Shown here: piece by piece, positions 1-64,000 of the stretch
Position numbering within the stretch: the first letter of the stretch is position 1
How the letters are laid out: each line of letters opens with the position of its first letter
IMG/VR virus record: IMGVR_UViG_3300047321_000238
Span: 124,001-188,000 of that record
DNA length: 64,000 bases
Direction: 5' to 3' (one strand)
The notes under the pieces: model-generated
Seen by the model: only the letters and a program-made list of their open reading frames with translations
What the model was told of the DNA's origin: nothing
Databases searched by the model: none
Translations under genes and position numbers: made by a program

Positions 1-1
1 A

Positions 2-601
2 ATGAATACAAGCAATTTAGTGCCAATGGTTATAGAAAGAGAAGGTAACTCTGAAAGGGCAATGGATTTAATCAGTAGAATGATGAAAGACAGGATTATA
101 TTTCTTAATGGAGAAGTAAATGATATGTCAGCAAATCTATTAGTATCACAACTAATATTTTTAGAAGCAGATAGCCCAAACCAACCAATAACAATGTATA
201 TCAACAGTCCAGGTGGTTCAGTTACTGCAGGACTTGCAATCAAAAATACAATGCATTACGTAAAAAGTCCAGTATGGACAGTAGGAATGGGAATGTGTGC
301 CTCTATGGGAGCATTCTTACTAGCGTCAGGGGAGCCAGGACATAGATCGGTATTGCCAGATACAACGGTAATGATACATCAAGTATTAGGTGGTGCAGAA
401 GGACAAGTTACCGATATGAAATTAAGAGTAGAATTTGCAGAAAGTCTTAAGATTAAATTAAATAAATACCTTTCACAATATACACAAGGAAAAGTAGACT
501 ATGATACAATGGTAGCTCTGTGTGAAAGAGATAATTTTTTAACAGCTGAAAAAGCGTTAGAATTAGGATTAATAGATGAAATAGTAGAAAAACAAGTATA
601 A
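2..601 (+). CDS. clpP: ATP-dependent Clp protease proteolytic subunit
   Basis: YINSPGGSVTAG, GMCASMG (catalytic Ser), MIHQ (His), RDNF (Asp). Confidence 0.96.
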   Translation: MNTSNLVPMVIEREGNSERAMDLISRMMKDRIIFLNGEVNDMSANLLVSQLIFLEADSPNQPITMYINSPGGSVTAGLAIKNTMHYVKSPVWTVGMGMCASMGAFLLASGEPGHRSVLPDTTVMIHQVLGGAEGQVTDMKLRVEFAESLKIKLNKYLSQYTQGKVDYDTMVALCERDNFLTAEKALELGLIDEIVEKQV

Positions 602-616
602 GAGGAGGCATAACTA

Positions 617-1873
617 ATGAGTAATGAAAAGAAAATTTGTGGATTTTGTGGCAAAACAGAAGGAGCAATGATAAGAGGAGTTTCTAGTTTTATATGCTTC
701 GATTGTTTAGGGATTTGTAATGAAAAAATCAAAGGCGTAAAATCTAAAGGAAAACAATTAAAGCTTATAGCTAATTTAAAGCCATCAGCTATTAAAAATA
801 TGTTAAACGAGTACGTAATTGATCAAGATATTGCTAAGGAAAAATTAGCAGTAGCTATTTATAATCATTATAAGATGAATAAGTACTTTGATGAACATGA
901 TGGCAATCCACCAATCGAGATTGAAAAATCTAATGTAATTTTACTAGGTCCAACAGGTTCAGGTAAAACACATATAGTTAAGACATTAGCAAAAGAATTA
1001 GGGATTCCACTTGGAATTGCAGATGCTACTGGATTAACTGAAGCAGGATACGTTGGAGAAGACGTTGAAAATTGTATAAGAAAGTTAATTGAAAATGCAG
1101 ATGGAGACGTAGAAAAAGCAGCTAGAGGAATAATCTATATAGATGAAATCGATAAGATTTGCCGTAAAGGTGAAAATGTCTCTGTTTCAAGAGACGTATC
1201 TGGAGAAGGAGTTCAACAAGCTCTATTAAAATTAGTTGAAGGTACGATTGCAGAAGTTCCACCAAAGGGAGGAAGAAAGCATCCAGATCAAGAATGTATT
1301 AAGATTGATACATCAAGAATACTATTTATAGTAGGAGGATCTTTTGAAGGTATAGAAAAAACTATAGCTAAAAGAAAACAAGGTAAATCTACTATGGGAT
1401 TTGGTTCTAAAATAGTAGATACAAAGAAAGCTGAATTTAATGAATACATCCACGATGTAGTTGTTGATGATATAAAGAAGTTTGGAATGTTACCTGAATT
1501 CTTAGGAAGATTCCCTGTTATAGCTACACTGAATGAATTGAATGAAGAAGCTTTAATTAAAATATTAACCGAGCCAAAAAATTCTTTAGTTAAGCAATAT
1601 ACAGAACTATTAAAGATGGATTCAATCGATCTTATTATTGAACCTGGAGCACTTGCAGCAATAGCACATAAAGCTATTGAAAGAAAAACTGGTGCAAGAA
1701 GTTTAAGAGCAATAGTAGATGAAAAATTACTAGACTACATGTACAAGTTGCCAGATGATGAGTTGGCAGACACGATTACTATAACAAAAGAAGTAATTGA
1801 AGAAAATGCAGAAGCTGTTATAACTCATAGAGAACCAACACCAGAAGAAGAAATTGAACAAATAGCAGAATAA
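617..1873 (+). CDS. clpX: Clp protease ATP-binding subunit ClpX
   Basis: N-terminal C4 zinc finger (CGFC...CFDC), Walker A GPTGSGKT, GYVGEDVE, Walker B IYIDEIDK, RDVSGEGVQQALLK, GRKHP, MGFG loop. Confidence 0.96.
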   Translation: MSNEKKICGFCGKTEGAMIRGVSSFICFDCLGICNEKIKGVKSKGKQLKLIANLKPSAIKNMLNEYVIDQDIAKEKLAVAIYNHYKMNKYFDEHDGNPPIEIEKSNVILLGPTGSGKTHIVKTLAKELGIPLGIADATGLTEAGYVGEDVENCIRKLIENADGDVEKAARGIIYIDEIDKICRKGENVSVSRDVSGEGVQQALLKLVEGTIAEVPPKGGRKHPDQECIKIDTSRILFIVGGSFEGIEKTIAKRKQGKSTMGFGSKIVDTKKAEFNEYIHDVVVDDIKKFGMLPEFLGRFPVIATLNELNEEALIKILTEPKNSLVKQYTELLKMDSIDLIIEPGALAAIAHKAIERKTGARSLRAIVDEKLLDYMYKLPDDELADTITITKEVIEENAEAVITHREPTPEEEIEQIAE

Positions 1874-1927
1874 AAATTATCAAAATATAAAAATAATAAT
1901 ATGAAGAAATTCGAGGAGGAATTAACA

Positions 1928-2500
1928 ATGAATAAATTATCACAAAACTTTTACAACATGATGCAAGAAGGATACAAAATGGCGAAAGGAATTACTGACG
2001 TTAAAGACAGAGCTTTGGTTTTAGCAGAACTTGCTAAAGCTATAGCTATGACAGGATTAGTTGAAGATACAGCAGTATCAGAAGATGCAGCAGAAGCAAC
2101 AGAAACTAAAACAGTAGCTAAAACTGAAAATAAGAAAGCAACAGCAACCGCTAACACAAAGAAAGATTCATTAAAAGCTGATGCAGGAAAAGGAGCAGCT
2201 CCTGCTAAAGAAGTAGTAGAAGAAAAAATTCCTGAAGAAGAAGAAGTTCCAGTTGATGAAACTGTAGTAGCAGACGAAGTTGCCATTGATGAAGAATGGA
2301 CAGAAGAAATGACTACAGCTAAAGCAGAAGCCTTAGAAACACTTAAAGCTTACACTGATGCTTGGGGTGAAGACTATGTATATATTGATTGTGTAAACGC
2401 ATGGTCAGAAGGAGCATTTAGTGGAGCTGATAACATTAGACCAACTAATATAGATGGCTTCATTACTTACTTAGTACAAATTTCTAACCAAGCAGAATAA
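1928..2500 (+). CDS. Hypothetical protein: acidic/Ala-rich linker plus C-terminal domain shared with the Rad52-like protein
   Basis: SD GAGGAGG at 1913-1919 favours ATG 1928; long ORF. Confidence 0.8.
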   Translation: MNKLSQNFYNMMQEGYKMAKGITDVKDRALVLAELAKAIAMTGLVEDTAVSEDAAEATETKTVAKTENKKATATANTKKDSLKADAGKGAAPAKEVVEEKIPEEEEVPVDETVVADEVAIDEEWTEEMTTAKAEALETLKAYTDAWGEDYVYIDCVNAWSEGAFSGADNIRPTNIDGFITYLVQISNQAE

Positions 2501-2511
2501 TTTAAATATAC

Positions 2512-2540
2512 TTGAAAAAGTATCTAATTTATGTTATAAT
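2512..2540 (+). promoter_or_regulatory. SigA-type promoter with extended -10
   Basis: TTGAAA-17 bp-TATAAT with TG at the extended -10 position. Confidence 0.75.
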
Positions 2541-2546
2541 TATATA

Positions 2547-2623
2547 AGATAAAAAACATTGGGTTTTCCATTTCTACATGGATGTAATTAAGCAGATAAA
2601 AGCTTACCCATATTTTTTTATCT
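2547..2623 (+). ncRNA. Candidate structured 5' leader or small RNA upstream of ssb
   Basis: AGATAAAAAA (2547-2556) pairs with TTTTTTATCT (2614-2623); TGGGT/ACCCA closes two small hairpins; begins at the predicted +1. Confidence 0.45.
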
Positions 2624-2716
2624 CATAAATACCCGAAAAATTGGACAAGACACTAATAAAAATTAAAAATAAAATAAATTTATGTGCACGAAGAGAGTGC
2701 AAGAAGGAGAAACAAT

Positions 2717-3166
2717 ATGTCATTAAATAGTTTTAACACAAACGGGAAATTACCACATTTCGAAGGAAACTTTAAAGCAGGAGAAGGAGAAAAGAAATCA
2801 TTCTTATCATGGGCTGTATCAGTTCAAAGAGATTTCAAACCTGCAGACGCTCAATACTATCCAGAAGATTTATTAAACTTTAAAGCTTTCGGACCAACAG
2901 CAGATTTCATTAATAAGTTCTTTGCTCAAGGAGATGGAATCATAATCACAGGAAGAATTCAAAGAGATGATGACTATGAAAAAGATGGTGCTACTGTAAA
3001 AGGTCAAATGTATGTATTAGTTGAAAAAGCATCTTTCGTTGTAGGAAAAGCAGGAGACGGTGGATCAGGTGGTGGTTCTAAACCAGCAGCATCTAAACCA
3101 GCACCAGGAGGAAAACCTCCAGTAGGAACTCCAGGAAAGAAACCAGTAGCTAAAAGACCATTCTAA
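2717..3166 (+). CDS. ssb: Single-stranded DNA-binding protein (OB fold) with basic Pro/Gly/Lys tail
   Basis: AVSVQRDFK, FKAFG, GDGIIITGRIQ pattern of SSB; SD AAGGAG before ATG 2717; ends in PF. Confidence 0.8.
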   Translation: MSLNSFNTNGKLPHFEGNFKAGEGEKKSFLSWAVSVQRDFKPADAQYYPEDLLNFKAFGPTADFINKFFAQGDGIIITGRIQRDDDYEKDGATVKGQMYVLVEKASFVVGKAGDGGSGGGSKPAASKPAPGGKPPVGTPGKKPVAKRPF

Positions 3167-3184
3167 TAATTAGATAATATCTAC

Positions 3185-3206
3185 GAGGGAAGCATTAGTT
3201 TCCCTC
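3185..3206 (+). terminator. Hairpin after ssb
   Basis: GAGGGAA...TTCCCTC stem; weak U-tract. Confidence 0.5.
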
Positions 3207-3237
3207 AATTAATTTATTATTTAAAGGGGAGATACAA

Positions 3238-3678
3238 TTGTCTACAAATGATATTACAATGCAAAAAGAATTAGATGCATTAGATAAAATGCAAAAGGAA
3301 TTAACAGATCAATTAGATAAGCAGTTAAAAGATGAAGAAGAAATTATTCAAGCTATTCAACAAATATCTTCAAGCTTAACTATTTATGAAAAAGCAAATA
3401 CAGAGATTAATGGTACTAAATATATGGTAAAGACAACTCTAGTTGAAACAGGCGAAACTATACTAAATGACAAAGGGAAACCAGTAATTAAAAGAGAAAT
3501 TGTTCTAATGGCATCAGATATATTAAAAGCTGAAATCATGAGAGGAAAATATCTACCTTTAGTTGCGAGAGTCACTTATAATTATGATTTAACTATGAAA
3601 GGTAACATTACTGCCGCTGTAGAAGGCTGGATTCGTCATATTACTGATACTGTTAAACCTGAAATGCTAGAAAGTTAA
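3238..3678 (+). CDS. Hypothetical protein (N-terminal coiled coil)
   Basis: SD AAGGGGAG before TTG; 146-aa ORF. Confidence 0.7.
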   Translation: MSTNDITMQKELDALDKMQKELTDQLDKQLKDEEEIIQAIQQISSSLTIYEKANTEINGTKYMVKTTLVETGETILNDKGKPVIKREIVLMASDILKAEIMRGKYLPLVARVTYNYDLTMKGNITAAVEGWIRHITDTVKPEMLES

Positions 3679-3687
3679 GGTGAGATT

Positions 3688-3948
3688 ATGAAAGAACAAA
3701 AAAAACCAGCTCATGTATTAGGAAACATAGTAAGATGTCCTAAGTATATTTTATGTCCATTATGTTATGGATGTAGAGCTTATAGTTCTTCTGATTTAGA
3801 TTGCAAGAAATGTGAAGAAAATAAAAAAAGAGATATTTGTAACGTCTCTCTTCATACTGATTCAGTTGTGTCTAGATTTATTTCAAAAAATGTTACAGAA
3901 TTAGATGGAGAAGTTAAATTCGAATCTAATCATGGAAGGGGGAACTAA
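3688..3948 (+). CDS. Small Cys-rich (zinc-binding) protein
   Basis: CxxC-type motifs CPLC, CKKC; SD upstream. Confidence 0.65.
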   Translation: MKEQKKPAHVLGNIVRCPKYILCPLCYGCRAYSSSDLDCKKCEENKKRDICNVSLHTDSVVSRFISKNVTELDGEVKFESNHGRGN

Positions 3949-3949
3949 A

Positions 3950-5845
3950 TTGGCAGAAGACGTACAACAAGCCCAAATAAGTGTCTTAGAGTTTCCAGTG
4001 AATGTTAGGACACGTAAAGGAATGTATATATCTAATAGAAATCAATGTGTTACCGAAATAGTTGATAACAGTGTTGATGAACATGTCGCAGGACATTGTA
4101 TGAATATTGCTGTTATTCTTGATGAGATTAATAAGCAATATATTGTACAAGATGATGGTAGAGGAATTCCAGTTACTGAACATGCAAGTTATCCAGGTAA
4201 ATCTCAAGTAGAGATTGCTTTCACTACATTACATGGTGGAGGTAAGTTCGGAAAAGATGATGGATATGCTGCGAAAACTGGAGGAATGAATGGAGTTGGA
4301 GGTAGTTGTGTACAAGCACTATCTGAAACAATGTGCATTCAAGTAGCAACTGGAGGCAATAAATATCAAATTGATTTTGCTAAAGGTTATGTTACTGAAA
4401 AAATAAGAGTCATTGAAGAGAACGTAGAGGAAAGAGGAACTACAGTATTCTTTACATTAGATGAAGATGTATGGTCAGATTCAGAACCTATTAATACTAA
4501 ATCATTAAGAAAAAGACTTAAGCAATTGTCTTATCTTAATCCAGGTTTATCAATGTATTTCTTTGAAAAAGGTCCAGAATCAGAACCAGAACAGTTCTGT
4601 TATCCTGAAGGATTCAAGACTTATGTTGAAGAATTAACAGCGAATAAGAAAAGAATTACTGACATAGTTAGTATCAAAACTTCAGTTAATGATATTGATA
4701 TACAATTAGGTTTAACTTATACAGATGCGTATAATGATGAAACTTATACTTTCTGTAATAATATGTTCACTGTAGATAATGGTGATCACTTAACAGGGTT
4801 CACTATGGGACTTGCATCAGCTGTCAAAAAATACATGGCTGATTATAAAATTGCGTTTGAAATTAAGAATGATGACATAAAAGAAGGATTAGTTGGAGTT
4901 ATAGCTGTAAGAGTTGCAAATCCAAACTTTGTAGGTCAAGCGAAATCCAAATTAGAAATGAAGTCTGTTAAAGATGCAGTAAAGAATATTACTGAAGATG
5001 CAGTTTATGACTATATGGATAAGAATCCTGAAATAGCTAAAACAATCATTAATAAAATAGAATCTGCGAGTAAAGCTAGAATTGCAGCGGCAAAAGCTAG
5101 AGATATTAGTCGTAAAGGGAAAAGCTTAATTGAAGGTGGAGTTCCAGCAAAATTAGCCGAGTGCTCTTCTAAGAAACCAGAAGAATGCGAAATCTATATT
5201 GTCGAAGGAGATTCAGCTGGAGGAACTGCAAAACAAGGTCGAGATAGAAAGTTCCAAGCGATTCTACCTGTATTCGGGAAAATATTAAATGTTGAAAAGC
5301 AACGACTAACTTCTATTATATCTAACGAGAAAATAGGATTAGCTGTTAAGGCATTTAAGACTGGTATAGGAGAAGATTTTGATATTACTAAATGTAGATA
5401 TCATAAGATTATTATAATGTCGGATGCCGATGTCGATGGCTTACACATTCAATGTCTATGGGCAACTTGTTTCTATAGATTCTTACGTCCGTTAATCGAA
5501 GCAGGATATGTTTATTTTGCTGCACCACCATTATTCAAATTGACTTTAAATATTGGTAAGAAAAATGAAGTATCTAAGTATGCTTATTCAGATGAAGAAA
5601 GAGATCAAATTGCTGAAGAGATGGGCCCAAGTGTTGAAATTCAAAGATACAAAGGATTAGGAGAAATGAATGCAACTCAGTTATGGGATACAACTATGAA
5701 TCCTGCAACTAGAAGATTGTATAAATTGAATCTAGAAGATGCTGAAGCTTGCGAACAAGCAATCTCTCTTTGTATGAGTGAAGATACTAATGCAAGAAAA
5801 GAATGGATAATGGAAAATGGAGAACAGTCTACTATTGACGTATAA
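3950..5845 (+). CDS. gyrB: DNA gyrase subunit B
   Basis: EIVDNSVDE, DDGRGIP, TOPRIM VEGDSAGG, DADVDG, QRYKGLGEMN; SD AAGGGGG favours TTG 3950. Confidence 0.95.
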   Translation: MAEDVQQAQISVLEFPVNVRTRKGMYISNRNQCVTEIVDNSVDEHVAGHCMNIAVILDEINKQYIVQDDGRGIPVTEHASYPGKSQVEIAFTTLHGGGKFGKDDGYAAKTGGMNGVGGSCVQALSETMCIQVATGGNKYQIDFAKGYVTEKIRVIEENVEERGTTVFFTLDEDVWSDSEPINTKSLRKRLKQLSYLNPGLSMYFFEKGPESEPEQFCYPEGFKTYVEELTANKKRITDIVSIKTSVNDIDIQLGLTYTDAYNDETYTFCNNMFTVDNGDHLTGFTMGLASAVKKYMADYKIAFEIKNDDIKEGLVGVIAVRVANPNFVGQAKSKLEMKSVKDAVKNITEDAVYDYMDKNPEIAKTIINKIESASKARIAAAKARDISRKGKSLIEGGVPAKLAECSSKKPEECEIYIVEGDSAGGTAKQGRDRKFQAILPVFGKILNVEKQRLTSIISNEKIGLAVKAFKTGIGEDFDITKCRYHKIIIMSDADVDGLHIQCLWATCFYRFLRPLIEAGYVYFAAPPLFKLTLNIGKKNEVSKYAYSDEERDQIAEEMGPSVEIQRYKGLGEMNATQLWDTTMNPATRRLYKLNLEDAEACEQAISLCMSEDTNARKEWIMENGEQSTIDV

Positions 5846-5860
5846 GAAGGAGGTTAAATA

Positions 5861-8404
5861 GTGAGTGACGAAACAACATATATAGAAGAGCAAGCAAGCG
5901 AAACAATTGCATTAATAGAACAAAATATTATAAATGTATCTTTGGCGGAAATCGTACCGCCAAGGTTCTTAGATTATGCGATGTATGTTATTAAAGATAG
6001 AGCTCTTCCAGATACAAGAGACGGCTTAAAGCCAGTTCATAGAAGAATACTTTTTGGTATGTATGAACTAGGACTTGCACCAAATAAGGCTTATAAAAAA
6101 TGTGCAAGAAGTGTCGGAGATGTTTTAGGTAAATATCATCCTCACGGTGATACGTCTGTTTATCAAGCCATGGTAGTTCTAGCACAAGAATTTTCAACTA
6201 GATATCCTTTAGTTGATATTCATGGAAATTCTGGTTCTGTTGATGGTGACGGAGCAGCGGCAATGAGATACACAGAAGGTAGGTTATCACCTATAGGTTA
6301 TGAAATGTTGAAAGACATTAATAAGAATGTTATAGATTTTAAACCAAACTACGATGGTTCTGAAAGAGAACCAGTAGTATTAGGTTCGTTGTTACCTACA
6401 ATGCTTATGAATGGATCATTCGGTATAGCTGTAGGACTTGCAACTAAAATGCCTTCTCATAACTTACATGATATTTATTCAGCTTGTTATTATGTTATAG
6501 AACAAGCTTTGTTAGAACAAGAACCAGACGAAGAAGAAGTTATTAATTTAATAAAAGCACCAGACTTTGCTACAGGTGGAACTATTATTGGTTTATCTGG
6601 AGTTAAACAAGGTTATAGAACTGGTCAAGGTAAAGTTATTATTCGTAGTAAATATAATGTAGAAGCAGATGGAACTATCATTATATATGAAATACCATAC
6701 AAAGTTAACAAAGCTAATATGGTTGAAGATATAAGAAAGCGTGCTAATAAGTACAAAGATGGTTCTGGCAAAGAAAAAGAAGCTGACTTTCCAGAGGTAA
6801 AAGAAATTAGAGATGAATCAGATAAAGATGGTCTTAGGGTAGTAATCGAAACTAAAAAAGATGCTAATGTTCAGCTATTAATTAATAAATTGATTAAGAA
6901 CTCTTCATTTCAAATTAACTATAGTATGAATATGAATGCTTTAGTAGATAAGAAACCTGAGACATTAACTTTAATGCAATTATTAGAGCAATTTTTAGCT
7001 CATGCAACTTCTATAATAATTAGAAGAAGTGAGTTTGACTTAGATAAATATTCTAAGAGAATTAATTTAGTTAATGGTATTTTAAGATTATTTGAAATAG
7101 ATCCTGAAGATGAATCTGGAGAGTTTGAATTACTTGATAGAGTTATTGATACAATCAGAACTGCTGAAGATCCAATTGCAGCGTTAGGAAATATAGGATT
7201 CAATCAAGAACAAGCTGAATATATATGTGAAATGAAACTTAGACAACTAAGTAATGTTTCTCAAGAGAGATTTACTACAGAAAGAGATACTTTAACTGTA
7301 GAAATCGATAAGCTTAATGCTATATTAAATGATAACTCTTGTTTATTAAGTACTTTAAAAAGCGAATTTGAAGCTCTTGATGCGAAGTATTCTGATGAAA
7401 GAAGAAGTGATATAGTAGCTGGAGAAGGTTCTATTGATGATGAAGATTTAATTGAAGATGAAACTTTGATTATAACTTATACATCTGATGGAATCATTAA
7501 AGCAGTTGAAGAAGGAGAATACAAATCTCAAAAGAGAGGCGGTAAAGGTGTCAAAGGTGCCAATACCAAAGATGATGAAATGATTAAGTTCATGTTTACA
7601 TCTGGCTCTAAAGATGATTTATTATTCTTTACAACCGAAGGAAGATGTCATACATTAAAAGCTTATAAGATAGGAAAGTCTTCTAAGATAGCAAAAGGAA
7701 AGAGCATTAACAATTATTTAAGCTTAAATATAGGTGAGAAAATAGTTAGTGTGATTAATGCAAATCTTAAAGATAAAGAGAATAACTTACTGTTTGTAAC
7801 AAGACAAGGTTATATCAAGAGATTATCTGTAGAGCAATTATCAACTAAGTTCAACGTAACAAAGGTAATCGGATTTAAAAATGAAGAGGACCAATTAGTT
7901 GAAACACTGTTATCTAAGGGTGAAAGTGTTATTGTTGTAACACGTAAAGGTATGTCTATCAGAATAGATAGTAGTACTATTACGTCTCAAGGAAGAGCTG
8001 CAACAGGAGTTATAGGCATTGACTTAGGAAAAGGTGATGAAGTAATGGATATGTGTATAGTTAATGATGAAGATCTTATATTAACTATCACAGAAAATGG
8101 TTTAGGAAAGAAAACCAAAGCTTCAGAATGGACTATTATAAGAAGAGGAGGAAAAGGCGTGAAGGCTCATAGTGTTTCAGAGAAGACAGGTAATATCATT
8201 GCTGTATTAACAGCAGATAAAACTGATGAATTATTTGTTGCAACTGAACAAGGCCAAATCACAAGAATTCCTACTACAGGTATTAGAACTTGTGGAAGAT
8301 CGTCTGTTGGAGTTAAGGTTATAAATCTTAATGATAATGATAAGGTTGCCTCTGTTTCTATTAATAAGAACGAAGATGAAGAAGAAATTTTAGTAGAAGA
8401 ATAA
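5861..8404 (+). CDS. gyrA: DNA gyrase subunit A
   Basis: [30 protein letters not shown] (catalytic Tyr), GyrA-box QKRGGKG, beta-pinwheel repeats. Confidence 0.95.
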
Positions 8405-8443
8405 TGGGTGGTTCACACTGCCCTTAGTATTATTGGGGGTAGT

Positions 8444-9655
8444 ATGAACAATCTTAAAAAGAAACTAAAGTTAAATAAAGATCTTTATGAGGATATGACT
8501 TGTGAAGAAGCAATGGAAAGATATGAACCATATTTAAGAAAGAAAGCAATTGATTTTAGTCGTTATGCAGAACAAAGATATTTTAAACATTGTTATGCAT
8601 TTACTATTGAAGATTTTAAACAAGTTGCATCTTTAGGATTTGCTAAAGCTTTTGAAAAATACGACTTAGATAAAGATATAAATTTCTATACGTATATGCC
8701 ATGGATTGTGAAAGGTGATATATTAAGATATATTAGAGACACTGTTAAAGCTAGACTTTTGTCAGCAGGAAAAGCTGAGTATGGTTTTAGAGACATTCCT
8801 TTAGATTCTGATATGGATAGTAATCGATATGGTGGAGGAGATAGTAAAGTACATTTACAAGAAACTATACCAGATGAGCATGATTACATTGAGGAATTTA
8901 TAGACAATGATTTACTGAAAGATTTAATGTCTTTATTGACACCCAAAGAAAGAATGTTAATTGAATTGCAATTTGTTCATGGAAAAACACAAGTTCAAAT
9001 TGCAGATACACTTGGCATAACTCAAGTTCAAGTTAGTAGATTATCAAAAAAAGGTTTATTAAAAATGAGAGAACATATAAAAATCCATAAGGAAAAGGAA
9101 GAGGGGAACATTATGATAAAGCTAAAACCATCAATAAATGACATTGTAGTTTATTTTGAAACACACGCAACTAAAGAAGTAGCTTTTAGTACAACCACAA
9201 ATAAACTAGCTCGTGATAAAGACTTATCTGTTAGTACAATATTGAAGATTATAAAAGCAAGTGATAAAGAAGATTATTTGAAATATCTATGTAAGCCATC
9301 TCAATCACTTATTAAAAAACATGTTAACATAGCTGAAATCGAAGCTAAAGGTATCGAGGAATCTACAGCTGATAATGCTGTTTGTATCGATGAGCTAAGA
9401 ACAGAAAATGTTAAAAGAATTTTAGAAGATACTCCAGGTGCTGTCGTTGAAACGACTACTCCTGAAAGTGTACTTGATGGAGTAAAAATTGAATACTTAA
9501 CAGTAAGATTCAACAATGATAATATAGCTACTTATTCTGATAAAGAAATTAAAGTAGATAACTTTGCACAATGGAACACTAAAGAGCAATTAGTAGAATG
9601 TAAAAATAATATGGAAAAAGCTTTAGAAATATATGATTTTCTATTTAGTAAATAG
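8444..9655 (+). CDS. SigF/SigG/SigB-family RNA polymerase sigma factor with about 180-aa C-terminal extension
   Basis: Region 2 EDFKQVASLGFAKAFEKYD...FYTY...GDILRYIRD; region 4 TQVQIADTLGITQVQVSRL as in sporulation sigmas. Confidence 0.85.
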   Translation: MNNLKKKLKLNKDLYEDMTCEEAMERYEPYLRKKAIDFSRYAEQRYFKHCYAFTIEDFKQVASLGFAKAFEKYDLDKDINFYTYMPWIVKGDILRYIRDTVKARLLSAGKAEYGFRDIPLDSDMDSNRYGGGDSKVHLQETIPDEHDYIEEFIDNDLLKDLMSLLTPKERMLIELQFVHGKTQVQIADTLGITQVQVSRLSKKGLLKMREHIKIHKEKEEGNIMIKLKPSINDIVVYFETHATKEVAFSTTTNKLARDKDLSVSTILKIIKASDKEDYLKYLCKPSQSLIKKHVNIAEIEAKGIEESTADNAVCIDELRTENVKRILEDTPGAVVETTTPESVLDGVKIEYLTVRFNNDNIATYSDKEIKVDNFAQWNTKEQLVECKNNMEKALEIYDFLFSK

Positions 9656-9689
9656 TAGAAATATAATATAATAGTTAGGAGGTGATAAA

Positions 9690-10019
9690 ATGTCGTCAGA
9701 AAATTTCGAGGAGATAAGAAATGGACTAACTAATTATATGTTTTCTTGCTTATCAGCTATGCCGTATGAAGGCAATGAGGCCAAGCATTTCCTAGTATCT
9801 ATAATGACAGAAGAATCGCTTAAAATAGCGAAAGATTCAGACAATAACATTAATATGTTTGCTATAAAACCAATACTTAGAGCATGTATCGTTATATTTA
9901 CAGAAAGATTGACAGCATTAGAAGATATAGATTCCTCCGAATTAATTATAAAACAAATTAATAATTACAACGAACTGATTAGTACACTAAATGGTTTGAT
10001 TGATAATATAAAAGAATAG
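9690..10019 (+). CDS. Hypothetical protein
   Basis: SD AGGAGG; 109-aa ORF. Confidence 0.7.
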   Translation: MSSENFEEIRNGLTNYMFSCLSAMPYEGNEAKHFLVSIMTEESLKIAKDSDNNINMFAIKPILRACIVIFTERLTALEDIDSSELIIKQINNYNELISTLNGLIDNIKE

Positions 10020-10035
10020 ATGGAGGATACTGTAT

Positions 10036-11229
10036 ATGAGTGATATGACATTAGCTGAAAGAAAGAAAAAGTTGGACAAATTATCAGACGGGTATAACAA
10101 GGAAAAAGGCAGAACAATAATAGGAAGACTATCACATAATGAAGACCTTAAAAACAAATTGAAAGTTACTTTCGTAGAAACGCCATCAATGAATGTAAAT
10201 GATGCATTAGGTGGAGGATGGGCCAAGGGTAGAATATCTATCTTAGCTGGTAATCCTGACTCAGGAAAAACTTTTCATTTGCTTGAAACAATAGGTGAGA
10301 ACATGAAAAAAGATCCAGACTTTATAGCTGGATGGCTTGAATCAGAAAAGTCTATATCTGAAAAAGATTTAGAGTTGTTTTGTATTGATCCAGAAAGATT
10401 CTTCTATTTAGAAATAACTAGAGAAGGAGCTGCAGAAGAAGCTTTAGATGCTACTGAATCAGCTTTACTTACTGGAACATTAGATATGTTTGTAATCAAT
10501 TCATTAAAGTGTTTAGTTCCTAAAGAAGAATTAGATAAATCAATGGGAAGTATGCAAGTTGGACTTCAAGCAAGAATGAATGCTAAGATGATGAGAAAGC
10601 TTACTGCAACAGTAGCTGAACAAAATGTAGCATTTATAATGATTCAACATTTAACTACTCAAATTGGTGGTATGATGTATGGAGATCCATTAATAATTGG
10701 TGGAGGAAAAGCCATAATCTATGGTGCTTCAGTTATAGCTGATGCTAGAAAGCTTTCTATAGGACCAGATGATCCTATAAAGAAAGAAGAAGGCGTTAAG
10801 ATAGGATTTACCGTAAGAAAGAATCACGTTGTTACGGACAAGTTCCCTTATGTTAAAACTGAATACTTTGGAATATTTGGACTTGGTACTGAGAAGTATC
10901 TTGAATTAATCCAATTAGCTGTTGCTAGTGGAGTTATCGTTAAAGGTGGTGCTTTCTATAAAGTTCCAGACGAAAACGGAGATCCTGAAATTAGAAACGG
11001 TGAAAAGATGCAATGGCAAGGTACTGCAAAGTTTAGACAATATTGCATAGAAAACCAAACATTCTTTGAGGAAATTAAATCAAAAGTAAATGGCAAAACT
11101 GTTGTTGAAAATCTATCTGATGATGAAGTAGATGAAATCAAAGCTGCTGAAGCTAAGATAGAAAAAGAAATCAAAGAAGTAGTTCCAGAAGAAGATATCA
11201 TTGAGAAAGCTAACAAAAAGAAAAAATAG
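10036..11229 (+). CDS. recA: RecA/UvsX-family recombinase
   Basis: Walker A AGNPDSGKT, VGLQARM...MRKL, GGKAIIYGASV; divergent phage type. Confidence 0.88.
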   Translation: MSDMTLAERKKKLDKLSDGYNKEKGRTIIGRLSHNEDLKNKLKVTFVETPSMNVNDALGGGWAKGRISILAGNPDSGKTFHLLETIGENMKKDPDFIAGWLESEKSISEKDLELFCIDPERFFYLEITREGAAEEALDATESALLTGTLDMFVINSLKCLVPKEELDKSMGSMQVGLQARMNAKMMRKLTATVAEQNVAFIMIQHLTTQIGGMMYGDPLIIGGGKAIIYGASVIADARKLSIGPDDPIKKEEGVKIGFTVRKNHVVTDKFPYVKTEYFGIFGLGTEKYLELIQLAVASGVIVKGGAFYKVPDENGDPEIRNGEKMQWQGTAKFRQYCIENQTFFEEIKSKVNGKTVVENLSDDEVDEIKAAEAKIEKEIKEVVPEEDIIEKANKKKK

Positions 11230-11237
11230 TAATGGGG

Positions 11238-11259
11238 GAGAGCCTTTGTGCTCTCTTTT
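11238..11259 (+). terminator. Rho-independent terminator
   Basis: GAGAGC-6-GCTCTC followed by TTTT. Confidence 0.65.
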
Positions 11260-11284
11260 CTATTATATGAAAGAAGGTTGATTT

Positions 11285-12001
11285 GTGGAAATAAACAAAA
11301 TAATTCAACAAATACAATATGAAGAAAGAGTTTTCAACTTACACTCTATTGCAAAGCAAGGTAATATTATAATAAATCCTTTAGAAGGCTTTATGCCTGA
11401 AGGAATAAGTAAGAAGGCTTGTATTCACATAGCAGGAGACGAGGAAGTTGGAAAGACATCTTTAGGATTAGAGTTTGCCTACCGTAATCCAGATAAGATA
11501 GTAATTTATATAGACACATACTTTAAGTTACAACCCGAAAATGTACCTGATAATATGTATATATTTAGATCAAACAAGGTTGAAGAAATCATGGAGTATC
11601 TAAAAAAACTACGCAACAGAACAGCTGATCTTATAATCATAGATGCAATATCTAATTTATTGTTACCAGAAGAACAACATCATAGTATGGCAAGTGCATA
11701 TATAGCACAGAGATTTAATGCTTTTAATACATCTTTAATAAAGATAATAACAAGATGTTGTACAATAAATGCTTGTTTAATATTACTTAATACTATTAAT
11801 GGTAGTGGAGTACCTTCAAATTACAGTACACAAATAAAATACCAATGTTCATTGGATTTATTATTAACAGAGAAACGAAAAGATGGAGATAATTATTGGG
11901 TGACTTTAGTCGCTGATAAATGTAAGACATATGATCTAGGAAAAAATAGGAGTAGAACAATATTATTAACAGGGCAAGGAGATGATATAGATGTCGTGTG
12001 A
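11285..12001 (+). CDS. Short RecA-fold paralogue (RadB-like)
   Basis: IHIAGDEEVGKT Walker A, VIYIDT, DLIIIDAISNL Walker B. Confidence 0.7.
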   Translation: MEINKIIQQIQYEERVFNLHSIAKQGNIIINPLEGFMPEGISKKACIHIAGDEEVGKTSLGLEFAYRNPDKIVIYIDTYFKLQPENVPDNMYIFRSNKVEEIMEYLKKLRNRTADLIIIDAISNLLLPEEQHHSMASAYIAQRFNAFNTSLIKIITRCCTINACLILLNTINGSGVPSNYSTQIKYQCSLDLLLTEKRKDGDNYWVTLVADKCKTYDLGKNRSRTILLTGQGDDIDVV

Positions 12002-12635
12002 GTATGGATATGATGATTGTCAGAATGCAGATAAGTGTTACTTATGTGTAGATGAGAGTCAATATAGAGCACCAAAAAAAGTAGCTCCAAAAAAGAACAT
12101 AATAAAAACTAAAAAGACTGGACGTATGGGAGCAATTTCAGAAGAGAAGTCTTTTAATCAAATGCAAAGTGCATTAAGTACAAGCGTAACAGGAACTCCA
12201 AATAGTGGAGCAGGAAAAGTAAAAGGTGATGAACAAATAAGAGGACTTATTAATGTAATGATTGAACTTAAGACAACTACAAGGAAGAACATTAATAAAG
12301 AGCCAGGTAAAGAAACCTTTACTGTTCAAAGAGCACATCTTGAAAAATTAGAAAGAGAAGCTAAAGCAGAGAATATGGAATTTCAATTTCTTAAGTTTAG
12401 TTTTAAAGAACATGATGATAGATTCTATTGTGTAACAAGAGATGAAGATATTATAGATATGGTAGTTACAATGAAACATGATAGAGAAGAACTTACTAAG
12501 GTACAAAACGAAGTTGATGTTCATAAGAGAAGAACAGAACTAGTGGAGGCACAAAATACTGCATTACTTGCAGAGATAGAATTATTAAAAGCTCAATTAA
12601 AGGTAGCTAATAGTGACTACAAGTTAGGAGAGTAA
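11991..12635 (+). CDS. PD-(D/E)XK nuclease, Holliday-junction-resolvase-like, with N-terminal Cys cluster
   Basis: PNSGAGKVKGD...IELKT motif; context next to recA. Confidence 0.65.
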   Translation: MSCEYGYDDCQNADKCYLCVDESQYRAPKKVAPKKNIIKTKKTGRMGAISEEKSFNQMQSALSTSVTGTPNSGAGKVKGDEQIRGLINVMIELKTTTRKNINKEPGKETFTVQRAHLEKLEREAKAENMEFQFLKFSFKEHDDRFYCVTRDEDIIDMVVTMKHDREELTKVQNEVDVHKRRTELVEAQNTALLAEIELLKAQLKVANSDYKLGE

Positions 12636-12636
12636 T

Positions 12637-12858
12637 ATGGAGTTATTAGATTATATAAAACAAATTCAAATCATAACTCCAAAGCCTGGAGACATTGTAA
12701 TTGTAACAGTTGAAGAAAACATTACAGACAATGTAACAGAACAATTAGCTAAGTGTTTAGTTAGTGAATTCAATGATAGAGGATTGACTAAAGACAACAT
12801 ATCAGTAATTTTATACAAAGGTGATGTAAAGCTTAATGTTATAAGAAAGGAAGAATAG
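12637..12858 (+). CDS. Small protein with ME[LI]L N-terminal tag (MELLDYI)
   Basis: SD AGGAG; starts 1 nt after the upstream stop. Confidence 0.75.
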   Translation: MELLDYIKQIQIITPKPGDIVIVTVEENITDNVTEQLAKCLVSEFNDRGLTKDNISVILYKGDVKLNVIRKEE

Positions 12859-12859
12859 A

Positions 12860-13588
12860 ATGATAGAAGATCAAATTTTAGAATTAATAGATCAAGCGGA
12901 TCCAGCAAATCCTATTGATTTTGTTCATAAGTTAGTAAAACCTTTAGCTAAGAAGAAACTAGATGAATATATCCTTGGATGTGAAGATTGTGATATATGT
13001 AATACAAAGAAAACTATCACTAATGGAAATCCTAATGCAAGTATATTAATCATCGGCGAATCTTCAACAGAAGATCAACAAACAGATTCCTCAGCTGAAA
13101 TTTTTCCTTTCAATAATGAATCAGGGGAATCTTTAGCTAAAGTATTGGAAAAACTTAATGTAAATAAAGATGAGATATTCTTTATGAATAGTGTAAATTG
13201 TTTTCCTCATAGAGAGAACAATGGTATTAAAATTAAGAGAGCTCCTACTAAGACCGAAAGAACTAATTGTAAAGTCTTTTTAGATTATGCAGTTAAGATG
13301 GTTGAGCCTTTATTAATCATATGTTTAGGAGGTGTTGCTACTAATGACATAAACGAAGAAATTGGAAAGCAAAACATATCTAAAATAAGAGGTCAATATT
13401 TCATGTATCGCGGCGTGAATGTAATGCCAACTTATCACCCAGGCTATTTTATTGAACTAGAGAAGTCTGAAAGACTAGATGACGAAACTATATCGAGTTA
13501 TACATGGGACTTCTTTAACGACCTACAGAAAGCATTTACAGACTTACAAAAGCAATATCCAAACTTAAACATAATAAACAAGGAGTGA
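12860..13588 (+). CDS. Uracil-DNA glycosylase family 4 (Fe-S)
   Basis: CEDCDIC, GNPNASILIIGE, NSVNCFP, PTYHPGY. Confidence 0.85.
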   Translation: MIEDQILELIDQADPANPIDFVHKLVKPLAKKKLDEYILGCEDCDICNTKKTITNGNPNASILIIGESSTEDQQTDSSAEIFPFNNESGESLAKVLEKLNVNKDEIFFMNSVNCFPHRENNGIKIKRAPTKTERTNCKVFLDYAVKMVEPLLIICLGGVATNDINEEIGKQNISKIRGQYFMYRGVNVMPTYHPGYFIELEKSERLDDETISSYTWDFFNDLQKAFTDLQKQYPNLNIINKE

Positions 13589-13593
13589 TGCTA

Positions 13594-13791
13594 ATGAGAG
13601 TTCAGTTTATAGAAAGAGATACTACAGAAGTTTTAGAACAACAAATAGGATCATCAGGAATATTTGTTCCAGATAGACATGACCATGTTAACATTGAAAA
13701 TAAAAAATGGTGTGTTGATTCAAGAGAAGTTAAAGATATTCATAAAGGAGAAGTAATTGTTTGGCTATATGATGATACAAGACGATATTAA
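13594..13791 (+). CDS. Hypothetical protein
   Basis: SD AAGGAG 8 nt before ATG 13594. Confidence 0.6.
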   Translation: MRVQFIERDTTEVLEQQIGSSGIFVPDRHDHVNIENKKWCVDSREVKDIHKGEVIVWLYDDTRRY

Positions 13792-13803
13792 GGAGTGATG
13801 TGA

Positions 13804-13983
13804 ATGACTTATGTATCTAACAAAGGTGAAAGAACAATAGGAGAACCAGTAAAAGTATTAGACGTAGTTGCTAATAAAGTCTTTTCTAAGATAAGAAAGA
13901 AAACTATAGTAAACGAAAACGACAGTTCCTTGAAAAAATATATAGCAGTAATTTATGAGATAGAAGGTGAAGAATATCAATAG
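13804..13983 (+). CDS. Small hypothetical protein (59 aa, below track cut-off)
   Basis: SD AAGGAG; open frame MTYVSNKGE... fills the gap. Confidence 0.55.
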   Translation: MTYVSNKGERTIGEPVKVLDVVANKVFSKIRKKTIVNENDSSLKKYIAVIYEIEGEEYQ

Positions 13984-14599
13984 AAACAAAGTTAGATTAA
14001 TTATATTCGAAGGTATTGATTGCTGTGGCAAATCTAGTCAAATGCTTTTAGCTTATGATGAGTTAATAGCTGAAGGTCATAAGGTTATTATGACTAGAGA
14101 ACCAGGGGGCACTCCTTTAGGTGAAAAGATAAGAGAGATATTGAAATCAGATATAGAAATTTCAGATATTGCTGAAGCTTATCTTTTTGCAACAGCAAGA
14201 GCAGAACATAATGTTCAAATCAATGAATGGATTGAAGAAGGATATATCGTATTATGCGATAGACATTTTATATCTTCATATGCTTATCAAGGAATTGAAT
14301 TAGCAAGAGAAGTAAATAGACCAGCTATTAAAGAAATGTTACAAGACAATGCCTATAGAGTATTCTATTTCGATATTAATCATGAAGAATACTTAAGAAG
14401 AAATATGGAAAGAAATGAAGATGAAGATAGATTTGAAAATTTGTTAAATAATTTTGATTACTTTACTAAGGTTAAATATGATTATGATTATTTAGCTGAA
14501 GCCTATAACGCCGTAAAAGTAAAATCTATGAATAAGTCTACTAACGAAATACATGAAGTCGTTATGAAAAACATATACAAGATAATTGAGGAGGAATAA
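13967..14599 (+). CDS. tmk: Thymidylate kinase
   Basis: IIFEGIDCCGKSSQ P-loop, TREPGGT, LCDRH...SSYAYQG. Confidence 0.92.
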   Translation: MKNINRNKVRLIIFEGIDCCGKSSQMLLAYDELIAEGHKVIMTREPGGTPLGEKIREILKSDIEISDIAEAYLFATARAEHNVQINEWIEEGYIVLCDRHFISSYAYQGIELAREVNRPAIKEMLQDNAYRVFYFDINHEEYLRRNMERNEDEDRFENLLNNFDYFTKVKYDYDYLAEAYNAVKVKSMNKSTNEIHEVVMKNIYKIIEEE

Positions 14600-14602
14600 G
14601 AA

Positions 14603-15634
14603 ATGAGTTTTTTAAGTAAAGCAAAAGAAACAGCAAATAAAATAAATGATGTGGCAGGAACTAAACCATCGTTACCAGGTGTTAAGCCATCACTTCCAGG
14701 AGCAAGACCACCAATTCCTGGTGCTAAACCACCAGTAGGAAAGCCACCAGTATTGGGTGCTAAACCATCAATTCCAGGAGGAAAGCCTCTAGTAGTTGCT
14801 CCAAAAGCAGTTGAATCAGTTGTAGAAGCGAAAGTAGAAACAGCTCCATTAAAGAATAACAATCCTTTTATTAAGAAACCAGTTGCAGCTCCTACAGTAA
14901 TAGGAAAGACAGAGGAAATAAAAGAAGAAGTTGTTGTTAAGGTAGAACCAGTTGTAGCAACTGAAACTAAAGTTGAAGAGAATACTGCACAAGAAGTTAT
15001 AGCTGAAAAAGTTGAAGAAATTGCTAAAGAAGAAGTTAAACCAGCAGCAACTAATAAAAGAAGAAGAAAGCCAGCAGGTAAAGCTGCAGCAGAAGAAGCT
15101 GTAGAATCAGACATAGACTCTGGTGCAGATACAATTGAATTTGTAATGCCTAAGTCAGAAGTTAATTTTGAAGATGCTTTATTGTCAATAAGATCAGGTT
15201 TCGTAGATGAAGCTTGGGAAGCATTTAGAACAGAAAATATTACTAGACTTAATGACATATTAATTTCTAATGATATGACAACTACTATGATTAAATCTAC
15301 ATTATCAGAGTTAAGCTTATTAAGAGATTCTACTTGGATTATCTTTAATGACACTAAGACTAATTTCGAAATACTTACAGGTAAAGAACCTGAAGGTACT
15401 ATAGAAAGAATCAAGAAGATGTCAGCTAAGGGTTCTAATCCAGATGAAAGAAAACTTAATGCTACACTTGCAGTAATGAATTATAAAGATGCTAACGGTA
15501 GAACTGTTAATCTTTATGAGTTGTTAGATGAAATGAGAGAAAGATATAACTTTACTAAGAGTTTAATGGATGCAATTTCATATAAAAACAGTGTATTAAT
15601 TACAATGTTAGGTTCATTAAAACTTGAAAAGTAA
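14603..15634 (+). CDS. Hypothetical protein with N-terminal Pro/Gly/Lys repeats and helical C-terminal domain
   Basis: KPSLPGVKPSLPGARPPIPGAKPPVGKPP low-complexity region; SD GAGGAGG. Confidence 0.8.
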   Translation: MSFLSKAKETANKINDVAGTKPSLPGVKPSLPGARPPIPGAKPPVGKPPVLGAKPSIPGGKPLVVAPKAVESVVEAKVETAPLKNNNPFIKKPVAAPTVIGKTEEIKEEVVVKVEPVVATETKVEENTAQEVIAEKVEEIAKEEVKPAATNKRRRKPAGKAAAEEAVESDIDSGADTIEFVMPKSEVNFEDALLSIRSGFVDEAWEAFRTENITRLNDILISNDMTTTMIKSTLSELSLLRDSTWIIFNDTKTNFEILTGKEPEGTIERIKKMSAKGSNPDERKLNATLAVMNYKDANGRTVNLYELLDEMRERYNFTKSLMDAISYKNSVLITMLGSLKLEK

Positions 15635-15661
15635 TTTATAATATAAGGAGGAATTTTATTT

Positions 15662-16387
15662 ATGAATATAGATAGAATCGCAATATCAAAAGAAATCAAG
15701 GACGCTATTATAGCTCCAATTCCAGATGCTTTAATTAAGCAAAGAGAAGGTGGCGGAAAGAAAATGCTATCTTATCTTTCTGGCTCTACAATAACTGATA
15801 TGCTAAATAATGCATTTGGTTATATGTGGTCATGGGAAGTAAAAAAAGAATGGATTGAACAATCAGAACCATCTATTAATAGATGGGTTAATGGTAAAAA
15901 AGAAAATGATCCTAACAAGTGGATTTCAGAAGCTCAAGGACCTGTTGCTCATGTTCTTGGTACAATAACAGTATATTTGAAGAATGGCAATAGTCCACTT
16001 CCTATAACTATATCTAAAGATGGATTTGGTTCAAAATCTGTACTTGGAAAACAAAACGATCAAGAATCAGTTTTCAAAGCAGCAGGAACAGATGCATTAA
16101 AGAAAGCAGCATCTTTATTCGGTATAGGTTTAGAACTATATAGAGATGAAGATGAAAGTGCATACTTCAATGAAATAAACTATGAAGATCCATGGACAGA
16201 TGAAGCTAAAGAAGCTAAGGCTAAAGAGATGGAGTATATAAGTAAATACATTGCAGATTATCAAGTATCTGATGAAGATTTTGATAACTTTGTATATGAA
16301 ACAACTGGAGATAGTTATGATATTACTCCTGACAATATTGATTTAATAGTTAATACTATTAAAGATGGATTAGCAGCAGCAAAATAG
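15662..16387 (+). CDS. Rad52/22-family (Sak-like) single-strand annealing protein
   Basis: GGGKKMLSYLSG...NNAFG..WS, KAAGTDALKKAASLFGIGLELY. Confidence 0.85.
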   Translation: MNIDRIAISKEIKDAIIAPIPDALIKQREGGGKKMLSYLSGSTITDMLNNAFGYMWSWEVKKEWIEQSEPSINRWVNGKKENDPNKWISEAQGPVAHVLGTITVYLKNGNSPLPITISKDGFGSKSVLGKQNDQESVFKAAGTDALKKAASLFGIGLELYRDEDESAYFNEINYEDPWTDEAKEAKAKEMEYISKYIADYQVSDEDFDNFVYETTGDSYDITPDNIDLIVNTIKDGLAAAK

Positions 16388-16438
16388 TATTTAGTAGAGG
16401 GGCCTTTGAGCCCCGATACTTTTAAGGAGGAAATTAAT

Positions 16439-16654
16439 ATGGCATTATTTACTCAAAATGAAGATATTGCATGTGGAACTTGTGGCAACACGACATTCAC
16501 AGAAGACGAAATGATTAGAGTTGTAAAAAAACCAGTAAAATTCACATTAACTGAAACAGTTGTTTATGAAAAAGTAGTTGTAGGAAACTACTTAAAATGC
16601 ACTAAATGTGGTGCTTTTATGACCAATATATTAAAGACAAGCAAGGAGACATAA
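16439..16654 (+). CDS. Small zinc-ribbon protein
   Basis: CGTC...CTKC; SD AAGGAGG. Confidence 0.7.
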   Translation: MALFTQNEDIACGTCGNTTFTEDEMIRVVKKPVKFTLTETVVYEKVVVGNYLKCTKCGAFMTNILKTSKET

Positions 16655-16657
16655 CAT

Positions 16658-17362
16658 ATGGAACTATTAAAACTAAAAGAACAAATTGATACTAGACTTC
16701 CAGCAGGAGATATGTCTGGAATAAAATTAAGAGAATGTAATTGGTCTGTTAAAACAGCGGGCCCTAGTCCAGATGATAATAATAGAACTGAGTTGTTCTT
16801 CCTTGGATGTAAAAAAGCTTTTAATGGCAATCCATGCAAGGGTTGTTTTAATAGTTCAACATGGGATGAATCAAAAGCTCTATGGACGCATGATCCAATT
16901 CTAATGGCAAAACATATTAATAACAATTCACCTAATAAGTATATAACTATAGGTGGAGGAGAACCAACAGACCAAATAAGAAATTTAATTATTTTATGTA
17001 AAGAATTGAAAAAGTATAATTTTCATATTATGATATATACATGGAGAGAATTGAAAAATCTTATCATAAAAGAATATGAATATAAATTAGATCCATATTC
17101 TTTTCAATTTGAAATATATGAATTATTAAAATATATAGATATGGTTGTAGATGGTCAATTTAAAGAAGAAGAACGCTTATGGGATGGTTCTAAAGAAGAT
17201 GGACTAATAAGTTCAGTAGGCTCAGGGAATCAAATCATATGGGACATAAGAAATAATTTAGGATATAGTATGAGAGATTTAAAAGGAATTAAATTAGCAA
17301 AAAATAATGATTTAATTTATTTAGCAAAAAATAAAAATATAGAAAAAATTAATTTATATTAA
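16658..17362 (+). CDS. Radical SAM protein, NrdG/activase-like, with MELL N-terminus
   Basis: CX8CX2C cluster motif, ITIGGGEP, DMVVDG.F, GSGNQ. Confidence 0.8.
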   Translation: MELLKLKEQIDTRLPAGDMSGIKLRECNWSVKTAGPSPDDNNRTELFFLGCKKAFNGNPCKGCFNSSTWDESKALWTHDPILMAKHINNNSPNKYITIGGGEPTDQIRNLIILCKELKKYNFHIMIYTWRELKNLIIKEYEYKLDPYSFQFEIYELLKYIDMVVDGQFKEEERLWDGSKEDGLISSVGSGNQIIWDIRNNLGYSMRDLKGIKLAKNNDLIYLAKNKNIEKINLY

Positions 17363-17380
17363 AATTAGGAGGAATATAAT

Positions 17381-18163
17381 ATGTCAATATATAAGGTAAG
17401 TTTTCCAAGTCCACATCCAGTAGCAGGTGAAGATGCATATGATGTAGTGGATACAATGGAATTAAAAAACACAAAGTTGAATGATGATAGTATAACTCAA
17501 TTTAATGAAGCTAAAACTATGCATGTAATAAAATATGAATTTGGTCAAAGAATGGCAATGCCTTCTAATAAAGAAGAAATATTTATTAAAGCAAGTTGTG
17601 CTTCTATTAATATAGAGGTAGAAGAAAAATTAGACATTCAAACATTCGTAGATGAAGTAGCAAGAGGAGCATATCAAAGAAAGACTCCAGACAGTTCTAC
17701 TTATATAATAGAAGCAAAAACTAAACTTAAAACAGCTTTTGCATCTAAGTTATTAGAACAAGGATGTTTAGCTATCAATACAAGATATAATAGTTTTGGA
17801 TATATCTACTCAGGTGTAGATAAGATAGGAACTTTTGAAAATATAAATATTATTTCAGAGACTCAATTTACAATAGATGATTCTCAATCTATCGTTGAAT
17901 TAGATAATGCAAATAATTTATCTATGCAATTATATATAGAAAAACAATATCCATTCTTAATAGAAATAGACAGCATGAGATCTAAAACTACAGCAGTATT
18001 GAAATCTATATTGAATTTAGAATCAGAAGTACCACAAGAAGTAATAGACTTAAAACTTAAAGATGAATATAACACGCAAGAAGAATTCTTTGCTGCTAGA
18101 AGAAGCATTATAAATACAGATTTAGTTGAAGATAACTATAGTTTAGAAGATATGGATATATAA
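17381..18163 (+). CDS. Hypothetical protein upstream of AAA ATPase
   Basis: SD AGGAGG; 260-aa ORF. Confidence 0.75.
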   Translation: MSIYKVSFPSPHPVAGEDAYDVVDTMELKNTKLNDDSITQFNEAKTMHVIKYEFGQRMAMPSNKEEIFIKASCASINIEVEEKLDIQTFVDEVARGAYQRKTPDSSTYIIEAKTKLKTAFASKLLEQGCLAINTRYNSFGYIYSGVDKIGTFENINIISETQFTIDDSQSIVELDNANNLSMQLYIEKQYPFLIEIDSMRSKTTAVLKSILNLESEVPQEVIDLKLKDEYNTQEEFFAARRSIINTDLVEDNYSLEDMDI

Positions 18164-18181
18164 GAAAGGAGATTACGTACT

Positions 18182-19849
18182 ATGAAATCGTCAATACAAG
18201 AGCTTAAACTTCTGTTAAAAGCTAAGGCCAAATGTATATGGATTAAAACATATGAAGAGCAACAAGTAATGACAGATATAAAGAAAATCATAATAGATGA
18301 GTTACCTAACACAAAACTTATGAGTTGGAGTTTCTTTGAGGGTTTGCAAGAAGAACCTTTAACTAAAGCTGAAACTAAGAAGGACACAGAAAAAGGGGTT
18401 AGTCCAGACCGACTCCTTGACATTATTATAGATAGTCAAAAAAGTGGAGAAGAATCAACAAGGCAAGTTGATGGAAGAATGATTAAAGAAGTCCGAAACA
18501 AAAACGAAAACATATGGATACTTAAAGACTTCCATCTTTGCAATGAAGGGAAATCTATCCTTAGAGGAATTAGAGATACAAAAGAGAGAGCTGCTAATGA
18601 AATGATAAGCTATAATCCGATTATAGTTATTTCTCCTATTGTAAATATCCCTTTAGAACATGAAAAATTGTTCACAATACTAGAATATGAAACGCCAAAT
18701 AAAGAGGAAATAACAAAGTTTCTAAATGCTTTTGTAGAATTAATGAAAAAAAGTACAAAAGCTGATTACGTTATTCCAACCGATCAAGAGTTGGCAAATT
18801 GTATTAACTTAGCTAATGGCTTAACATTAGAAGAAATTAAGAGTTATGCAAACAGGTCACTCATTAAATATAATGCTTTATCAGAAAAGATATTTTATCA
18901 AGCTAGACTTGATTTAATAAGAAAAACAGGAATCCTTGAATACAAGGAATGTAACGCAGGCATAGACGATATGGGTGGTAATGAAGCATTTAAGCTTTGG
19001 GTAGATGACATTAAAGATACATTCACTCCAGAGGCAGAAGCATTTGGTGTGGAGAAATCTAAAGGTTACTTAGGTGTAGGTGTTCCAGGAACATCAAAGA
19101 CTATGAGTGCCGAGATAATGGCAAATACTTTAAATCTTCCTTTATTACAATTCAAGATGAGTTCAGTAATGCATTCACACGTTGGTCAATCAGAAAAAAA
19201 TATGGATAATGCACTTAATGTTGTTAAGGCATGTTCTCCATGTGTTTTACTTATTGATGAAGTTGAGAAGACATTGTCTGGAACAGCGTCAAGTAACGGT
19301 AGTGATGGTGGTACTTTAATGAGAGTCGTAGGACAATTGTTAGAATTTTTAGGGGGAGATGGTAGTAAGGATATCTTTACTATTATGACTTCAAATAATT
19401 CATCAGCACTTCCACCAGAGCTTACTAGAAGCGGAAGAATCGATACTATTTGGTACTTTGGATTACCAACAGAACCAGAAAGAGAAGAAATCTTTAAAAT
19501 TCATTTTGGTAAATCCAAATTAGAATTAGAAGATGGAATAATTGATTATGCTTCTAACAAGACATTGCACTTTACTGGAGCTGAAATAAAAGAAACAGTT
19601 AAAGTTGCAATAAGAAAAGCCTTTAAAAGATACAAGATCGATGGTAATAATAAAATAACAGAAGCTGATATAGATTCTGCAATACCTGAGATTATTCCTG
19701 TATACGAATCGTCAAAAGAGAAAATATCAGTGCTAGAAGAATACTACAAGACTAGAGCTAGATTTTCTAATACTATACCGAAATTAGAAGATGTAGAAAC
19801 ATTTAGTCACGATGACAATGATATAATCGATTTTGATATTAATGTATAA
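18182..19849 (+). CDS. Ycf46-like AAA+ ATPase
   Basis: Degenerate first domain (ILKDFH), Walker A GVPGTSKT, Walker B LLIDEVEK, LPPELTRSGRID, FTGAEI. Confidence 0.85.
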   Translation: MKSSIQELKLLLKAKAKCIWIKTYEEQQVMTDIKKIIIDELPNTKLMSWSFFEGLQEEPLTKAETKKDTEKGVSPDRLLDIIIDSQKSGEESTRQVDGRMIKEVRNKNENIWILKDFHLCNEGKSILRGIRDTKERAANEMISYNPIIVISPIVNIPLEHEKLFTILEYETPNKEEITKFLNAFVELMKKSTKADYVIPTDQELANCINLANGLTLEEIKSYANRSLIKYNALSEKIFYQARLDLIRKTGILEYKECNAGIDDMGGNEAFKLWVDDIKDTFTPEAEAFGVEKSKGYLGVGVPGTSKTMSAEIMANTLNLPLLQFKMSSVMHSHVGQSEKNMDNALNVVKACSPCVLLIDEVEKTLSGTASSNGSDGGTLMRVVGQLLEFLGGDGSKDIFTIMTSNNSSALPPELTRSGRIDTIWYFGLPTEPEREEIFKIHFGKSKLELEDGIIDYASNKTLHFTGAEIKETVKVAIRKAFKRYKIDGNNKITEADIDSAIPEIIPVYESSKEKISVLEEYYKTRARFSNTIPKLEDVETFSHDDNDIIDFDINV

Positions 19850-19861
19850 ATATGTTATAAT
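19833..19861 (+). promoter_or_regulatory. SigA-type promoter with extended -10
   Basis: TTGATA-17 bp-TATAAT, TG extension; same TATGTTATAAT 11-mer as at 2530 and 31345. Confidence 0.7.
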
Positions 19862-19912
19862 AAAACCAGAAATTAAAAGTCAAAAATTTAAAATTAGAAG
19901 GAGGACATTATT

Positions 19913-20320
19913 ATGTCACATTTAACACAATTCAGCAATAACTCATTGGTAAACACTAACAAGGACAGATTAGAAAAGTCTTTAAAGGAAATTGGTGTAA
20001 CTTTAGATTACAACAACAGAACTATAAAGAACCAATGGATTGAAGACACAGTAGACGCTGCTTTCATCGTAGATGGAAAAAGAATCGCTGCAGGAATTAA
20101 CTTTAAAATGGTTGATGGAAAAGAAACTGTTGAAGTTAATGGAGATTTTTATGGTACAGGCTTGAACCAAAAAACATTGACTAACCAAATCGCTCAAGTG
20201 TACCAAAAGAATGACGTTATAGCAAAATGCAAATCTCAAAGATGGTTTATAGATAATGAAAAAGATATCAAAGCAAATGAAAACGGAGATATAGTTATTC
20301 AAGCGTATAGATACGTTTAA
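19913..20320 (+). CDS. DUF1257 (Ycf35-like) protein
   Basis: MSH start, L..SL.EIG, GDFYG, QIAQVY pattern; adjacent to Ycf46-like ATPase. Confidence 0.7.
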   Translation: MSHLTQFSNNSLVNTNKDRLEKSLKEIGVTLDYNNRTIKNQWIEDTVDAAFIVDGKRIAAGINFKMVDGKETVEVNGDFYGTGLNQKTLTNQIAQVYQKNDVIAKCKSQRWFIDNEKDIKANENGDIVIQAYRYV

Positions 20321-20328
20321 GAGAGGAT

Positions 20329-20350
20329 GGGCTCGCAAGGGCCCCTTTTT
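20329..20350 (+). terminator. Rho-independent terminator
   Basis: GGGCTC-GCAA-GGGCCC then TTTTT. Confidence 0.7.
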
Positions 20351-20353
20351 ATT

Positions 20354-20878
20354 ATGGAAATATTAAATTATATAAATGCTAACAAGCATGAATTCAATGA
20401 AGATTATATGAAGAACAATGCAATTCATAAATCATTAGAAGAATTAAAAGAGTATCTAAAATTACACGCTACATTCTTAAGTAGACCTATATATTGTATA
20501 TATGAATGCTATGATCCAGAAGAAGAAGATGGTTGTTATATAAATATAAATTATTTAACTAATCATGCAGAAGGCCATTTGACAGATGATTATGAAACTG
20601 ATGCAGAAAATAATTTCTTTAATAGCTTACCATGCATAGATGAAGTAACAGAATCAACTTTTGGAATGCAAGGTTTATATAAAAATAAAGACAGAGAACA
20701 TATGACTGTAGATAGTAGAGGTCAAATTACGTATATAGATGTTGACTACTATGAACTTACAAAGAAAGAAGAAATCTGGTATCTTAAAAAGGTTATAAAA
20801 ATACTTTGCGAGTATCCAGCATTTCAAGTGTTAGAATCTCCATGGCATGAAGAAGAACATGAATATGATGATGATTAG
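20354..20878 (+). CDS. Acidic hypothetical protein with MEIL N-terminal tag (MEILNYI)
   Basis: ATG 20354 in frame with track ORF 20327; start chosen by the shared tag; no SD. Confidence 0.7.
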   Translation: MEILNYINANKHEFNEDYMKNNAIHKSLEELKEYLKLHATFLSRPIYCIYECYDPEEEDGCYININYLTNHAEGHLTDDYETDAENNFFNSLPCIDEVTESTFGMQGLYKNKDREHMTVDSRGQITYIDVDYYELTKKEEIWYLKKVIKILCEYPAFQVLESPWHEEEHEYDDD

Positions 20879-20912
20879 AAATTAATATAAAAATTTAGAG
20901 GAGGAAACAATA

Positions 20913-21122
20913 ATGGCACAAGATGAAAAACAAGTAGTAGAAATAACAATAAAGAAGGATGGTTCTTTTAGCTTTGAAGCAAAAGAAGGATTCCAAGGTG
21001 AAAGCTGCAGAAACCAAACTAAACAATTAGAAATGGTGTTAGGTGGAGATGCTACAGGAACTACAAATACTAAAGACTATTATGATGGTGGCGGAGACGT
21101 AAACATTAATCTTAAATTATAG
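20913..21122 (+). CDS. DUF2997 protein
   Basis: VEITIKKDG...GFQGESC...T..LE..LG pattern; SD GAGGAGG. Confidence 0.75.
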   Translation: MAQDEKQVVEITIKKDGSFSFEAKEGFQGESCRNQTKQLEMVLGGDATGTTNTKDYYDGGGDVNINLKL

Positions 21123-21131
21123 GAGGATTAC

Positions 21132-21500
21132 ATGGGAGATATAAACGAACTTCAAGAAATTAAATTAATGGTTAAAGTTGATACTTATAAAGCTTTAACA
21201 AATCATATCCATAATGAGCTTAAAATTTCTAAAGAAGATATTGCTAAAATGATTGATGATTCAATGATTAGAATAATGGAAAAAAGACTTATAGATAGTC
21301 GCGTATTTGAAAGAAGCGTTGATGATGTAGTTAAAAGATCTATAGCAAAATTAGTATCATCATCTACTTGGAATTTAGAATCTAGTATAAATACTGCTAT
21401 CCAAAGAGCAATAGGTGAGCAAATTATGAATACAGTTCGTGATCAATTAAAAGGTATAAGTATAACGCCAAGTAACATATCTAAAACTGAACAAGTATAA
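21132..21500 (+). CDS. Hypothetical protein
   Basis: SD AGGAGG. Confidence 0.7.
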   Translation: MGDINELQEIKLMVKVDTYKALTNHIHNELKISKEDIAKMIDDSMIRIMEKRLIDSRVFERSVDDVVKRSIAKLVSSSTWNLESSINTAIQRAIGEQIMNTVRDQLKGISITPSNISKTEQV

Positions 21501-21518
21501 CGAAAGAGGTGATGTAAA

Positions 21519-21875
21519 GTGATACAAGATGAATATATAAGAAAAGGTCACGTATTTAACGTAGTAGATGGAGACACTATAGATGTTGATATGGATTTGG
21601 GTTTTTATACAACTATAAAACAAAGATTTAGACTTCTTAGAATTAATTGTCCTGAAAAATTTGGAGTAACAAAAGAAGAAGGACTTAAAGCTAAAGCATT
21701 TACTACAGAGAAACTAATAGATAAAACTATAGTATTCAAATCAGTAAAGACAGATAGCTTTAAAAGATGGCTTGCAGAAGTTTGGTATACAGATGCTGCA
21801 GGTAATGAAATTAATATATCTGATGAATTACTTGCAGAAGGATTAGCTGTTGAATATATGATAGATAAAGCTTAA
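21519..21875 (+). CDS. Thermonuclease (SNase-like) family protein
   Basis: VVDGDTI, RFRLLRINCPE, D.F.RWLA, ISDELLAEGLA. Confidence 0.85.
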   Translation: MIQDEYIRKGHVFNVVDGDTIDVDMDLGFYTTIKQRFRLLRINCPEKFGVTKEEGLKAKAFTTEKLIDKTIVFKSVKTDSFKRWLAEVWYTDAAGNEINISDELLAEGLAVEYMIDKA

Positions 21876-21897
21876 ATTTTATTTGAGGTGAACTATA

Positions 21898-21981
21898 ATG
21901 AAAAAAGAAGAACCAAAACTTGTATTATTCGATCACGTTATTACAGCTAAAGATTTTGGATGGTGCAAAAGAGAAAGGTAA
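21898..21981 (+). CDS. Possible 27-aa peptide
   Basis: SD GAGGTG; fills the gap before pcrA. Confidence 0.35.
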   Translation: MKKEEPKLVLFDHVITAKDFGWCKRER

Positions 21982-21993
21982 GGTGTTCGCTAA

Positions 21994-23922
21994 ATGGACG
22001 TAACTAAACAAGATATACTGGATGGACTGAATAATGAACAACAGTTGCCAGTAGCTGATTATCTAGGTGCTCAATTTATAGTTGCTGGACCAGGATCAGG
22101 TAAGACGCATGTTATAGTTAGTAGAACACAATATATGATATTAGACGGATTAAATCCGTCTAATTTTCTTATATTTACATTTACTAATAAAGCTGCAAAA
22201 GAAATAAAGAAGAGAATTGCAAATGCAATAGGAGAAGATTTAGCATCTAGAATAACTATGGGAACATATCATAGTTTCTGTTGCAGAATGCTTAGACAAT
22301 ACGTAAGCAAAGATGAAGATAATTTTATATTAGGGTTTGATAGAAATTTTTCTATATTCGATATGGATGATTCTAAGAAGGTTAGAAATAAAGTTAAAGA
22401 TGATACTATTGATGAAAGAAAATTAGCTGACTATATAAGTAAGAAAAAACATAAGATGATATCTCCGAGCGAAGCTATGAAGAACATTGACGATCCATAT
22501 GCTAAATTCTATGATTTATATCAAGATGAGTTATATAATCAAAATGCAATGGACTTTGATGATTTAATATTTAATTGTATTAGGTTGCTAGAAATGTATC
22601 CTAATATAAAAGAAAAGATAAATAATAAATATAAGTATATTAGTAGTGATGAATATCATGATAGTAGTTCTGCAGATATAAGATTAATTCAATTACTTTC
22701 AGGTGAAGATTGCAATGTTTGTTTTATCTTAGATGATAACCAAAGTATATATTCTTTTAGAGGAGCAGACTTACAAGCAGTGTTAAATATAAGAAACTTA
22801 TTTCCTGAACTTAAGACATTCTTCTTAAATCAAAATTATAGAAGCACCAACATGATAGTTAATGCTAGTAAGAGTTTAATCAAAAAGAATGCTAACCAAA
22901 TAGAAAAAGAAATCTTTACAGAAAATGTTGAAGGTGATCCTGTCATATATATTCAAGAAGCTGATCCAAGTTATGAAGCTTTAAGAGTTGTTAAGACAAT
23001 TGCATTGGTTAAGAAAAAATATGGATATAGTTATAATGATATAGCTGTACTATATAGAACTAGTGCTCAATCAAGAGCTGTTGAAGAAATGCTATTAAAA
23101 TATGATATGCCTTACGAGGTATTAAGTGGAGTGAATTTCTTTGAAAGAAAAGAAATAAAAGATATAGTTTCACTTATTTGTGTCGTATCTAATAGATTTA
23201 ATGTAGAAAGATTCACTAGAGTAGTTAATATACCTAAACGTGGTATAGGCCCAAAGACTATAGAGAAAATCATTGATGAATCAAGAAGTGATTTAATTCA
23301 TTCAGATTTAATCACTGCATGTAAAGATGTATTGGACAAACCATCTAAAGAAGGTGGACTAACTGGTAAAGCTAAAGAAGGAATAGCTCAATTCGTTGAG
23401 TTAATAGATAATATAAGAAATGTAATGGACGATTTAACATTGCCAGAACTATTAGCTTATGTTATTAAAGAAACTAACTATTATGAATATCTTCAAGCAG
23501 ACGATCCAGAAAAATATGAAGATAGGATGGGTAATATAGTTGAATTAGTTCAATTATCTTATACGTATGGTAGTTTAGAAGAATTCCTAGAAAAAGCATG
23601 CCTTGATAGAAAAACCAACGAAGAGGAAGAAGACAGAGTCCAATTACTAACTATGCATATGAGTAAAGGATTAGAATGGAAATGTGTTTTCATAATTGGT
23701 GCAAATGAAGGAACGTGTCCTCACGCAAGATCATTAGCTTTTGAATCGGCATTAGAAGAGGAACGTAGATTGTTCTATGTTGCGATGACGAGGGCCGAGA
23801 AGAACTTATTTATATTAAGACCAAAGAGAGTAATGTTTAATGGATTCTTCACAACAGCAAGGCCATCAAGATTTATTTCTGAGATCAATTCTAAATATTT
23901 ATATAAAAACGAAAGTAAGTAA
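21994..23922 (+). CDS. pcrA: UvrD/PcrA-family SF1 helicase
   Basis: AGPGSGKT, FTFTNKAA, DEYHD, QSIYSFRGA, QNYRS, LLTMHMSKGLEW, EERRLFYVAMTRA. Confidence 0.92.
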   Translation: MDVTKQDILDGLNNEQQLPVADYLGAQFIVAGPGSGKTHVIVSRTQYMILDGLNPSNFLIFTFTNKAAKEIKKRIANAIGEDLASRITMGTYHSFCCRMLRQYVSKDEDNFILGFDRNFSIFDMDDSKKVRNKVKDDTIDERKLADYISKKKHKMISPSEAMKNIDDPYAKFYDLYQDELYNQNAMDFDDLIFNCIRLLEMYPNIKEKINNKYKYISSDEYHDSSSADIRLIQLLSGEDCNVCFILDDNQSIYSFRGADLQAVLNIRNLFPELKTFFLNQNYRSTNMIVNASKSLIKKNANQIEKEIFTENVEGDPVIYIQEADPSYEALRVVKTIALVKKKYGYSYNDIAVLYRTSAQSRAVEEMLLKYDMPYEVLSGVNFFERKEIKDIVSLICVVSNRFNVERFTRVVNIPKRGIGPKTIEKIIDESRSDLIHSDLITACKDVLDKPSKEGGLTGKAKEGIAQFVELIDNIRNVMDDLTLPELLAYVIKETNYYEYLQADDPEKYEDRMGNIVELVQLSYTYGSLEEFLEKACLDRKTNEEEEDRVQLLTMHMSKGLEWKCVFIIGANEGTCPHARSLAFESALEEERRLFYVAMTRAEKNLFILRPKRVMFNGFFTTARPSRFISEINSKYLYKNESK

Positions 23923-23963
23923 TATATAGTTGCTAGATACATTTGCATAGAATGGAGAATTTT

Positions 23964-24260
23964 ATGAAAAATCATAGATTGAACCTTTTATTGCAACAAA
24001 TATTCTTTAAAGGAGACGTGCTAAGTTTCGATGAACTATATGCTTACAAAGAAAAATATGTAGAAGATCACATTCGCGGTATCTATACTTATGTTGTAGA
24101 TAAAACTTTGAATTCGATTGATGATATCATACAGGAATCATGGCTTAATATTTGGTTAATATCAAATAAAGGTTATGTCAATGTTGAATCAGAAGAAGAT
24201 TTTAATAGTTATTTGAAAGGTATAATTACGGATACCGTAATACAAATCAATAATAATTAA
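23964..24260 (+). CDS. Small protein resembling an isolated sigma-70 region 2
   Basis: IDDIIQESWLNIW...FNSYLKGII resembles ECF region 2. Confidence 0.45.
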   Translation: MKNHRLNLLLQQIFFKGDVLSFDELYAYKEKYVEDHIRGIYTYVVDKTLNSIDDIIQESWLNIWLISNKGYVNVESEEDFNSYLKGIITDTVIQINNN

Positions 24261-24272
24261 GGAGTTGGCATT

Positions 24273-26102
24273 TTGATAAAAATAAAATTTTTAGATAACA
24301 ATATGTTTCTTGTTAAGTTTAACGGAAATATAGCTGGCTTTGATAATTATATCAATGTTATTACATCTAAACTTATTTATTGTGCAAAACCCAACAAAGA
24401 TAAATTAGGAGGATGGATATTTCATCACAGTAAGCTACAAGAAGTACTTAGTTATTTCAAAGATGTAGTTTATGATAATGAATACATACCTCCTATTTAT
24501 TTTAATATGGGTAAAGACATGAAACTACAGCCATATGAATATCAAAAAGAAGCTATATATTTTGCACTTCAAAATAGAGAAGCATTAATGGTATTGCCTT
24601 GTGGAAGTGGAAAAACACCAATAGCAATAGGTATTTATCTTGAAGCTATTAATAATAGTGTTATTAATAGTCAAGGATTGATTGTAGTAAAAGCTTCTTT
24701 AAAAACTCAATGGAAGAAAGAAGTTGAAAAGTTTTCTGACTTAAATGCAACTATAATACAAACTTATGCAGATAGATGTTCTAAATGGACTTCTAAGATA
24801 AAGAAGTTAGAAAAAAAATTAAAGAAACTTGATATAATCAAAGACGTAGAACAAAGGAAGTTACTTATAGCAGAAATAGCTGAACAAAATGAAGCGGCTA
24901 TAGAATCTTTCAATGCTCAATTTGATGCAGGAGATTTATTAATAGCTAATTATGAAACTTTATTAGATGAGAAAGTTTTAGAAAAAATGATTTCAAAGAA
25001 AATAGAATGTATTATATGCGATGAAATTCATTATGCTAAGACTCATTCTGCAGAAAGATCTAAAGCATTATATAAACTTAATGATGCTATAATTAAAATA
25101 GGAGCAACCGCAACTCCAATTACTAAAGATCCGAGAGACGTATATGGTATTTATAAATTTGTAAAGCCAGAACTACTTGGAGCTGTTGGTAAATTTGAAA
25201 AGAGATATGTTAGTTATGCTGGTTACGGCAGAGTAAATGGATTCAAAAATATAGATGAATTAAAAGATATAATTAGTGATAATATATTTGTTAAAACAAA
25301 AAGAGAAATAGCAGATCAATTACCAAAGCTTACAACATGGCCAATATATATTGATTTAACACCAGAACAAGTCATTAAACATGATGAGATGATGGCTGAA
25401 CTTGAAGAACTTAATACAAAAGATTTTCAAATCAGAAGTAAATGTAAATCAGAAGGTGAAGCAATGCTTAATACTGAATTACAACAAATCAATGGTAAGA
25501 TTATGGCACTGCAAACATTTGCTCAAGAGTTAACAGATAGTCCGTATCTTTTATCAACTTCAGATTCAGAATACTCACAAAGTCATGCAGATGGATTAAA
25601 CTTTCATTTAAATCCTAAATTAGATATGTGTCTTGAACTTATTGACCAAATACTTGAGTCAGAAGAAAAGGTATGTATATTTTCTAAGTTCGAAAGAATG
25701 CAACGTATACTAACTGAAGCTATTGATAAAAAGTATAACAAGAAAAACTCTAATGTAAAGATAGCATATATAAATGGAACATTATCTTCAGACCAACGAT
25801 ATATAGAAGCATATGATAAATTTAGAGATACAGATGAATATAAGATTTTATTATGTTCTGATGCAGGAGCTGAAGGATTAAACCTAAGTGAATGTAAGTA
25901 TCTAATTGAATATGACTTAGCTACATCTTACGCAATACAAACGCAAAGACAAGGTAGACTTGAAAGAGCAGATAGTATTCATAAGAATGTTATAGTATAT
26001 CAACTTATTGGTAACGATAGTTGGGATATCATACAAGAGAAGATAATTAAGAAAAAAGAAGGATTTGATTCAGACATTATAAAAAGTCTTGCCAAGAATT
26101 AA
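24273..26102 (+). CDS. SNF2-like SF2 helicase
   Basis: QPYEYQ, PCGSGKT, CDEIH, ATATP, DAGAEGLNL, QRQGRLER. Confidence 0.88.
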   Translation: MIKIKFLDNNMFLVKFNGNIAGFDNYINVITSKLIYCAKPNKDKLGGWIFHHSKLQEVLSYFKDVVYDNEYIPPIYFNMGKDMKLQPYEYQKEAIYFALQNREALMVLPCGSGKTPIAIGIYLEAINNSVINSQGLIVVKASLKTQWKKEVEKFSDLNATIIQTYADRCSKWTSKIKKLEKKLKKLDIIKDVEQRKLLIAEIAEQNEAAIESFNAQFDAGDLLIANYETLLDEKVLEKMISKKIECIICDEIHYAKTHSAERSKALYKLNDAIIKIGATATPITKDPRDVYGIYKFVKPELLGAVGKFEKRYVSYAGYGRVNGFKNIDELKDIISDNIFVKTKREIADQLPKLTTWPIYIDLTPEQVIKHDEMMAELEELNTKDFQIRSKCKSEGEAMLNTELQQINGKIMALQTFAQELTDSPYLLSTSDSEYSQSHADGLNFHLNPKLDMCLELIDQILESEEKVCIFSKFERMQRILTEAIDKKYNKKNSNVKIAYINGTLSSDQRYIEAYDKFRDTDEYKILLCSDAGAEGLNLSECKYLIEYDLATSYAIQTQRQGRLERADSIHKNVIVYQLIGNDSWDIIQEKIIKKKEGFDSDIIKSLAKN

Positions 26103-26168
26103 ATAAAGTGGTAATATGATTTTGTAATGGCGGACCATTTAATTGATAGTTAAAAATGTCCTTTCATT

Positions 26169-26214
26169 AATTAAAAAAGAAGATATGGAGAGATCTGTAT
26201 CTTCTTTTTTAATT
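26169..26214. terminator. Bidirectional terminator
   Basis: Perfect 17-bp inverted repeat AATTAAAAAAGAAGATA / TATCTTCTTTTTTAATT, extendable to a GAGA loop. Confidence 0.8.
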
Positions 26215-26275
26215 ATATTGAAATAATATAATTTATGATGAAAAATAATAAAATAAAAAACAGGGGGAATTAACA

Positions 26276-27214
26276 ATGAAAAGAAGAGAATTTAAAACTA
26301 AGGACACAAGAGCAACTATTATGGAGTACGCGAAGGAATTGGAAGACCAAATCATCGCAGGCCAAGAAGGGAAGTTCGATCCTATCGCAGTAAAAGAAGT
26401 TGAAAGAAAGAAGGAAGTAGTAGTGAAGGCAGAAAAACTTATTGGAAGAGATATCGTTAGTGAAACAATCAAAAATGAGTATACAGCATTAGAAGAAAGA
26501 ATTGCTGATATGAAAGCTGAAATTACTGAACTTACTACTATTGAAGTAAGCGTTAATACATTAGCTGTATTAGTAGAAGCTAATAATGTTGAAATTGCTG
26601 CAGCAAAAGCTGAAAAAGATGAAATCATTGCTACAAAGAAACAAGAATTAGCAGATCTTGAAGCAGACTATATAGCTAGAAAAAACAAACTTATAGCTGA
26701 TGAAAATGCTAAGATTGCTGAATTAAAGCAAACAAGAGAAAGAGAAAAAGCTGAACATGATTATGACAAAGAAAGAAATGAAAAGCTAGAAAATGATACT
26801 TGGGCTGATACAAAAGCTACAAGAGAAAAAGTTTTAGCAGATAAAGAAGATGCAGTTACAGAAAGAGAATTAACTTGTAAAGAAATTGAAGAAGTAAATT
26901 TTGACTTAAGATCAGCAGTAGATGCAATTCCAGCTACAATAGCTCAAGCTAAAACTGATGCTGAAACAGCTGCAAATGCTCAAGCAACTAAGATATTCGC
27001 TATTAAAGAAGCTGCAATGAAGAAAGAAGTAGAATTCAATCTTAAAATGAAAGAAGCAGAATTAACTAATGCTAATGCATTAAATGCTAAGTTAGAAACT
27101 GAAGTTGCTACATTAAATGCTAAATTAGAATCTGCTTATGTTCAAATGAATGAACTTGCTACTAAAACAGTACAAGCTGCTCAACCAGTTTACATGAATA
27201 AAGAATCTAAGTAA
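26276..27214 (+). CDS. Long coiled-coil protein
   Basis: E/K/A-rich heptad pattern throughout; SD AGGGGG. Confidence 0.8.
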   Translation: MKRREFKTKDTRATIMEYAKELEDQIIAGQEGKFDPIAVKEVERKKEVVVKAEKLIGRDIVSETIKNEYTALEERIADMKAEITELTTIEVSVNTLAVLVEANNVEIAAAKAEKDEIIATKKQELADLEADYIARKNKLIADENAKIAELKQTREREKAEHDYDKERNEKLENDTWADTKATREKVLADKEDAVTERELTCKEIEEVNFDLRSAVDAIPATIAQAKTDAETAANAQATKIFAIKEAAMKKEVEFNLKMKEAELTNANALNAKLETEVATLNAKLESAYVQMNELATKTVQAAQPVYMNKESK

Positions 27215-27220
27215 TTAGAA

Positions 27221-27246
27221 GAGGGCCTTGTGCTCTCTTTTTTTTT
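27221..27246 (+). terminator. Rho-independent terminator
   Basis: GAGGGC-5-GCTCTC plus long T-tract. Confidence 0.7.
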
Positions 27247-27269
27247 ATTGTAAACTATAGGGGGATATT

Positions 27270-27431
27270 ATGGGGAGAGCTTTAAGTAAGTCTGAATTTA
27301 TGGCCTTAGTTATAAATGACTATTACGAAAAAAGATATGCAAAAAGACAACAAGAAAAAGCTGCATCAGGAGTTCTTATAGAACGAATGGTTAGCGAGAG
27401 AAATAAAAGAAATAGGAAAAGAGGTTTTTAA
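27270..27431 (+). CDS. Small basic protein (53 aa, below track cut-off)
   Basis: SD AGGGGG; MGRALSKSEF...RKRGF; stop 1 nt before the next start. Confidence 0.6.
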   Translation: MGRALSKSEFMALVINDYYEKRYAKRQQEKAASGVLIERMVSERNKRNRKRGF

Positions 27432-27432
27432 T

Positions 27433-28020
27433 GTGAGTGAAGGCTTATCATTAATGGACGAATTAAAAGAATCAATTATGGAAGATGAGGCCAAACAATT
27501 AGGTCTTGTTGATCATGATTTAGATGACAGTTATCGTATCTTAGATGTAAGTGGAGCGAATTTCTTTCTAAAGAGATTAGAAGAATTAACAGCCGAAGAA
27601 ACAGAAATAAATAGTATGTGTGATGATGAAGTTGAGAAGTATACTGAAAGAGTAAATAAATTTAGAGACGAAAAGCTAAAAACTATTTTGAACACTAAAG
27701 CATATTTCAAGAAATTACTTGAAAGATATGCAGAGGGCGAATTAAGTGGAAGCAATAAAAAGTCTATTAAGTTGCCTTTTGGTACATTACAGTTCAGAAA
27801 AGTAGCATCACAATATTCTTATGAAGATGAGAAGTTATTGAAGTATCTAAAAGATAATAAGCTAACTACTTATATTTCTATAAAGGAAACTCCAAACAAA
27901 GCAGAACTGAAAAAGGCTGCTGACGCAAGAGACGGAAAATTATACATCGAAGACAAAGAGGTAGACGGAGTTATAGTAAGTGACGGATCTACTAGTTTTG
28001 ATGTAAAGTTAAATCAATAA
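27433..28020 (+). CDS. Mu Gam-like host-nuclease inhibitor / DNA end-binding protein
   Basis: Helical N-terminal half, KKSIKLPFGTLQFRK, KETPNKAELKK. Confidence 0.7.
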   Translation: MSEGLSLMDELKESIMEDEAKQLGLVDHDLDDSYRILDVSGANFFLKRLEELTAEETEINSMCDDEVEKYTERVNKFRDEKLKTILNTKAYFKKLLERYAEGELSGSNKKSIKLPFGTLQFRKVASQYSYEDEKLLKYLKDNKLTTYISIKETPNKAELKKAADARDGKLYIEDKEVDGVIVSDGSTSFDVKLNQ

Positions 28021-28047
28021 TTAATAAGTCGCTTCTGATAAGTAATA
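28021..28047 (+). promoter_or_regulatory. Candidate phage-sigma (late) promoter
   Basis: TTAAT-15 bp-AGTAATA; same motif at 28672 and 57022. Confidence 0.45.
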
Positions 28048-28069
28048 TACTTTGAAAGGAGTGATTTTT

Positions 28070-28642
28070 TTGAGTAAGATAACAGATAATGATCAAATAG
28101 TATTAAAAGATGGATGGAATCAAGATGTTAATGGGTGGTTTTATGTAACAGACGTTGCTAATAAGAAATATTATACTCTTACAGACGGATGGCAAAAAAT
28201 CAAAGATTCTTGGTCTATATTTAATGATTCAGGATATGCTTATCAAAATGAATGGTATAAAGATTCTTCTGGATTGTCGTACTTCTTAGATAATGATTGT
28301 AAGATGATTATGTCTACTTGGGTATTGGTGGCTGATTCAGATATATGGTATTATATAAATGATAATGGTCAAATGTTAGTTAGTAAATGGTTTTCATACA
28401 AAGATAAGTGGTATTACCTAAAAGAAACAGGTGAAATGGCTGCAACAGATTGGGTTAAAGATAATGACAAATGGTATTATCTTAACGAGAATGGTGATAT
28501 GGCTGTTAAGCAATGGGTAGAACACAATAATAGCACATATTACTTCGATGAAAATGGAGTAATGGTGTCTGACAAAACTCTTGATATTGATGGTAAGACA
28601 TACAAGTTTGATAATAATGGAGTGTCATCGTTGGAATCATAG
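28070..28642 (+). CDS. Cell-wall/choline-binding repeat protein without catalytic domain
   Basis: Repeated W..KDKWYYL..TGEMA units; SD AAGGAG favours TTG 28070. Confidence 0.8.
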   Translation: MSKITDNDQIVLKDGWNQDVNGWFYVTDVANKKYYTLTDGWQKIKDSWSIFNDSGYAYQNEWYKDSSGLSYFLDNDCKMIMSTWVLVADSDIWYYINDNGQMLVSKWFSYKDKWYYLKETGEMAATDWVKDNDKWYYLNENGDMAVKQWVEHNNSTYYFDENGVMVSDKTLDIDGKTYKFDNNGVSSLES

Positions 28643-28671
28643 TGTTTATGAAAATTTAATACTTCAAAACA

Positions 28672-28698
28672 TTAATAGCTAACTTCGAAAAGGTAATA
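28672..28698 (+). promoter_or_regulatory. Candidate phage-sigma (late) promoter
   Basis: TTAAT-15 bp-GGTAATA upstream of the endolysin. Confidence 0.45.
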
Positions 28699-28744
28699 AA
28701 ATCTAGAAGTGTTTTATTACTAAATAGGAGAGAGGTGAAATTAA

Positions 28745-30064
28745 ATGGAACAAAAAACATTTATAAGTCTTATAAAAGACGGTGCTATAGAATCACAAAG
28801 TACTTATAAAATTCTTGCAAGTATTACTATTGCTCAAGCTATTTTAGAGAGTGGATGGGGTACTAGTGAATTATATCTTAAAGCAAATAATTGCTTTGGT
28901 ATAAAGTGGACAGAAGGTTGCGGATATGATAAGTATTTAAAAATCACTAAGGAGATTGTAGATGATATAGAAATAACTGTACAAGCCTATTTTAGAAAAT
29001 ATAATAGTCTTAAAGATAGTATTTTAGATCACTCTTTATTCTTACAAAAAGATAGATATAAAAATATCTTAAGTGATAGTGATTATGCATCAGTTGCTAA
29101 TAAGTTATATGCAGATGGATATAGTACAAGTCCTGAATATTCAAGTAAATTAATAATATTAATTAAACAATACAATCTATTTGATTATGATAAAAATAAT
29201 GAGAAAGAAGGCGTTACAATGACAAAATTTGCAATAGACTTTGGACATGGAGTAGGAAGCGACAGAGGAGCAGTTGGAGTTATAGCTGAAGAAACTATAA
29301 TCAATGCAGTTGGTTCTTTCGTAGTTAGTAAACTAAGAGCTCTAGGACACACAGTAGTTGAAGTTAGACCTTCAAGTGCAACAAGTGTTACAAACTCTTT
29401 ATCTCAAAGAGTATCTAAAGCAGATAATAACTATGTAGATATGTATGTTTCACTACATGCTAATGCAGGTGGTGGAGTTGGAACAGAAGTCTTCACTTAT
29501 GGTGCTAAAGAAGTACCTGAAGCAAGAAGAGTTTTAAATAACATTGTATCTTTAGGATTCACTAACAGAGGTATCAAGGATGGAAGCGACTTATATGTTG
29601 TTAAATATCCAGATGCTGTAGCAATGCTTGTAGAAGTTTGTTTTGTAGATACTCAATCTGATGTCAACAAATACAATACATTAGGTGCTGAAGCAATTGC
29701 TAATGCAATAGTAATGGGTTTATCTGGAACAATAACAGCTACAACTAAATTAGGTTGGAATCAAGATTCAACTGGTTGGTGGTACTGTACTGATATTGCT
29801 AGTAAGTCTTGCTATACTAATGCTTGGAAACAAATAGATGGAGAATGGTATAGTTTTGATGATCAAGGCTATGCAAGAAAATCTGCTTGGATTCAAGATA
29901 AAGGTCTTTGGTATTATCTACAAAGTTCATGTAAGATGGCTCATTCTGAGTGGTTATACATTAATGGCGAATCTTATTGTTTTGCTGCAAGTGGGGCATT
30001 GTACGTTAACTGCACTACTCCTGATGGCTATAAAGTGGATGCATCAGGAGCATGGATAATTTAA
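28745..30064 (+). CDS. Endolysin: GH73 glucosaminidase + Amidase_3 + cell-wall-binding repeats
   Basis: AQAILESGWG, NNCFGIK, GYSTSPEY; IDFGHG, SLHANA, LVEVCF; C-terminal W-rich repeats. Confidence 0.9.
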   Translation: MEQKTFISLIKDGAIESQSTYKILASITIAQAILESGWGTSELYLKANNCFGIKWTEGCGYDKYLKITKEIVDDIEITVQAYFRKYNSLKDSILDHSLFLQKDRYKNILSDSDYASVANKLYADGYSTSPEYSSKLIILIKQYNLFDYDKNNEKEGVTMTKFAIDFGHGVGSDRGAVGVIAEETIINAVGSFVVSKLRALGHTVVEVRPSSATSVTNSLSQRVSKADNNYVDMYVSLHANAGGGVGTEVFTYGAKEVPEARRVLNNIVSLGFTNRGIKDGSDLYVVKYPDAVAMLVEVCFVDTQSDVNKYNTLGAEAIANAIVMGLSGTITATTKLGWNQDSTGWWYCTDIASKSCYTNAWKQIDGEWYSFDDQGYARKSAWIQDKGLWYYLQSSCKMAHSEWLYINGESYCFAASGALYVNCTTPDGYKVDASGAWII

Positions 30065-30068
30065 ACAT

Positions 30069-30097
30069 TTGACAATATTATAATATCTCGATATAAT
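30069..30097 (+). promoter_or_regulatory. Consensus SigA promoter
   Basis: Perfect TTGACA-17 bp-TATAAT. Confidence 0.85.
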
Positions 30098-30150
30098 GAT
30101 ATCGTTAATGTGATAATTAAAAGTAGTTATTCTTTTTAATCATTCATTTC

Positions 30151-30180
30151 AAGACACCCGTAGTTTATGGGTGTCTTTTT
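30151..30180 (+). terminator. Rho-independent terminator
   Basis: AAGACACCC...GGGTGTCTT plus T-tract. Confidence 0.8.
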
Positions 30181-30201
30181 ATATTCAAAAATAAAGGAGG
30201 T

Positions 30202-31344
30202 TTGTTTAATAAAATGTTTCCTCAAGAATTTATAGACAAAGTAAAGGATTCTGTTGATATGAGAAAGTTAGCAGAAGAATATACTGTGTTAGAGAAAGTA
30301 GGAAATGGTGTATATAGAGGTCCTTGTCCTCATCCAGAACATGATGATAAACATCCTAGCTTTTGTGTATGGGAAAAAAGTCAATCATGGGCCTGTTTAG
30401 TATGTCACCATGGGAAAAAGACAGATAAATTTAAAAATTACGGTTCAGATTGTATAGCTTTTATAAGATGGATTAAAAAATGTTCGATGCCAATGGCTAT
30501 AGAATTTTTAGCCAATAAATATGGAATTCCTTTACCATCAAAAAAGAATCAAAAATTACTTGATATGAAAAAAGTTTTAGCTTATAGTTACATGGATAAT
30601 TTAAAAGGACAAGCTTTAAACTATTTACTTGACAGAGGTTTATCTAAAGAAGATTGTTATGAATGGGGCATCGGTTATGATGGTCAAAAAATAATATTCC
30701 CTTTATTAGATAGATATAAAAACATATTAGGATTTACTAAGAGATGGATTGTAATGCCTGAAGACAGAGACGATAAATATAAGAATTCATCAAATAGTGC
30801 AATATTCAATAAAGGTATGTATCTTTATGGAACACATAAGTTAGATTTAGAATTTAGAGAACTTAGAATAACAGAAGGTTCAATGGATGTAATATTGCCA
30901 GATAAGTATGGAGTTAAGAATATTGTTGGAACTTTAGGAACAGCATTTACTGATGGTCATATTGAAATAATAAAACATTACAAAATGATTCCTGTATTTT
31001 GCTTTGATGGAGATCCAGCAGGACTTAAAGCTATTAATAAAAGTATATTCTTGTTAGCAGAGCAAGGCATTTATTCCAAGATATTAATCTTGCCAGAAGG
31101 AAAAGATATGGCAGATTTAGCTATGGAATTAAAAGAAGATACCGAAGCCTATATTCAAGAGCATTCAATTACTTATGGTAATTATTTAATTAGTAATGAA
31201 ATGAATAGTTACTTATCTAAAGTAAATGAATTGAAACTACTTTATTACCCAAAACTTTTAAAAATTTTAAAACAAGTACCTTCTAATGATGAACAAAAAA
31301 TCCTTAAATCTCATATTAAAAATCTAATGAATATTGATATCTAA
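30202..31344 (+). CDS. dnaG: DnaG-type DNA primase
   Basis: Zinc-binding CPHPEHDDKHPSF...CLVC, KYKNS, TOPRIM ITEGSMDV, GTLGTA, FDGDPAG. Confidence 0.9.
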   Translation: MFNKMFPQEFIDKVKDSVDMRKLAEEYTVLEKVGNGVYRGPCPHPEHDDKHPSFCVWEKSQSWACLVCHHGKKTDKFKNYGSDCIAFIRWIKKCSMPMAIEFLANKYGIPLPSKKNQKLLDMKKVLAYSYMDNLKGQALNYLLDRGLSKEDCYEWGIGYDGQKIIFPLLDRYKNILGFTKRWIVMPEDRDDKYKNSSNSAIFNKGMYLYGTHKLDLEFRELRITEGSMDVILPDKYGVKNIVGTLGTAFTDGHIEIIKHYKMIPVFCFDGDPAGLKAINKSIFLLAEQGIYSKILILPEGKDMADLAMELKEDTEAYIQEHSITYGNYLISNEMNSYLSKVNELKLLYYPKLLKILKQVPSNDEQKILKSHIKNLMNIDI

Positions 31345-31355
31345 TATGTTATAAT
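31345..31355 (+). promoter_or_regulatory. Extended -10 promoter element
   Basis: TATGTTATAAT, third copy of the 11-mer; no clear -35. Confidence 0.5.
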
Positions 31356-31373
31356 ACAAGAAGAATAGGGGGA

Positions 31374-31769
31374 ATGAGTATGATATGTAAGTTATGTAAT
31401 TTAAAAGAAATTTGTAAGACCTATGATTTGATTAAGAGCATAGACTATGCAGATATTGAAGTAAATACTTGTGATTTTAATGATAATACTATTACTATGC
31501 ATGAAAGGCATAAAGAAATGCCTGTTAATCCTAAAGTAGTAGCTCAATATCAAGGTAAAGCAAAACCAGATTTAAAAGATTTGGAAAAACAAATTAACAA
31601 TGTGCCAGACAAGCCAGAGCCAGTTAAGGTTGAGTGTCCATCATGTAAAGGAACTACTTATGATGATGACATTAGAATATGCAGCAAATGTGGAAAGAAA
31701 ATTTGCAGTAATTGTGGCACTCATTTTGACAGTAAAGACTTTTGTCAAGAATGCTGGGAAAAGGAATAG
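31374..31769 (+). CDS. Multi-zinc-finger hypothetical protein
   Basis: CKLC, CPSC, CSKC, CSNC, CQEC. Confidence 0.75.
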   Translation: MSMICKLCNLKEICKTYDLIKSIDYADIEVNTCDFNDNTITMHERHKEMPVNPKVVAQYQGKAKPDLKDLEKQINNVPDKPEPVKVECPSCKGTTYDDDIRICSKCGKKICSNCGTHFDSKDFCQECWEKE

Positions 31770-31781
31770 GAGGTATAAGAC

Positions 31782-32504
31782 TTGAATACATTAAAAGAAT
31801 TAATAGAACACATTAAAAAACATAAGGACGCCGTGATTATTATTGGTTCAGAAGTTAATAAACTTAAAACAGAATATACTACAGAAGATTTCAATGAAAT
31901 CTATAATAGAAAGAATCTTAAAAGAGCTCCCGAAAAACTATGGGACTTTTACAAAGATAATATTCTTACTGAAATCGATGATAACGATATGTACAAGCTG
32001 ATAAAAGAAATGGATTATGCATTAGTTGTTAATCAAAATATTAATAGCCCATTAAGAAGTAATGCATTTGATATTCATGGAAATGTCGATAGTTATATGT
32101 GTCCTAGATGTAAAACTATATATACGAGCGACTACGTTAATACAGAGGAAGACTTAAAGAAAGACTGTGAACTATGTGGAGCAACTATAAAACCTTCAGT
32201 GTTACTTGCAGGAGAAAGATATGATCAAGCTCAATTTGATGATCTAAAAGAGAAACTTATTGCTACTCATACTTTAATACTTATTGGTATGGATTATACA
32301 GAACAACCACTATTAGATTTAGTTGCTGATTATGGAGATATAAAAGCACAAGTAAATGCTAATGGTAATCCAGACGACCAAAAAGCTTTAGTAGTTATAC
32401 AAACAGAAGAGCAAGAATTTAATCCTAATCAAATTACATTCTGTGATTTTGTAGTAAAGGGCGATATAGAAGATTCTCTAGTCAGATTTATGAAAGAGTA
32501 TTAG
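31782..32504 (+). CDS. Degenerate sirtuin (Sir2-like)
   Basis: VNQNI, IHGN, CPRC...CELCGATIKPSVLLAGE; lacks GAGIS and the GTS motif. Confidence 0.65.
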   Translation: MNTLKELIEHIKKHKDAVIIIGSEVNKLKTEYTTEDFNEIYNRKNLKRAPEKLWDFYKDNILTEIDDNDMYKLIKEMDYALVVNQNINSPLRSNAFDIHGNVDSYMCPRCKTIYTSDYVNTEEDLKKDCELCGATIKPSVLLAGERYDQAQFDDLKEKLIATHTLILIGMDYTEQPLLDLVADYGDIKAQVNANGNPDDQKALVVIQTEEQEFNPNQITFCDFVVKGDIEDSLVRFMKEY

Positions 32505-32505
32505 T

Positions 32506-32790
32506 ATGGAGTTATTAAGTTTAGTTAATTACTTTCAAAGAGGAATTACATTAAATGAAAAACTTAATATTATTACTCAGGAAGCTCGTTATAGAATAAT
32601 TAGTAATGACTTTAAAAATGAAGTTACTATGAAAATCAAAAAAGCATTTGATGATTATAATTATTTTAATTATCGTGATAATCTTATTCCTACAGTTTCA
32701 TTTGATTTATATAAAATCAATATAGATGTAAAACAAATTGAAGCTCCATTGCATCCAAGTCTTACGGGAGGTGAAGGATGGAATTATTAA
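32506..32790 (+). CDS. ME[LI]L-tag protein, array member 1 (MELLSLV)
   Basis: ORF track; starts 1 nt after the upstream stop. Confidence 0.7.
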   Translation: MELLSLVNYFQRGITLNEKLNIITQEARYRIISNDFKNEVTMKIKKAFDDYNYFNYRDNLIPTVSFDLYKINIDVKQIEAPLHPSLTGGEGWNY

Positions 32791-33326
32791 AATATGTTCA
32801 AGAAATAGAAGAAAATATAATAACAATACCAAATGATTATGGACTTGATCCAAGTCGTATACGTAGTGGAATTTCTATTTATGGCACTGGAGGTTCAATA
32901 GTTGGCACTATGAGTAATATTGATTATCAACCTAGTGAAGACATAAGTGGGTTAATTAATACAAATCTTTCTGGTAGTATATCTCTTGCTAATACTTATG
33001 TACCTGGCGAGACAATGACGGGAAGATTAGAAGTACCTGCTTTTGATGATAGAATTATGCTTTCTGACGGTATGAGTTCAGCTTTTACAGCAGCTACTGC
33101 GTTAAGAATGGCTCCTTCTGTTTCTGAAGAGATTTTAGAAGCTATTCAAAATACAATTAGAGAAGCTATTATAGAAGAATTCAGAAGTATACGTGTTTCA
33201 CCAAGCGATACTGTTACTTATACTTATACTCCACCTAATCATATGGAATATATGACCACAAGAATAGATTTAAGAGCTGAACCAGAAACTTCAGCTCTTG
33301 ATGAACCTCCAACGGAGGATGAATAA
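32778..33326 (+). CDS. ME[LI]L-tag protein, array member 2 (MELLKYV)
   Basis: SD GGAGGTG. Confidence 0.75.
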   Translation: MELLKYVQEIEENIITIPNDYGLDPSRIRSGISIYGTGGSIVGTMSNIDYQPSEDISGLINTNLSGSISLANTYVPGETMTGRLEVPAFDDRIMLSDGMSSAFTAATALRMAPSVSEEILEAIQNTIREAIIEEFRSIRVSPSDTVTYTYTPPNHMEYMTTRIDLRAEPETSALDEPPTEDE

Positions 33327-33327
33327 T

Positions 33328-33579
33328 GTGGAGATATTAAGGTATATAAAAGATGATTATGTTTATGTTTCTATGTTAGATAGGCTAAAGAATCTTGAGA
33401 TGAAAAACAGTATGATTGAATCTCAATTATGCATATTAATGTCACAATCTAATAATTCATGGGAACACAAAATGAAAATAGATAATGCATTAGCATCTAT
33501 AACAAATGTATTCTTAGAGTTAGGCATAGATTCAAATAAACTTAATCGAATAACAGATGCTTTAAAGGAAGTATTGTAA
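33328..33579 (+). CDS. ME[LI]L-tag protein, array member 3 (GTG start, MEILRYI)
   Basis: SD GGAGGA 8 nt before GTG 33328, in frame with track ORF 33298. Confidence 0.7.
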   Translation: MEILRYIKDDYVYVSMLDRLKNLEMKNSMIESQLCILMSQSNNSWEHKMKIDNALASITNVFLELGIDSNKLNRITDALKEVL

Positions 33580-33580
33580 G

Positions 33581-33847
33581 ATGGAGATATTAAATTATAT
33601 AAATACAGAATTAACCAAACGTTTTAATAGTCCAGGAATAACACTTGCTAAAATACCATCAATAAGTAGGATGACATCTACAAATTTAACTAATGCTATT
33701 CAAAATAATTTTGAAAATAAAACATTTTATGTTGGTGATATTGTTATGAATAATGAAAATGGAAATAGAAATATGAATTTTTATATGTATAATGGAACAG
33801 AGTTTGAAATGATTACTCAAGGAGGAGGAATATATGGAATTACTTAG
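33581..33847 (+). CDS. ME[LI]L-tag protein, array member 4 (MEILNYI)
   Basis: Starts 1 nt after the upstream stop. Confidence 0.7.
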   Translation: MEILNYINTELTKRFNSPGITLAKIPSISRMTSTNLTNAIQNNFENKTFYVGDIVMNNENGNRNMNFYMYNGTEFEMITQGGGIYGIT

Positions 33848-34175
33848 TTTTTTAAATAGCTCAAGCATTGAAGATATTCCTCTGCTTGAGTTAGAATCTC
33901 AATTAAAACAATTAAAGCAAACAGTTAGGACAAACTATTTAACAGTTACTTATGGTTCAAGAATTAAACCAATTAAGTGTGTTAGAGAGTATTACTTAAA
34001 TCCACTAACTAAAAAGAAAGTACCTAAAATAAACATTGTAAATGCTTGTACTTCAATACATGGTACATTTGGCATTAAAGATTGTGCCTCCGTTGATTGT
34101 AATAGTTGTCATCGAAAGATGATAGAGAATTACTTTAATGGGGAGGCATATTTAATCAAAAATAATAAAAAATAG
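33834..34175 (+). CDS. ME[LI]L-tag protein, array member 5 (MELLSFL), Cys-rich C-terminus
   Basis: SD GGAGGAGG. Confidence 0.7.
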   Translation: MELLSFLNSSSIEDIPLLELESQLKQLKQTVRTNYLTVTYGSRIKPIKCVREYYLNPLTKKKVPKINIVNACTSIHGTFGIKDCASVDCNSCHRKMIENYFNGEAYLIKNNKK

Positions 34176-34186
34176 CAGAAAAAACA

Positions 34187-34215
34187 TTGACAAGCTATTT
34201 TTTACTATATATACT
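34187..34215 (+). promoter_or_regulatory. SigA-type promoter
   Basis: TTGACA-17 bp-TATACT upstream of hup. Confidence 0.8.
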
Positions 34216-34252
34216 AAATATATAATTTAAATATGAAGGGAAGTTTTTTAAA

Positions 34253-34528
34253 ATGAATAAAAACGAATTAATATCATCAATGGCAGACAAGAGCAAATTA
34301 TCAAAGAAGGATGCTGAATTAGCATTAAAAGCTTTGATAGAAACAGTTGAAGAAACTTTAGTAAATGGGGACAAGGTTGCATTAGTTGGCTTTGGAACAT
34401 TTGAAACTAGAGAAAGAGCTGCTAGAGAAGGAAGAAATCCTAGAACTAAGGAAGTTATAAACATTGCTGCATGTACTGTTCCTGTATTTAAAGCTGGTAA
34501 GGATTTCAAAGATAAGGTTAATAAATAA
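34253..34528 (+). CDS. hup: Histone-like protein HU
   Basis: MNKNELI, LVGFGTFE, AAREGRNPRT, VPVFKAGK. Confidence 0.95.
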   Translation: MNKNELISSMADKSKLSKKDAELALKALIETVEETLVNGDKVALVGFGTFETRERAAREGRNPRTKEVINIAACTVPVFKAGKDFKDKVNK

Positions 34529-34530
34529 TA

Positions 34531-34680
34531 ATGAAAAAGACTAAGAAAATCTTATTATTGCTATGGATAGTATTAGGTATTTCTATACTTATAGTAAATG
34601 ACAAATATTATGCAGAAGCAATAGCAATGTGCTATGCGATAAATGGATTTTTAGATGTAGTTAATAAAGATTATAAATAA
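34531..34680 (+). CDS. Possible small membrane protein (49 aa)
   Basis: Basic N-terminus plus hydrophobic stretch; no strong SD. Confidence 0.4.
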   Translation: MKKTKKILLLLWIVLGISILIVNDKYYAEAIAMCYAINGFLDVVNKDYK

Positions 34681-34684
34681 AATC

Positions 34685-34709
34685 AAGAGCACGATATGTG
34701 CTCTTTTTT
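34685..34709 (+). terminator. Rho-independent terminator
   Basis: AAGAGCAC-5-GTGCTCTT plus T-tract. Confidence 0.75.
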
Positions 34710-34736
34710 AGTCAATAGAGGGGAGAGAACATACTA

Positions 34737-35345
34737 TTGCTTAATAAATCTGAACTAAAGGAAAAATATAAAGATGAAAAAGTATTTGTACTTCCATCTA
34801 ATCTAGTTCAAAATATCGGTGATAAATTTACTAAGTTAAAACACGATCCTGCAATATGGAGAAAGTATGATAACTTAGGACTTTATATTCCACGATATGA
34901 TGCTGAATATAATTTAGCATTTCAACAAATCATTCCATACTTCTTAGTAACTAACAATGACGAATCAAAGTTCTATGTTGGTAAAAGAATTAAGGGTGAC
35001 TCTAGACTAGAAGGAATGTTATCGCTAGGATTTGGAGGACATATTAACGAATGTGATGGAACTAATGAAGCTGTATTTAAAGCTTTATATAGGGAAATGA
35101 ACGAAGAACTTAATATTGAACCAACATCTAGTTTCAAATTCATAGGAACTATGAGAGACTTACTATCTGACACTTCAGAACACTTTGGACTTATCTTTAT
35201 TATAAAATCAGAAGAGACTACCATCTCTATAAAAGAAACCGACACTTTAGAGGGCTTGTGGATGACAAAACAAGAAATGTTTGATTCCTATGGCAAATTC
35301 GAGAGCTGGGCTAAATACTTGTTAGATTACTTTTATGAGAACTAA
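34737..35345 (+). CDS. NUDIX-family hydrolase
   Basis: QQIIPY, SLGFGGHI...ALYREMNEEL Nudix box. Confidence 0.8.
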   Translation: MLNKSELKEKYKDEKVFVLPSNLVQNIGDKFTKLKHDPAIWRKYDNLGLYIPRYDAEYNLAFQQIIPYFLVTNNDESKFYVGKRIKGDSRLEGMLSLGFGGHINECDGTNEAVFKALYREMNEELNIEPTSSFKFIGTMRDLLSDTSEHFGLIFIIKSEETTISIKETDTLEGLWMTKQEMFDSYGKFESWAKYLLDYFYEN

Positions 35346-35444
35346 TTAAATAAATATTTTAAATATTTAATGCTAGGTTATAAATATACGACCTAGCGTT
35401 AGTAATATAAGAGTAAATATTTATTTAATAGAGGAGAGAAGATT

Positions 35445-37664
35445 ATGCTAACGATAAGTAAAAGAGATGGTAGAGAACAAAAATTTGATTTATGGAAAGT
35501 TCAACATTCAATTAACCAAGCTGCATTTTCAATTAAGATGGAATTAAATACTATAGAATATGAAGAAGTCTTTAATAAATGCAAAGAATTAATTGGAGAA
35601 GATGGTGTTGTAGACGTAGAAAAACTACAAAATGCAATTGAAAAAGCATTGTATTTATGTGGTCACAGAAAAATAAGAGATTCTTATAAATCTTATAGAA
35701 AAGATCGTACACAAATTCGTGATACTAAATCAGATATCATGAAAGCCATTAATGCTATAGGTGTACAAACTGATAGAGATAATGCTAATGTTGGAAACAA
35801 CTTTAGTGCGAAGTTACTTAGAATAGCTTCTGAATCTAATAAGTGGACACAATTAGCTTTGATGCCTAAAGACCTAGCTAAAGAACATGAGAATTTAGAT
35901 TTATATTTTCATGACTTAGATAGTTATAACTTAACTCTTAATTGTCTTCATATACCTACAGGACAAATTCTTCAAAGAGGATTCAATACTGGATATGGAA
36001 CAATTAATAAGCCTAAGAGAATAGAAACAGCTGCAGATTTATCATGCATTCTTATGCAATCAACTCAAAATGATATGTTTGGTGGTCAATCACATCCAAA
36101 CTTTGATAATGATATGGCTCCATTTGTAGAATCTTCAAGACAAGAAATTGCTGAAGAACATTATTCTAGAATTGGTGAATTTGTTTCTGACGGATATTTT
36201 CATTATATCACTAAGAATAAAGAATCAATAGAAAAAGATATTGAAGTGAAAGTTGATAAATCAGTACATCAAGCTATGCAAGGAGTGGTTTATAATTTAA
36301 ATACCATGCATTGCCGTGCAGGTTCTCAAGTTCCATTTAGTTCAATTAATATAGGACTACCTGAATCTGAAGATGCAGCACTAGTATGCAAAGCGTTTTT
36401 AGAAGAATATGATAAAGGTCTAGGAAAAGGTGAACAACCTATATTCCCTAACATCATATTCAGAGTTAAATCAGGAGTTAATAGAGAGCCATCAGATCCA
36501 TATTACTACTTATTTAAGTTAGCTTGTAAAGTAGCTGCTAAAAGAATGAATCCTACATTTATGAATATAGATGCAGACTTCAATAAAGAGTATTATGATA
36601 AGGGATATATTCCTGCAACTATGGGATGCAGAACTGCATTAATGTCTAATGTTAATGGAGATCCTGGTGTTGAGGGTAGAGGTAACAATGCACCTACTAC
36701 TATTAATCTTCCTAGATTAGGTATTAGAGCAATGCTTTATGCAGATGAAGCAGTCAAAGAAGTAAACATGGTTGTTACAAGATATGATAATTACTATAAT
36801 AGTATTGTTGTTGCAAAGTTCTTTGAATTATTTGATGAAAAGATATCTTTATCTAGAGATTCATTAATGCATAGATACGGAGTACTGAAGAATCTAAGAG
36901 TTAAAGATTTACCATTCGTGGCAGGTCAAGGATTAATGAAAGGTTCTGAAGGGCTAGGACCAAATGATTCTATTGAACCAATACTTAAAAATGGTACTTG
37001 GGGAATAGGGTTTACAGGGCTTGCTGAAACATTAATAGCTATATGTGGTAAACATCATGGTGAAAGTGAATACGCAAGAGACTTAGGTGAGCAAATCATT
37101 ACTCATTTAAGAAATAGATGTGACGAATATAAAGAGATAGACAAAATGAATTGGAGTTGTTACGCAACACCTGCAGAAGGTCTTTCAGGCAAATTCGTTC
37201 CAGTGGATAGAAAAATATATGGAAATATTCCAGGTGTAACTGATAAAGATTACTATACAAATAGTTATCATGTTCCAGTTGATTGTATTATATCTATTAA
37301 AGATAAAATAGCAATCGAAGCACCATACCATAAACTTTGTAATGGAGGACATATTTCTTATATTGAAATGGATGATTATCCAGATGGAGACACTATTGAA
37401 AATATAATTAGATATGCTTACGAAAATACAAATATAAGTTATATGGGTATTAACTTTCATATAAGATATTGTAAAGACTGTGGAACTTATCTTCATGGAG
37501 AAAATGAATGTCCAAGTTGTGACAGTCATGAAATCCAAGGTATCTCTAGAGTTACAGGATATTTAAGTCTTGATGAGAGATTTGGTCCAGGAAAGTCTGC
37601 AGAAAGAGCAGCGAGAACTAATCATAATGGAAATCATAAAAATAATTATTATTTGGAGGAATAG
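35445..37664 (+). CDS. nrdD: Anaerobic ribonucleoside-triphosphate reductase (class III) with ATP cone
   Basis: ISKRDG ATP cone, QNDMFGGQS, ATMGCR, YATPAE, CxxC...CxxC, ISRVTGYL glycyl-radical motif. Confidence 0.95.
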   Translation: MLTISKRDGREQKFDLWKVQHSINQAAFSIKMELNTIEYEEVFNKCKELIGEDGVVDVEKLQNAIEKALYLCGHRKIRDSYKSYRKDRTQIRDTKSDIMKAINAIGVQTDRDNANVGNNFSAKLLRIASESNKWTQLALMPKDLAKEHENLDLYFHDLDSYNLTLNCLHIPTGQILQRGFNTGYGTINKPKRIETAADLSCILMQSTQNDMFGGQSHPNFDNDMAPFVESSRQEIAEEHYSRIGEFVSDGYFHYITKNKESIEKDIEVKVDKSVHQAMQGVVYNLNTMHCRAGSQVPFSSINIGLPESEDAALVCKAFLEEYDKGLGKGEQPIFPNIIFRVKSGVNREPSDPYYYLFKLACKVAAKRMNPTFMNIDADFNKEYYDKGYIPATMGCRTALMSNVNGDPGVEGRGNNAPTTINLPRLGIRAMLYADEAVKEVNMVVTRYDNYYNSIVVAKFFELFDEKISLSRDSLMHRYGVLKNLRVKDLPFVAGQGLMKGSEGLGPNDSIEPILKNGTWGIGFTGLAETLIAICGKHHGESEYARDLGEQIITHLRNRCDEYKEIDKMNWSCYATPAEGLSGKFVPVDRKIYGNIPGVTDKDYYTNSYHVPVDCIISIKDKIAIEAPYHKLCNGGHISYIEMDDYPDGDTIENIIRYAYENTNISYMGINFHIRYCKDCGTYLHGENECPSCDSHEIQGISRVTGYLSLDERFGPGKSAERAARTNHNGNHKNNYYLEE

Positions 37665-37666
37665 AT

Positions 37667-37870
37667 ATGGATTTTGAAAAAGGTATGACCTATGAAACAG
37701 AGGACAAAAAATTAGTAACCTGTTTTGAGTTAACAGAAACTTTTGCATTTTTATGTCCAATAGATTTAGATGGAAATTTAGATCTTACTAAAGTAGATGT
37801 ATATTCTACTAAAGAAGGAGTTACTCCAATAGAAACAGTTGAAGTTGCAGATAAAAATAAGGAATTATAA
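37667..37870 (+). CDS. Small acidic hypothetical protein
   Basis: SD GGAGGA. Confidence 0.65.
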
Positions 37871-37886
37871 AAGGGGGATTTTTATA

Positions 37887-38252
37887 ATGAAAGAATTAAG
37901 CACAATTCAAAAAAGAGAAAAATTAAACAAAGTATTAGCTATTGATGAAATAGGGCCAGGAGGAGCTAATCATGAATATTTGATAGTTTCAGATAGTGGA
38001 TTACAAGTACCTAAAGAAACAAAGATTCAACTTCAAAAAGGACCTAGAAAAGAAGCAGATTCTATCAATGGTGTAATTGATACTGACTTATTAGAAATAG
38101 TAAGAGATAGATTAAAAGCTTTCCAAGCTGGACCTTTTTCATCAAGAGAAAATGCATGTGCTTTAACTCATATAGAAGAAGCGTTAATGTGGATGAATAG
38201 AAGAGTTGAAGATAGAATTGAAAGAGATGTTTTGGGAAGGAATGAAAAATAA
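37887..38252 (+). CDS. tad1: Tad1-family Thoeris anti-defence sponge protein
   Basis: [77 protein letters not shown] closely match the C. botulinum prophage Tad1 as I recall it; SD AGGGGG before ATG 37887. Confidence 0.88.
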
Positions 38253-38716
38253 TGAATAAATATATGGGATTTAAATTATTAGAAGCTGAACCAATGACTC
38301 TTGGTGATTACAACAAGATGAAAGGATGGACGATTCCAGAAAATGAAGATCCATCGAAAGAAGGTTATGTTGTAAAATATTCAGATGATTATATTAGCTG
38401 GAGCCCTAAAGATGTATTTGAAGCATCTTATTTGCAAGTTAAAAATAATCCTAATCTTGCTAGTGGAGTTTCTGTTAGTCAAGAAATGGTTGATAACTTT
38501 ATTAAAGAAGTTTATGTACAAACAATTGGAACAAAAACAACTTTAGTTAGAGTTGAATTATCAAATGGATTTGAGATAGTAGAATCAAGTTCATGTGTAG
38601 ATGCAGCTAATTATAATGAAACTATGGGAAAAGAAATATGCTTAGAAAGAATAAAAAACAAAGTATGGGAATTGCTTGGTTTCTTATTACAAACAGCATA
38701 TAAAGGCATAAAGTAA
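38252..38716 (+). CDS. Two-domain phage protein: AEPM...SWSPK domain + N4 gp49/Sf6 gp66-like domain
   Basis: YMGFKLLEAEPM...EGYVVKY...SWSPKDVFEASY; LSNGF...SSCVD..NYN..MG.EIC...K.W..LGFLL. Confidence 0.65.
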   Translation: MNKYMGFKLLEAEPMTLGDYNKMKGWTIPENEDPSKEGYVVKYSDDYISWSPKDVFEASYLQVKNNPNLASGVSVSQEMVDNFIKEVYVQTIGTKTTLVRVELSNGFEIVESSSCVDAANYNETMGKEICLERIKNKVWELLGFLLQTAYKGIK

Positions 38717-39222
38717 TGCTTAACTTAGCTGGAGAATTAAAAAACAGTAATGCAAATGGACCAGGTTTAAGATATGTAATATTCACACAGGGGTGTTCAC
38801 ACCCCGTTAAGTGTGAAGGATGTCATAATTCTCATACTTGGGAGAAAAGAGACAATATGTTAATAACAGTAGATGAAATGGCATTAGATATTGTATCTGA
38901 AATGCCATTAATTAATGGTGTAACTTTTTCAGGTGGAGAACCATTTGACCAAGCTGCAGCGTTAACTGAATTGGCTATTAAGTTAAAGTCTGCTGGATTA
39001 AGTGTGATGTGTTATACAGGTTATACTTATGAACAGATAAGATCCTACGCAGTAATGCGTTCCATGGAATTTACTCAAATGAATCGACTATTAGACAATA
39101 TAGACATATTGGTTGATGGAAAGTTTGATATCAATCAAATTAAATGTGCGGGCCTCTATAGAGGATCTGCTAATCAAAGAATGCTATATTTAGAAAAAGG
39201 ACAAATAATCAAAATAGAATAA
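38716..39222 (+). CDS. nrdG: Anaerobic RNR activating enzyme
   Basis: NGPGLRYVIFTQGC, CX5CX2C, GVTFSGGEP, DILVDG, YRGSANQR. Confidence 0.9.
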   Translation: MLNLAGELKNSNANGPGLRYVIFTQGCSHPVKCEGCHNSHTWEKRDNMLITVDEMALDIVSEMPLINGVTFSGGEPFDQAAALTELAIKLKSAGLSVMCYTGYTYEQIRSYAVMRSMEFTQMNRLLDNIDILVDGKFDINQIKCAGLYRGSANQRMLYLEKGQIIKIE

Positions 39223-39235
39223 GGAGGTGCATAGT

Positions 39236-39844
39236 ATGCATAAAACATTAGTATTTTTAAAAGGGTTTGCAGATGGCAAAGATTATGACATGTTACAGTT
39301 AGCTATAACTAAAGCAAGTATACTTCATAAAGACCAAAAGAGAAAGTTAGGAGAACCTTATATAGAACATCCTATGAGAGTTGCTAATAAACTTAAGATG
39401 TTGAAATTGCAAGATGAAAATTTATTAGCGGCAGCATTACTTCATGATGTGTTAGAAGATTGCGAAGTGACAGAAGCTGAATTAAAAGAATGCTTTAATA
39501 AAGAAATTGTTACAATCGTAAAGTTACTTTCTAAGGATAAGGTTATACCTACTGGATTATATTATACGTATATATTATCAGATCCTTTTGCTACTTTAAT
39601 TAAGATTGCTGATAGATGTCATAATGTAAGTACCATGGTAGAAGCATTTACTAAGACAAAAATAAAAGAGTATATAGAGGAAACTAATAATTATGTTATT
39701 CCTTTATGTAGAGAAGCCGTAAATTTATATCCTCAATACAATGATGAAATATATCTTATGAAAGATCATATAGAAAGTGTATGCTATGCTCTTGATATTT
39801 GCATCAAGGCTATTGATGAAATGGAGCATAAACATGGATTATAA
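39236..39844 (+). CDS. HD-domain hydrolase, RelA/SpoT-hydrolase (small alarmone hydrolase)-like
   Basis: HKDQKRK.GEPYIEHP, AAALLHDVLED, IKIADRCHN; SD AAGGAGG favours ATG 39236. Confidence 0.8.
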   Translation: MHKTLVFLKGFADGKDYDMLQLAITKASILHKDQKRKLGEPYIEHPMRVANKLKMLKLQDENLLAAALLHDVLEDCEVTEAELKECFNKEIVTIVKLLSKDKVIPTGLYYTYILSDPFATLIKIADRCHNVSTMVEAFTKTKIKEYIEETNNYVIPLCREAVNLYPQYNDEIYLMKDHIESVCYALDICIKAIDEMEHKHGL

Positions 39845-40550
39845 AACTAAACAATTTAAAGACTTACTAGATAAAAGTAAGAAAATAGTTTTTATGACTG
39901 GAGCAGGGGTTTCGACTCACTCTGGTATTCCTGACTATAGATCAGCTGGTGGTATTTATACTGATAATCCAGAGTATATGCTTAGTGAAGATTGTTGGAA
40001 AAATGAATATATTAAGTTCCTACAATTTGTAACTGAACATTTTGACATGTCTGGATATGAACCAAATGATATTCATAATTGGATTGCAGGACTTGAAAAA
40101 GATAAAGAGATTACTGTAGTTACTCAAAATATTGATGGGCTTCATCAAAGAAGTGGATCAACTAATGTTATCACTTATCATGGAGATATTAACAATTGGG
40201 AGTGCAAGGGATGTTTTACAAAATCTTCCTTTGCTGAGATCAAAAATGGAAATAATTATTGTTCGAGATGTGGCTGTAAATTAAGCCCTGAAGTTGTTCT
40301 ATATGGACAAGATATCTATTTTGATAAAGATGCATTAGCAAAAGGTAAAATAAAAGAAGCTGATCTTGTTATAGTAATAGGAACATCTCTTTCTGTATTT
40401 CCTTTTGCTGATTTGGTGCAAGAAGCAATGTTCACAAAATCAGTATTGTTAAATGCAACTGAAACTGCAAATTACTTTAACGCTTTTGATTTAGTATTCT
40501 TAGAGGATGCTATAGAAGTTATAAAGAGGGTGGAAGATATTGAGTCATAA
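39834..40550 (+). CDS. Sirtuin (CobB-like NAD-dependent deacylase)
   Basis: MTGAGVSTHSGIPDYRS, TQNIDGLH, YHG, C..C/C..C, IGTSL.VFP. Confidence 0.9.
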   Translation: MDYKTKQFKDLLDKSKKIVFMTGAGVSTHSGIPDYRSAGGIYTDNPEYMLSEDCWKNEYIKFLQFVTEHFDMSGYEPNDIHNWIAGLEKDKEITVVTQNIDGLHQRSGSTNVITYHGDINNWECKGCFTKSSFAEIKNGNNYCSRCGCKLSPEVVLYGQDIYFDKDALAKGKIKEADLVIVIGTSLSVFPFADLVQEAMFTKSVLLNATETANYFNAFDLVFLEDAIEVIKRVEDIES

Positions 40551-40917
40551 ACTATATACAACTTACTTAGCCAAAATGAAACAAATACCAGACACTTGTC
40601 AGATAGCTATTATAATGAGGTTCCCTCCGTTCTTGCCTAAGGATGGAGACATTATTCATTGTCCAGAGTTATCGCCAAAAGGAAAACTATTAAATGTATA
40701 TAAAGCTGATAAAGACTTTGATACTTTTAAAGATAACCTTTGGCAACAATGGGAAAGCAATGAAGAAGGAGCAATGGATACTCTTAAGTTAATAGAAGAT
40801 GCTCTTGAACATAATGATATTTGTTTAGTTTGTTGTGAAAAAAATGTAAATGAATGTCATAGATTATTCTTAGGAGGATACTTTAAATTTTTAGGATATG
40901 AATGGGAGGAATTATAA
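40540..40917 (+). CDS. DUF488-like protein
   Basis: ELSP..LL, ICLVCCE...CHR. Confidence 0.65.
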   Translation: MSHKLYTTYLAKMKQIPDTCQIAIIMRFPPFLPKDGDIIHCPELSPKGKLLNVYKADKDFDTFKDNLWQQWESNEEGAMDTLKLIEDALEHNDICLVCCEKNVNECHRLFLGGYFKFLGYEWEEL

Positions 40918-41246
40918 TGTCAAAGAAAAATACGTACAGAGTACCAATAAACTTAATAAAAAAATTAGGTTTAACTATTGAAGCTGAATCTCAACTTGAT
41001 GCAGAAGCACAAGTTGAAGAGTTCTTAGAAAGAAATGTAGAGAGCTTAAAAGGTTATGAAGTAGATTACAATAAAGGAAAAATTACTTGTGATCAAGATG
41101 ATGAAATCATTAATGAAATTGCAGAAGACTTTGGAATAAAAGTTGAAGAATATTCTGGTACTGATTACTTTACTGGAGAATCAATTATGAGTGAAGGATT
41201 TGTTCATCAAATAGCTATCGATAATATAAATCCAATATTAAAATAG
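40917..41246 (+). CDS. Hypothetical protein
   Basis: SD GGAGGA; TAATG overlap. Confidence 0.7.
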   Translation: MSKKNTYRVPINLIKKLGLTIEAESQLDAEAQVEEFLERNVESLKGYEVDYNKGKITCDQDDEIINEIAEDFGIKVEEYSGTDYFTGESIMSEGFVHQIAIDNINPILK

Positions 41247-41257
41247 GGGGAATTGCA

Positions 41258-41836
41258 TTGCATCAATATAAAGGAGCTATTATAGCTCATATAGGACCTA
41301 TGTTTGGAGGAAAGACATCAGCATTAATTTCAGATGTTATTAAGTTCAAAATAGCTAAGTATAATACAGTGTTATTCAAACCTAAGAAAGATGAAAGATA
41401 TGCTAAAGATGCAGTAGTGAATCATCGAGGCGAAGAACTTGAAGCTATAAATGTAACAAGTATCTGTGATGTATTAAACTATATGAAAGAGAATCCAGAA
41501 GTAGACATTATAGCTATTGATGAATTTCAATTTCTTAAGGACAATCTATTAGGTAGTGAATATCTTGTTGGAAACTTAATTCACAATATCTTATTAGGTA
41601 ACAAGACTTTAATTATATCAGGATTGGATTTAGATAGTGATTTAATTCCATTTGATAATGTTAGAAATCTATTGCCATATTGTACTCATATAAATAAGCA
41701 TAAAGCTGTTTGTATGGTTTGTGGAGCAGATGCTACAACTAGTTATTGCAAAGTAGAAAAAGATGATCAAGAGTTAATCGGTGGTTCAGATCTTTACGAA
41801 CCTAGATGTTATCATTGTCATAGTTTAAAAGAATAA
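41258..41836 (+). CDS. tdk: Thymidine kinase
   Basis: GPMFGGKT, IAIDEFQF, SGLDLDSD, AVCMVC, IGGSDLYEPRC..C. Confidence 0.92.
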   Translation: MHQYKGAIIAHIGPMFGGKTSALISDVIKFKIAKYNTVLFKPKKDERYAKDAVVNHRGEELEAINVTSICDVLNYMKENPEVDIIAIDEFQFLKDNLLGSEYLVGNLIHNILLGNKTLIISGLDLDSDLIPFDNVRNLLPYCTHINKHKAVCMVCGADATTSYCKVEKDDQELIGGSDLYEPRCYHCHSLKE

Positions 41837-41839
41837 TCA

Positions 41840-41862
41840 AAGAAGGGTGTAATTCCCTTCTT
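41840..41862 (+). terminator. Hairpin after tdk
   Basis: AAGAAGGG-7-CCCTTCTT. Confidence 0.5.
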
Positions 41863-41881
41863 ATAAAAAGGAGGGATAATT

Positions 41882-42520
41882 ATGCAATCTTATTGTGTTA
41901 ATAAATTAGATATAAAAGGTTCAGAAAAAGAAGTTAAGAATTTTTTAAATGATTTTTCTTCATCGATAATTAATTTTAGTATGTTTGAAATTGTTGATTG
42001 TCCAGCTAGTGTCGTAACCTTTGAAAATTGGGCAATACGTAATTGGGGAACAAATGGAGATATATTTAATTGTAGTTCTTATTCAGAAGTAATGTCTTCT
42101 TATGAAGAAAATAATGGAGTTGTAAAAGTAAGTATTTATTACTACACTAAAGATACTCCAAATGAAACATTCGTAAAGAGAGCTTCAAAGATATATCCTA
42201 AGTTAACTTTTATTATAAGTTACTATGAACCTAATGTATTATGCACTGGAAAAACAACATATAAAAAAGGTATAGATGAAGACGGTGCAGACTATTATGA
42301 AGTAGATGAAGAAAATAGAGATGCAACAACTATATATGTATACGAATTCGCTATGAAAGAAAATCTTATATCTTTAGATGAATTATCAGAAGCTGTAAGA
42401 AGCTCATCATCTATTGTTAAGAATTATTTTAAAATAGATAAAGAAGAAGATGATCTTGTTTTAGACTTTAATGTTATAAAACAAGAATACTTAGACAACC
42501 TGAGTAAAGGAGATGATTAA
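41882..42520 (+). CDS. DUF1281/YubB ferredoxin-like protein (divergent)
   Basis: YCVN.L.I.G start, W...NWGT, S..YP.LTF...Y.E pattern. Confidence 0.5.
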   Translation: MQSYCVNKLDIKGSEKEVKNFLNDFSSSIINFSMFEIVDCPASVVTFENWAIRNWGTNGDIFNCSSYSEVMSSYEENNGVVKVSIYYYTKDTPNETFVKRASKIYPKLTFIISYYEPNVLCTGKTTYKKGIDEDGADYYEVDEENRDATTIYVYEFAMKENLISLDELSEAVRSSSSIVKNYFKIDKEEDDLVLDFNVIKQEYLDNLSKGDD

Positions 42521-42522
42521 TA

Positions 42523-42786
42523 TTGTCTAAATATGTTTATTATAAAGTAGTGAAATCAGAAGAACACATGCTTTATACAAAAGAAATAGCTTCAATATAT
42601 GATTTATATCTTCCTAATGGGGATCCTAGACAAAAATTAGTTTCTAATATATTAAAAGATTATATAAAAAAGAATATTGAAAATTATGAACGTATATATT
42701 ATGAAACAAGATATGGGCTTAGAGAAGTATTTTCTGCTAGTATTTACGAACCAGCAATGGAAGCATATTTCAAAGAGGGGGTATAA
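42523..42786 (+). CDS. Hypothetical protein
   Basis: ORF track; SD AAGGAG. Confidence 0.6.
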   Translation: MSKYVYYKVVKSEEHMLYTKEIASIYDLYLPNGDPRQKLVSNILKDYIKKNIENYERIYYETRYGLREVFSASIYEPAMEAYFKEGV

Positions 42787-42787
42787 C

Positions 42788-43060
42788 ATGTTTGAACTTA
42801 AAACTTTTTATGCTAATTTAACTAATAATCAAAAACTTGATATGATACAATTGTTTTATAATATGTATTACAATACAAATCAGGATGCAGCATTATATGG
42901 AGATGAATATTATTATTTAACTGCAGAAATACTGTTAGGAAGATTACCTATTAAGCTTCAATACTTAGCAGATAATTTTGTAGAAATACTATTAGATTTG
43001 TATCCAGACTTTAAACCATACTATAAACCATTTTTAGAAGAAGGTGAGACTTATCAATAA
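42788..43060 (+). CDS. Hypothetical protein
   Basis: SD GAGGGGG favours ATG 42788. Confidence 0.6.
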   Translation: MFELKTFYANLTNNQKLDMIQLFYNMYYNTNQDAALYGDEYYYLTAEILLGRLPIKLQYLADNFVEILLDLYPDFKPYYKPFLEEGETYQ

Positions 43061-45113
43061 AGAAGAATTAAAAGCTTTGTTAGCTTATTATGATGACTTA
43101 TATTATAATCAAGACATAAGTGAGATATCAGATTTTGAATACAATGTATTAAAAGAGAAGTACATTAAAAAGTATGGAGAATATGATTATATACCTGGAG
43201 AAGCATCTAAGGATAGTAAAAAATATACACATACAACTAATATATCTTCATTATCAAAATTACAAATAACTGATGAAGCAGGTATTAGAGAAAACCTTGA
43301 AAGATTATGGCCCGTTGTTATTCAAGAAAAGATGGATGGATTAACATTAGTTACTTATCCAAGCGGAGAAGATGTAACTCGTGGCAATGGTCACATAGGA
43401 GAAATAGTTACTGAAAATGTCAAGAAAGTAGATGGCATTGGAGATAAACTAGCTTATCCAGTTAGATCAGAAGTAGTTATGCTGCATTCTGAATTCAATA
43501 GAATAAATACAGAAAGAGTAGCAAGTGGATTAGAACCATTTGAAAACTGTAGAAATGCAGCTGCTGGAATGCTAAGACAAAAAGATTCTAATAAAGTTCA
43601 AGGTCTTAAAGCATTTGCATATAATATGATATTTGATGAAGAAGAAATTGACGAAGAAGATGCAGATGCAGAAAATCCAAACGCCAGAGCTCAAGTTCAA
43701 ATTGAATCATTAGAAATGCTTGGTTGGAATACAGTTGATTCTTATGAGCCAACAGATATAGATGATGCTATGGAATATATCATGAACTATGATAGATCTG
43801 TATTAGATTTTGATATTGATGGATTAGTTATAAAACATAATGGAAATAAAATATTTGGACAAACATCACATCACCCATTAAATGCAATAGCAATTAAGTT
43901 TGCACCAGAAGGTGGATGGACTACTTTAATAGATATTGAATGGTCTGTTGGTCGTACAGGCAAAGTTGTGCCTAAAGCTATATTTGAACCAATAAGTATA
44001 TTAGGTTCTACAGTTACTAAAGCTACCCTACACAATATTGGAATAGTAAATGCACTTGGATTAAATATGACTGAGAGCATTGGCAAGAATGGAGATTGTA
44101 TTACAAAGATATTTGTAATCAAAGCTAATGATGTTATACCAGCTATAATAGACGTAGAACACGCTCCACTTGATACTAAGAACTTATACTCTAAAAGTAT
44201 ATGGGAACCAACAACATGTCCAGATTGTGGCTCGGAACTTAGAAAAGAAAAGGACCAATTATATTGTAGCAATGAAAATTGTTCAAGTAGAGTATTAAAT
44301 AGATTAATACATTTATCTGAAAGAGATAGATTTAATATCGAAGATCTCGGAGAAGAAACAGCAATTAAATTAATAGCTAAATATAAGAACAAATTAGAAT
44401 TAATATTAACTCAAATTGAAAATAGTTATGAAGTAATGACTGAAGAAGATTATGATGAAGGAATCATAATTGAAGAGGCTATAGTTAAAGAAAAACTTGA
44501 GAAGTTACATCCAAGCTTTATATATGAATTAACTTTAGATGATATTAAATCATTAGAAGGTTTTGCTGAAAAATCAGCTACTAATTTATATAACGAGATT
44601 CAAAACTCTAAGAATATTGATTTTGATAAATTTTTAGCAGGATGTGGTATTCATTTAGTCGGAAGAAGAACATCTAAAGACATTGCTGAATTCTATTATA
44701 GTCCAAAAGACATGTCAGAAGTCGAAGCATTTGCATATGATTATGCCGATGGGTTTAAGAAGTTATCAACTTTAAAAGGAATAGGTAAAGAAACTATAGC
44801 TAGTTTAACTGAATATTATGGACCATATATAATTCCTTTTGGAGAATATGGATTAAATATTAAAGATGTTATTCCTAAAAAGAAAGCAACTAATCAAATG
44901 TCTATTGTAGTCACAGGAGCATTTGATAAATCTCGTGAAGAGATAAAAGCTATGATTGAAGATGCTGGCCATAAGATGGCTGGTTCAGTTAGTAAGAGCA
45001 CTGCTTATTTATTAGCGGCTCCAGGTGAAGAAAGCACTAGTAAGTATACAAAAGCTATAGAAGTTAATACTACAATAATTCATACATTGGAAGAGTTAGA
45101 AGAAATATTATGA
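43044..45113 (+). CDS. ligA: NAD-dependent DNA ligase
   Basis: EKMDG (KxDG), TRGNG, NCRNAAAG, DIDGLVIK, VGRTG, KATLHN, zinc finger, C-terminal BRCT. Confidence 0.94.
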   Translation: MRLINKEELKALLAYYDDLYYNQDISEISDFEYNVLKEKYIKKYGEYDYIPGEASKDSKKYTHTTNISSLSKLQITDEAGIRENLERLWPVVIQEKMDGLTLVTYPSGEDVTRGNGHIGEIVTENVKKVDGIGDKLAYPVRSEVVMLHSEFNRINTERVASGLEPFENCRNAAAGMLRQKDSNKVQGLKAFAYNMIFDEEEIDEEDADAENPNARAQVQIESLEMLGWNTVDSYEPTDIDDAMEYIMNYDRSVLDFDIDGLVIKHNGNKIFGQTSHHPLNAIAIKFAPEGGWTTLIDIEWSVGRTGKVVPKAIFEPISILGSTVTKATLHNIGIVNALGLNMTESIGKNGDCITKIFVIKANDVIPAIIDVEHAPLDTKNLYSKSIWEPTTCPDCGSELRKEKDQLYCSNENCSSRVLNRLIHLSERDRFNIEDLGEETAIKLIAKYKNKLELILTQIENSYEVMTEEDYDEGIIIEEAIVKEKLEKLHPSFIYELTLDDIKSLEGFAEKSATNLYNEIQNSKNIDFDKFLAGCGIHLVGRRTSKDIAEFYYSPKDMSEVEAFAYDYADGFKKLSTLKGIGKETIASLTEYYGPYIIPFGEYGLNIKDVIPKKKATNQMSIVVTGAFDKSREEIKAMIEDAGHKMAGSVSKSTAYLLAAPGEESTSKYTKAIEVNTTIIHTLEELEEIL

Positions 45114-45133
45114 TAGAAATGTGAGGGGTTCTT

Positions 45134-45652
45134 ATGGGGAGAAAACCATATACTGATTTAGAAAAAACTTTAATGTGTGAATTAGCAAAGGTAACTAACA
45201 ATATATTATATGTTGCTAAAGTTACTGGAGCTAGCACCATGACTGTTACTACTTTTTTAAAAGACAAAGGAATTGTATTACATGCTAAAGATAAAATATT
45301 TGTAAGAGATACAGTAACTGCAGAACATTACAACAGAGTAATGGAAGGTGAAACTTTAACTGACTTAAGTGAAGAAACAGGTAAGACGAATCATTTATTA
45401 TCTGCAAGATTTATGTACTATTCAAAGAAATTTAATAAAAATAAAGTAAATGCTGGTAAAAACAATACAGCTAAAAAAGATAAAGAAGCAGAACTTTGGG
45501 TTGATCTTATAAACAATAAAGAAAAAACAATGACTCAAATAGCTTCAGAAGAAGGACTGTCTTTGTCTGGTGTTTCTAGAAGAGTTAAGAGATATCTAAA
45601 TAGAAATAATTCTGAAAATGATTTCAGACACAAACAAGAGATAAATAATTAA
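45134..45652 (+). CDS. Putative multi-HTH DNA-binding protein
   Basis: TMTQIASEEGLSLSGVSRRV HTH at the C-terminus. Confidence 0.6.
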   Translation: MGRKPYTDLEKTLMCELAKVTNNILYVAKVTGASTMTVTTFLKDKGIVLHAKDKIFVRDTVTAEHYNRVMEGETLTDLSEETGKTNHLLSARFMYYSKKFNKNKVNAGKNNTAKKDKEAELWVDLINNKEKTMTQIASEEGLSLSGVSRRVKRYLNRNNSENDFRHKQEINN

Positions 45653-45687
45653 ATAGCAGTGGGAATACAAATTTCCCTCTTGCTATT
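45652..45687 (+). terminator. Hairpin between HTH gene and mazF
   Basis: AATAGCA...GGGAA/TTCCC...TGCTATT. Confidence 0.45.
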
Positions 45688-45707
45688 AACTAAGAAAGCG
45701 GTGTAAA

Positions 45708-46112
45708 ATGGATATAGAAAACAAAATAAGAACATATAGCAAGATTGTTACTAGAGGTGATATAGTCTGGCTAAAGAAAGATCTTTCTTTCAATTTAGGG
45801 GAAAATGTACAAGACATACATAGACCTTATGTTGTAATTTCTAACAATACTAATAATGACCTGTGTCCTACAATTAATTTAGCATGTCTATCAAAGCAAG
45901 TTGGAAAAGCAAATTATCCAATGCATGTATTAGTATGCGGAAATAAGTATGGCTTAGATTTTGATAGTGTTATATATGTAGAACAAATCATTACAATAAA
46001 TAAAAAAGAGATAGCTGATAAAATCGCAAGATTAGATGCTTATGATTTAAAGAAGCTAGACAAGGCTATTTTTATTCAACTTATAGATGAAAAACAAACT
46101 ATCTATGCTTAA
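45708..46112 (+). CDS. MazF/PemK-family endoribonuclease-like protein
   Basis: RGDIVW...GE...RPYVVISN, DS.IYVEQI.TI.K. Confidence 0.8.
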   Translation: MDIENKIRTYSKIVTRGDIVWLKKDLSFNLGENVQDIHRPYVVISNNTNNDLCPTINLACLSKQVGKANYPMHVLVCGNKYGLDFDSVIYVEQIITINKKEIADKIARLDAYDLKKLDKAIFIQLIDEKQTIYA

Positions 46113-46137
46113 ATAATATTATATGGGGGAATTATAG

Positions 46138-46992
46138 ATGAATGTTAAATTAATTGCGAATACGGAAAATCCAGAATTAGTAATAGCTACAGCTGCAAAA
46201 TTATGTTATTCTGCATCAAATATTAAAGATTTAATGGACAACCTTACTACAAACAATATTGAAGGTTTTATACAAATGCTAGCTGATATGGGACATGAAT
46301 CACCATTTGAACATGTATCATTCACTTTTGCAGTAGAAGATGTTTCAAGAGTACTTGAACAACAATTAACTAGACATAGAATTGCTAGTTATTCTATTCA
46401 AAGTGGTAGATATGTAGAAAGAGGAAATGCTGAATTCTATATGCCTGGAGATATTAAAGAAAATGAAGAAGCTAAAAGTATCTATATGGATATCATAGAA
46501 GGAACTAAGGATGCATATGAAAAAATATGGCAAGCTTTACTTCATCAATATTTAATAACTTATTATGAATCAAACTCTAAATTAAAAATACTTAATATTG
46601 GAGATAGAGATGTTTGTTTTAAATTCTTTAGTGAAGATAAGGACCTTAAAATTATTTATAACAAATATAAGAAAAAAGCAGTAGAGAATGCTAGAATGGT
46701 GTTTCCTAATTCTCTTAAGACTAAGATTATATTTACTATGAATGCAAGAACATTATTTAATTTCTTTGCTCATAGATGTTGTAATAGAGCCCAAGATGAA
46801 ATAAAAGAATTAGCTTATATTTTACTTGCAATAGTAAAAGGTGTTGCACCTAATATATTTAAGAATGCTGGACCTCATTGTAAAACACTTAAATACTGTC
46901 CAGAAAATAATATGCAATGCGATCAATTAAAGGGACTAATACCAACACATAAAGATGTTGTAAATCTAATTAAAACAAGTTGGAATAAATAA
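46138..46992 (+). CDS. thyX: FAD-dependent thymidylate synthase
   Basis: GHESPFEH, SRVLEQQLTRHRIASYSIQSGRY, MNAR.L.NF...R. Confidence 0.94.
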   Translation: MNVKLIANTENPELVIATAAKLCYSASNIKDLMDNLTTNNIEGFIQMLADMGHESPFEHVSFTFAVEDVSRVLEQQLTRHRIASYSIQSGRYVERGNAEFYMPGDIKENEEAKSIYMDIIEGTKDAYEKIWQALLHQYLITYYESNSKLKILNIGDRDVCFKFFSEDKDLKIIYNKYKKKAVENARMVFPNSLKTKIIFTMNARTLFNFFAHRCCNRAQDEIKELAYILLAIVKGVAPNIFKNAGPHCKTLKYCPENNMQCDQLKGLIPTHKDVVNLIKTSWNK

Positions 46993-47014
46993 TTCATTCG
47001 AAGGGGGATGAAAT

Positions 47015-47293
47015 ATGTTTATAGTAACAATAGTAGCTCTTATTCTAAATCTATTATGTTTAAGGGTTTTTGCAAAAGAAGAATTATATCTAAATGGTTT
47101 TGTTTTAACGTTAGGAATCTTCGTAAGCATAATTCCTTATGTTAATATTATAGCACTTATAGTATTTGCTATTTGGGTTGCAATACTTAAAATAGAAAAT
47201 ATTGATGTAGATATAGATGAATTCGCTAAGAAGATATTCTTTGTAAAGGATAAAAAAGATGATGACAACTTTAAAGGAAAAGGATATCGTTAA
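47015..47293 (+). CDS. Small membrane protein (2 TM)
   Basis: Two long hydrophobic segments; SD AAGGGGG. Confidence 0.7.
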   Translation: MFIVTIVALILNLLCLRVFAKEELYLNGFVLTLGIFVSIIPYVNIIALIVFAIWVAILKIENIDVDIDEFAKKIFFVKDKKDDDNFKGKGYR

Positions 47294-47741
47294 AGAAATT
47301 GTAGATAATTGGGGAGACTACTTCCCTGATCTGCAGTTTTGTAAAACAGAATATTCACTTAGAAACTTTAGAGTAGACATGCTAGCGAGCTTCGATGCAA
47401 ATTTAAAAGATTTAGGATTAAGAGATGAAGATTATTTTTGTAAGCCTGCTGTATTCATAGAAGTTAAATACAACTCAAACATGAGGGATTTAATATTTGA
47501 ATTACAGAAGCAAATACAATTCAGAGATTGGTATATAAACACAGCAAAAGCTTTCTGTGTTATATGCGTATTGTCTGATGATTATGATATAGATATGGTT
47601 AAGTTTATGGAAGATAACTCAATAGTAATGTACAAGTACTCAATTGAAGATGACGATATAAGTACGTTATCTATTGAAGAATATAATTCTAAAACATTTG
47701 AATTAGAAGAGATAGGAGATAAATATTATGAAAGCGTATAG
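47259..47741 (+). CDS. PD-(D/E)XK nuclease-like protein
   Basis: FRVDML...FIEVK motif. Confidence 0.55.
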   Translation: MMTTLKEKDIVKEIVDNWGDYFPDLQFCKTEYSLRNFRVDMLASFDANLKDLGLRDEDYFCKPAVFIEVKYNSNMRDLIFELQKQIQFRDWYINTAKAFCVICVLSDDYDIDMVKFMEDNSIVMYKYSIEDDDISTLSIEEYNSKTFELEEIGDKYYESV

Positions 47742-48015
47742 TGCTAAACAAATTAGAAATAAACTAATAATGGTGGACACTTTAAAAAGTAACTTTGAGA
47801 AAGTTGTAAAAAGCACTTATGGTGAAGAAGGAAATGTTGCCATTGTAAGTATGGATAAGACTGAGAATATCGATGGTATTGATTATCTAGTCTTTATTGT
47901 TCTAGATGAAAACGATAGTGAAATAGAAACTGAAAATAAGATATTCAAAATAGCAGTTCAAGAATATAAAAGTGGAACTAACACAATGATGAAGGTCATT
48001 AAAATATTAAACTAG
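47728..48015 (+). CDS. Hypothetical protein
   Basis: SD AGGAG. Confidence 0.65.
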   Translation: MKAYSAKQIRNKLIMVDTLKSNFEKVVKSTYGEEGNVAIVSMDKTENIDGIDYLVFIVLDENDSEIETENKIFKIAVQEYKSGTNTMMKVIKILN

Positions 48016-48018
48016 AAT

Positions 48019-48055
48019 AAAAGAGAAGCAACGGAATGATGATTGCTTCTCTTTT
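48019..48055. terminator. Bidirectional terminator
   Basis: AAAAGAGAAGCAA-11-TTGCTTCTCTTTT. Confidence 0.75.
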
Positions 48056-48175
48056 GTTTTGTTTGCGTACATGCAATTTGAAAATACATAAAAGCAGGTA
48101 TTAATCTACTTTCAATAATAGAGTACCTGTTTTTATATGTTTTTATACATAATACAAACAAAGGAGGGGATCAAA

Positions 48176-51100
48176 ACGGAAAATTATTTATCATTACATT
48201 TACATACTATTAAAAGTATTGGAGATGCCATTTTAAAAATTGATGAGTATATAAAAAAAGCACAAACATATAAGTTAAAAGCTTTAGCTATTACTAATCA
48301 CGGCACAATGTCTGATGTTTTTGATTTCTATAGTAAATGCAAGAAAGCAAACATAAAACCCATAATAGGTTGTGAAGTATATGTTGCAAAAGATAGACTG
48401 CAACAATCTAAGGAGAATATGTATGATTATGACCATTTAGTTTTAATAGCTAAAAATAAGGAAGGTTTTGAAAACCTCCTACAAATTCATAATGATGCCC
48501 AAATAAACGGATTCTATTGTAAGCCTAGAACTGATGCATCGGTTCTACAGCAATACGGTAAAAACATAATTGCATTATCAGCATGTGCAGGAGGATATAT
48601 CCCACAAACAATATTGAAATGCATTAATCATCCAGATCAAGAAGAAGAATTAGTCAAAGAAATCACTGACACTATTTCATTGTATAAAAACATATTCGAT
48701 GATTTCTATTTAGAATTACAACCAGGTGATTTTTCTGATCAAATCATAATTAATTCAGCTTTAGTTGAATTAGCAAAAGAAACTGACACGAAGACAATCA
48801 TAACTAATGATGTTCATTATTTAAATGCAGAGGATTATTTAGCTCATAACATACACGTATGTGCTTCGAGAAAAAAAGAAGCAAGCGAAGATGGAACTAT
48901 CTTATATCCTGATAAGTGCTATTACATGATGAATAACGAAGAATTGATTAACTCACTTAAAGATACAATCTCACTGGATACTATTGAAACATCCGTCAAT
49001 AATATATATAATATAATTGATGTTATAGAAGATTATGATATAGTTCCAGATAAAATATATATGCCTAAATTTGATGTTCCAGTAGGATACACTGAGGATA
49101 GTTGGTTAGAAGATATATGCTTTGAAAAGTTAAATGATATTGCCTATAAATTAGATGACATTACAGAATACACGGAGAGACTCCTGTATGAGTTGGATAC
49201 CATAAAAGAACTAGGATTCAGTGGTTATTTCTTAACTGTAAGAGATTCTATTATGTGGGCAAAGAACAATAAGATTCAAGTTGGACCTGGTAGAGGTTCC
49301 GTATGTGGCAGTTTAGTTGCATACTTAGCAGATATTACTTTAGTAAATCCAATTAAATACGGATTACTTTTTGAAAGATTTATATCTATTTATAGAAAGG
49401 GCTCAGTCCCTGATATAGATACTGATATTCAAGCATCAAGAAGAGATGAAGTATTTAATTATATTTTAACCACACATGGAAAAGATAAATGTTGTTTAGT
49501 TTCAACGTTCTCAGAAAGAAAGGCAAAGGCTGCAATAAAAGATACTGGAAAAGTATATGGAATAGACAAGGAAACTTGCAATTATGTAGCCTCTTTAGTT
49601 CCTACTGTTTATTATACAGACGATGAAGATGGAAACTCAGAAAAGATGACAGACATATCAATAGAAGAAACTATTGAAATTGTTCCAGAGTTTAAAGAAT
49701 ATTACGAAAAATACCCAGACTGGTTGAATTCAGCTATTAAATTAAGTAACATTCCAAAAGCTACTTCTGTTCATGCAGCTGGAACTATTATTTCACCAAT
49801 CCCACTGTATAACAAAATTCCTATGGTAAGAAGTAAAAATGAAGATTTGCTAGCTACTGCTCTTAATTTAAAAGATGCAGAAAACGCTGGCTTTATTAAA
49901 TTTGATTATCTTTCATTATCTACTTTAGGAATCTTTGATAAGATATTAAAACTAATAAAGAAAAATGATTTAAGTTTCATCGATGATGAATATGACGACC
50001 CTGCTGTTTGGGCCATTATAGGTTCTAAATATACTTCAGGATTATTTCAAATTGGTTCAAGTACTTATAAACAAAGAATGCCTAGACTAAAGCCTAAGAC
50101 TATTAAAGAATTAGCAGCTTGTTTAGCATTAGTACGGGGCCCTTGTATCGCGTCTAAGATGGACGAAAAGTATATGCAAATTGTAGAAGGAAAGGCTGAG
50201 ATAGAACTTATCCATCCTATATATGATAATGTATGTAAAGATACTAATGGAGCTTTAATATACCAAGAACAACTGATGAAGATCTGTAATAACATTGGAT
50301 TCTCATTAGAAGAGGGATACAAGATAATGAAGCATGCATCTAAGAAACATTTTGATGAACTAAAAGCTTATGAAGAAGAATTCAAAAAGCTTGCAGATAG
50401 TATCAATATGGACGATGATGTTGCTGATAGAATTTTTAAGATGATAGTAGAATCTGGTTTGTATTCCTTTAATGAATCTCACGCAATAGCTTATGCTATT
50501 TTGACATATATAGGAGCTTATTTAAAACTATATTATCCAAAAGAATTTATGGCAGCTTCTTTAACTAATGCTTATGAAAGAAAAGAAGATGTTGTTGATT
50601 TAATACAAGAGTGTAGACGTCTTGGTATTCAATTCGTAAGTCCTGATATAAATATATCTGATTGGGATTTTGTTCTTGAAGAAGACAATAAGATAAGACT
50701 TGGAATGTGTGCAGTTAAATCATTTGGAGATAAAGCATATCAAGAGATAGTGCTTAAACGGCCATTCAGTTCTATGGAAGACTTCTTAACCAGAATAGTA
50801 AAGAAAGATTGTTCTAAGCGAGCTATTATTCCAGCTATCTTCTCAGGTGCATTTAATGAATTCTATGACACTAGATTAGATGCTTATCTAGATTACTGTA
50901 AAGTAACTGAAACAGAACCGTCTGAAGAATTAACTATTCAAGGCGTAAAAGAAAAGATAAGTGTTAACTCAAGTGATTTTGAATTCGAAGAAGTATTCTT
51001 ACAAACTTGTATAATATCTAATCCAATTAATAATTTTAAACCAATAGGCGTTGAACAAATGTCACCTAGTTCCTCTTTTGGAATACTAGGTTTAATGGAT

Positions 51101-51307
51101 AGAGTAAAGAAGTTTAAAGATAGAAATGGTAATCAAATGGCCTTCTTAAGTATTAGTACTGGAGATGGAGTTTTAGAAGCAGTAATATTTGCAAAACAAT
51201 ATTCTGAATTTAAAAGTTATCTAAAGAAGAATTTAATTTGTAGATATACTCTTAAGAAAAATAAAGAAGATTATATAGTAAATGCAATAGAGCTTTCTGC
51301 AGCATAG
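48176..51307 (+). CDS. dnaE: DNA polymerase III alpha subunit (DnaE) copy 1; start uncertain (ACG 48176 or ATG 48137)
   Basis: PHP HLH...AITNHG, GPGRGS, PDIDTD, KFDYLSL, YQEQLM, FNESHA, C-terminal OB fold. Confidence 0.93.
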   Translation, partial: TENYLSLHLHTIKSIGDAILKIDEYIKKAQTYKLKALAITNHGTMSDVFDFYSKCKKANIKPIIGCEVYVAKDRLQQSKENMYDYDHLVLIAKNKEGFENLLQIHNDAQINGFYCKPRTDASVLQQYGKNIIALSACAGGYIPQTILKCINHPDQEEELVKEITDTISLYKNIFDDFYLELQPGDFSDQIIINSALVELAKETDTKTIITNDVHYLNAEDYLAHNIHVCASRKKEASEDGTILYPDKCYYMMNNEELINSLKDTISLDTIETSVNNIYNIIDVIEDYDIVPDKIYMPKFDVPVGYTEDSWLEDICFEKLNDIAYKLDDITEYTERLLYELDTIKELGFSGYFLTVRDSIMWAKNNKIQVGPGRGSVCGSLVAYLADITLVNPIKYGLLFERFISIYRKGSVPDIDTDIQASRRDEVFNYILTTHGKDKCCLVSTFSERKAKAAIKDTGKVYGIDKETCNYVASLVPTVYYTDDEDGNSEKMTDISIEETIEIVPEFKEYYEKYPDWLNSAIKLSNIPKATSVHAAGTIISPIPLYNKIPMVRSKNEDLLATALNLKDAENAGFIKFDYLSLSTLGIFDKILKLIKKNDLSFIDDEYDDPAVWAIIGSKYTSGLFQIGSSTYKQRMPRLKPKTIKELAACLALVRGPCIASKMDEKYMQIVEGKAEIELIHPIYDNVCKDTNGALIYQEQLMKICNNIGFSLEEGYKIMKHASKKHFDELKAYEEEFKKLADSINMDDDVADRIFKMIVESGLYSFNESHAIAYAILTYIGAYLKLYYPKEFMAASLTNAYERKEDVVDLIQECRRLGIQFVSPDINISDWDFVLEEDNKIRLGMCAVKSFGDKAYQEIVLKRPFSSMEDFLTRIVKKDCSKRAIIPAIFSGAFNEFYDTRLDAYLDYCKVTETEPSEELTIQGVKEKISVNSSDFEFEEVFLQTCIISNPINNFKPIGVEQMSPSSSFGILGLMDRVKKFKDRNGNQMAFLSISTGDGVLEAVIFAKQYSEFKSYLKKNLICRYTLKKNKEDYIVNAIELSAA

Positions 51308-51338
51308 TAGGAGCTCTTCCTTTAAAGGAGATAAACAT

Positions 51339-51506
51339 ATGGAAATATTAAAACACTTACAAGACGTAGAAAAGGAAATTGAAAAAGAATGGACTGAGAT
51401 ATTATTTTACCGTGTGTGGAGAAGATATGGATACACTACTGGAACTGAAGTTGTAATAGGTAGAAATGGAACTAAATACACAGCAATATCAAGAGATAAA
51501 GAATAG
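51339..51506 (+). CDS. ME[LI]L-tag protein (MEILKHL; 55 aa, below track cut-off)
   Basis: SD AAGGAG; open frame to TAG 51504-51506. Confidence 0.7.
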   Translation: MEILKHLQDVEKEIEKEWTEILFYRVWRRYGYTTGTEVVIGRNGTKYTAISRDKE

Positions 51507-51701
51507 ATGGAAATATTAAAATACTTACAAGATTTAAAAGAAGAAGAGATGACACTTCCATATATAAAATATGAAGGTGATACTTTAACAAAAGAAATAT
51601 TTGATAAGATGATAAGCTCTTTAGGAATTCCTAGTCATCTGCTTAATATTGAGCCAGCAATACCAAGAAGTTACAGTAGAGGAAGAAGAGGAGGTCAATA
51701 A
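51507..51701 (+). CDS. ME[LI]L-tag protein (MEILKYL)
   Basis: ATG directly after TAG. Confidence 0.7.
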   Translation: MEILKYLQDLKEEEMTLPYIKYEGDTLTKEIFDKMISSLGIPSHLLNIEPAIPRSYSRGRRGGQ

Positions 51702-52175
51702 GTGGAATTACTTAATTATGTAAATAACATGTATGAGTTTATGGCATTAGGATCCATGGAGAACAAAACAGAAGCTAATATTAAAGAACATATCATATGC
51801 TTCTTTAGTAATGACTATGACAAGTCATGGTGTTCTAACATAAATACAAACATGCCATGCATAACAGAAGCAGAAATAGAAGATGAGTTGTATAACTTAA
51901 ACATATTAATAGCTTATGAGACTTATATAGTAAATAATGGCGGACGTAATTGTGCCTTTTGTTTATTCAGACATAAAGTAACTAGAGAATACTATTATCT
52001 TAAATGCGATATAGATTCAGCTCATGGATTTGAAGGTTATTTTATATTAAACAAATTAGAGAAACTATCTGAGATGTTACCTATAGATGTAAGTGAATCA
52101 TCACAAGCTAAAGCAACTGAAGTAAAAGAAAAGATAAGAGATTATATAAGAGAATATGTTCCTATGCGTGATTAG
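51702..52175 (+). CDS. ME[LI]L-tag protein (GTG start, MELLNYV)
   Basis: SD GGAGG; GTG directly after TAA. Confidence 0.75.
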   Translation: MELLNYVNNMYEFMALGSMENKTEANIKEHIICFFSNDYDKSWCSNINTNMPCITEAEIEDELYNLNILIAYETYIVNNGGRNCAFCLFRHKVTREYYYLKCDIDSAHGFEGYFILNKLEKLSEMLPIDVSESSQAKATEVKEKIRDYIREYVPMRD

Positions 52176-52210
52176 GAACTTTCTCTTAATCATGAAAGGA
52201 ATGAGGAAAC

Positions 52211-53533
52211 ATGTTATTTTCAATGTATATAATAAAAGACAGAAGAATTAAAATAGCAGGATTAATAAAGAACATAAAGGACGAACAAGAAGACTTAGCT
52301 ACAGAAAAAGGCCGAGTAAATGGTTTTGTATATGACATAAAGTTAGCACTTAAAGAATTTAAATATACAGCTGATTCAAATCTATTAGAACATTATGATA
52401 ATATATTAAATTCATCTTTAAGAAATATCGCAAGTTCAACTACAGGTGAATTAATGAAACAACACTTAGATGTATTATCTAATACTTTAGACAGTATCGA
52501 AACAGATAAATATAATAATGCAAACAGTGGAAGTTATAGAGTTATAAGCCCAAGAATAATTTCATCTATAATGCCACACATAAATAATGGAAGTAGACCT
52601 TTTACAATATTTGATCCAGAATGTAAAGATGGAATATTATTAAAAGAAGCAAAAAACATAAATACAAATGCAGTCCTCTACGGACTAGAAGAAGGAAACA
52701 ACTTAGCTGAAAAAGCTAAAGAATCTGTTGATAAAGTCATAAAAGGAAAGCTAAAAGGAACTAGAATTTCTAATGACGCTTTTGATATGGTTTATTGTGT
52801 TACACATATAACTACAGAACTACAAGACAATATGAGTTGTGGTGCTATTTCTAAAGTAGAAAAAATGCACATAATGAATATGATGAAATATTTAAGATCC
52901 AATGGAGTAATCATGATTGCTATTCCTTATTATAGAATGCATAAAGACATATGCACTATGTTATCGAGGCAACTAATAAACGTATCTGTTATTAAAGGTA
53001 TGGGAGATGATGAAGAAAAAGGAATTATATATATAGTCGGTCAAAAATGTAAATCTAAAGAGTTAGATGAAGAAATATACGAATCACTCAGAAAGTGTTA
53101 TAATTATGATAATGTAAAATATATTCACGAAGCAGAAATATCAACTTTTACTTTACCTAATATTGCTATAGATATAGATATCTTTAAAGGTTCTGTTCTA
53201 GATACAAATGAACTATTAAATATAGTACAAACTTCTGGATGTGTAGATGCATTCTTCGAAAGACAAAAAGTCAAGAAGATACATGAAAACACAATCAGAC
53301 CATTACTTCCTTTTAATGTTGGACAAATTGGCTTAGTACTTACATCTGGATGCCTTGATGGTATTATCGATGAAGGGGACAACCATTTCCATTTAGTAAA
53401 AGGTAGAGTATCAAAGAAGACAGAGACTGAAAGAACTACAAATAATGGAGTAGTAGAAGAAACAGAAGTTATATCAAACAGAGTAGAAATAAATGTTATA
53501 TTACCAAACGGAGATTTTAAAACTTTAGCATAG
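52211..53533 (+). CDS. Degenerate class I SAM methyltransferase-fold protein (DUF6094-like)
   Basis: IFDPECKDG (motif I-like), YGLE, FDMVY; NPPY motif absent; RPLLP...GLVLTSGCLDG...HLVKG tail. Confidence 0.6.
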   Translation: MLFSMYIIKDRRIKIAGLIKNIKDEQEDLATEKGRVNGFVYDIKLALKEFKYTADSNLLEHYDNILNSSLRNIASSTTGELMKQHLDVLSNTLDSIETDKYNNANSGSYRVISPRIISSIMPHINNGSRPFTIFDPECKDGILLKEAKNINTNAVLYGLEEGNNLAEKAKESVDKVIKGKLKGTRISNDAFDMVYCVTHITTELQDNMSCGAISKVEKMHIMNMMKYLRSNGVIMIAIPYYRMHKDICTMLSRQLINVSVIKGMGDDEEKGIIYIVGQKCKSKELDEEIYESLRKCYNYDNVKYIHEAEISTFTLPNIAIDIDIFKGSVLDTNELLNIVQTSGCVDAFFERQKVKKIHENTIRPLLPFNVGQIGLVLTSGCLDGIIDEGDNHFHLVKGRVSKKTETERTTNNGVVEETEVISNRVEINVILPNGDFKTLA

Positions 53534-53544
53534 GAGATAAAACA

Positions 53545-53604
53545 ATGATAATAGCGATGATTGTATCAATAGTATTATCAATTATAATTATATGGAAACT
53601 CTAA
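53545..53604 (+). CDS. Possible 19-aa single-TM peptide
   Basis: SD AGGAG; MIIAMIVSIVLSIIIIWKL. Confidence 0.4.
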   Translation: MIIAMIVSIVLSIIIIWKL

Positions 53605-53628
53605 AACAGGAGAGATAGAGGAGATAAT

Positions 53629-53913
53629 ATGAGTGAATTATTAAAACAAGTAAATAAACTATTCCCAAAAGCCAATTTCAAGAATGGAATGGTTGTGGAA
53701 TTAGATACACGAAAAAGAAGATTGTTTTGGGAAGGTCGATTTATTGATGGGACAGGTTATATTCCATTAGGTTATTATGATAACGAATTAAACAATATGG
53801 ATACTATAAATCATACTGACAATATAAATAAAATATATCTATCTCATGATGTTGGATATTTTGAAGACTTTTTTAGAGACGCTAGTTTGACTGAAATTTG
53901 GAGAAGAGAATAA
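53629..53913 (+). CDS. Hypothetical protein (MSELLK start)
   Basis: SD GAGGAG. Confidence 0.7.
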   Translation: MSELLKQVNKLFPKANFKNGMVVELDTRKRRLFWEGRFIDGTGYIPLGYYDNELNNMDTINHTDNINKIYLSHDVGYFEDFFRDASLTEIWRRE

Positions 53914-53930
53914 TAGGAAAGGAGAATATC

Positions 53931-56900
53931 ATGGCTGATATAAAATTAAAAAGATTAACAATAGGAAAGAATAGCTATGTTCATTTTGATACAATAGTAA
54001 CAGATGAATTCAGTGGCCAATTAGTTTTTGCATCATTAGTGGATAATGATAAAGACTTAAAAGTAAATCAATATGAAGTAAATAAAAAGAATTCTGTTTA
54101 CATTGAATCTACTAAAAGATATGTATCTACAGATGGAAACAAATATGACATAGATAAAAGAAAATCATCAGGATCTGATTTTGGACATTTAGTTCTAAAC
54201 AAGAAAGATTCTGTAGAAACATTGCAAGAAGATAATGAATTGCTAACAGCTTATGTATATGCAAAAGAAACAGATAGTTTAGATGCTAAACTTTATGACA
54301 AGCTATATGCCAATACATCTATTCCAATGTTGGAGGCATGGATGCCATATTTAAAAGATGAAATGTTTAAGCATCAATACTTAAGACAACTTAATATTAT
54401 AACAATCTATGACACTAATCCTTTTGAATCATATAGATTAAGAGTATCTAAAGTTCAACTATTAGAACTTATTCAAAGAGGAATTCAAAATAAACATATA
54501 AACATTAATAATTCTTATGAAAATTCTGAACTAATGGAGTTCACAAATGGACTTGATAGTTACTTAAATGTATTTGGAGACACATTAGCTCAAAGAATAC
54601 AAGAATCCTTCTCACCAAAATTCAATCCTAATACAGATGAATATTCAGAATATGTTAATAACTACGATGATAGTTGTTTTCATAACGGAATAGAATTGTA
54701 TAATGCTCAAAAGGCTACAATACAAGCAGCTGTAAATAACTTAAACGTTAACAATGTTACATTAGTTATAGGAGAAATGGGATGCGGTAAAACCGCTGTA
54801 GGCTCAGGAATTGCATATGCTCATTATGGTAAAAAATCAGGAATGACAAATGTTGTGATGTGCCCTTCACATTTAGTTGAAAAATGGAAGAGAGAAGTAG
54901 AGAGATTAGTACCTAACGGTAAAGGATATATAATAAGAGATATCGGAGACTTAATAAACATAGAGAGAAAAATTAAGAATAAGAATAAACCAGAAAATAC
55001 ATTCTTAATATTATCAAAGGAAACTGCAAAGTTTTCTTATGAAACAAGACCTGCTGGTGTTTGGTCAAGAACCAAAGACACATTCTTATGTCCATGTTGT
55101 GGACAACCTTTATATAAGAAAGAAAGAATAGGATCAGGTAGAAGTGCAACAACAATTATAAAAGACTTTGATAAATTAGATTTTCAAACTCAATTAGTAT
55201 ATAACAGCAGATGTCAAAACAAAGTAAGAGTATATAACACTAAGACTTCCAAATTTGAAGAGAAGCTTTGTGATACCGACTTGTGGGTGCCACTAAATAA
55301 AGAAGACCGAAACACTGGCTGGATAAAGCTAGGTAAGGAAGGTTGGGTTCAAAAGAAACACGTTAATGATGTGTTCAACGAATTAACAGCTAAGGCAACC
55401 GTAACTAAAAAAGAAGCTGCATTATATACAAAGATAATAGAAGCTAAGAATGCTATAGAAGATGGAGAAGAAATGAAAGGCTTAAAGGCCCCAAGAAAAT
55501 ATAGCATTGCAAAATATATAAGAGAAAGATTTAATGGAAACATAGATTATTTCTTAGCAGACGAATTACACTTGTACAAAGGTGATTCTAAGCAAGGTCA
55601 AGCAATGGCAGATATAGCAAGTGCATCTAATCATTTTATCGGATTAACAGGAACACTGTTAAATGGATATGCAGATGGACTATTTTATATCCTTTATAGA
55701 ACATTACCAAAACTTATGAAGAGTGAGGGATTTGAATATAAAGATGAAGCCGTATTCATGAGAACATATGGAGTTGTTAAAAAGAAAAGTTCATATTCAT
55801 TTACTAACGGAGTAATTGGAGAAAGAGTTGGAATGAGTAACGAGAAAAAGTTACCAGGAGTCTCACCAATAGTATTTACAAAATTCTTACTTGAAAATTC
55901 AGTATTCTTATCATTAAGTGATATGGACGGAGGATTACCAAGTTATGAAGAGATACCTCTAGTTGTAGAAATGGATAGAGAATTAAAAGATGCTTACTCA
56001 AGACTTGAAAGAGAACTAAGAGAAGCATGTAGTTTTAACAGTGGTAGACGATCTGGTGCTGGTGGAGGAATGAAGATAATGGGTTCTTTATTGCAAACAT
56101 TATCAGTATATCCTGATATGCCATATAACCAACCAGCAGTGTTACATCCAGATACCAATGAAGTTATTGTAGTTCCTCCAGTATTACCTGAAGGATTAAG
56201 AAATAAAGAGAGAGCGTTATTGGCTTTAGTTCAAGAGAAGATTGAACGAGGCGAGAAAGTATTAATCTATTATGAATGGACTAATAGAACTGACGTAGCT
56301 CAAAAGTTAAGTACGATGCTTACAGATAATAATATAAATGCTGTTGTCATGACTTCCACTACTGCTGCGGCGGAAAGAGAAGAATGGATAGATAAGCAAC
56401 TTGAAAAAGGTATTGATGTATTAATCTGTAATCCAAAGCTAGTTGAAACTGGATTGGATCTTTTAGCATTTACTTCTATTGTATTCTATCAAGTAGGATA
56501 TAATATATTTACAATGAGACAAGCTTCAAGAAGAAGCTGGAGATTATCTCAAACTGAAGACATTAAGGTTTACTTCTTATATTATGAAGGAACCATTCAA
56601 GCCCAAGCACTTAGTCTAATGGCAACTAAACTTCAAGCATCTATGGCAATAGAAGGTAAGTTCTCAGAAGAAGGTTTACGAGCTATGAGTAATAACGAAG
56701 ATTTATTAACTCAAATAGCGAACTCTGTAGTAGAAGGTATCAAAGATACTGTACAAGTTCAAGGCTTTGCTTCTGTAGAATCAAAGGATAGGGAACATAA
56801 TGAGAGTAGAACAAGACTTCCACTCAAGTATTTATTAGTTGTTAAACCTATTACTTATTCTCTACCATATCTTAACCGACCATTAGCTATTAATAATAAA

Positions 56901-56978
56901 ACTCTTAAATCAAACAAAACATCATTAGCTGACTTATTAAACTCTAAAACTTCACTTTCTTCTCTCCTTTACTTATGA
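53931..56978 (+). CDS. Large SF2/SNF2-like helicase of the methyltransferase-helicase pair type
   Basis: GEMGCGKT, CPSHLVEKW, ADELH, LTGTLLNG, NP.LVETGLDL, QASRRSWR; SD AAGGAG favours ATG 53931. Confidence 0.85.
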   Translation: MADIKLKRLTIGKNSYVHFDTIVTDEFSGQLVFASLVDNDKDLKVNQYEVNKKNSVYIESTKRYVSTDGNKYDIDKRKSSGSDFGHLVLNKKDSVETLQEDNELLTAYVYAKETDSLDAKLYDKLYANTSIPMLEAWMPYLKDEMFKHQYLRQLNIITIYDTNPFESYRLRVSKVQLLELIQRGIQNKHININNSYENSELMEFTNGLDSYLNVFGDTLAQRIQESFSPKFNPNTDEYSEYVNNYDDSCFHNGIELYNAQKATIQAAVNNLNVNNVTLVIGEMGCGKTAVGSGIAYAHYGKKSGMTNVVMCPSHLVEKWKREVERLVPNGKGYIIRDIGDLINIERKIKNKNKPENTFLILSKETAKFSYETRPAGVWSRTKDTFLCPCCGQPLYKKERIGSGRSATTIIKDFDKLDFQTQLVYNSRCQNKVRVYNTKTSKFEEKLCDTDLWVPLNKEDRNTGWIKLGKEGWVQKKHVNDVFNELTAKATVTKKEAALYTKIIEAKNAIEDGEEMKGLKAPRKYSIAKYIRERFNGNIDYFLADELHLYKGDSKQGQAMADIASASNHFIGLTGTLLNGYADGLFYILYRTLPKLMKSEGFEYKDEAVFMRTYGVVKKKSSYSFTNGVIGERVGMSNEKKLPGVSPIVFTKFLLENSVFLSLSDMDGGLPSYEEIPLVVEMDRELKDAYSRLERELREACSFNSGRRSGAGGGMKIMGSLLQTLSVYPDMPYNQPAVLHPDTNEVIVVPPVLPEGLRNKERALLALVQEKIERGEKVLIYYEWTNRTDVAQKLSTMLTDNNINAVVMTSTTAAAEREEWIDKQLEKGIDVLICNPKLVETGLDLLAFTSIVFYQVGYNIFTMRQASRRSWRLSQTEDIKVYFLYYEGTIQAQALSLMATKLQASMAIEGKFSEEGLRAMSNNEDLLTQIANSVVEGIKDTVQVQGFASVESKDREHNESRTRLPLKYLLVVKPITYSLPYLNRPLAINNKTLKSNKTSLADLLNSKTSLSSLLYL

Positions 56979-56979
56979 T

Positions 56980-57010
56980 AAGATACGTCTAGTATCTTCT
57001 CTTTTTCTTT
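56980..57010 (+). terminator. Rho-independent terminator
   Basis: AAGATAC-5-GTATCTT then a pyrimidine/T tract. Confidence 0.55.
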
Positions 57011-57021
57011 TTATTCTCTAT

Positions 57022-57048
57022 TTAATTTTATAACTATGAATGGTAATA
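57022..57048 (+). promoter_or_regulatory. Candidate phage-sigma (late) promoter
   Basis: TTAAT-15 bp-GGTAATA. Confidence 0.45.
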
Positions 57049-57070
57049 TTAAATAAAGGAGGTGCAATTT

Positions 57071-57352
57071 ATGGAAATATTAAAAAGTATCGAAGAAATA
57101 CGAATAGCTAACTGTATAAAGCAAGCTATTGAAGATGGAAAACTTGTTCCTAATGGTAAAAACTTAAGTCGAATTAAGAAACAACTAAGAGAAGAACATG
57201 GACTAATCTTTTTAAATATCATAAGTTCATCAAGGAATGGCCTGCAAGTAATGGCTAAGACAAAAAGTTATAGTTATACATATAATTATAATGGAGATGT
57301 GAAAGAAATAAGTTTAATAGGAGGAATAAGAAAGAATGTTAGTACTAACTAG
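57071..57352 (+). CDS. ME[LI]L-tag protein (MEILKSI)
   Basis: SD AAGGAGG favours ATG 57071. Confidence 0.7.
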   Translation: MEILKSIEEIRIANCIKQAIEDGKLVPNGKNLSRIKKQLREEHGLIFLNIISSSRNGLQVMAKTKSYSYTYNYNGDVKEISLIGGIRKNVSTN

Positions 57353-57647
57353 AAATCTAACTCCTGGTGAAGTGAGAACCTGTAAACTTTCTCGTAAGAT
57401 GATTGTTTACGGGGACTTCTATTACCAAGACACAGAAGATCCTAAGCTATACATTAAAGCTACTGAATATCATAAACTAAAAAAGCAAGAGAAGATAAAT
57501 GCTTTTGATTATTCTAAACTAGAGCAAGCTCAAAGTGAAAAAGAGTATAGACAATATATGATACAAGCTCAACAAGAATACTTAACCGCTACCATTCTCA
57601 GTAAAGAAATTTGCATCAATGGCGAAATTGAAAATACGGAATTATAG
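57336..57647 (+). CDS. Hypothetical protein
   Basis: SD AGGAGG. Confidence 0.7.
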   Translation: MLVLTRNLTPGEVRTCKLSRKMIVYGDFYYQDTEDPKLYIKATEYHKLKKQEKINAFDYSKLEQAQSEKEYRQYMIQAQQEYLTATILSKEICINGEIENTEL

Positions 57648-57655
57648 GGGGAAGT

Positions 57656-60600
57656 ATGAATAGAGACGATTTTAATATAATAGACCACAAACTTTCAAAA
57701 CTTACTAATAAAAAAAGAACTGATACTAAAGGTATAACATTACATTGTTATGCTGATTGGTATGATAATAAATCACAATACGGCGGCTTTGATTTAGTAC
57801 AATCAATAAATACTAATCAAGAGAACTATGGCTTTAACTTCTTGCTTGATCAATATGACATTGTTGAAGCGGTTAAAGAGAGTTCAGTTGCTGATCCATT
57901 TGGTACAAAGAAACCAACATACATTGCTACTAACTTATATGAAAATAAGATTAGTGAGAATACTTTATCTATTTGTATATTCATATCAAAAGAGCACAAC
58001 TATGAAGAGACTGAAAAAGTCCTAGTAAAGTTCTTAGCTTATTTGTTGAATGAATACAAATTAAAGACAGATGATATTTGGAGAGGACATGACTTATCTA
58101 AAGATGATAAGGGCCCAATACAATATCTAGATACTGATATCTTTAAGAAATTACTTAAAGAAGTTGATGACTACATTGCATTTATAAGTGACGATGATAA
58201 CAAAGACAAAGAGTTTGAGTTTGTTTCTCCTTTTAAAAGTGCTGATAACACAACTACAGTTGAAGAAGCTGTTAATAAAATATTTGATACAAATAAAGAT
58301 AAGATAGATGACTATGTTAATCAATTTGAACCATGGGATAAAGAGAAAGCAGAAATTAAACAAGCTGTAGCTAAACCTGAAGTAGGAAACCTAAAGACTA
58401 AGACATTCCCTACTAAGAATAAACTACAATATAAAATTACTAATACACCACCAGGATCTGCAACACATTGTGTTAAGGCTTCTGATAGATTAGAAGGTAT
58501 AGAAACTGAAGAAGATACTTTTGTAGAACCAATCTATCCTGATTTGATAACACCTCCAGGTGGAGAAATCAATATAGCTAACGGTTCATCAGAAACTGCA
58601 GTTCAATCTAGCTCTAGTTCTACTACACCAATATCAGTAGAGGACTTTGAAAAGAGACAAAAGACTTTCGATATGAAAGACTTCTCTAACGTTAAGAAAG
58701 AGACTGTAGGTAGACCTATTAATACAGATGATCCATTTCCAGTAGATGAACAAATTAAGAAACTCGAAGAACATTTTCCTAAAGTTAAAATAGATAAAAC
58801 TACTTTTGATTTTACTGAGGATAACCATCCAGGTTCAGCAATAGGCAAAGCAATGGCTAAAAACTATGCAATGACTTACGATATGGTTAATGAAATAAGT
58901 AAACGTACTGAAAAGAGATTAGTTAAAATTGAAAACAATCTTGCAACAGTAATGCGTAACATGTTTCGAATGTCTTCTAGAGTTAATATTAATTGTGTTT
59001 ATTATGGAGGTCAATCTGTTTATGGTAAATATAAATGTATTAGATGTCTTCATGACAATAGAATAGATGATGGAGCTATAGTAACTATGGACCAATGTCT
59101 ATGTTGTACAAGATACGAACCAATCCTTGGACAAGTCTATGCAATATTAGATGAGACTGGTTCTAATGTATCACAAGTGGTAGATGATCTACAAATGTCT
59201 TATATGGAATTATATGATTATCAAGTATTTAATAATGTTAATGAATACAATACTGCACCTAAGGATGCAAATCTTAAAAAGGATTCTACAGATATTCCAA
59301 AAGAATTTAGAGATACTAAATGGGCGGATACTGCAGAGGAAAAGAAAGCCAAAGCAGAATTAAAAGCTAAACGAGCTGCTGCCGCTAATGTTTCTGGAGA
59401 ACCAGAAGTAACTAAGAAAGATGAAAAGATTCTTATTACTTACGAAGAAGTTAAAGAATACTTAGATACGAAACTTCAAGAAGTTATTATATTAGACTCA
59501 GAGAATAAGCAACTTACTAAAGATGAATATATAATCATCAAGAAGTATGAAATGCTTAAGGCTATTACAGATAAAATAAACGAAGAATCTACTGAAAAGA
59601 AATATAAAGATGATTCAGGAAATGATATAACAAGAGAAGATTACATTAAGCTATTAACAAAGAAATTTAAGGATTCATATGTTAGTGACGAATATTATAA
59701 TGGATTTAAAATGGATTGGACACCTAATCTTTTAGAAACTCATAAAGCTAATATCAATGTTTATGATGTTGAGAAATTAAAAGATGGTAAGTCAGCACAA
59801 ATAGATACAGTTGATCATCAACCATCGCTATCTAGAGATCTGTTTATTGACTCTAGAGAAGAAGCTATTGAGTATGAAAAATTAGAATTCAATATTAAAG
59901 ACTATGACATTGGAGACTTCTCAGGTGGAGTTAACGGTTCATCATCTTCTGGAGGTATATTTGGAGGTATGGGCTCTACAGTGGTAAGAAATAAAATTGT
60001 AGAATATGCTAAAAATGCGGTTACTTTATGTGCAGAAGGGAAAGCTAAATATTCACAAGGTCAACGTATGTTACATGATGATAAAGCTGTTAATGGTATT
60101 AGTTATTGGGATTGTTCTTCATTAGTTCAAGCAGCTTATGAAGCTGGAGGTATTACTGGAGTTACAGGAAATACATGTTCAGAATATCCGTCTTGTTTAG
60201 ATACAAATGGTGGTTTACTTATCCCTATCGCGGAAGTAGATAAAGCTATACCTGGAGATATCGTATGGTTCTATTCAGGTAACAAACCAACCGATCAAGC
60301 AGGACTACAAACTATAGATTATAGTAATGCTAGTTTACTTCATCACGTTGCTATTTATATTGGAGACGGAAAGATTGCTCATGCAAGTGGAGAGAATTCT
60401 ACTCCTAATATTAAGATATCTGATTTATATAGTGAGGCAATAGCTTTTGGTAGACCAAAGGATTTAATTGAATTAGATAGAGCTGCATCTACAGGAGCAA
60501 GTGGACCTGGTGTATGGAATAGAGAAGCTCAAGGAATAGATGATGAATTATGGAATGCATCATCAGTAGCTGATGAACAAGTACCTGCATTTATTGCTAA

Positions 60601-61072
60601 TATGGCTAAGTACGGATATAAAGATGCTATTAATAATATAAGTAAAGAGTTTAATTTCGATCCTTATGTTATAGCAGCTATGGCAACTATTGAAACTACA
60701 GGAAATCCTCATGAAGGTTCTACGTATAAAGGTATACTGCAAGTAGAAAATGGCTCTGAAGATCCAACAACTAATATAAGGCAAGCTCTTGAAGGACTCA
60801 TGGCAAGAAAACCTTACTTAGTACAAAATGGTTGGAGCGAAAATAATATTCACGTATTGGTATCTGCTCATAACTCTGGAGAAGGAACCGTAGGAGGAGC
60901 TAAAAAAGCTAGCAATTTAAATTTAGCATCTTGTAAAATACCAGAGATGGGAGAAGCTTTGTATAACTATGTAAAAGCAACTACGTCTTGGGATCCTATG
61001 GAAAAGAAAACTTACACAACTAAAGTATTAAGAGCATATGCGTTACTTTATTCTCAAAACGCGTTAAGTTAA
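57656..61072 (+). CDS. Large multidomain peptidoglycan hydrolase: Amidase_2-like + Cys-rich domain + NlpC/P60 + SLT-like
   Basis: ITLH...GHDL (amidase-like); WDCSSLV...PGDIVWF...HHVAIYIGDG..AHAS (NlpC/P60); AMATIET...GILQV...SAHNSG (transglycosylase-like). Confidence 0.75.
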   Translation: MNRDDFNIIDHKLSKLTNKKRTDTKGITLHCYADWYDNKSQYGGFDLVQSINTNQENYGFNFLLDQYDIVEAVKESSVADPFGTKKPTYIATNLYENKISENTLSICIFISKEHNYEETEKVLVKFLAYLLNEYKLKTDDIWRGHDLSKDDKGPIQYLDTDIFKKLLKEVDDYIAFISDDDNKDKEFEFVSPFKSADNTTTVEEAVNKIFDTNKDKIDDYVNQFEPWDKEKAEIKQAVAKPEVGNLKTKTFPTKNKLQYKITNTPPGSATHCVKASDRLEGIETEEDTFVEPIYPDLITPPGGEINIANGSSETAVQSSSSSTTPISVEDFEKRQKTFDMKDFSNVKKETVGRPINTDDPFPVDEQIKKLEEHFPKVKIDKTTFDFTEDNHPGSAIGKAMAKNYAMTYDMVNEISKRTEKRLVKIENNLATVMRNMFRMSSRVNINCVYYGGQSVYGKYKCIRCLHDNRIDDGAIVTMDQCLCCTRYEPILGQVYAILDETGSNVSQVVDDLQMSYMELYDYQVFNNVNEYNTAPKDANLKKDSTDIPKEFRDTKWADTAEEKKAKAELKAKRAAAANVSGEPEVTKKDEKILITYEEVKEYLDTKLQEVIILDSENKQLTKDEYIIIKKYEMLKAITDKINEESTEKKYKDDSGNDITREDYIKLLTKKFKDSYVSDEYYNGFKMDWTPNLLETHKANINVYDVEKLKDGKSAQIDTVDHQPSLSRDLFIDSREEAIEYEKLEFNIKDYDIGDFSGGVNGSSSSGGIFGGMGSTVVRNKIVEYAKNAVTLCAEGKAKYSQGQRMLHDDKAVNGISYWDCSSLVQAAYEAGGITGVTGNTCSEYPSCLDTNGGLLIPIAEVDKAIPGDIVWFYSGNKPTDQAGLQTIDYSNASLLHHVAIYIGDGKIAHASGENSTPNIKISDLYSEAIAFGRPKDLIELDRAASTGASGPGVWNREAQGIDDELWNASSVADEQVPAFIANMAKYGYKDAINNISKEFNFDPYVIAAMATIETTGNPHEGSTYKGILQVENGSEDPTTNIRQALEGLMARKPYLVQNGWSENNIHVLVSAHNSGEGTVGGAKKASNLNLASCKIPEMGEALYNYVKATTSWDPMEKKTYTTKVLRAYALLYSQNALS

Positions 61073-61114
61073 GTTATTAGCTATTAAAAATATAATCAAA
61101 CAGGAGGTTTGCTT

Positions 61115-61420
61115 GTGGAAATTTTAAGTAGTATTAACTACGGCAGATGTTTGAATTATCATAATGTGCACGAAGAATGTGATTTATGTTGCTGTGAGTG
61201 CACCAGCAGATGTGATAAGTGTTGTAAGATAATTAATCATTTGGATAATAGGCATGATTGTGGGAACTTCTATAACGTAGTTGACTTCCATAATAAACTA
61301 TTAAAGCAAACTCTTTTCATTAAAGAGGAAATGAAAAGACTCAATGATACTAAAAAGAGATTTGCACAAAGAGATTTAGGCACAATACAAATCATAAAAA
61401 AGATAACAAAAGAAAGGTAG
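61115..61420 (+). CDS. ME[LI]L-tag, Cys-rich protein (GTG start, MEILSSI)
   Basis: SD AGGAGG 7 nt before GTG 61115. Confidence 0.65.
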   Translation: MEILSSINYGRCLNYHNVHEECDLCCCECTSRCDKCCKIINHLDNRHDCGNFYNVVDFHNKLLKQTLFIKEEMKRLNDTKKRFAQRDLGTIQIIKKITKER

Positions 61421-61446
61421 TCGTTATGACTACCTCCTTTTTATTT
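61415..61446 (+). terminator. Terminator at the convergent junction
   Basis: AGGTAGTC-5-GACTACCT plus T-rich tract. Confidence 0.7.
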
Positions 61447-61461
61447 TATTCTTTTCCCAAG

Positions 61462-61519
61462 TTGCTTACTTGCGAGTGCCACCGTATTTCTTTTTTTATT
61501 GCTTACTTACGAGTGCCAC
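61462..61519. repeat. Two 21-bp direct repeats
   Basis: TTGCTTACTTGCGAGTGCCAC (61462-61482) and TTGCTTACTTACGAGTGCCAC (61499-61519); one mismatch. Confidence 0.9.
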
Positions 61520-64000
61520 TATGAGATTGCTTCAAATGATTCCTCTGCTTCTTCTTCCATTATATCTATTTGTGGAAGTGTGTTAGTTTCTAGTACTGCG
61601 TTTGCTATTATCTTCCCGCTCGCGTCCTTCTTACCTTGGATAGTAATGTCTCTTATTACACTCATATCGAATGAACAACTTGTTTTCTTGTATAGGTTAG
61701 CAAATACTAATCCTTCAATTGATATTCCTTCATAACTGAAAGTTACAAATCCCATCATGTTTCCTTTCTTATCACACTTTTCCATAACTTTTTCAAGTTT
61801 GAAAGTTTGTTGGAATGAATCATTTGTTTTGATTGTTTCCCACCATGGTTGATAAGTAATAGAAGTTCCAAGTACTTCAGTTTCTAATTCCATACATGCA
61901 TTCTTATCATAAACTAAAGATACTAATCTTTCATCTTTATCTTTTCTAATATCCATTAGCTCATTCATAGTTTCATATCTATTAGTGTTATAGAAATCAA
62001 ATGCTCCTGCTTTAATTAAACCAAACATAACTCTCTTGTTAGCATGTTTCTTATCCATTTTATCAAGAGTATCTTGAATACTTACATAAGGTCTATTCTC
62101 TATTATATTGTTTATACTGTTTTCGCCTAACCCCTTTACTGATTTAAGTCCATAATATATTTCACCATTTACTTCAGTGAAATCGTAGTCTGAATAATTC
62201 ACATCGGGAGTGGTTATATTAATGTTGTAACCCTTAGCAGTTTTAGAATATAAATCTATTTTATCAGATTCACTTTGCATTGAAAGTAAAGCAGCAAAGA
62301 ATTTAGCAGCGTGCTTTTTCTTCAAATACATTGTACATAAAGTAACTACGGCATAAGTCGCTGAATGAGATTTATTGAATAGGTATGAAGCGTATCCTTT
62401 AAGCTTATTCCAGAAATCTACTAGTTCCTCTTCAGTGTAACCATTGTTAATTCCCCCTACTACAGGTGAACCGTATTTACCCTTCGCATCGTATATGCAT
62501 TGATCAGTATTCGTCTCATCATAATCTGCAGGAGGGTTACAATTTTTTTTACCATATATGAACAATCTCCTAGCAAGTTCCATCTTATCAGCTTTCTTTT
62601 TAGCTAGTGCTTTACGAAGTATACTGTCAGCTTGAACATCGTCAAAGCCAGCTACTAGTTTAGAGATAAGCATACATTGTTCTTGGTATATAATTGTGTT
62701 ATAGGTATCCTTAGTAATTTCTTCAGTCCCTCTAAGTTGTGGGATTGCTATTTCAAATCCGTTCTTTCTTTGAGCGTATTGAGTATGCATTCCTGCACTT
62801 AATGGACCTGGCCTACCTATAGCTAATATTGCACAGATATCATTAATGTCTGTTGGAATTATATCTGAAACTAAAGATTTAAATAGATTACTTTCCATTT
62901 GGAATAATCCTTCTGTTTCTTTATTTTGTGTCATTTCAAATATCTCTTCATCATCTAAGTGATTTTCTATTTCTTTATATAAATCATTCATTGTAGCATT
63001 TGAATCTACAGCCTTAATTGTTTTATCTAATACATCTAATGTTTTAAGTCCTAGTATATCAAGTTTGATTGCATTTAAGCTTTCTAATTGTGGACCTGTA
63101 AATAATGCAACTCTTATTCCATCAACAGTTCTTGTAGGGAAATAGTCTGTAACATCACATGGCATTACTAATATTCCTGATGCATGAACTCCCATGTTTC
63201 TTGGAGTGCCTTCAAATCTTCTAGCTAATCTAAATAGTTCAGGATATCTATTTTCTATATCTTTAAATTTATTATACTTAGCTATTAATTTATTGTAAGT
63301 AGCATCATCGCCTTCTGCTTTTGCTTCATTAGCACTTGTTTCTAATTTATCTAAGTCTTTAAACTTAATTGCTGGAGCATTGTCTGTTATATCATCAATA
63401 TCTTTTGATATATTATTCATTATCATAAAGTCTACTCTAAGAACTCTACCGAAGTCTTTAAGTCCTGACTTAACTCCCATTACTGTATAAGTTCCAATAT
63501 GAGATACAGCAGCTTGACCATGAACTTCTTCTAGATGTTTTATAAGTTTATCTCTACCATAGTATGAGTAATCCATATCTACATCTGGTGGATCAACTCT
63601 ATCTTTAGTTAAGAATCTAAAGAATAATAAGTTATATTTAATTGGATCGATTATCTTAGTTGCACCATTAACGAATAGTGTAAGAGCTCCTGCCGCACTA
63701 CCACGTCCTGGTCCTACTGGAATATCTTCTTGGTCACAGTATTCAACGTTCTCAAATATCTTTAATATATAAGGAGCAAATCCTTTAGAGTTTATGATAT
63801 CTAATTCTTCATATAATCTTTTCTCATATTTGATTACATCTATTTCAGGATGTTCATTTTTATATTTATATAATCCTTTGTATGATTTCAAAGTTAAGTA
63901 TTGTTCAGTAGTTAATCCTTGAGGTACTTCTACTTTAGGGAATAAAGGTTTCTCTGAACCAATCTTTAAGCCATCTTCTATTCTACTTGCTATGACATTT
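61519..64000 (-). CDS. dnaE: DNA polymerase III alpha subunit (DnaE) copy 2, 5'-truncated by the window edge
   Basis: GPGRGSAAG, PPDVDMD, HASG, KLDILGL, IIYQEQ, FNKSHS; frame stays open from 63891 to the window end. Confidence 0.93.
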   Translation of the reverse strand, partial: NVIASRIEDGLKIGSEKPLFPKVEVPQGLTTEQYLTLKSYKGLYKYKNEHPEIDVIKYEKRLYEELDIINSKGFAPYILKIFENVEYCDQEDIPVGPGRGSAAGALTLFVNGATKIIDPIKYNLLFFRFLTKDRVDPPDVDMDYSYYGRDKLIKHLEEVHGQAAVSHIGTYTVMGVKSGLKDFGRVLRVDFMIMNNISKDIDDITDNAPAIKFKDLDKLETSANEAKAEGDDATYNKLIAKYNKFKDIENRYPELFRLARRFEGTPRNMGVHASGILVMPCDVTDYFPTRTVDGIRVALFTGPQLESLNAIKLDILGLKTLDVLDKTIKAVDSNATMNDLYKEIENHLDDEEIFEMTQNKETEGLFQMESNLFKSLVSDIIPTDINDICAILAIGRPGPLSAGMHTQYAQRKNGFEIAIPQLRGTEEITKDTYNTIIYQEQCMLISKLVAGFDDVQADSILRKALAKKKADKMELARRLFIYGKKNCNPPADYDETNTDQCIYDAKGKYGSPVVGGINNGYTEEELVDFWNKLKGYASYLFNKSHSATYAVVTLCTMYLKKKHAAKFFAALLSMQSESDKIDLYSKTAKGYNINITTPDVNYSDYDFTEVNGEIYYGLKSVKGLGENSINNIIENRPYVSIQDTLDKMDKKHANKRVMFGLIKAGAFDFYNTNRYETMNELMDIRKDKDERLVSLVYDKNACMELETEVLGTSITYQPWWETIKTNDSFQQTFKLEKVMEKCDKKGNMMGFVTFSYEGISIEGLVFANLYKKTSCSFDMSVIRDITIQGKKDASGKIIANAVLETNTLPQIDIMEEEAEESFEAIS

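What the first reader, a model, noticed from the sequence alone, without database searches (positions are those of the whole stretch)
32506..34175. Tandem five-gene array in which every gene carries the ME[LI]L tag
Seen: five consecutive, tightly coupled ORFs (94, 182, 83, 88 and 113 aa) between the degenerate sirtuin and the hup promoter. All begin with the tag but have unrelated bodies. Inference: a hypervariable cassette locus where new payloads are added behind a common leader, like T4 internal-protein or anti-defence hotspots. Shared 5' sequence could also promote cassette exchange by recombination.
Basis: partly seen in the sequence, partly recalled or inferred. Interest (0 to 1): 0.7.

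Follow-up and report, generated by a model that had tools for sequence, protein, structure and literature searches.

The report
Shared N-terminal tag on phage ORFans
A 248-kb jumbo phage starts about one gene in eight, including these five neighbours, with the same short peptide (Met-Glu-Leu/Ile-Leu-x-Tyr-Ile-Asn) on otherwise unrelated, fast-changing small proteins, which looks like a common address label whose reader is still unknown.

Summary
Five tightly coupled + strand ORFs (94, 182, 83, 88, 113 aa) between a Sir2-like gene and hup all start ME[LI]L. The tag is longer than reported, M-(0-2 aa)-E-[LIV]-L-x-[YHF]-[IV]-[NQ]-x-hydrophobic. It is genome-wide: 32-40 of about 326 genes carry it, always at residues 2-4. 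I found 26 strict matches against 0.23 expected.

With the tag trimmed, the bodies show no similarity by BLASTP or profile comparison. In three closer relatives the orthologues keep the tag. Their bodies are 47-72% identical where the flanking genes are 91-96% identical. Synonymous changes accumulate inside the tag and amino-acid changes do not, so the constraint is on the peptide.

The Sir2-to-hup interval holds 1-5 genes across relatives. Synonymous divergence jumps from 0.00 to 0.66 within one gene, which indicates recombination, but the breakpoints lie inside gene bodies, not at the tags.

The genes sit in a sigma70-type operon with the primase. No T4-type head protease was detected.

My best reading is a common N-terminal recognition handle on a duplicated, rapidly diversifying accessory gene set. 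The phage's own ClpXP is the most concrete candidate reader, and this is untested. The T4 internal-protein analogy fits in form but is unproven in mechanism.

The parts
32506..32790 (+). g1, 94 aa, tag MELLSLVNY. Present in the 95% relative (61% aa identity over 70 aa) and absent from the 83% relative.
32778..33326 (+). g2, 182 aa, tag MELLKYVQE. Very acidic (pI 4.2, net charge -19). Only one homologous cluster (51% identity) found among 5.8 billion proteins.
33328..33579 (+). g3, 83 aa, GTG start, tag (M)EILRYIKD. Orthologues are 71-75% identical in close relatives and 39% in the 83% relative.
33581..33847 (+). g4, 88 aa, tag MEILNYINT. The low-confidence model shows an N-terminal helix (residues 2-15), a disordered linker and a small beta unit. 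The central body is replaced in relatives.
33834..34175 (+). g5, 113 aa, tag MELLSFLNS. Conserved Cys/His protein (C49, C72, C89, C92, H93 invariant) found just upstream of hup in most relatives examined. Confident model with no fold neighbours.
32506..32532 (+). Tag codons 1-9 of g1. The equivalent 27-nt stretches begin at 32778, 33328, 33581 and 33834.
30069..30097 (+). Perfect sigma70-type promoter match (TTGACA, 17 nt, TATAAT) ahead of primase, Zn-ribbon gene, Sir2 and g1-g5. No terminator-like site occurs before the end of g5.
30202..31344 (+). DnaG-type primase, first gene of the operon. Used as the anchor to find relatives.
31782..32504 (+). Sir2-family gene directly upstream of g1. Its stop is 1 nt before the g1 ATG.
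34187..34215 (+). Near-perfect sigma70-type promoter match (11 of 12) for hup, 12 nt after the g5 stop.
34253..34528 (+). hup (HU family), the downstream boundary of the variable interval. A terminator-like hairpin follows at 34685-34705.
51339..52175 (+). A second tandem trio of tagged ORFs in the window (55, 64 and 157 aa; MEILKHLQD, MEILKYLQD, (M)ELLNYVNN) between the DNA polymerase and a methyltransferase-like gene.
12637..12858 (+). Further tagged ORF in the window (73 aa, MELLDYIKQ). Other tagged ORFs lie at 20354-20878, 57071-57352 and 61115-61420. ORF 16658-17362 (radical SAM) starts MELL but does not fit the rest of the motif.
2..601 (+). Phage ClpP (CLP_protease, E 4.7e-61), part of the candidate reader.
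617..1873 (+). Phage ClpX with a zinc ribbon, a GYVG pore loop, an RKH loop and an MGF docking loop. Candidate reader of the tag (inference only).

Best explanation
Shown:
- The five ORFs are real genes. They appear to be co-transcribed from a host-type promoter together with the primase, and they are translationally coupled.
- They belong to a genome-wide set of about 32-40 small, mostly orphan proteins that all begin with the motif M-(0-2 aa)-E-[LIV]-L-x-[YHF]-[IV]-[NQ]-x-hydrophobic. This is a two- to three-turn amphipathic helix.
- The motif is held by selection on the peptide, not on the RNA or DNA.

Inferred:
- The motif most likely works as a common N-terminal recognition handle. It presents many different effector bodies to one reader.
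- The set grew mainly by tandem duplication of small genes. The 24-nt module still shows marks of common descent.
- Afterwards the bodies diverged under relaxed or diversifying selection, and segments were replaced by recombination with related phages. The handle was kept.
- The most concrete candidate reader is the phage's own ClpXP. In that case the tag would be an N-terminal degron or delivery signal that limits the lifetime of early accessory proteins. I put the chance that the tag is a handle for some common reader at roughly 0.45.
For: Exclusive N-terminal position and enrichment: 26 strict matches against 0.23 expected, all at residue 2-4. One internal match occurs in relative G001.

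Peptide-level constraint:
- Between this phage and the 95% relative, tag codons 2-9 of g2-g5 have pS 0.29 and pN 0.064. The bodies have pS 0.42 and pN 0.25.
- Orthologous tags show synonymous swaps (TTA/CTC, GAG/GAA, ATA/ATT, TTA/TTG) and only conservative changes at the core positions.
- Synonymous codon choice for I, Y, N, K, H, Q and V in the 32 tags follows genome usage.
- Offset variants (MI-, MR-, MA-, MT-, MSV-ELL...) keep the peptide but shift its distance from the AUG.

Diverse bodies: no BLASTP or hhalign similarity once the tag is trimmed. The two structure models differ: g5 is a mixed alpha/beta Cys/His protein, while g4 is a helix, a linker and a small beta unit.

Fast evolution: 47-72% aa identity against 91-96% in the flanks, and dN/dS 0.28-0.65 against 0.07-0.17.

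Duplication origin:
- Tandem clusters of 14, 5, 3 and 3 tagged genes, with a recognisable paralogue family inside the largest.
- Ser at tag position 5 is always AGT (7 of 7), and codon 3 is NTA in 29 of 32 tags.
- 56% of tagged genes lie within 3 nt of the upstream gene, against 23% of untagged genes.

Candidate reader:
- ClpP and ClpX are encoded in the same window, and the zinc ribbon, pore, RKH and ClpP-docking loops are visible in ClpX.
- ClpX is known to recognise short degrons at the extreme N-terminus, bound in its axial channel (PMC12723719).
- The substrates of jumbo-phage ClpX and ClpP are an open question (PMC7824862).
Against: - No reader has been identified. The one complex prediction (ClpX zinc-binding domain dimer plus g4) returned 'no answer' and counts neither way.
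- ClpX is conserved in relatives that carry few or no such tags, so its presence does not explain why the tag expanded in this lineage.
- Residue 2 of the tag is acidic. From my memory of Flynn et al. 2003, the published E. coli N-motifs feature basic or polar residues there.
- In g5 the tag helix is ancestral to the family and is modelled as helix 3-9 of a confident fold. In at least one carrier it may therefore be structural rather than a free signal.
- The pN/pS contrast rests on 32 codons.
- Genes outside the array were called with a crude home-made caller.
Confidence: 0.45

Rival explanations
1. Capsid or virion targeting, as for T4 internal proteins. The tag would direct diverse small proteins into the prohead so that they are injected with the DNA, for example as anti-defence factors.
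For: - The form is the same as the T4 capsid targeting sequence: a short N-terminal sequence shared by otherwise diverse, fast-evolving small proteins in a polymorphic locus (PMC3012670).
- The bodies here are orphan and fast-evolving, and the locus varies in content.
- An Acb2/Tad1-like anti-defence gene lies 3.7 kb downstream, so the neighbourhood carries counter-defence functions.
Against: - The array sits in a sigma70-type operon with primase and Sir2, inside the + strand replication block. It is not in the head module, which is on the - strand at genome 38-48 kb.
- Nearly all tagged genes lie in that + strand block.
- No Peptidase_S77 or S78 match was found. The S77 search had no positive control, so that absence is not proven.
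- No conserved cleavage motif follows the tag.
- Forty packaged species would be many.
Confidence: 0.15
2. A diverged multigene family with no common reader. All carriers would descend from one small gene by tandem duplication, and the N-terminal helix is simply the slowest-evolving structural element of a shared, now unrecognisable fold.
For: - Tandem arrays, similar sizes (median 107 aa) and marks of common descent in the tag DNA.
- Seven members of the 68.6-72.6 kb cluster are still recognisable paralogues.
- Bodies diverge so fast that similarity would be lost quickly.
- Relatives have their own smaller sets with a local N-terminal consensus.
Against: - No profile similarity beyond the tag (maximum 2.6%).
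- Lengths range from 42 to 208 aa. Several carriers are Cys-rich, one is a highly acidic, probably disordered protein, and g5 belongs to an older family with its own confident fold.
- One carrier (189 aa, genome 48824-49393) has an orthologue in G001 that lacks the tag, and the alignment starts only after it. The tag was therefore gained by a pre-existing gene.
- A purely structural helix would not be expected to stay near-identical on such different bodies.
Confidence: 0.25
3. A nucleic-acid element rather than a peptide. Candidates are a translation-initiation or termination-reinitiation module at the 5' end of the mRNA, a binding site for a translational repressor, or a DNA repeat that serves as a crossover point for cassette exchange.
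For: - Tagged genes are unusually often coupled to the upstream gene (gap of 3 nt or less in 56% against 23%, p 7e-5). In five cases the upstream stop codon lies inside the tag.
- Some nucleotide-level regularities exist: NTA at codon 3, AGT-only Ser, and excess GAG.
- The array is a recombination mosaic.
Against: - Synonymous sites in the tag drift at about the same rate as elsewhere, while replacement sites are held.
- The offset variants move the motif 3-6 nt from the AUG.
- No Rfam match.
- DNA repeats are at most 27 nt at 85% identity.
- Inferred breakpoints lie inside gene bodies, not at the tags.
- No joints between tags appear in the two public runs, although those are contigs and cannot show rare forms.
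Confidence: 0.1

Closest known systems
T4-type internal proteins with the capsid targeting sequence (IPI, IPII, IPIII and their polymorphic locus in T-even phages)
   Same: A short conserved N-terminal sequence on otherwise diverse, rapidly evolving small proteins. The genes are clustered in a locus whose content differs between related phages (PMC3012670).
   Different: Here the tag is on about 12% of all genes, scattered over the early and replication block. The array is transcribed with the primase from a sigma70-type promoter. No T4-type prohead protease and no cleavage motif after the tag were found. Packaging is untested.
ClpX N-terminal degrons (N-motifs 1-3, e.g. the lambda O tag)
   Same: Short recognition sequences that work only at the extreme N-terminus. 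A ClpXP pair with intact functional loops is encoded by this phage.
   Different: The consensus differs, being acidic at residue 2 (from my memory of Flynn et al. 2003). No degradation data exist. ClpX is also present in relatives that have few tags.
Tandem multigene families of large DNA viruses and jumbo phages (paralogue arrays with a conserved N-terminus; recalled from general knowledge, not tested)
   Same: Tandem arrays of small genes, lineage-specific expansion, a conserved start and divergent remainder.
   Different: Apart from one cluster, no similarity remains beyond about 10 residues. At least one carrier gained the tag on a pre-existing gene.
Start-associated sequences of cluster K mycobacteriophages, and boundary or linker sequences of mosaic phages (recalled from memory)
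   Same: A repeated short sequence tied to the starts of many genes in one phage lineage. Mosaic exchange occurs in the neighbourhood.
   Different: Those are non-coding DNA or RNA elements upstream of the start codon or between genes. Here the repeat is coding, the constraint is on the peptide, and breakpoints do not coincide with it.

Membership tests
T4-type internal proteins / capsid targeting sequence | Shared N-terminal sequence of about 10 residues on otherwise unrelated small proteins | tested here: met
   Motif present on all five and on 32-40 genes genome-wide. Bodies are unrelated by BLASTP and hhalign.
T4-type internal proteins / capsid targeting sequence | Prohead protease of the T4 type (Peptidase_S77) encoded by the phage | tested here: inconclusive
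   No S77 or S78 match in the genome. The S77 search matched in none of the control genomes, so absence is not shown. Two unannotated ORFs lie between the portal and the major head protein genes.
T4-type internal proteins / capsid targeting sequence | Conserved protease cleavage site directly after the tag | tested here: not met
   No conserved residue pattern after position 10 in the 32 carriers. Only M1, E2 and L4 are invariant columns.
T4-type internal proteins / capsid targeting sequence | Proteins present inside the virion | not testable with these tools
   No virion proteomics is available. The phage is known only from metagenomes.
ClpX N-terminal degron | Signal confined to the extreme N-terminus | tested here: met
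   All 26 strict matches begin at residue 2-4 and none is internal.
ClpX N-terminal degron | A matching ClpXP protease available in the infected cell | tested here: met
   Phage ClpP (E 4.7e-61) and phage ClpX with zinc ribbon, GYVG, RKH and MGF loops.
ClpX N-terminal degron | ClpXP-dependent binding or degradation of tagged proteins | tested here: inconclusive
   The complex prediction of the ClpX N-domain dimer with g4 gave 'no answer'. A hexamer with substrate exceeds the tool's size limit. No biochemistry is available.
Simple tandem paralogue family | Similarity among members over their full length | tested here: not met
   None among the five, or between them and other carriers. This feature is met only within a 7-member subfamily at genome 68.6-72.6 kb.
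Cassette array with recombination sites (integron-like, boundary-sequence-like) | Repeats at cassette borders that coincide with exchange breakpoints | tested here: not met
   Repeats are at most 27 nt at 85% identity. The jumps in synonymous divergence fall at about codons 25 and 84 of g5 (against L057) and about codon 60 of g4 (against L099).
Cassette array with recombination sites (integron-like, boundary-sequence-like) | Gene content of the locus differs between relatives | tested here: met
   Between 1 and 5 genes lie between Sir2 and hup in eight relatives.

The most novel reading that the evidence does not exclude
A jumbo phage marks more than a tenth of its genes, almost all of them orphan early accessory genes, with a lineage-specific N-terminal code. 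That code is read by a phage-encoded machine: ClpXP for timed destruction, or another AAA+ protein for delivery. Tag and reader co-evolve, so sister lineages use different codes (MELLxYIN here, MELIxxY, M[ND]ILK and MNIFDR in relatives). This would amount to a private, programmable protein-addressing system in a virus.
Probability: 0.15. Interest if true: 0.85.

Novelty: new variant of a known kind. Interest (0 to 1): 0.62.

Why it matters
Short N-terminal address labels on phage proteins are known from a handful of T4 internal proteins. Here one label covers about 12% of a 248-kb genome and sits on its fastest-evolving, function-unknown genes.

If the label has a single reader, one pull-down or one degradation assay would assign a shared fate to about 40 orphan proteins at once. 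It could also give jumbo-phage ClpXP, whose substrates are unknown, its first clients.

The label would also be a practical handle, either a portable tag for directing cargo in this phage group or a sequence signature for finding accessory and counter-defence genes in related metagenomic phages.

Separately, the array documents how such genes change. The conserved ends stay fixed, while the bodies are replaced by recombination and evolve at raised dN/dS.

Tried and rejected
- GenBank phages (blastn) and IMG/VR (single-protein scan and tag DNA pattern) gave no useful relatives. Relatives came from a primase homologue search followed by contig look-ups and from an alignment-based IMG/VR scan.
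- Whole records of the ENA and Logan relatives could not be searched, so tag counts in the closest relatives are limited to the fetched pieces.
- The metagenome scan with the g5 alignment gave only two distant loci. The full 20-sequence alignment was too diverse to search with.
- Pfam, PHROGs, NCBIfam and PADLOC gave nothing for the five genes.
- The ESM Atlas gave only weak leads. For g4 these were tail-fibre-like or Mtd_N-like small viral proteins. For g1 they were sheath-like subdomains at TM 0.57-0.60 on a pLDDT 0.61 model. I did not build on them.
- The g4 structure model was too poor (pLDDT 56) for a fold search.
- The g5 model found no neighbours in the PDB or AFDB clusters.
- The complex prediction gave no answer.
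- The two public runs are contigs only, so rare deletion or exchange forms between tags could not be looked for.
- Tagged and untagged small proteins do not differ in pI, charge or hydropathy.
- Rfam found nothing.
- I rejected the idea that the tag is helix 1 of a common winged-helix domain, because no pattern is conserved after residue 10 outside one subfamily.
Full report
**What the window is**

The window is bases 124001-188000 of a 247,883-bp IMG/VR virus record with direct terminal repeats and 30.5% G+C. The genome has - strand structural blocks at about 0-52 kb and 189-247 kb. These include the terminase, portal and major head protein at 38-48 kb. A + strand block at about 53-188 kb holds replication and accessory genes.

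The window itself is the DNA-metabolism part. It encodes ClpP, ClpX, SSB, topoisomerase II, a sigma factor, a UvsX-like recombinase, helicases, primase, HU, NrdD, ligase and DNA polymerase.

**The observation**

Five + strand ORFs lie at 32506-32790, 32778-33326, 33328-33579 (GTG start), 33581-33847 and 33834-34175. They encode 94, 182, 83, 88 and 113 aa, and each begins ME[LI]L.

They are tightly coupled to each other and to the upstream Sir2-family gene. Three junctions have the stop 1 nt before the next start. In two junctions the upstream stop codon lies inside the next gene's tag.

A perfect sigma70-type promoter match lies at 30069-30097, ahead of the primase. No terminator-like site occurs before the end of g5. 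A second strong promoter match at 34187-34215 serves hup, which is followed by a terminator-like hairpin. The array therefore reads as the tail of a primase / Zn-ribbon / Sir2 operon driven by a host-type promoter.

None of the five matches Pfam, PHROGs, NCBIfam or PADLOC. There is no Rfam match and no DNA repeat longer than 27 nt in the region.

**The tag is longer and genome-wide**

Across the genome, 32 ORFs of 40 aa or more start M-E-[LIV]-L-x-[YHF..]-[IV..]-[NQ..]. Position 10 is hydrophobic in 22 of 32, which gives the pattern of an amphipathic helix.

A further 7-9 ORFs in the 69-74 kb cluster carry the same peptide shifted by one or two residues (MI-, MR-, MA-, MT-, MSV-ELL...). The strict motif occurs 26 times against 0.23 expected, always at residue 2-4 and never internally.

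Carriers are small (median 107 aa) and are almost all without family assignment. They lie in tandem clusters of 14, 5, 3 and 3, plus singles. They sit within 3 nt of the upstream gene in 56% of cases, against 23% for other genes.

**Bodies**

With the first 10 residues removed, no pair among the five reaches BLASTP E<0.01, and no pair between the five and any other carrier does either. Only seven members of the 68.6-72.6 kb cluster are recognisable paralogues. Profile-profile comparison, using orthologue alignments where available, gives at most 2.6% probability.

- g2 is very acidic (pI 4.2).
- g5 is a conserved Cys/His protein. Its model is confident (pLDDT 85.6), with the tag as helix 3-9, and it has no fold neighbours in the PDB or AFDB clusters.
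- g4 is modelled, poorly, as an N-terminal helix, a disordered linker and a small beta unit.

**Relatives**

Primase homologues define a clade of phages of about 240-260 kb.

| Relative | Primase or marker identity | Genes between Sir2 and hup | Notes |
|---|---|---|---|
| ENA contigs L013 and L057 | primase 95% | 5 | All five genes present |
| L099 | g5 94% | at least 4 | Short contig holding g2-g5 |
| L014 | primase 83% | 4 | All tagged, orthologous to g2-g5; no g1 |
| More distant relatives | primase 47-67% | 1-4 | Only the g5 family is shared |

In the g5 family the N-terminus already has the form M-[EDN]-[LI]-[LI]-x-x-[LYF].

The tag DNA pattern hits 21 times in this genome but only 0-2 times in five complete relatives. 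Those relatives show smaller sets with a local consensus: MELIxxY, M[ND][IV]LK and MNIFDR. In each, the g5 orthologue follows the local form. I followed this only partly. The contrast in residue 2 between genomes is significant (p about 1e-7), but background N-terminal composition also differs between them.

**What is under selection**

Against the 95% relative, the flanking proteins are 91-96% identical, with dN/dS 0.07-0.17. g1-g5 are 61, 54, 71, 47 and 72% identical, with dN/dS 0.28-0.65.

Within g2-g5, tag codons 2-9 have pS 0.29 and pN 0.064. The bodies have pS 0.42 and pN 0.25. Orthologous tags differ by synonymous swaps and by I/L/V exchanges at the core positions. Synonymous codon use for most tag residues follows genome usage. 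The constraint is therefore on the peptide.

Some features look like leftovers of common descent of a 24-nt module: Ser5 is always AGT and codon 3 is almost always NTA.

One carrier (189 aa, next to the terminase gene) has an orthologue in G001 that lacks the tag. The tag can therefore also be acquired by an existing gene.

**Hypervariability and recombination**

Divergence across the array is mosaic.

- Between this phage and the 95% relative, g5 codons 2-25 have pS 0.07, codons 26-83 have pS 0.66, and codons 84-113 have pS 0.00.
- L099 is 94% identical to this phage in g5. In g2-g4 it is only 60-75% identical, and it is as far from this phage as from the 95% relative there.
- Sliding-window identity drops from more than 90% to 33-60% within tens of bases.

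Such jumps in synonymous divergence indicate exchange of segments with diverged relatives. The junction regions (Shine-Dalgarno sequence, tag and the next 10-25 codons) tend to be conserved islands. Even so, the inferred breakpoints lie inside gene bodies, not at the tags.

The public runs that hold this DNA are available only as contigs. They show a roughly 90% relative with the same conserved-island, diverged-body pattern, and they cannot reveal rare rearrangements.

**Mechanism**

The data show a peptide signal confined to the N-terminus. It sits on many unrelated, fast-evolving, mostly early-block proteins and has expanded in one lineage. I read this as a common recognition handle.

The most concrete candidate reader is the phage's own ClpXP. 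ClpP and ClpX are encoded in the window, and all functional loops of ClpX are visible. ClpX is known to recognise short degrons at the extreme N-terminus. What jumbo-phage Clp proteins act on is unknown.

This remains an inference. ClpX is also present in tag-poor relatives, and the one complex prediction was uninformative.

The T4-like capsid-targeting reading shares the form, but the operon context, the genome location and the lack of a detectable T4-type protease or cleavage motif argue against it. A purely historical paralogue family, and a nucleic-acid element, are the other rivals. The first is weakened by the diversity of the bodies and by tag gain on an existing gene. The second is weakened by free synonymous drift and by the offset variants.

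**Verdict**

It is not right that the leader is specific to this locus, that the leader is a recombination site, or that the leader has been shown to be a packaging signal. I file the feature as a new variant of a known kind, an N-terminal address tag on diverse phage proteins, with an unknown reader.

Noticed in passing
window 2-601 and 617-1873: The phage encodes a ClpP and ClpX pair. ClpX has a zinc ribbon, a GYVG pore loop, an RKH loop and an MGF docking loop. It is conserved at 46-69% identity in five complete relatives.
   Followed up: partly
window 37839-38252 and 38252-38716: An Acb2/Tad1-hairpin protein (E 6e-10), which is a cyclic-nucleotide sponge type of anti-defence family, and an N4 gp49 / Sf6 gp66 family protein sit between NrdD and the NrdG-like activase. 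The same pair is present in relatives.
   Followed up: no
window 33834-34175: g5 belongs to a small family (19 representatives among 1.84 billion proteins) with invariant C49, C72, C89, C92 and H93. It lies next to hup in most relatives examined. The AF2 model is confident (pLDDT 85.6) and has no fold neighbour in the PDB or AFDB clusters.
   Followed up: partly
G001, G002, G003 (whole records; loci L038-L050, L071-L096): Each relative has its own weaker N-terminal consensus on a handful of small ORFs: MELIxxY, M[ND][IV]LK and MNIFDR. The g5 orthologue follows the local consensus. This could mean co-evolution with a reader, or separate founder effects.
   Followed up: partly
window 32778-32790 and 33834-33847; genome-wide: In five tagged genes the upstream gene's stop codon lies inside the tag, giving overlaps of 13-14 nt. 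Read one base later, the sequence ATGGAATTATTAA gives W-N-Y-stop. The same C-terminal WNY occurs in a relative's gene (L014, 87-aa ORF).
   Followed up: partly
L013 709-1551; L014 1560-2342 and 4438-5331; L015 3723-4634: LAGLIDADG homing-endonuclease genes sit beside or within the UvrD-like and SNF2-like helicase genes of relatives. In L014 the SNF2 gene appears split. The corresponding window genes (21994-23922, 24273-26102) are uninterrupted.
   Followed up: no
window 30069-30177: A perfect sigma70-type promoter match (30069-30097) is followed within 55 nt by a strong terminator-like hairpin (30151-30177), before the primase start. This could be the lysin gene's terminator overlapping the next promoter, or an attenuator.
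   Followed up: no
L013 (end) and L056 (end): Two independent assemblies of the 95% relative break at or just before the array. One ends 31 nt into g1 and the other just after the primase. Low coverage or strain heterogeneity at this locus could explain both.
   Followed up: no
genome 68.6-75.7 kb (loci L052, L063, L064): The largest tag cluster consists of about 20 consecutive small ORFs. It includes a 7-member paralogue family of about 105 aa and several Cys-rich mini-proteins of 59-70 aa. None has a homologue in relative G001.
   Followed up: partly
window 28745-30064: The endolysin combines glucosaminidase, amidase_3 and choline-binding-type repeat regions in the closest relatives' annotation. 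This points to a Gram-positive host. Relatives carry one or two lysin genes with different domain sets at this position.
   Followed up: no

What the first reader, a model, noticed from the sequence alone, without database searches (positions are those of the whole stretch)
38252..38716. Two-domain candidate nucleotide sponge translationally coupled to tad1
Seen: TAATG overlaps on both sides; N-terminal AEPM...SWSPK.VFE..Y domain plus a C-terminal gp49/gp66-like domain. My recollection, unverified, is that the N-terminal domain often fuses with DUF2829 (Tad2) and that gp49/66-type proteins include the cGAMP sponge Acb4. Inference: a bifunctional sponge whose N-terminal domain may bind a different, possibly unknown, immune signal.
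Basis: inference. Interest (0 to 1): 0.6.

Follow-up and report, generated by a model that had tools for sequence, protein, structure and literature searches.

The report
Acb4 sponge with unexplained extra module
A giant phage carries a gene for a known type of 'sponge' that mops up bacterial alarm nucleotides (Acb4), fused to a small, very widespread and highly conserved module that travels with at least six sponge families but whose own job has never been shown.

Summary
Window 38252-38716 (+) is a 154-aa ORF whose start and stop each overlap a neighbour by one base (TAATG).

- **C-terminal domain (residues 76-149).** It is an Acb4-family domain: PF13876, E 6e-26, and its best structural matches are all SPO1 Acb4 chains (9E4W).
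- **Upstream gene.** It is a close homologue of Clostridium botulinum Tad1 (E 2e-49).
- **N-terminal module (residues 1-64).** It has no Pfam, NCBIfam or PADLOC family and no convincing solved-structure match. It is homologous to the N-terminal domain of RyR Tad (Pectobacterium phage CB1 gp68, hhalign 98%). A 2026 preprint calls that domain a fold of unknown function that forms a domain-swapped dimer and is dispensable for Thoeris I inhibition.
- **How common the module is.** It matches 4,545 protein clusters. It is fused to Acb4, Tad2, Sequestin, Tad1/Acb2, RyR and Lockin domains, also occurs alone, and is present once per protein and once per phage. It is more conserved than its Acb4 partner.

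The Acb4 and Tad1 assignments are ordinary new members of known families. That the N-module is a second sponge is plausible from these associations but untested. No ligand is known.

The parts
38252..38716 (+). 154-aa two-module ORF (N-module + Acb4-family domain)
   Evidence: (phrog_9467 full length, E 3.5e-70)
38252..38443 (+). N-module, residues 1-64: small beta-alpha-beta-beta-alpha domain homologous to the N-terminal domain of RyR Tad. No Pfam family.
   Evidence: pLDDT 95; 24 of 24 conserved columns kept
38477..38698 (+). Acb4-family domain (PF13876), residues 76-149
   Evidence: 9E4W, E 0.0018; Foldseek prob 1.00, TM 0.62-0.71
37887..38252 (+). tad1: 121-aa close homologue of Clostridium botulinum Tad1
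   Evidence: E 2.1e-49 to 7UAV/8KBG
38250..38254 (+). TAATG stop/start overlap between tad1 and the ORF
   Evidence: read directly
38714..38718 (+). TAATG stop/start overlap between the ORF and the nrdG-like gene
   Evidence: read directly
38234..38241 (+). purine-rich Shine-Dalgarno-like GGGAAGGA, 10 nt upstream of the ATG
   Evidence: read directly; function inferred
35445..37664 (+). nrdD-like anaerobic ribonucleotide reductase, the upstream flank of the cassette. The name rests on the translation and on synteny; it was not scanned against Pfam.
37667..37870 (+). 67-aa ORF with no family, between nrdD and tad1
38716..39222 (+). nrdG-like radical-SAM activase, the downstream flank
   Evidence: Fer4_12, E 3.4e-32

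Best explanation
The ORF encodes a two-module phage counter-defence protein. It is made from one operon with a Tad1 sponge, inserted between nrdD and nrdG of a complete 248-kb jumbo phage.

Shown by homology: residues 72-154 are an Acb4-family dsRBD-like domain. Like SPO1 Acb4, it should assemble into a tetramer and hold CBASS cyclic dinucleotides of the 3'3'-cGAMP type in pockets between protomers.

Shown by homology: residues 1-64 belong to a very large unnamed phage family, the same module that sits at the N-terminus of RyR Tad, where it forms a domain-swapped dimer.

Inferred: this module is not a mere helper of the Acb4 domain. It is an autonomous counter-defence unit that self-associates and most likely binds a target other than gcADPR or cGAMP-type dinucleotides. 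That target could be a different immune signal, which would make the protein bifunctional. Together with Tad1, the cassette would blunt both Thoeris and CBASS signalling.
For: Acb4 part:
- PF13876, E 6e-26.
- Direct phmmer hit to 9E4W.
- The AF2 model (pLDDT 94) has SPO1 Acb4 chains as its 13 best PDB matches: prob 1.00, and rmsd 1.4-2.6 A over 64-72 columns in ten of them (three longer alignments reach 4.5-4.6 A).
- SPO1 contact residues K36, F48, E49 and N63 align with K95, F107, E108 and N122, and F62 with Y121 (alignment, residues named).

Tad1: E 2e-49 to CbTad1.

N-module:
- Homologous to gp68 N-domain: hhalign 98.2%, E 3e-14; blastp E 2e-11.
- 4,545 clusters at E<=1e-3.
- Fused to Tad2, Sequestin, Acb4 and Tad1/Acb2, to RyR and to Lockin.
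- It sits as one unit among several in N-Acb4-Tad2, N-Sequestin-Tad1 and Acb4-N-Sequestin proteins.
- It also occurs alone, at 74-79 aa.
- No protein has two copies (0 of 267), and there is one place per phage in 167 phage records.
- It is more conserved than its Acb4 partner: 74% against 57% mean pairwise identity.
- In the sister jumbo phage the Acb4 domain is kept (67% identity) while the N-module has decayed (35% identity, 6 of 24 conserved columns). The Acb4 domain therefore does not need an intact N-module.

Operon: there is no + strand terminator-like site after 34705 anywhere in the scanned stretch, which ends at 43200.
Against: No ligand or partner of the N-module is known. The only experiment on a homologue found gp68_N inactive against type I Thoeris and saw ligand only in the C-terminal domain. 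The homodimer prediction for the N-module gave no verdict. No solved sponge or nucleotide-binding fold resembles it: Foldseek E about 1, VIA Z at most 3.5. Fusion and co-occurrence are association, not function. Tetramer formation and cGAMP binding of the Acb4 domain were not tested here, and two SPO1 backbone-contact residues differ (Y57 to V116, T70 to I129).
Confidence: 0.45

Rival explanations
1. The N-module is only a self-association clamp. Its domain-swapped dimer stabilises or cross-links the oligomer of whatever sponge domain it is fused to, and it binds nothing itself. The protein would then be a single-function Acb4 sponge.
For: In the RyR Tad crystal the homologous domain swaps its first strand into the partner protomer and contributes to dimerisation, and gp68_N alone has no anti-Thoeris-I activity. 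The known partner families are all even-numbered oligomers: dimers, tetramers and hexamers. The module is at the N-terminus in 245 of 267 proteins.
Against: Most Acb4, Tad2 and Sequestin proteins work without it. Many genes encode the module alone (preprint). It occurs once per phage even where several sponge genes are present. The sister phage keeps the Acb4 domain while the module decays. Its conservation across host phyla is higher than that of its partner. The dimer prediction gave no verdict.
Confidence: 0.3
2. The N-module binds a host or phage protein rather than a small molecule. It might block a defence effector or sensor, or shield the sponge from systems that guard against sponges, such as Panoptes.
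For: Some anti-defence proteins act by binding effectors, for example Tad3. The weak fold resemblances are to peptide- or protein-binding Tudor, chromo and CarD-like domains. Conservation across phages of Bacillota, Pseudomonadota and Bacteroidota hosts would fit a conserved target.
Against: The fold matches are at noise level (Z at most 3.5). No partner is known. A protein target conserved across such distant hosts is less likely than a shared small molecule. All well-represented fusion partners are small-molecule sponges.
Confidence: 0.15
3. The gene has nothing to do with defence. It would be an RNA-binding or nucleotide-metabolism accessory of the nrdD-nrdG operon, and the dsRBD-like fold would bind RNA.
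For: The gene sits inside a ribonucleotide-reductase operon. Acb4 has a dsRBD-like fold.
Against: All eight Acb4 homologues tested bound 3'3'-cGAMP. The neighbour is a bona fide Tad1. The same gene pair lies in the head-gene module of a Clostridium perfringens phage, in the opposite order. Of 76 other phage nrdG neighbourhoods, only the sister phage has it.
Confidence: 0.05

Closest known systems
Acb4 of Bacillus phage SPO1 (PDB 9E4W; Pfam PF13876)
   Same: The C-terminal domain matches the family model far above its cut-off. It has the same fold, and it keeps the guanine-pocket residues K36, F48 and E49 and the adenine-pocket N63.
   Different: Sequence identity is only about 22%. Two phosphate-contact residues differ. 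SPO1 Acb4's N-terminal helical region is replaced by a separate 64-residue module. Tetramer formation and ligand binding are untested.
N-terminal domain of RyR Tad (Pectobacterium phage vB_PatP_CB1 gp68; bioRxiv 10.64898/2026.06.04.730250)
   Same: Homologous module at the N-terminus of a sponge protein: hhalign 98.2%, 41% identity. The authors describe it as a fold of unknown function that is often a single ORF.
   Different: gp68 keeps only 15 of the 24 family-conserved columns; for example it lacks the YN and GW motifs. The window's copy keeps all 24. The partner domain is RyR-like rather than Acb4. The solved structure is not in the PDB copy searched.
Orthologues in Clostridium perfringens phages vB_CpeS-1181 and vB_CpeS-CP51, and 'Gp49 family protein' of Clostridium beijerinckii
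   Same: Same length, same two-module architecture, 62-75% identity. In phage 1181 the gene is also adjacent to a Tad1 homologue.
   Different: There the gene lies between head-morphogenesis genes of small siphophages, with the order of the pair reversed, and it is annotated as hypothetical. Here it sits in an nrdD-nrdG operon of a jumbo phage.
Characterised two-sponge fusions: Acb4-Tad2 of Pasteurella phage Pm86 and Acb4-Sequestin of Pseudomonas phage Ab09 gp59
   Same: One polypeptide joins an Acb4 domain to a second small module, and both halves are active sponges in those cases.
   Different: The second module here is neither Tad2 nor Sequestin (no Pfam hit; hhalign against Tad2 0.4%), and it has no known ligand.
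N4-like phage 'gp49' (Escherichia phage vB_Eco_Jura JURA_0011)
   Same: It carries the same N-module at its N-terminus and lies beside a PF13876 gene in the known anti-signalling hotspot next to the virion RNA polymerase.
   Different: There the module is fused to Tad2, and the Acb4 domain is a separate neighbouring gene.

Membership tests
Acb4 (PF13876) cyclic-dinucleotide sponges | Match to the family profile above the curated cut-off | tested here: met
   91.1 bits against 27, E 6.3e-26, residues 76-149; confirmed on the genome
Acb4 (PF13876) cyclic-dinucleotide sponges | dsRBD-like alpha-beta-beta-beta-alpha fold superposable on 9E4W | tested here: met
   AF2 model pLDDT 94. Foldseek: 13 best PDB hits are all 9E4W chains, prob 1.00, TM by target 0.62-0.71
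Acb4 (PF13876) cyclic-dinucleotide sponges | Ligand-contact residues of SPO1 Acb4 | tested here: inconclusive
   K36, F48, E49 and N63 are identical and F62 becomes Y. V56 becomes C and I66 becomes M. Y57 becomes V and T70 becomes I. K81 lies outside the alignment
Acb4 (PF13876) cyclic-dinucleotide sponges | Homotetramer with pockets at protomer interfaces | not tested
Acb4 (PF13876) cyclic-dinucleotide sponges | Binds 3'3'-cGAMP and inhibits CBASS | not testable with these tools
   Needs purified protein and a CBASS strain
RyR-Tad-N-like module (unnamed family; phrog_872 and relatives) | Profile-level homology to gp68 residues 3-66 and to the family alignment | tested here: met
   hhalign 98.2%, E 2.9e-14; 24 of 24 columns that are at least 90% conserved are kept; phrog_872 E 2e-17
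RyR-Tad-N-like module (unnamed family; phrog_872 and relatives) | Domain-swapped homodimer | tested here: inconclusive
   Complex prediction with two copies scored 0.29 against a mark of 0.42, giving no verdict. In the monomer model of the module alone, residues 1-10 are not part of the sheet
Tad2 (DUF2829, PF11195), considered for the N-module | Sequence or profile similarity to Tad2 | tested here: not met
   No Pfam hit at E<=1. hhalign against an alignment of Tad2 domains gave 0.4%. Foldseek to SPO1 Tad2 8WJE gave E 1.1, prob 0.38
Sequestin (PF21825), considered for the N-module | Match to the family profile; all-helical fold | tested here: not met
   No Pfam hit. The model is mixed alpha/beta
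Tad1 (the upstream gene) | Full-length similarity to structurally solved Tad1 | tested here: met
   E 2.1e-49 over residues 1-121 to 7UAV/8KBG; PF24729 E 4.5e-10

The most novel reading that the evidence does not exclude
The 60-residue N-module is the founding piece of a further, very large family of phage sponges (at least 4,500 clusters, including phage N4-like 'gp49' and crAss-like phages). It would bind an immune signal not covered by its partners. Because it is combined with anti-gcADPR and anti-cGAMP domains in the same polypeptides, the signal would be something else, for example a Pycsar, type II/IV Thoeris, cyclic-oligoadenylate or still unknown messenger. The conserved Y20-N21, G25-W26 and S49-K53 positions would form the site.
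Probability: 0.3. Interest if true: 0.8.

Novelty: new member of a known kind. Interest (0 to 1): 0.58.

Why it matters
The Acb4 and Tad1 genes themselves add only another example of phage sponges, here in a rhizosphere jumbo phage and embedded in a ribonucleotide-reductase operon.

The wider value lies in the N-module. It is one of the commonest partners of known sponge domains. It is present in model phages and more conserved than the sponges it accompanies. It has no Pfam family, so it could not be found by the published Pfam-based fusion screen that discovered Sequestin. It has been mentioned only in passing as a fold of unknown function.

If it binds a signal, it would point to a further sponge family and perhaps to an immune messenger. 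If it is a pure assembly clamp, it would show how phages stabilise sponges of unrelated folds. Either answer is within reach of simple binding and defence-inhibition assays. The natural contrast between intact copies (this window, N4-like phages) and decayed copies (sister phage, gp68) gives ready-made controls.

Tried and rejected
- **Remote Tad2 homology of the N-module.** The similar W-x-P-S/K ... aromatic motif suggested this. It was rejected: hhalign 0.4%, and Foldseek to SPO1 Tad2 only at E 1.1.
- **Solved-structure searches with the N-module model.** Foldseek gave nothing at E<=0.001. VIA-align against 48,161 chains gave a best Z of 3.5, to Mfd/CarD/Tudor/chromo-like domains, which is noise level. 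A profile search of PDB sequences found only a chance 10-residue match to the HCK SH3 domain.
- **Homodimer prediction of the N-module.** Score 0.29, below the mark of 0.42. This is no verdict and is not used as evidence either way.
- **NCBIfam and PADLOC scans.** No hits for the ORF or for Tad1.
- **Net charge of the module as an argument against nucleotide binding.** The module is acidic in 90% of members, but Acb4 domains are acidic too, so the argument was dropped.
- **Is a sponge insertion between nrdD and nrdG common?** Of 76 phage nrdG neighbourhoods, only the sister jumbo phage has it.
- **Expression evidence.** Only the probable source sample (rhizosphere metagenome) holds the stretch in full. 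A wastewater run holds a 0.05 share of its words. No RNA run was found.
- **Promoter scan.** Fewer sigma-70-like sites than in shuffled sequence, so uninformative.
- **Single-linkage clustering of partner tails.** It merged everything through multi-domain proteins and was not used for counts.

Full report
**The observation.** The window holds a 154-aa ORF at 38252-38716 on the + strand. Read directly from the sequence, the stop of the upstream gene (TAA, 38250-38252) shares its last base with the ATG at 38252-38254. The ORF's own stop (TAA, 38714-38716) shares its last base with the ATG of the next gene. A purine-rich GGGAAGGA lies 10 nt upstream of the start. Homologues begin with the same M-x-K-Y-[IM]-G residues, which supports this start. 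Overlapping or tightly packed junctions are frequent in this window. The overlaps therefore indicate a compact operon and possible translational coupling rather than anything exceptional. The only + strand terminator-like site in the scanned stretch (33500-43200) is at 34685-34705, so there is none downstream of it in that stretch. That is consistent with one transcription unit running NUDIX, nrdD, orf67, tad1, this ORF, nrdG, HD and SIR2, and probably further to DUF488 and thymidine kinase.

**The C-terminal half.** Residues 76-149 match Pfam PF13876 (Phage_gp49_66) at E 6.3e-26, 91 bits against a cut-off of 27. Chang et al. (bioRxiv 10.1101/2024.12.30.630793) show that PF13876 is the Acb4 family. 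SPO1 Acb4 is a tetramer that holds four 3'3'-cGAMP molecules at protomer interfaces, and all eight homologues they tested bound 3'3'-cGAMP. The window's protein hits the SPO1 Acb4 chain directly (9E4W, E 0.0018, residues 76-138 against 18-80, no gaps). An AlphaFold2 model of the whole protein built on 37 same-architecture homologues is confident (pLDDT 94.1, pTM 0.81). Its 13 best PDB matches are all 9E4W chains (prob 1.00, TM by target 0.62-0.71; rmsd 1.4-2.6 A over 64-72 columns in ten of them, 4.5-4.6 A over 79 in three).

The ungapped alignment can be combined with the contact residues named in the paper. The PDB chain numbering is one higher than the paper's, which I inferred from the 97-residue chain against the 96-residue protein. 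On that basis K36, F48, E49 and N63 correspond to K95, F107, E108 and N122, and F62 to Y121. V56 and I66 align with C115 and M125. Y57 and T70 align with V116 and I129. The base pockets therefore look preserved and the backbone contacts less so. Membership in the Acb4 family is met for profile and fold. The tetramer was not tested here, and binding cannot be tested with these tools.

**The neighbour.** The gene at 37887-38252 (121 aa) matches Clostridium botulinum Tad1 structures 7UAV/7UAW/8SMD/8KBG at E 2.1e-49 over its full length and carries PF24729. The genome is a complete 247,883-bp virus record with direct terminal repeats. It has one Tad1, one Acb4 domain, one N-module and no Tad2; the Sequestin search was uninformative because its control found nothing anywhere. 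The window also encodes gyrase, Pol III alpha, NAD-ligase and an endolysin with choline-binding repeats. The only run that holds the stretch in full is a rhizosphere metagenome, probably the source. No RNA run was found.

**The N-terminal module: what it is not.** Residues 1-64 have no Pfam hit even at E<=1 and none in NCBIfam or PADLOC. They match only PHROGs of unknown function (phrog_872, E 2e-17). A model built on 41 diverse copies is very confident (pLDDT 95.1). It has strand 11-16, helix 17-24, a long loop, strands 37-42 and 48-52, and helix 53-59. It resembles no solved structure convincingly: Foldseek's best is E about 1, and VIA-align's best is Z 3.5 to Tudor/chromo/CarD-like domains. 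A profile search of PDB sequences is empty. A resemblance of its SWSPK...Y motif to the end of Tad2 did not survive a profile-profile test (0.4%).

**The N-terminal module: what it is.** A 2026 preprint (10.64898/2026.06.04.730250) describes RyR Tad, gp68 of Pectobacterium phage vB_PatP_CB1. Its C-terminal RyR-like domain sequesters gcADPR. [quoted passage not shown] I fetched gp68. The module alignment matches its residues 3-66 at hhalign probability 98.2%, E 2.9e-14. The window's protein matches it by BLASTP at 41% identity, E 2e-11. The window's N-terminal domain is therefore the same module. gp68 is a divergent member, however. It keeps 15 of the 24 columns that are at least 90% conserved in the family, whereas the window's copy keeps all 24. 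The negative result for gp68_N is thus weak evidence about canonical copies.

**Distribution of the module.**
- A word-indexed search restricted to residues 1-72 found 168 proteins. By my count of the 120 listed, 49 carry PF13876, 41 carry PF11195 (Tad2), 24 carry PF21825 (Sequestin), one carries PF24729, one carries Tad2 plus Sequestin, and four carry nothing else.
- An exhaustive profile search of 1.84 billion cluster representatives found 4,545 clusters at E<=0.001 and 2,057 at E<=1e-10.
- Of the best 147, 39 carry Tad2, 24 Sequestin, 17 Acb4 and 4 the Acb2/Tad1 hairpin, with one each for WDGH and OmpA-like.
- Longer proteins string the module with two sponge domains: N-Acb4-Tad2, N-Sequestin-Tad1/Acb2, N-Acb4-Sequestin and Acb4-N-Sequestin.
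- Published supplementary tables of Acb4, Sequestin and Lockin homologues already contain such fusions without comment.
- Standalone genes of 74-79 aa exist.
- The module is N-terminal in 245 of 267 proteins and never occurs twice in a protein.
- tblastn finds it in 167 phage records, with 167 places in all, so one place per record. These include N4-like, crAss-like, Vibrio, Klebsiella and Clostridium phages.
- In the N4-like phage Jura, the gene labelled gp49 is N-module plus Tad2, and the adjacent gene is the PF13876 protein.
- In two Clostridium perfringens phages, 62%-identical orthologues of the window's protein lie between head genes. In phage 1181 the orthologue sits next to a Tad1 homologue, with the order reversed.

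**Inference on function.** Four observations argue that the module has a job of its own.
1. The sponge families it joins are mostly found without it.
2. It occurs alone and once per phage, whatever sponge genes are present.
3. Within the N+Acb4 proteins it is more conserved than the Acb4 domain: 74% against 57% mean pairwise identity, higher in 581 of 666 pairs.
4. In the sister jumbo phage (245 kb, NrdG 65% identical, same NUDIX-nrdD-tad1-X-nrdG order), the Acb4 domain is 67% identical but the module is only 35% identical. That copy keeps 6 of 24 conserved columns and scores 17.5 bits against the module HMM.

The residues lost in that copy lie in helix 17-24, the loop that follows it and the SWSPK turn, while much of the strand sequence remains recognisable. 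This is what one would expect if a functional surface rather than the fold had been given up; this last point is inference. Because the module is combined in single polypeptides with both anti-gcADPR and anti-cGAMP domains, a redundant target is unlikely. That agrees with gp68_N not inhibiting type I Thoeris.

Against this, there is no ligand, no partner and no informative structural analogue, and the homodimer prediction gave no verdict. A pure assembly clamp remains a serious rival, since it is the only role actually seen in a crystal.

**Verdict.** The gene is a new member of the Acb4 family, next to a new member of the Tad1 family. The architecture is already present, uncommented, in public lists and in published phage genomes. 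I put it at about 0.3. I put the broader reading, that the module is an autonomous counter-defence unit and not a helper of Acb4, at about 0.45.

Noticed in passing
window 31782-32504, 34737-35345, 39227-39844, 39777-40550, 40540-40917: The sponge cassette sits among two SIR2-family genes, a NUDIX hydrolase, an HD_4 (SpoT-like) hydrolase and a DUF488 gene. This is a cluster of NAD- and nucleotide-handling genes that might also bear on defence or counter-defence.
   Followed up: no
L015:3507-4001 (IMGVR_UViG_3300045988_175595, 245 kb): The sister jumbo phage has the same NUDIX-nrdD-tad1-X-nrdG order. The N-module of its orthologue has decayed (6 of 24 conserved columns) while the Acb4 domain is intact. 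Its tad1 starts with a GTG that overlaps the end of nrdD, and it lacks the 67-aa ORF.
   Followed up: partly
L001:4472-4843 (Clostridium phage vB_CpeS-1181, MW478292.1): The Tad1 homologue (63% identical to the window's) is annotated 'ABC transporter ATPase', the same misleading name that PDB entry 7UAV carries. The two-module gene precedes it there, so the gene order is reversed relative to the window.
   Followed up: partly
L008:2103-2959 (Escherichia phage vB_Eco_Jura): In this N4-like phage, the gene labelled 'gp49' is N-module plus Tad2 (PF11195). The PF13876 domain, which is named after N4 Gp49, is in the preceding gene. The names are confusing for anyone using 'gp49' as a family label.
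   Followed up: partly
proteins P0232, P0215, P0145, P0204, P0221, P0256, P0091/P0144: The module is also fused to a WDGH domain (PF25311), to an OmpA-like domain, and to some 35 C-terminal tails of 45-170 aa that found no relative among the other tails; the five of them put to a Pfam scan had no hit. By the logic that uncovered Sequestin, these tails are candidates for further sponge families.
   Followed up: partly
L009:3729-4166 (protein P0123): A 145-aa protein two genes downstream of an N+Acb4 orthologue ends its first domain with KPDVFEKTYEP and begins with KKPVEIEAFQ. This is reminiscent of the module's own ends. It has no Pfam hit. A possible distant relationship was not tested.
   Followed up: no
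window 28745-30064: An endolysin with glucosaminidase, amidase_3 and choline-binding repeats, and Clostridium phages as the nearest DNA relatives of the cassette, suggest a Gram-positive, Clostridium-like host. The only full holder is a rhizosphere metagenome.
   Followed up: no
window 37667-37870: A 67-aa ORF packed between nrdD and tad1 has no hit in Pfam, PHROGs or NCBIfam and is absent from the sister phage. It may be another small accessory gene of the cassette.
   Followed up: no

What the first reader, a model, noticed from the sequence alone, without database searches (positions are those of the whole stretch)
37887..38252. Tad1 anti-Thoeris sponge embedded in the nrdD-nrdG operon
Seen: high motif identity with clostridial Tad1, placed between nrdD and nrdG with two other small genes. 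Known: Tad1 proteins sequester gcADPR and also cyclic di- and tri-nucleotides, blocking Thoeris and CBASS. Inference: counter-defence is co-expressed with dNTP synthesis, and the neighbours are good candidates for new anti-defence genes.
Basis: partly seen in the sequence, partly recalled or inferred. Interest (0 to 1): 0.65.

Follow-up and report, generated by a model that had tools for sequence, protein, structure and literature searches.

The report
Tad1 plus Acb4 sponge pair in phage nrdDG operon
A 248-kb phage, probably of Clostridium, carries a close relative of the known Tad1 protein, which soaks up bacterial alarm nucleotides; it is joined to a second known sponge (Acb4 type) in the gap between two DNA-precursor genes, so this is a new member of known families in a new setting.

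Summary
Window 37887-38252 (+) encodes a 121-aa protein that matches Clostridium botulinum prophage Tad1 (cbTad1, PDB 7UAV/8KBE-H) at E 2e-49, with 89 of 121 residues identical. All ten published ligand-contact residues are kept: the gcADPR/cyclic-dinucleotide pocket and the cyclic-trinucleotide site.

The downstream neighbour (38252-38716, 154 aa) belongs to a known family. It is an Acb4-family sponge (PF13876; fold match to SPO1 Acb4, 9E4W; predicted tetramer). Its N-terminal ~70-aa domain is homologous to the N-domain of RyR Tad gp68. That domain is also fused to Tad2, Sequestin and, marginally, a Tad1/Acb2-like hairpin.

The upstream orf67 (37667-37870) is a small acidic beta-protein found so far only in this phage lineage. 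Its function is unknown.

Tad1 and the Acb4-like gene recur next to each other, in either order, in Clostridium (pro)phages. In this jumbo-phage lineage the nrdD-nrdG gap is a variable hotspot; 64 of 65 other phage nrdDG loci have no insert of this size.

Gene spacing supports co-expression with dNTP genes, but no expression data could be obtained. Verdict: a new member of known kinds, of moderate interest.

The parts
37887..38252 (+). tad1: Tad1-family nucleotide sponge, 121 aa
   Evidence: PF24729 at 40 bits. cbTad1 structures matched at E 2e-49, 89/121 identical. Residues Q8, L13, R54, F79, N89, R106, R110 and L116 (gcADPR/CDN pocket) and R87, T94 (cyclic-trinucleotide site) correspond to cbTad1 Q8, L13, R57, F82, N92, R109, R113, L119, R90 and T97. 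It is the only PF24729 match in the 248-kb genome.
38252..38716 (+). Two-domain sponge gene, 154 aa: N-terminal RyR-Tad-type domain (about 38252-38467) plus Acb4 domain (about 38477-38698). Its start overlaps the tad1 stop by 1 nt (TAATG).
   Evidence: PF13876 E 6e-26, residues 76-149. AF2 model pLDDT 94. Foldseek gives 9E4W Acb4 at probability 1.0, target TM 0.62-0.70. VIA Z 7.9, followed by release factors, hibernation factors and dsRBDs, as the Acb4 paper reports. Tetramer model ipSAE 0.81 against a best control of 0.00. The N-domain matches gp68 of phage vB_PatP_CB1 at hhalign probability 96.7%, E 3e-10.
37667..37870 (+). orf67: small acidic protein (pI 4.2) with a GGAGG ribosome-binding site; function unknown
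   Evidence: No Pfam or PHROG hit. Homologues at 64-73% identity occupy the same position in L159, L161 and L162. A more distant 89-aa homologue sits in the nrdD-nrdG gap of L246-L248. AF2 pLDDT 79, a five-strand beta structure; best VIA Z is 4.9, which is uninformative.
35445..37664 (+). nrdD: anaerobic ribonucleoside-triphosphate reductase, intact, with an ATP-cone
   Evidence: PF13597 E 2e-178; PF03477
38716..39222 (+). nrdG: activating radical-SAM enzyme; its start overlaps the stop of the preceding gene by 1 nt
   Evidence: PF13353 E 3e-32; phrog_626
34685..34705 (+). Terminator-like hairpin followed by a T-run; the only + strand terminator-like site between 33500 and 43500. It probably marks the upstream boundary of the transcription unit.
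34737..35345 (+). NUDIX hydrolase gene, first gene of the tightly packed string
   Evidence: PF00293 E 4e-6; 72% identical and syntenic in the 245-kb relative
39227..39844 (+). RelA/SpoT-type HD hydrolase-only protein (resembles a small alarmone hydrolase). The true start is probably the ATG at 39236.
   Evidence: PF13328 E 4e-15; TIGR00691, N-terminal hydrolase part only
39840..40550 (+). SIR2-family NAD-dependent protein deacylase
   Evidence: PF02146 E 4e-39; NF001752 at 226 bits, above the cut-off of 221
40540..40917 (+). DUF488-N3a protein
   Evidence: PF22751 E 3e-9
41258..41836 (+). Thymidine kinase, the last gene of the string matched in the relative
   Evidence: NF003296 E 2e-43

Best explanation
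The gene at 37887-38252 encodes a functional Tad1-family sponge. By homology to cbTad1 it should assemble as a hexamer (a trimer of dimers). That hexamer would hold six molecules of gcADPR, or of 2'3'/3'2'-cGAMP-type dinucleotides, in pockets at the dimer interfaces, and two cyclic trinucleotides (cA3, cAAG) at the threefold pockets. This would starve Thoeris and CBASS effectors of their activating signals. The gene is translationally coupled (TAATG overlap) to an Acb4-family sponge, predicted to be a tetramer, whose family binds 3'3'-cGAMP-type dinucleotides that cbTad1 binds only weakly. Together the two genes would form a cassette with a broader signal range. The cassette is inserted in the nrdD-nrdG gap of a jumbo-phage lineage and is most likely transcribed with the nucleotide-metabolism genes. 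Shown here: homology, conserved residues, fold, predicted oligomer, synteny. Inferred: ligand binding, the complementary ranges of the two sponges, co-transcription and the host.
For: Identity: phmmer gives E 2e-49 against cbTad1 structures, 89/121 identical, and PF24729 is above its cut-off. The ten residues shown by mutagenesis or structure to contact ligands in cbTad1 are all the same in the window protein. Residues 79-113 differ from cbTad1 at one position only (I96 for V).

Neighbour: PF13876 is the Acb4 family, with fold matches and a tetramer model at ipSAE 0.81 against a control of 0.00. SPO1 Acb4 residues K36, F48, E49 and N63 correspond to K95, F107, E108 and N122.

Ligand ranges: cbTad1 binds 3'3'-cGAMP with KD above 0.4 uM but 2'3'/3'2'-cGAMP, cA3 and cAAG at 12-31 nM. 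Acb4 binds 3'3'-cGAMP at about 157 nM.

Linkage: the two genes are adjacent in 10 of 80 close viral Tad1 loci, in both orders; in Clostridium phage vB_CpeS-1181; and in the closest bacterial copy, Clostridium weizhouense (Tad1 88%, Acb4-like 71%), with the same 1-nt overlap.

Synteny: nrdD-[0 to 4 small ORFs]-Tad1-Acb4-like-nrdG is found in L084, L159, L161, L162, L246 and L247. In 64 of 65 other viral nrdD+nrdG loci there is no insert of this size.

Operon: gene gaps run from -16 to 99 nt from NUDIX to TK, and -1 to 16 nt within the nrdD-nrdG gap. No + strand terminator-like site lies between 34705 and 43500.
Against: No binding, oligomerisation or phage-rescue data exist for this protein; everything rests on homology. 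The host is unknown, so whether it carries Thoeris or CBASS is unknown. Only about 9-14% of close Tad1 loci carry the Acb4-like neighbour, so the pairing is recurrent but not obligatory. Two of the Acb4 phosphate-contact residues (SPO1 Y57, T70) differ here (V116, I129), so the neighbour's ligand may not be 3'3'-cGAMP.
Confidence: 0.85

Rival explanations
1. The position between nrdD and nrdG has nothing to do with dNTP synthesis. The gap is simply a permissive hotspot in this phage lineage where accessory (anti-defence) genes accumulate, and they are expressed with whatever transcript passes through.
For: The gap content varies among relatives: Tad1 + Acb4-like only (L084); orf66-73 + both (window, L159, L161, L162); four extra small ORFs + both (L246, L247). 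In temperate Clostridium phages the same pair sits in other contexts, for example among head genes of vB_CpeS-1181. An analogous anti-signalling hotspot is described in N4-like phages.
Against: The pair has stayed in this exact gap while the proteins diverged to 50-72% identity, with overlapping stop and start codons joining it to nrdG. Early or middle timing together with DNA-metabolism genes would suit a sponge. The two readings do not exclude each other.
Confidence: 0.5
2. In its real host the protein works mainly as an anti-CBASS sponge (cyclic tri- and dinucleotides), and the 'anti-Thoeris' label is secondary.
For: The reported affinities of cbTad1/CmTad1 for cA3, cAAG and 2'3'/3'2'-cGAMP (10-31 nM) are more than ten times tighter than the 241 nM reported for CmTad1 with 1''-2' gcADPR. 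Clostridium genomes encode CdnD and CdnG CBASS enzymes. The cyclic-trinucleotide residues R87 and T94 are kept here, although they are lost in the jumbo relative L084 and in vB_CpeS-1181.
Against: The gcADPR pocket residues are invariant in all 13 aligned relatives. The cyclic-trinucleotide site is dispensable in some relatives, so the shared pocket looks like the core function. The host's defence repertoire is unknown.
Confidence: 0.35
3. The protein is an Acb2 rather than a Tad1, since PF24729 covers both.
For: The Pfam hit is to the shared Acb2/Tad1 hairpin domain only.
Against: The full-length match at E 2e-49 is to Tad1 structures. No chain named Acb2 appears among the PDB matches, even at E up to 10. 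The N-terminal beta-sheet half also aligns with cbTad1.
Confidence: 0.02
4. The sponge buffers ordinary nucleotides or RNR effectors and serves the nrd operon rather than counter-defence.
For: Only its position next to an ATP-cone-bearing NrdD.
Against: The same protein family occurs mostly away from nrd genes. 64 of 65 phage nrdDG loci lack it. Its pocket residues are those that bind immune signals.
Confidence: 0.03

Closest known systems
cbTad1 (Clostridium botulinum prophage Thoeris anti-defence 1; PDB 7UAV, 7UAW, 8SMD, 8KBE-8KBH)
   Same: Full-length alignment with 89/121 identical. All published gcADPR/CDN pocket and cyclic-trinucleotide-site residues are the same. The helical hairpin (residues 79-113) differs at one position.
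   Different: A 3-residue shorter and divergent loop region (residues 33-48). It is encoded by a 248-kb phage with terminal repeats rather than a prophage. It lies inside an nrdDG operon and is coupled to an Acb4-like gene. No experiment has been done on it.
SPO1 Acb4 (PDB 9E4W) and the PF13876 family
   Same: The downstream 154-aa protein has the PF13876 domain, the same fold (Z 7.9, rmsd 2.8 A over 75 residues), the same list of structural neighbours, a predicted tetramer, and conserved guanine-pocket residues (K, F, E).
   Different: Only about 22% identity. It has an extra ~70-aa N-terminal domain. Two phosphate-contact residues differ (V116, I129). Its ligand is untested.
RyR Tad gp68 of Pectobacterium phage vB_PatP_CB1 (preprint 10.64898/2026.06.04.730250)
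   Same: Its N-terminal domain (residues 3-69) is homologous to the N-domain of the 154-aa protein (hhalign 96.7%, E 3e-10). In the gp68 crystal structure it dimerises by swapping strand beta1. In the tetramer model here, residues 1-13 also contact another copy.
   Different: The C-terminal sponge domain is RyR-repeat-like there and Acb4 here.
Anti-signalling hotspot of N4-like phages (Ab09 gp57-61; same preprint)
   Same: A fixed gap between conserved replication or nucleotide genes that collects sponge genes (Acb4, Sequestin, Tad2) plus small genes of unknown function.
   Different: A different phage group, different flanking genes (primase and virion RNA polymerase there, nrdD/nrdG here), and Tad1 as the constant member here.

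Membership tests
Tad1 (Thoeris anti-defence 1) | Acb2/Tad1 hairpin domain (PF24729) above the curated cut-off | tested here: met
   40 bits against a cut-off of 27, residues 42-107; also found in the genome search
Tad1 (Thoeris anti-defence 1) | Full-length similarity to an experimentally characterised Tad1, including the N-terminal beta-sheet | tested here: met
   cbTad1 E 2e-49 over residues 1-121; CmTad1 E 6e-14; SBSphiJ7 Tad1 42% by tblastn
Tad1 (Thoeris anti-defence 1) | gcADPR / cyclic-dinucleotide pocket residues (cbTad1 F82, N92, R109, R113; also Q8, L13, R57, L119) | tested here: met
   F79, N89, R106, R110, Q8, L13, R54 and L116 are present, and invariant in 13 relatives
Tad1 (Thoeris anti-defence 1) | Cyclic-trinucleotide site and hexamer-interface residues (cbTad1 R90, T97) | tested here: met
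   R87 and T94 are present. They are replaced in the relatives L084 and vB_CpeS-1181.
Tad1 (Thoeris anti-defence 1) | Hexameric assembly (trimer of dimers) | not tested
   No oligomer model was run for Tad1. The interface helices differ from cbTad1 at one residue only.
Tad1 (Thoeris anti-defence 1) | Binds and releases intact gcADPR / cA3 / cGAMP, and rescues phage from Thoeris or CBASS | not testable with these tools
   Requires biochemistry and plaque assays
Acb4 (PF13876), for the 154-aa neighbour | PF13876 domain above the cut-off | tested here: met
   91 bits against a cut-off of 27, residues 76-149. The Acb4 paper equates the family with PF13876.
Acb4 (PF13876), for the 154-aa neighbour | Acb4 fold (three-strand sheet flanked by helices, dsRBD-like) | tested here: met
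   Foldseek probability 1.0 to 9E4W; VIA Z 7.9, top of 48,161 chains
Acb4 (PF13876), for the 154-aa neighbour | Homotetramer built from a beta-sandwich interface and a helix 'joint' interface | tested here: met
   Prediction only: ipSAE 0.81, best control 0.00, runs agree in at least 90% of contacts, partner pLDDT 86. The tool states that its mark was reached by 20 of 30 proteins solved as pairs of one chain and 1 of 23 solved as single chains, and that these counts hold only roughly here. Contacts lie in strands 88-114 and helix 141-154. The score may partly reflect the model's memory of 9E4W.
Acb4 (PF13876), for the 154-aa neighbour | 3'3'-cGAMP contact residues of SPO1 Acb4 | tested here: inconclusive
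   K36, F48, E49 and N63 are kept (K95, F107, E108, N122). V56, F62 and I66 are conservatively replaced (C115, Y121, M125). Y57 and T70 are replaced (V116, I129). K81 lies outside the alignment.
Tad2 (PF11195), considered for the N-domain of the neighbour | Sequence or profile similarity to Tad2 | tested here: not met
   No Pfam hit at E up to 10. hhalign against SPO1 Tad2 gives probability 0.2%. No Tad2 chain was found in the PDB profile search. The order of secondary-structure elements appears to differ, judged from the AF2 model against my reading of the Tad2 sequence.
Acb2 | Sequence similarity to Acb2 structures beyond the shared hairpin | tested here: not met
   No chain named Acb2 among the PDB matches at E up to 10

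The most novel reading that the evidence does not exclude
The nrdD-nrdG gap of this jumbo-phage lineage is an anti-signalling island. On that reading its unexplained residents are new inhibitors of nucleotide-based immunity: orf67 and its 89-aa relative, plus orf98, orf163 and orf60/72 of L246-L248. Separately, the highly conserved ~65-aa N-domain has 25 invariant residues across 11 proteins, including fusions to Acb4, Tad2, Sequestin and a Tad1/Acb2-like hairpin, and it is also homologous to the RyR Tad N-domain. It may therefore be more than a dimeriser. It could be a shared module that binds a further ligand or a host factor common to all these sponges.
Probability: 0.25. Interest if true: 0.6.

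Novelty: new member of a known kind. Interest (0 to 1): 0.4.

Why it matters
This adds a well-supported Tad1 to a large phage with terminal repeats, probably of Clostridium. It shows that Tad1 travels with an Acb4-type sponge as a two-gene, translationally coupled cassette. The published ligand ranges of the two families complement each other: gcADPR, cyclic trinucleotides and 2'-5'-linked cGAMPs for Tad1, and 3'3' dinucleotides for Acb4.

It also marks a lineage-specific hotspot whose small unknown genes are cheap to test. Finally, it documents that one unnamed N-terminal domain is joined to three sponge families above the Pfam cut-offs, to RyR Tad by homology, and marginally to a Tad1/Acb2-like hairpin. 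A Pfam-based fusion screen could not see this, because the domain has no Pfam model.

Tried and rejected

2. N-domain as a divergent Tad2: rejected.

3. orf67: no hit in Pfam, PHROGs, tblastn against phages, or the IMG/VR pattern scan. The word search found one relative. The exhaustive profile search found 16 matches, mostly small proteins. The Atlas and VIA searches gave only generic small beta-barrel matches with Z below 5. Its function remains open.

4. The sigma-70 promoter scan was uninformative: 51 sites against 61 expected from shuffles.

5. No second Tad1 or Acb4 copy and no Tad2 in the 248-kb genome. No tRNA in the window.

6. PF11195 was absent from five bacterial genomes that carry close Tad1 copies.

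7. One Pfam call failed on a mis-framed reference and was repeated without it.

Its fold matches (Mfd RID, CarD, Tudor, DUF1653; Z 4.2-5.3) come from the whole-protein model and are weak.

Full report
Setting. The window is bases 124001-188000 of a 247,883-bp IMG/VR virus record with direct terminal repeats, so it comes from a jumbo phage. GC content is about 30% and almost all genes are on the + strand. The window holds the replication and nucleotide-metabolism module: topoisomerase II subunits, helicases, an NAD-dependent DNA ligase, a DNA polymerase and an endolysin. It contains no tRNA genes.

The observation. The ORF at 37887-38252 (+) starts at an ATG preceded by a GGGGG ribosome-binding site and encodes 121 aa.
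- It matches Pfam PF24729 (Acb2/Tad1 hairpin) at 40 bits against a cut-off of 27.
- It matches phrog_2428 end to end.
- phmmer against all PDB chains returns cbTad1 (7UAV, 8KBE, 8KBG, 8KBH) at E 2e-49 over the whole length. I counted 89 identical residues of 121, with one 3-residue gap. CmTad1 follows at E 6e-14.
- No chain named Acb2 appears even at E up to 10.

Functional residues. Preprint 10.1101/2023.11.15.567273 defines the following for cbTad1:
- the shared gcADPR / 2'3'-cGAMP pocket: F82, N92, R109 and R113, plus Q8, L13, R57 and L119;
- the cyclic-trinucleotide site, which is also part of the hexamer interface: R90 and T97.

After the gap, window numbering is cbTad1 numbering minus 3. 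All ten residues are identical here: F79, N89, R106, R110, Q8, L13, R54, L116, R87 and T94. In an alignment of 13 relatives the pocket residues are invariant. R87 and T94 are kept in the window and its nearest relatives, but are replaced in the 245-kb relative L084 (D, V) and in Clostridium phage vB_CpeS-1181 (E, E). Residues 79-113, the hairpin that forms both sites, differ from cbTad1 only at I96.

Membership in the Tad1 family is therefore met on every sequence criterion. Hexamer formation and ligand binding were not tested.

Downstream neighbour (38252-38716, 154 aa). Its start overlaps the tad1 stop by one base (TAATG), and its stop overlaps the nrdG start in the same way.
- Residues 76-149 match PF13876 at E 6e-26.
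- The Acb4 paper (10.1101/2024.12.30.630793) equates PF13876 with the Acb4 sponge family.
- phmmer finds SPO1 Acb4 (9E4W) at E 0.002.
- An AlphaFold2 model has pLDDT 94.4. Foldseek matches it to 9E4W with probability 1.0 and target TM 0.62-0.70.
- VIA-align ranks 9E4W first among 48,161 chains (Z 7.9, 75 residues, rmsd 2.8 A). Release factors, ribosome hibernation factors and dsRBDs follow, which is the same neighbour list the Acb4 authors report.
- A four-copy model scored ipSAE 0.81 against a best control of 0.00. The runs agreed in at least 90% of contacts and the partner pLDDT was 86. The tool states that its mark was reached by 20 of 30 proteins solved as pairs of one chain and 1 of 23 solved as single chains, and that these counts hold only roughly here. 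Contacts lie in the beta-strands (88-114) and the C-terminal helix (141-154), as in the two Acb4 interfaces. This supports a tetramer but does not show one, and it may reflect the model's memory of 9E4W.
- Of the SPO1 ligand contacts, K36, F48, E49 and N63 are kept. V56, F62 and I66 are conservatively changed. Y57 and T70 are changed. The ligand specificity is therefore open.

The N-terminal domain of the neighbour. Residues 1-72 have no Pfam model.
- A region-restricted search returned 168 proteins. Among the 120 listed, the domain is N-terminally fused to PF13876/Acb4 (49), PF11195/Tad2 (41), PF21825 (24), both PF11195 and PF21825 (1), or a Tad1/Acb2-like hairpin (1; 19 bits on rescanning, below the 27-bit cut-off). 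In 4 proteins it stands alone or with no recognisable partner. The counts are mine, from the listing. Searches confirm the domain order, and 25 residues are invariant across 11 of these proteins.
- PF21825 is the 'Sequestin' 3'cADPR sponge family (preprint 10.1101/2025.07.12.664507). That study looked for fusion partners only among Pfam families, so it could not see this domain.
- The domain is not Tad2: hhalign against SPO1 Tad2 gives probability 0.2%.
- It is homologous to the N-terminal domain of RyR Tad gp68 of Pectobacterium phage vB_PatP_CB1: tblastn E 2e-5; gene CB1_68, 183 aa; hhalign probability 96.7%, E 3e-10.
[quoted passage not shown] It dimerises by swapping strand beta1 and had no anti-Thoeris activity on its own. 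In my tetramer model, residues 1-13 likewise contact another copy.
- The domain occurs in 168 cultured phage records, including N4-like, crAss-like and Vibrio phages.

Upstream neighbour orf67 (37667-37870). It has a GGAGG ribosome-binding site, a pI of 4.2 and two invariant cysteines.
- It has no family hit.
- Homologues at 64-73% identity sit in the same position in L159, L161 and L162.
- An exhaustive profile search found 16 matches, mostly small proteins. Of the three looked up, one (89 aa) lies in the nrdD-nrdG gap of L246-L248. The other two lie on contigs under 1 kb that show no context.
- The model (pLDDT 79) is a five-strand beta structure with only generic matches, Z at most 4.9.
- Its function is unknown. 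It is a candidate only by position.

Synteny and origin.
- The 245-kb relative IMGVR_UViG_3300045988_175595 has HU-NUDIX-nrdD-Tad1-Acb4-like-nrdG-HD-SIR2-DUF488-TK at 47-72% protein identity, without orf67.
- L159, L161 and L162 carry nrdD-orf-Tad1-Acb4-like-nrdG-HD.
- L246 and L247 carry four small ORFs ahead of Tad1-Acb4-like-nrdG. L246 and L248 show an intein-bearing nrdD upstream, while L247 is cut before nrdD and L248 ends before Tad1.
- In 64 of 65 other viral loci holding both genes, nrdD and nrdG abut or lie within about 340 nt by tblastn coordinates, with no insert of this size.
- The gap is therefore a lineage-specific, variable hotspot in which the Tad1 + Acb4-like pair is the constant part.
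- Outside the lineage, the pair is adjacent in 10 of 80 close viral Tad1 loci in both orders and in vB_CpeS-1181 among head genes.
- It is also adjacent in the closest bacterial copy, Clostridium weizhouense (Tad1 88%, Acb4-like 71%), with the same 1-nt overlap. This suggests transfer as a unit and a Clostridium host, which is an inference.
- Two gut MAG loci place an N-domain + Sequestin fusion next to Tad1.

Mechanism. Shown here: family membership, conserved ligand residues, fold, predicted oligomer of the neighbour, and conserved linkage. Inferred from published data on relatives:
- Tad1 hexamers sequester gcADPR, 2'3'/3'2'-cGAMP and cyclic trinucleotides, but bind 3'3'-cGAMP poorly.
- Acb4 binds 3'3'-cGAMP and cUA.
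- The pair would therefore cover more signals than either protein alone, which would explain why the two genes travel together.

Co-expression with nrdDG and the flanking NUDIX, HD, SIR2, DUF488 and TK genes is inferred from gene gaps of -16 to 99 nt and from a single + strand terminator-like site at 34685-34705. It could not be checked against RNA data.

Comparison and verdict. This is a new member of the Tad1 family next to a new member of the Acb4 family. The context is new (a jumbo-phage nrdDG operon), but hotspots of this type are already described for N4-like phages. The leads most worth following are the unknown small genes in the hotspot and the N-domain shared by several sponge families.

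Noticed in passing
window 34737-35345, 39227-40917: The nrd genes sit in one tightly packed string with a NUDIX hydrolase, a RelA/SpoT-type HD hydrolase-only protein (resembling a small alarmone hydrolase), a SIR2 NAD-dependent deacylase (NF001752, above its cut-off) and a DUF488-N3a protein. All of these are conserved in the 245-kb relative. Several act on NAD- or alarmone-type nucleotides and could bear on host signalling or defence.
   Followed up: partly
window 43044-45113: An NAD-dependent DNA ligase. A phage that needs NAD+ for ligation would be especially exposed to NAD-depleting Thoeris or SIR2 effectors. This link is only an idea.
   Followed up: no
L084:4119-4490 and L001:5472-5840: The Tad1 copies of the 245-kb relative and of Clostridium phage vB_CpeS-1181 have lost the cyclic-trinucleotide-site residues (R to D/E, T to V/E) while keeping the gcADPR/CDN pocket.
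   Followed up: partly
L246:17-2131, L248:1-3188: In some relatives nrdD carries an intein with a LAGLIDADG endonuclease (weak Pfam hits). The window's nrdD has none.
   Followed up: no
protein P0199 (185 aa) and P0218 (254 aa): P0199 joins the N-domain to a Tad1/Acb2-like hairpin (19 bits, below the cut-off). P0218 joins the N-domain, Sequestin and Tad2 in one chain.
   Followed up: partly
L183:3794-4255, L184:2919-3380: In Lachnospiraceae and Ruminococcus MAG loci, a 154-aa N-domain + PF21825 (Sequestin) protein lies beside Tad1. This is a different sponge pairing built on the same plan.
   Followed up: partly
window 39227-39236: The GTG start listed for the HD gene directly abuts the GGAGG motif. 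The ATG at 39236 is the more likely start.
   Followed up: no
PDB 8y6v chain I (gp184): A 230-aa chain named gp184 matches the Tad1 hairpin (residues 47-115) at E 2e-5. The same region of the window protein also hits phrog_22140, a 230-position profile. This may be a larger protein family that carries the hairpin.
   Followed up: no
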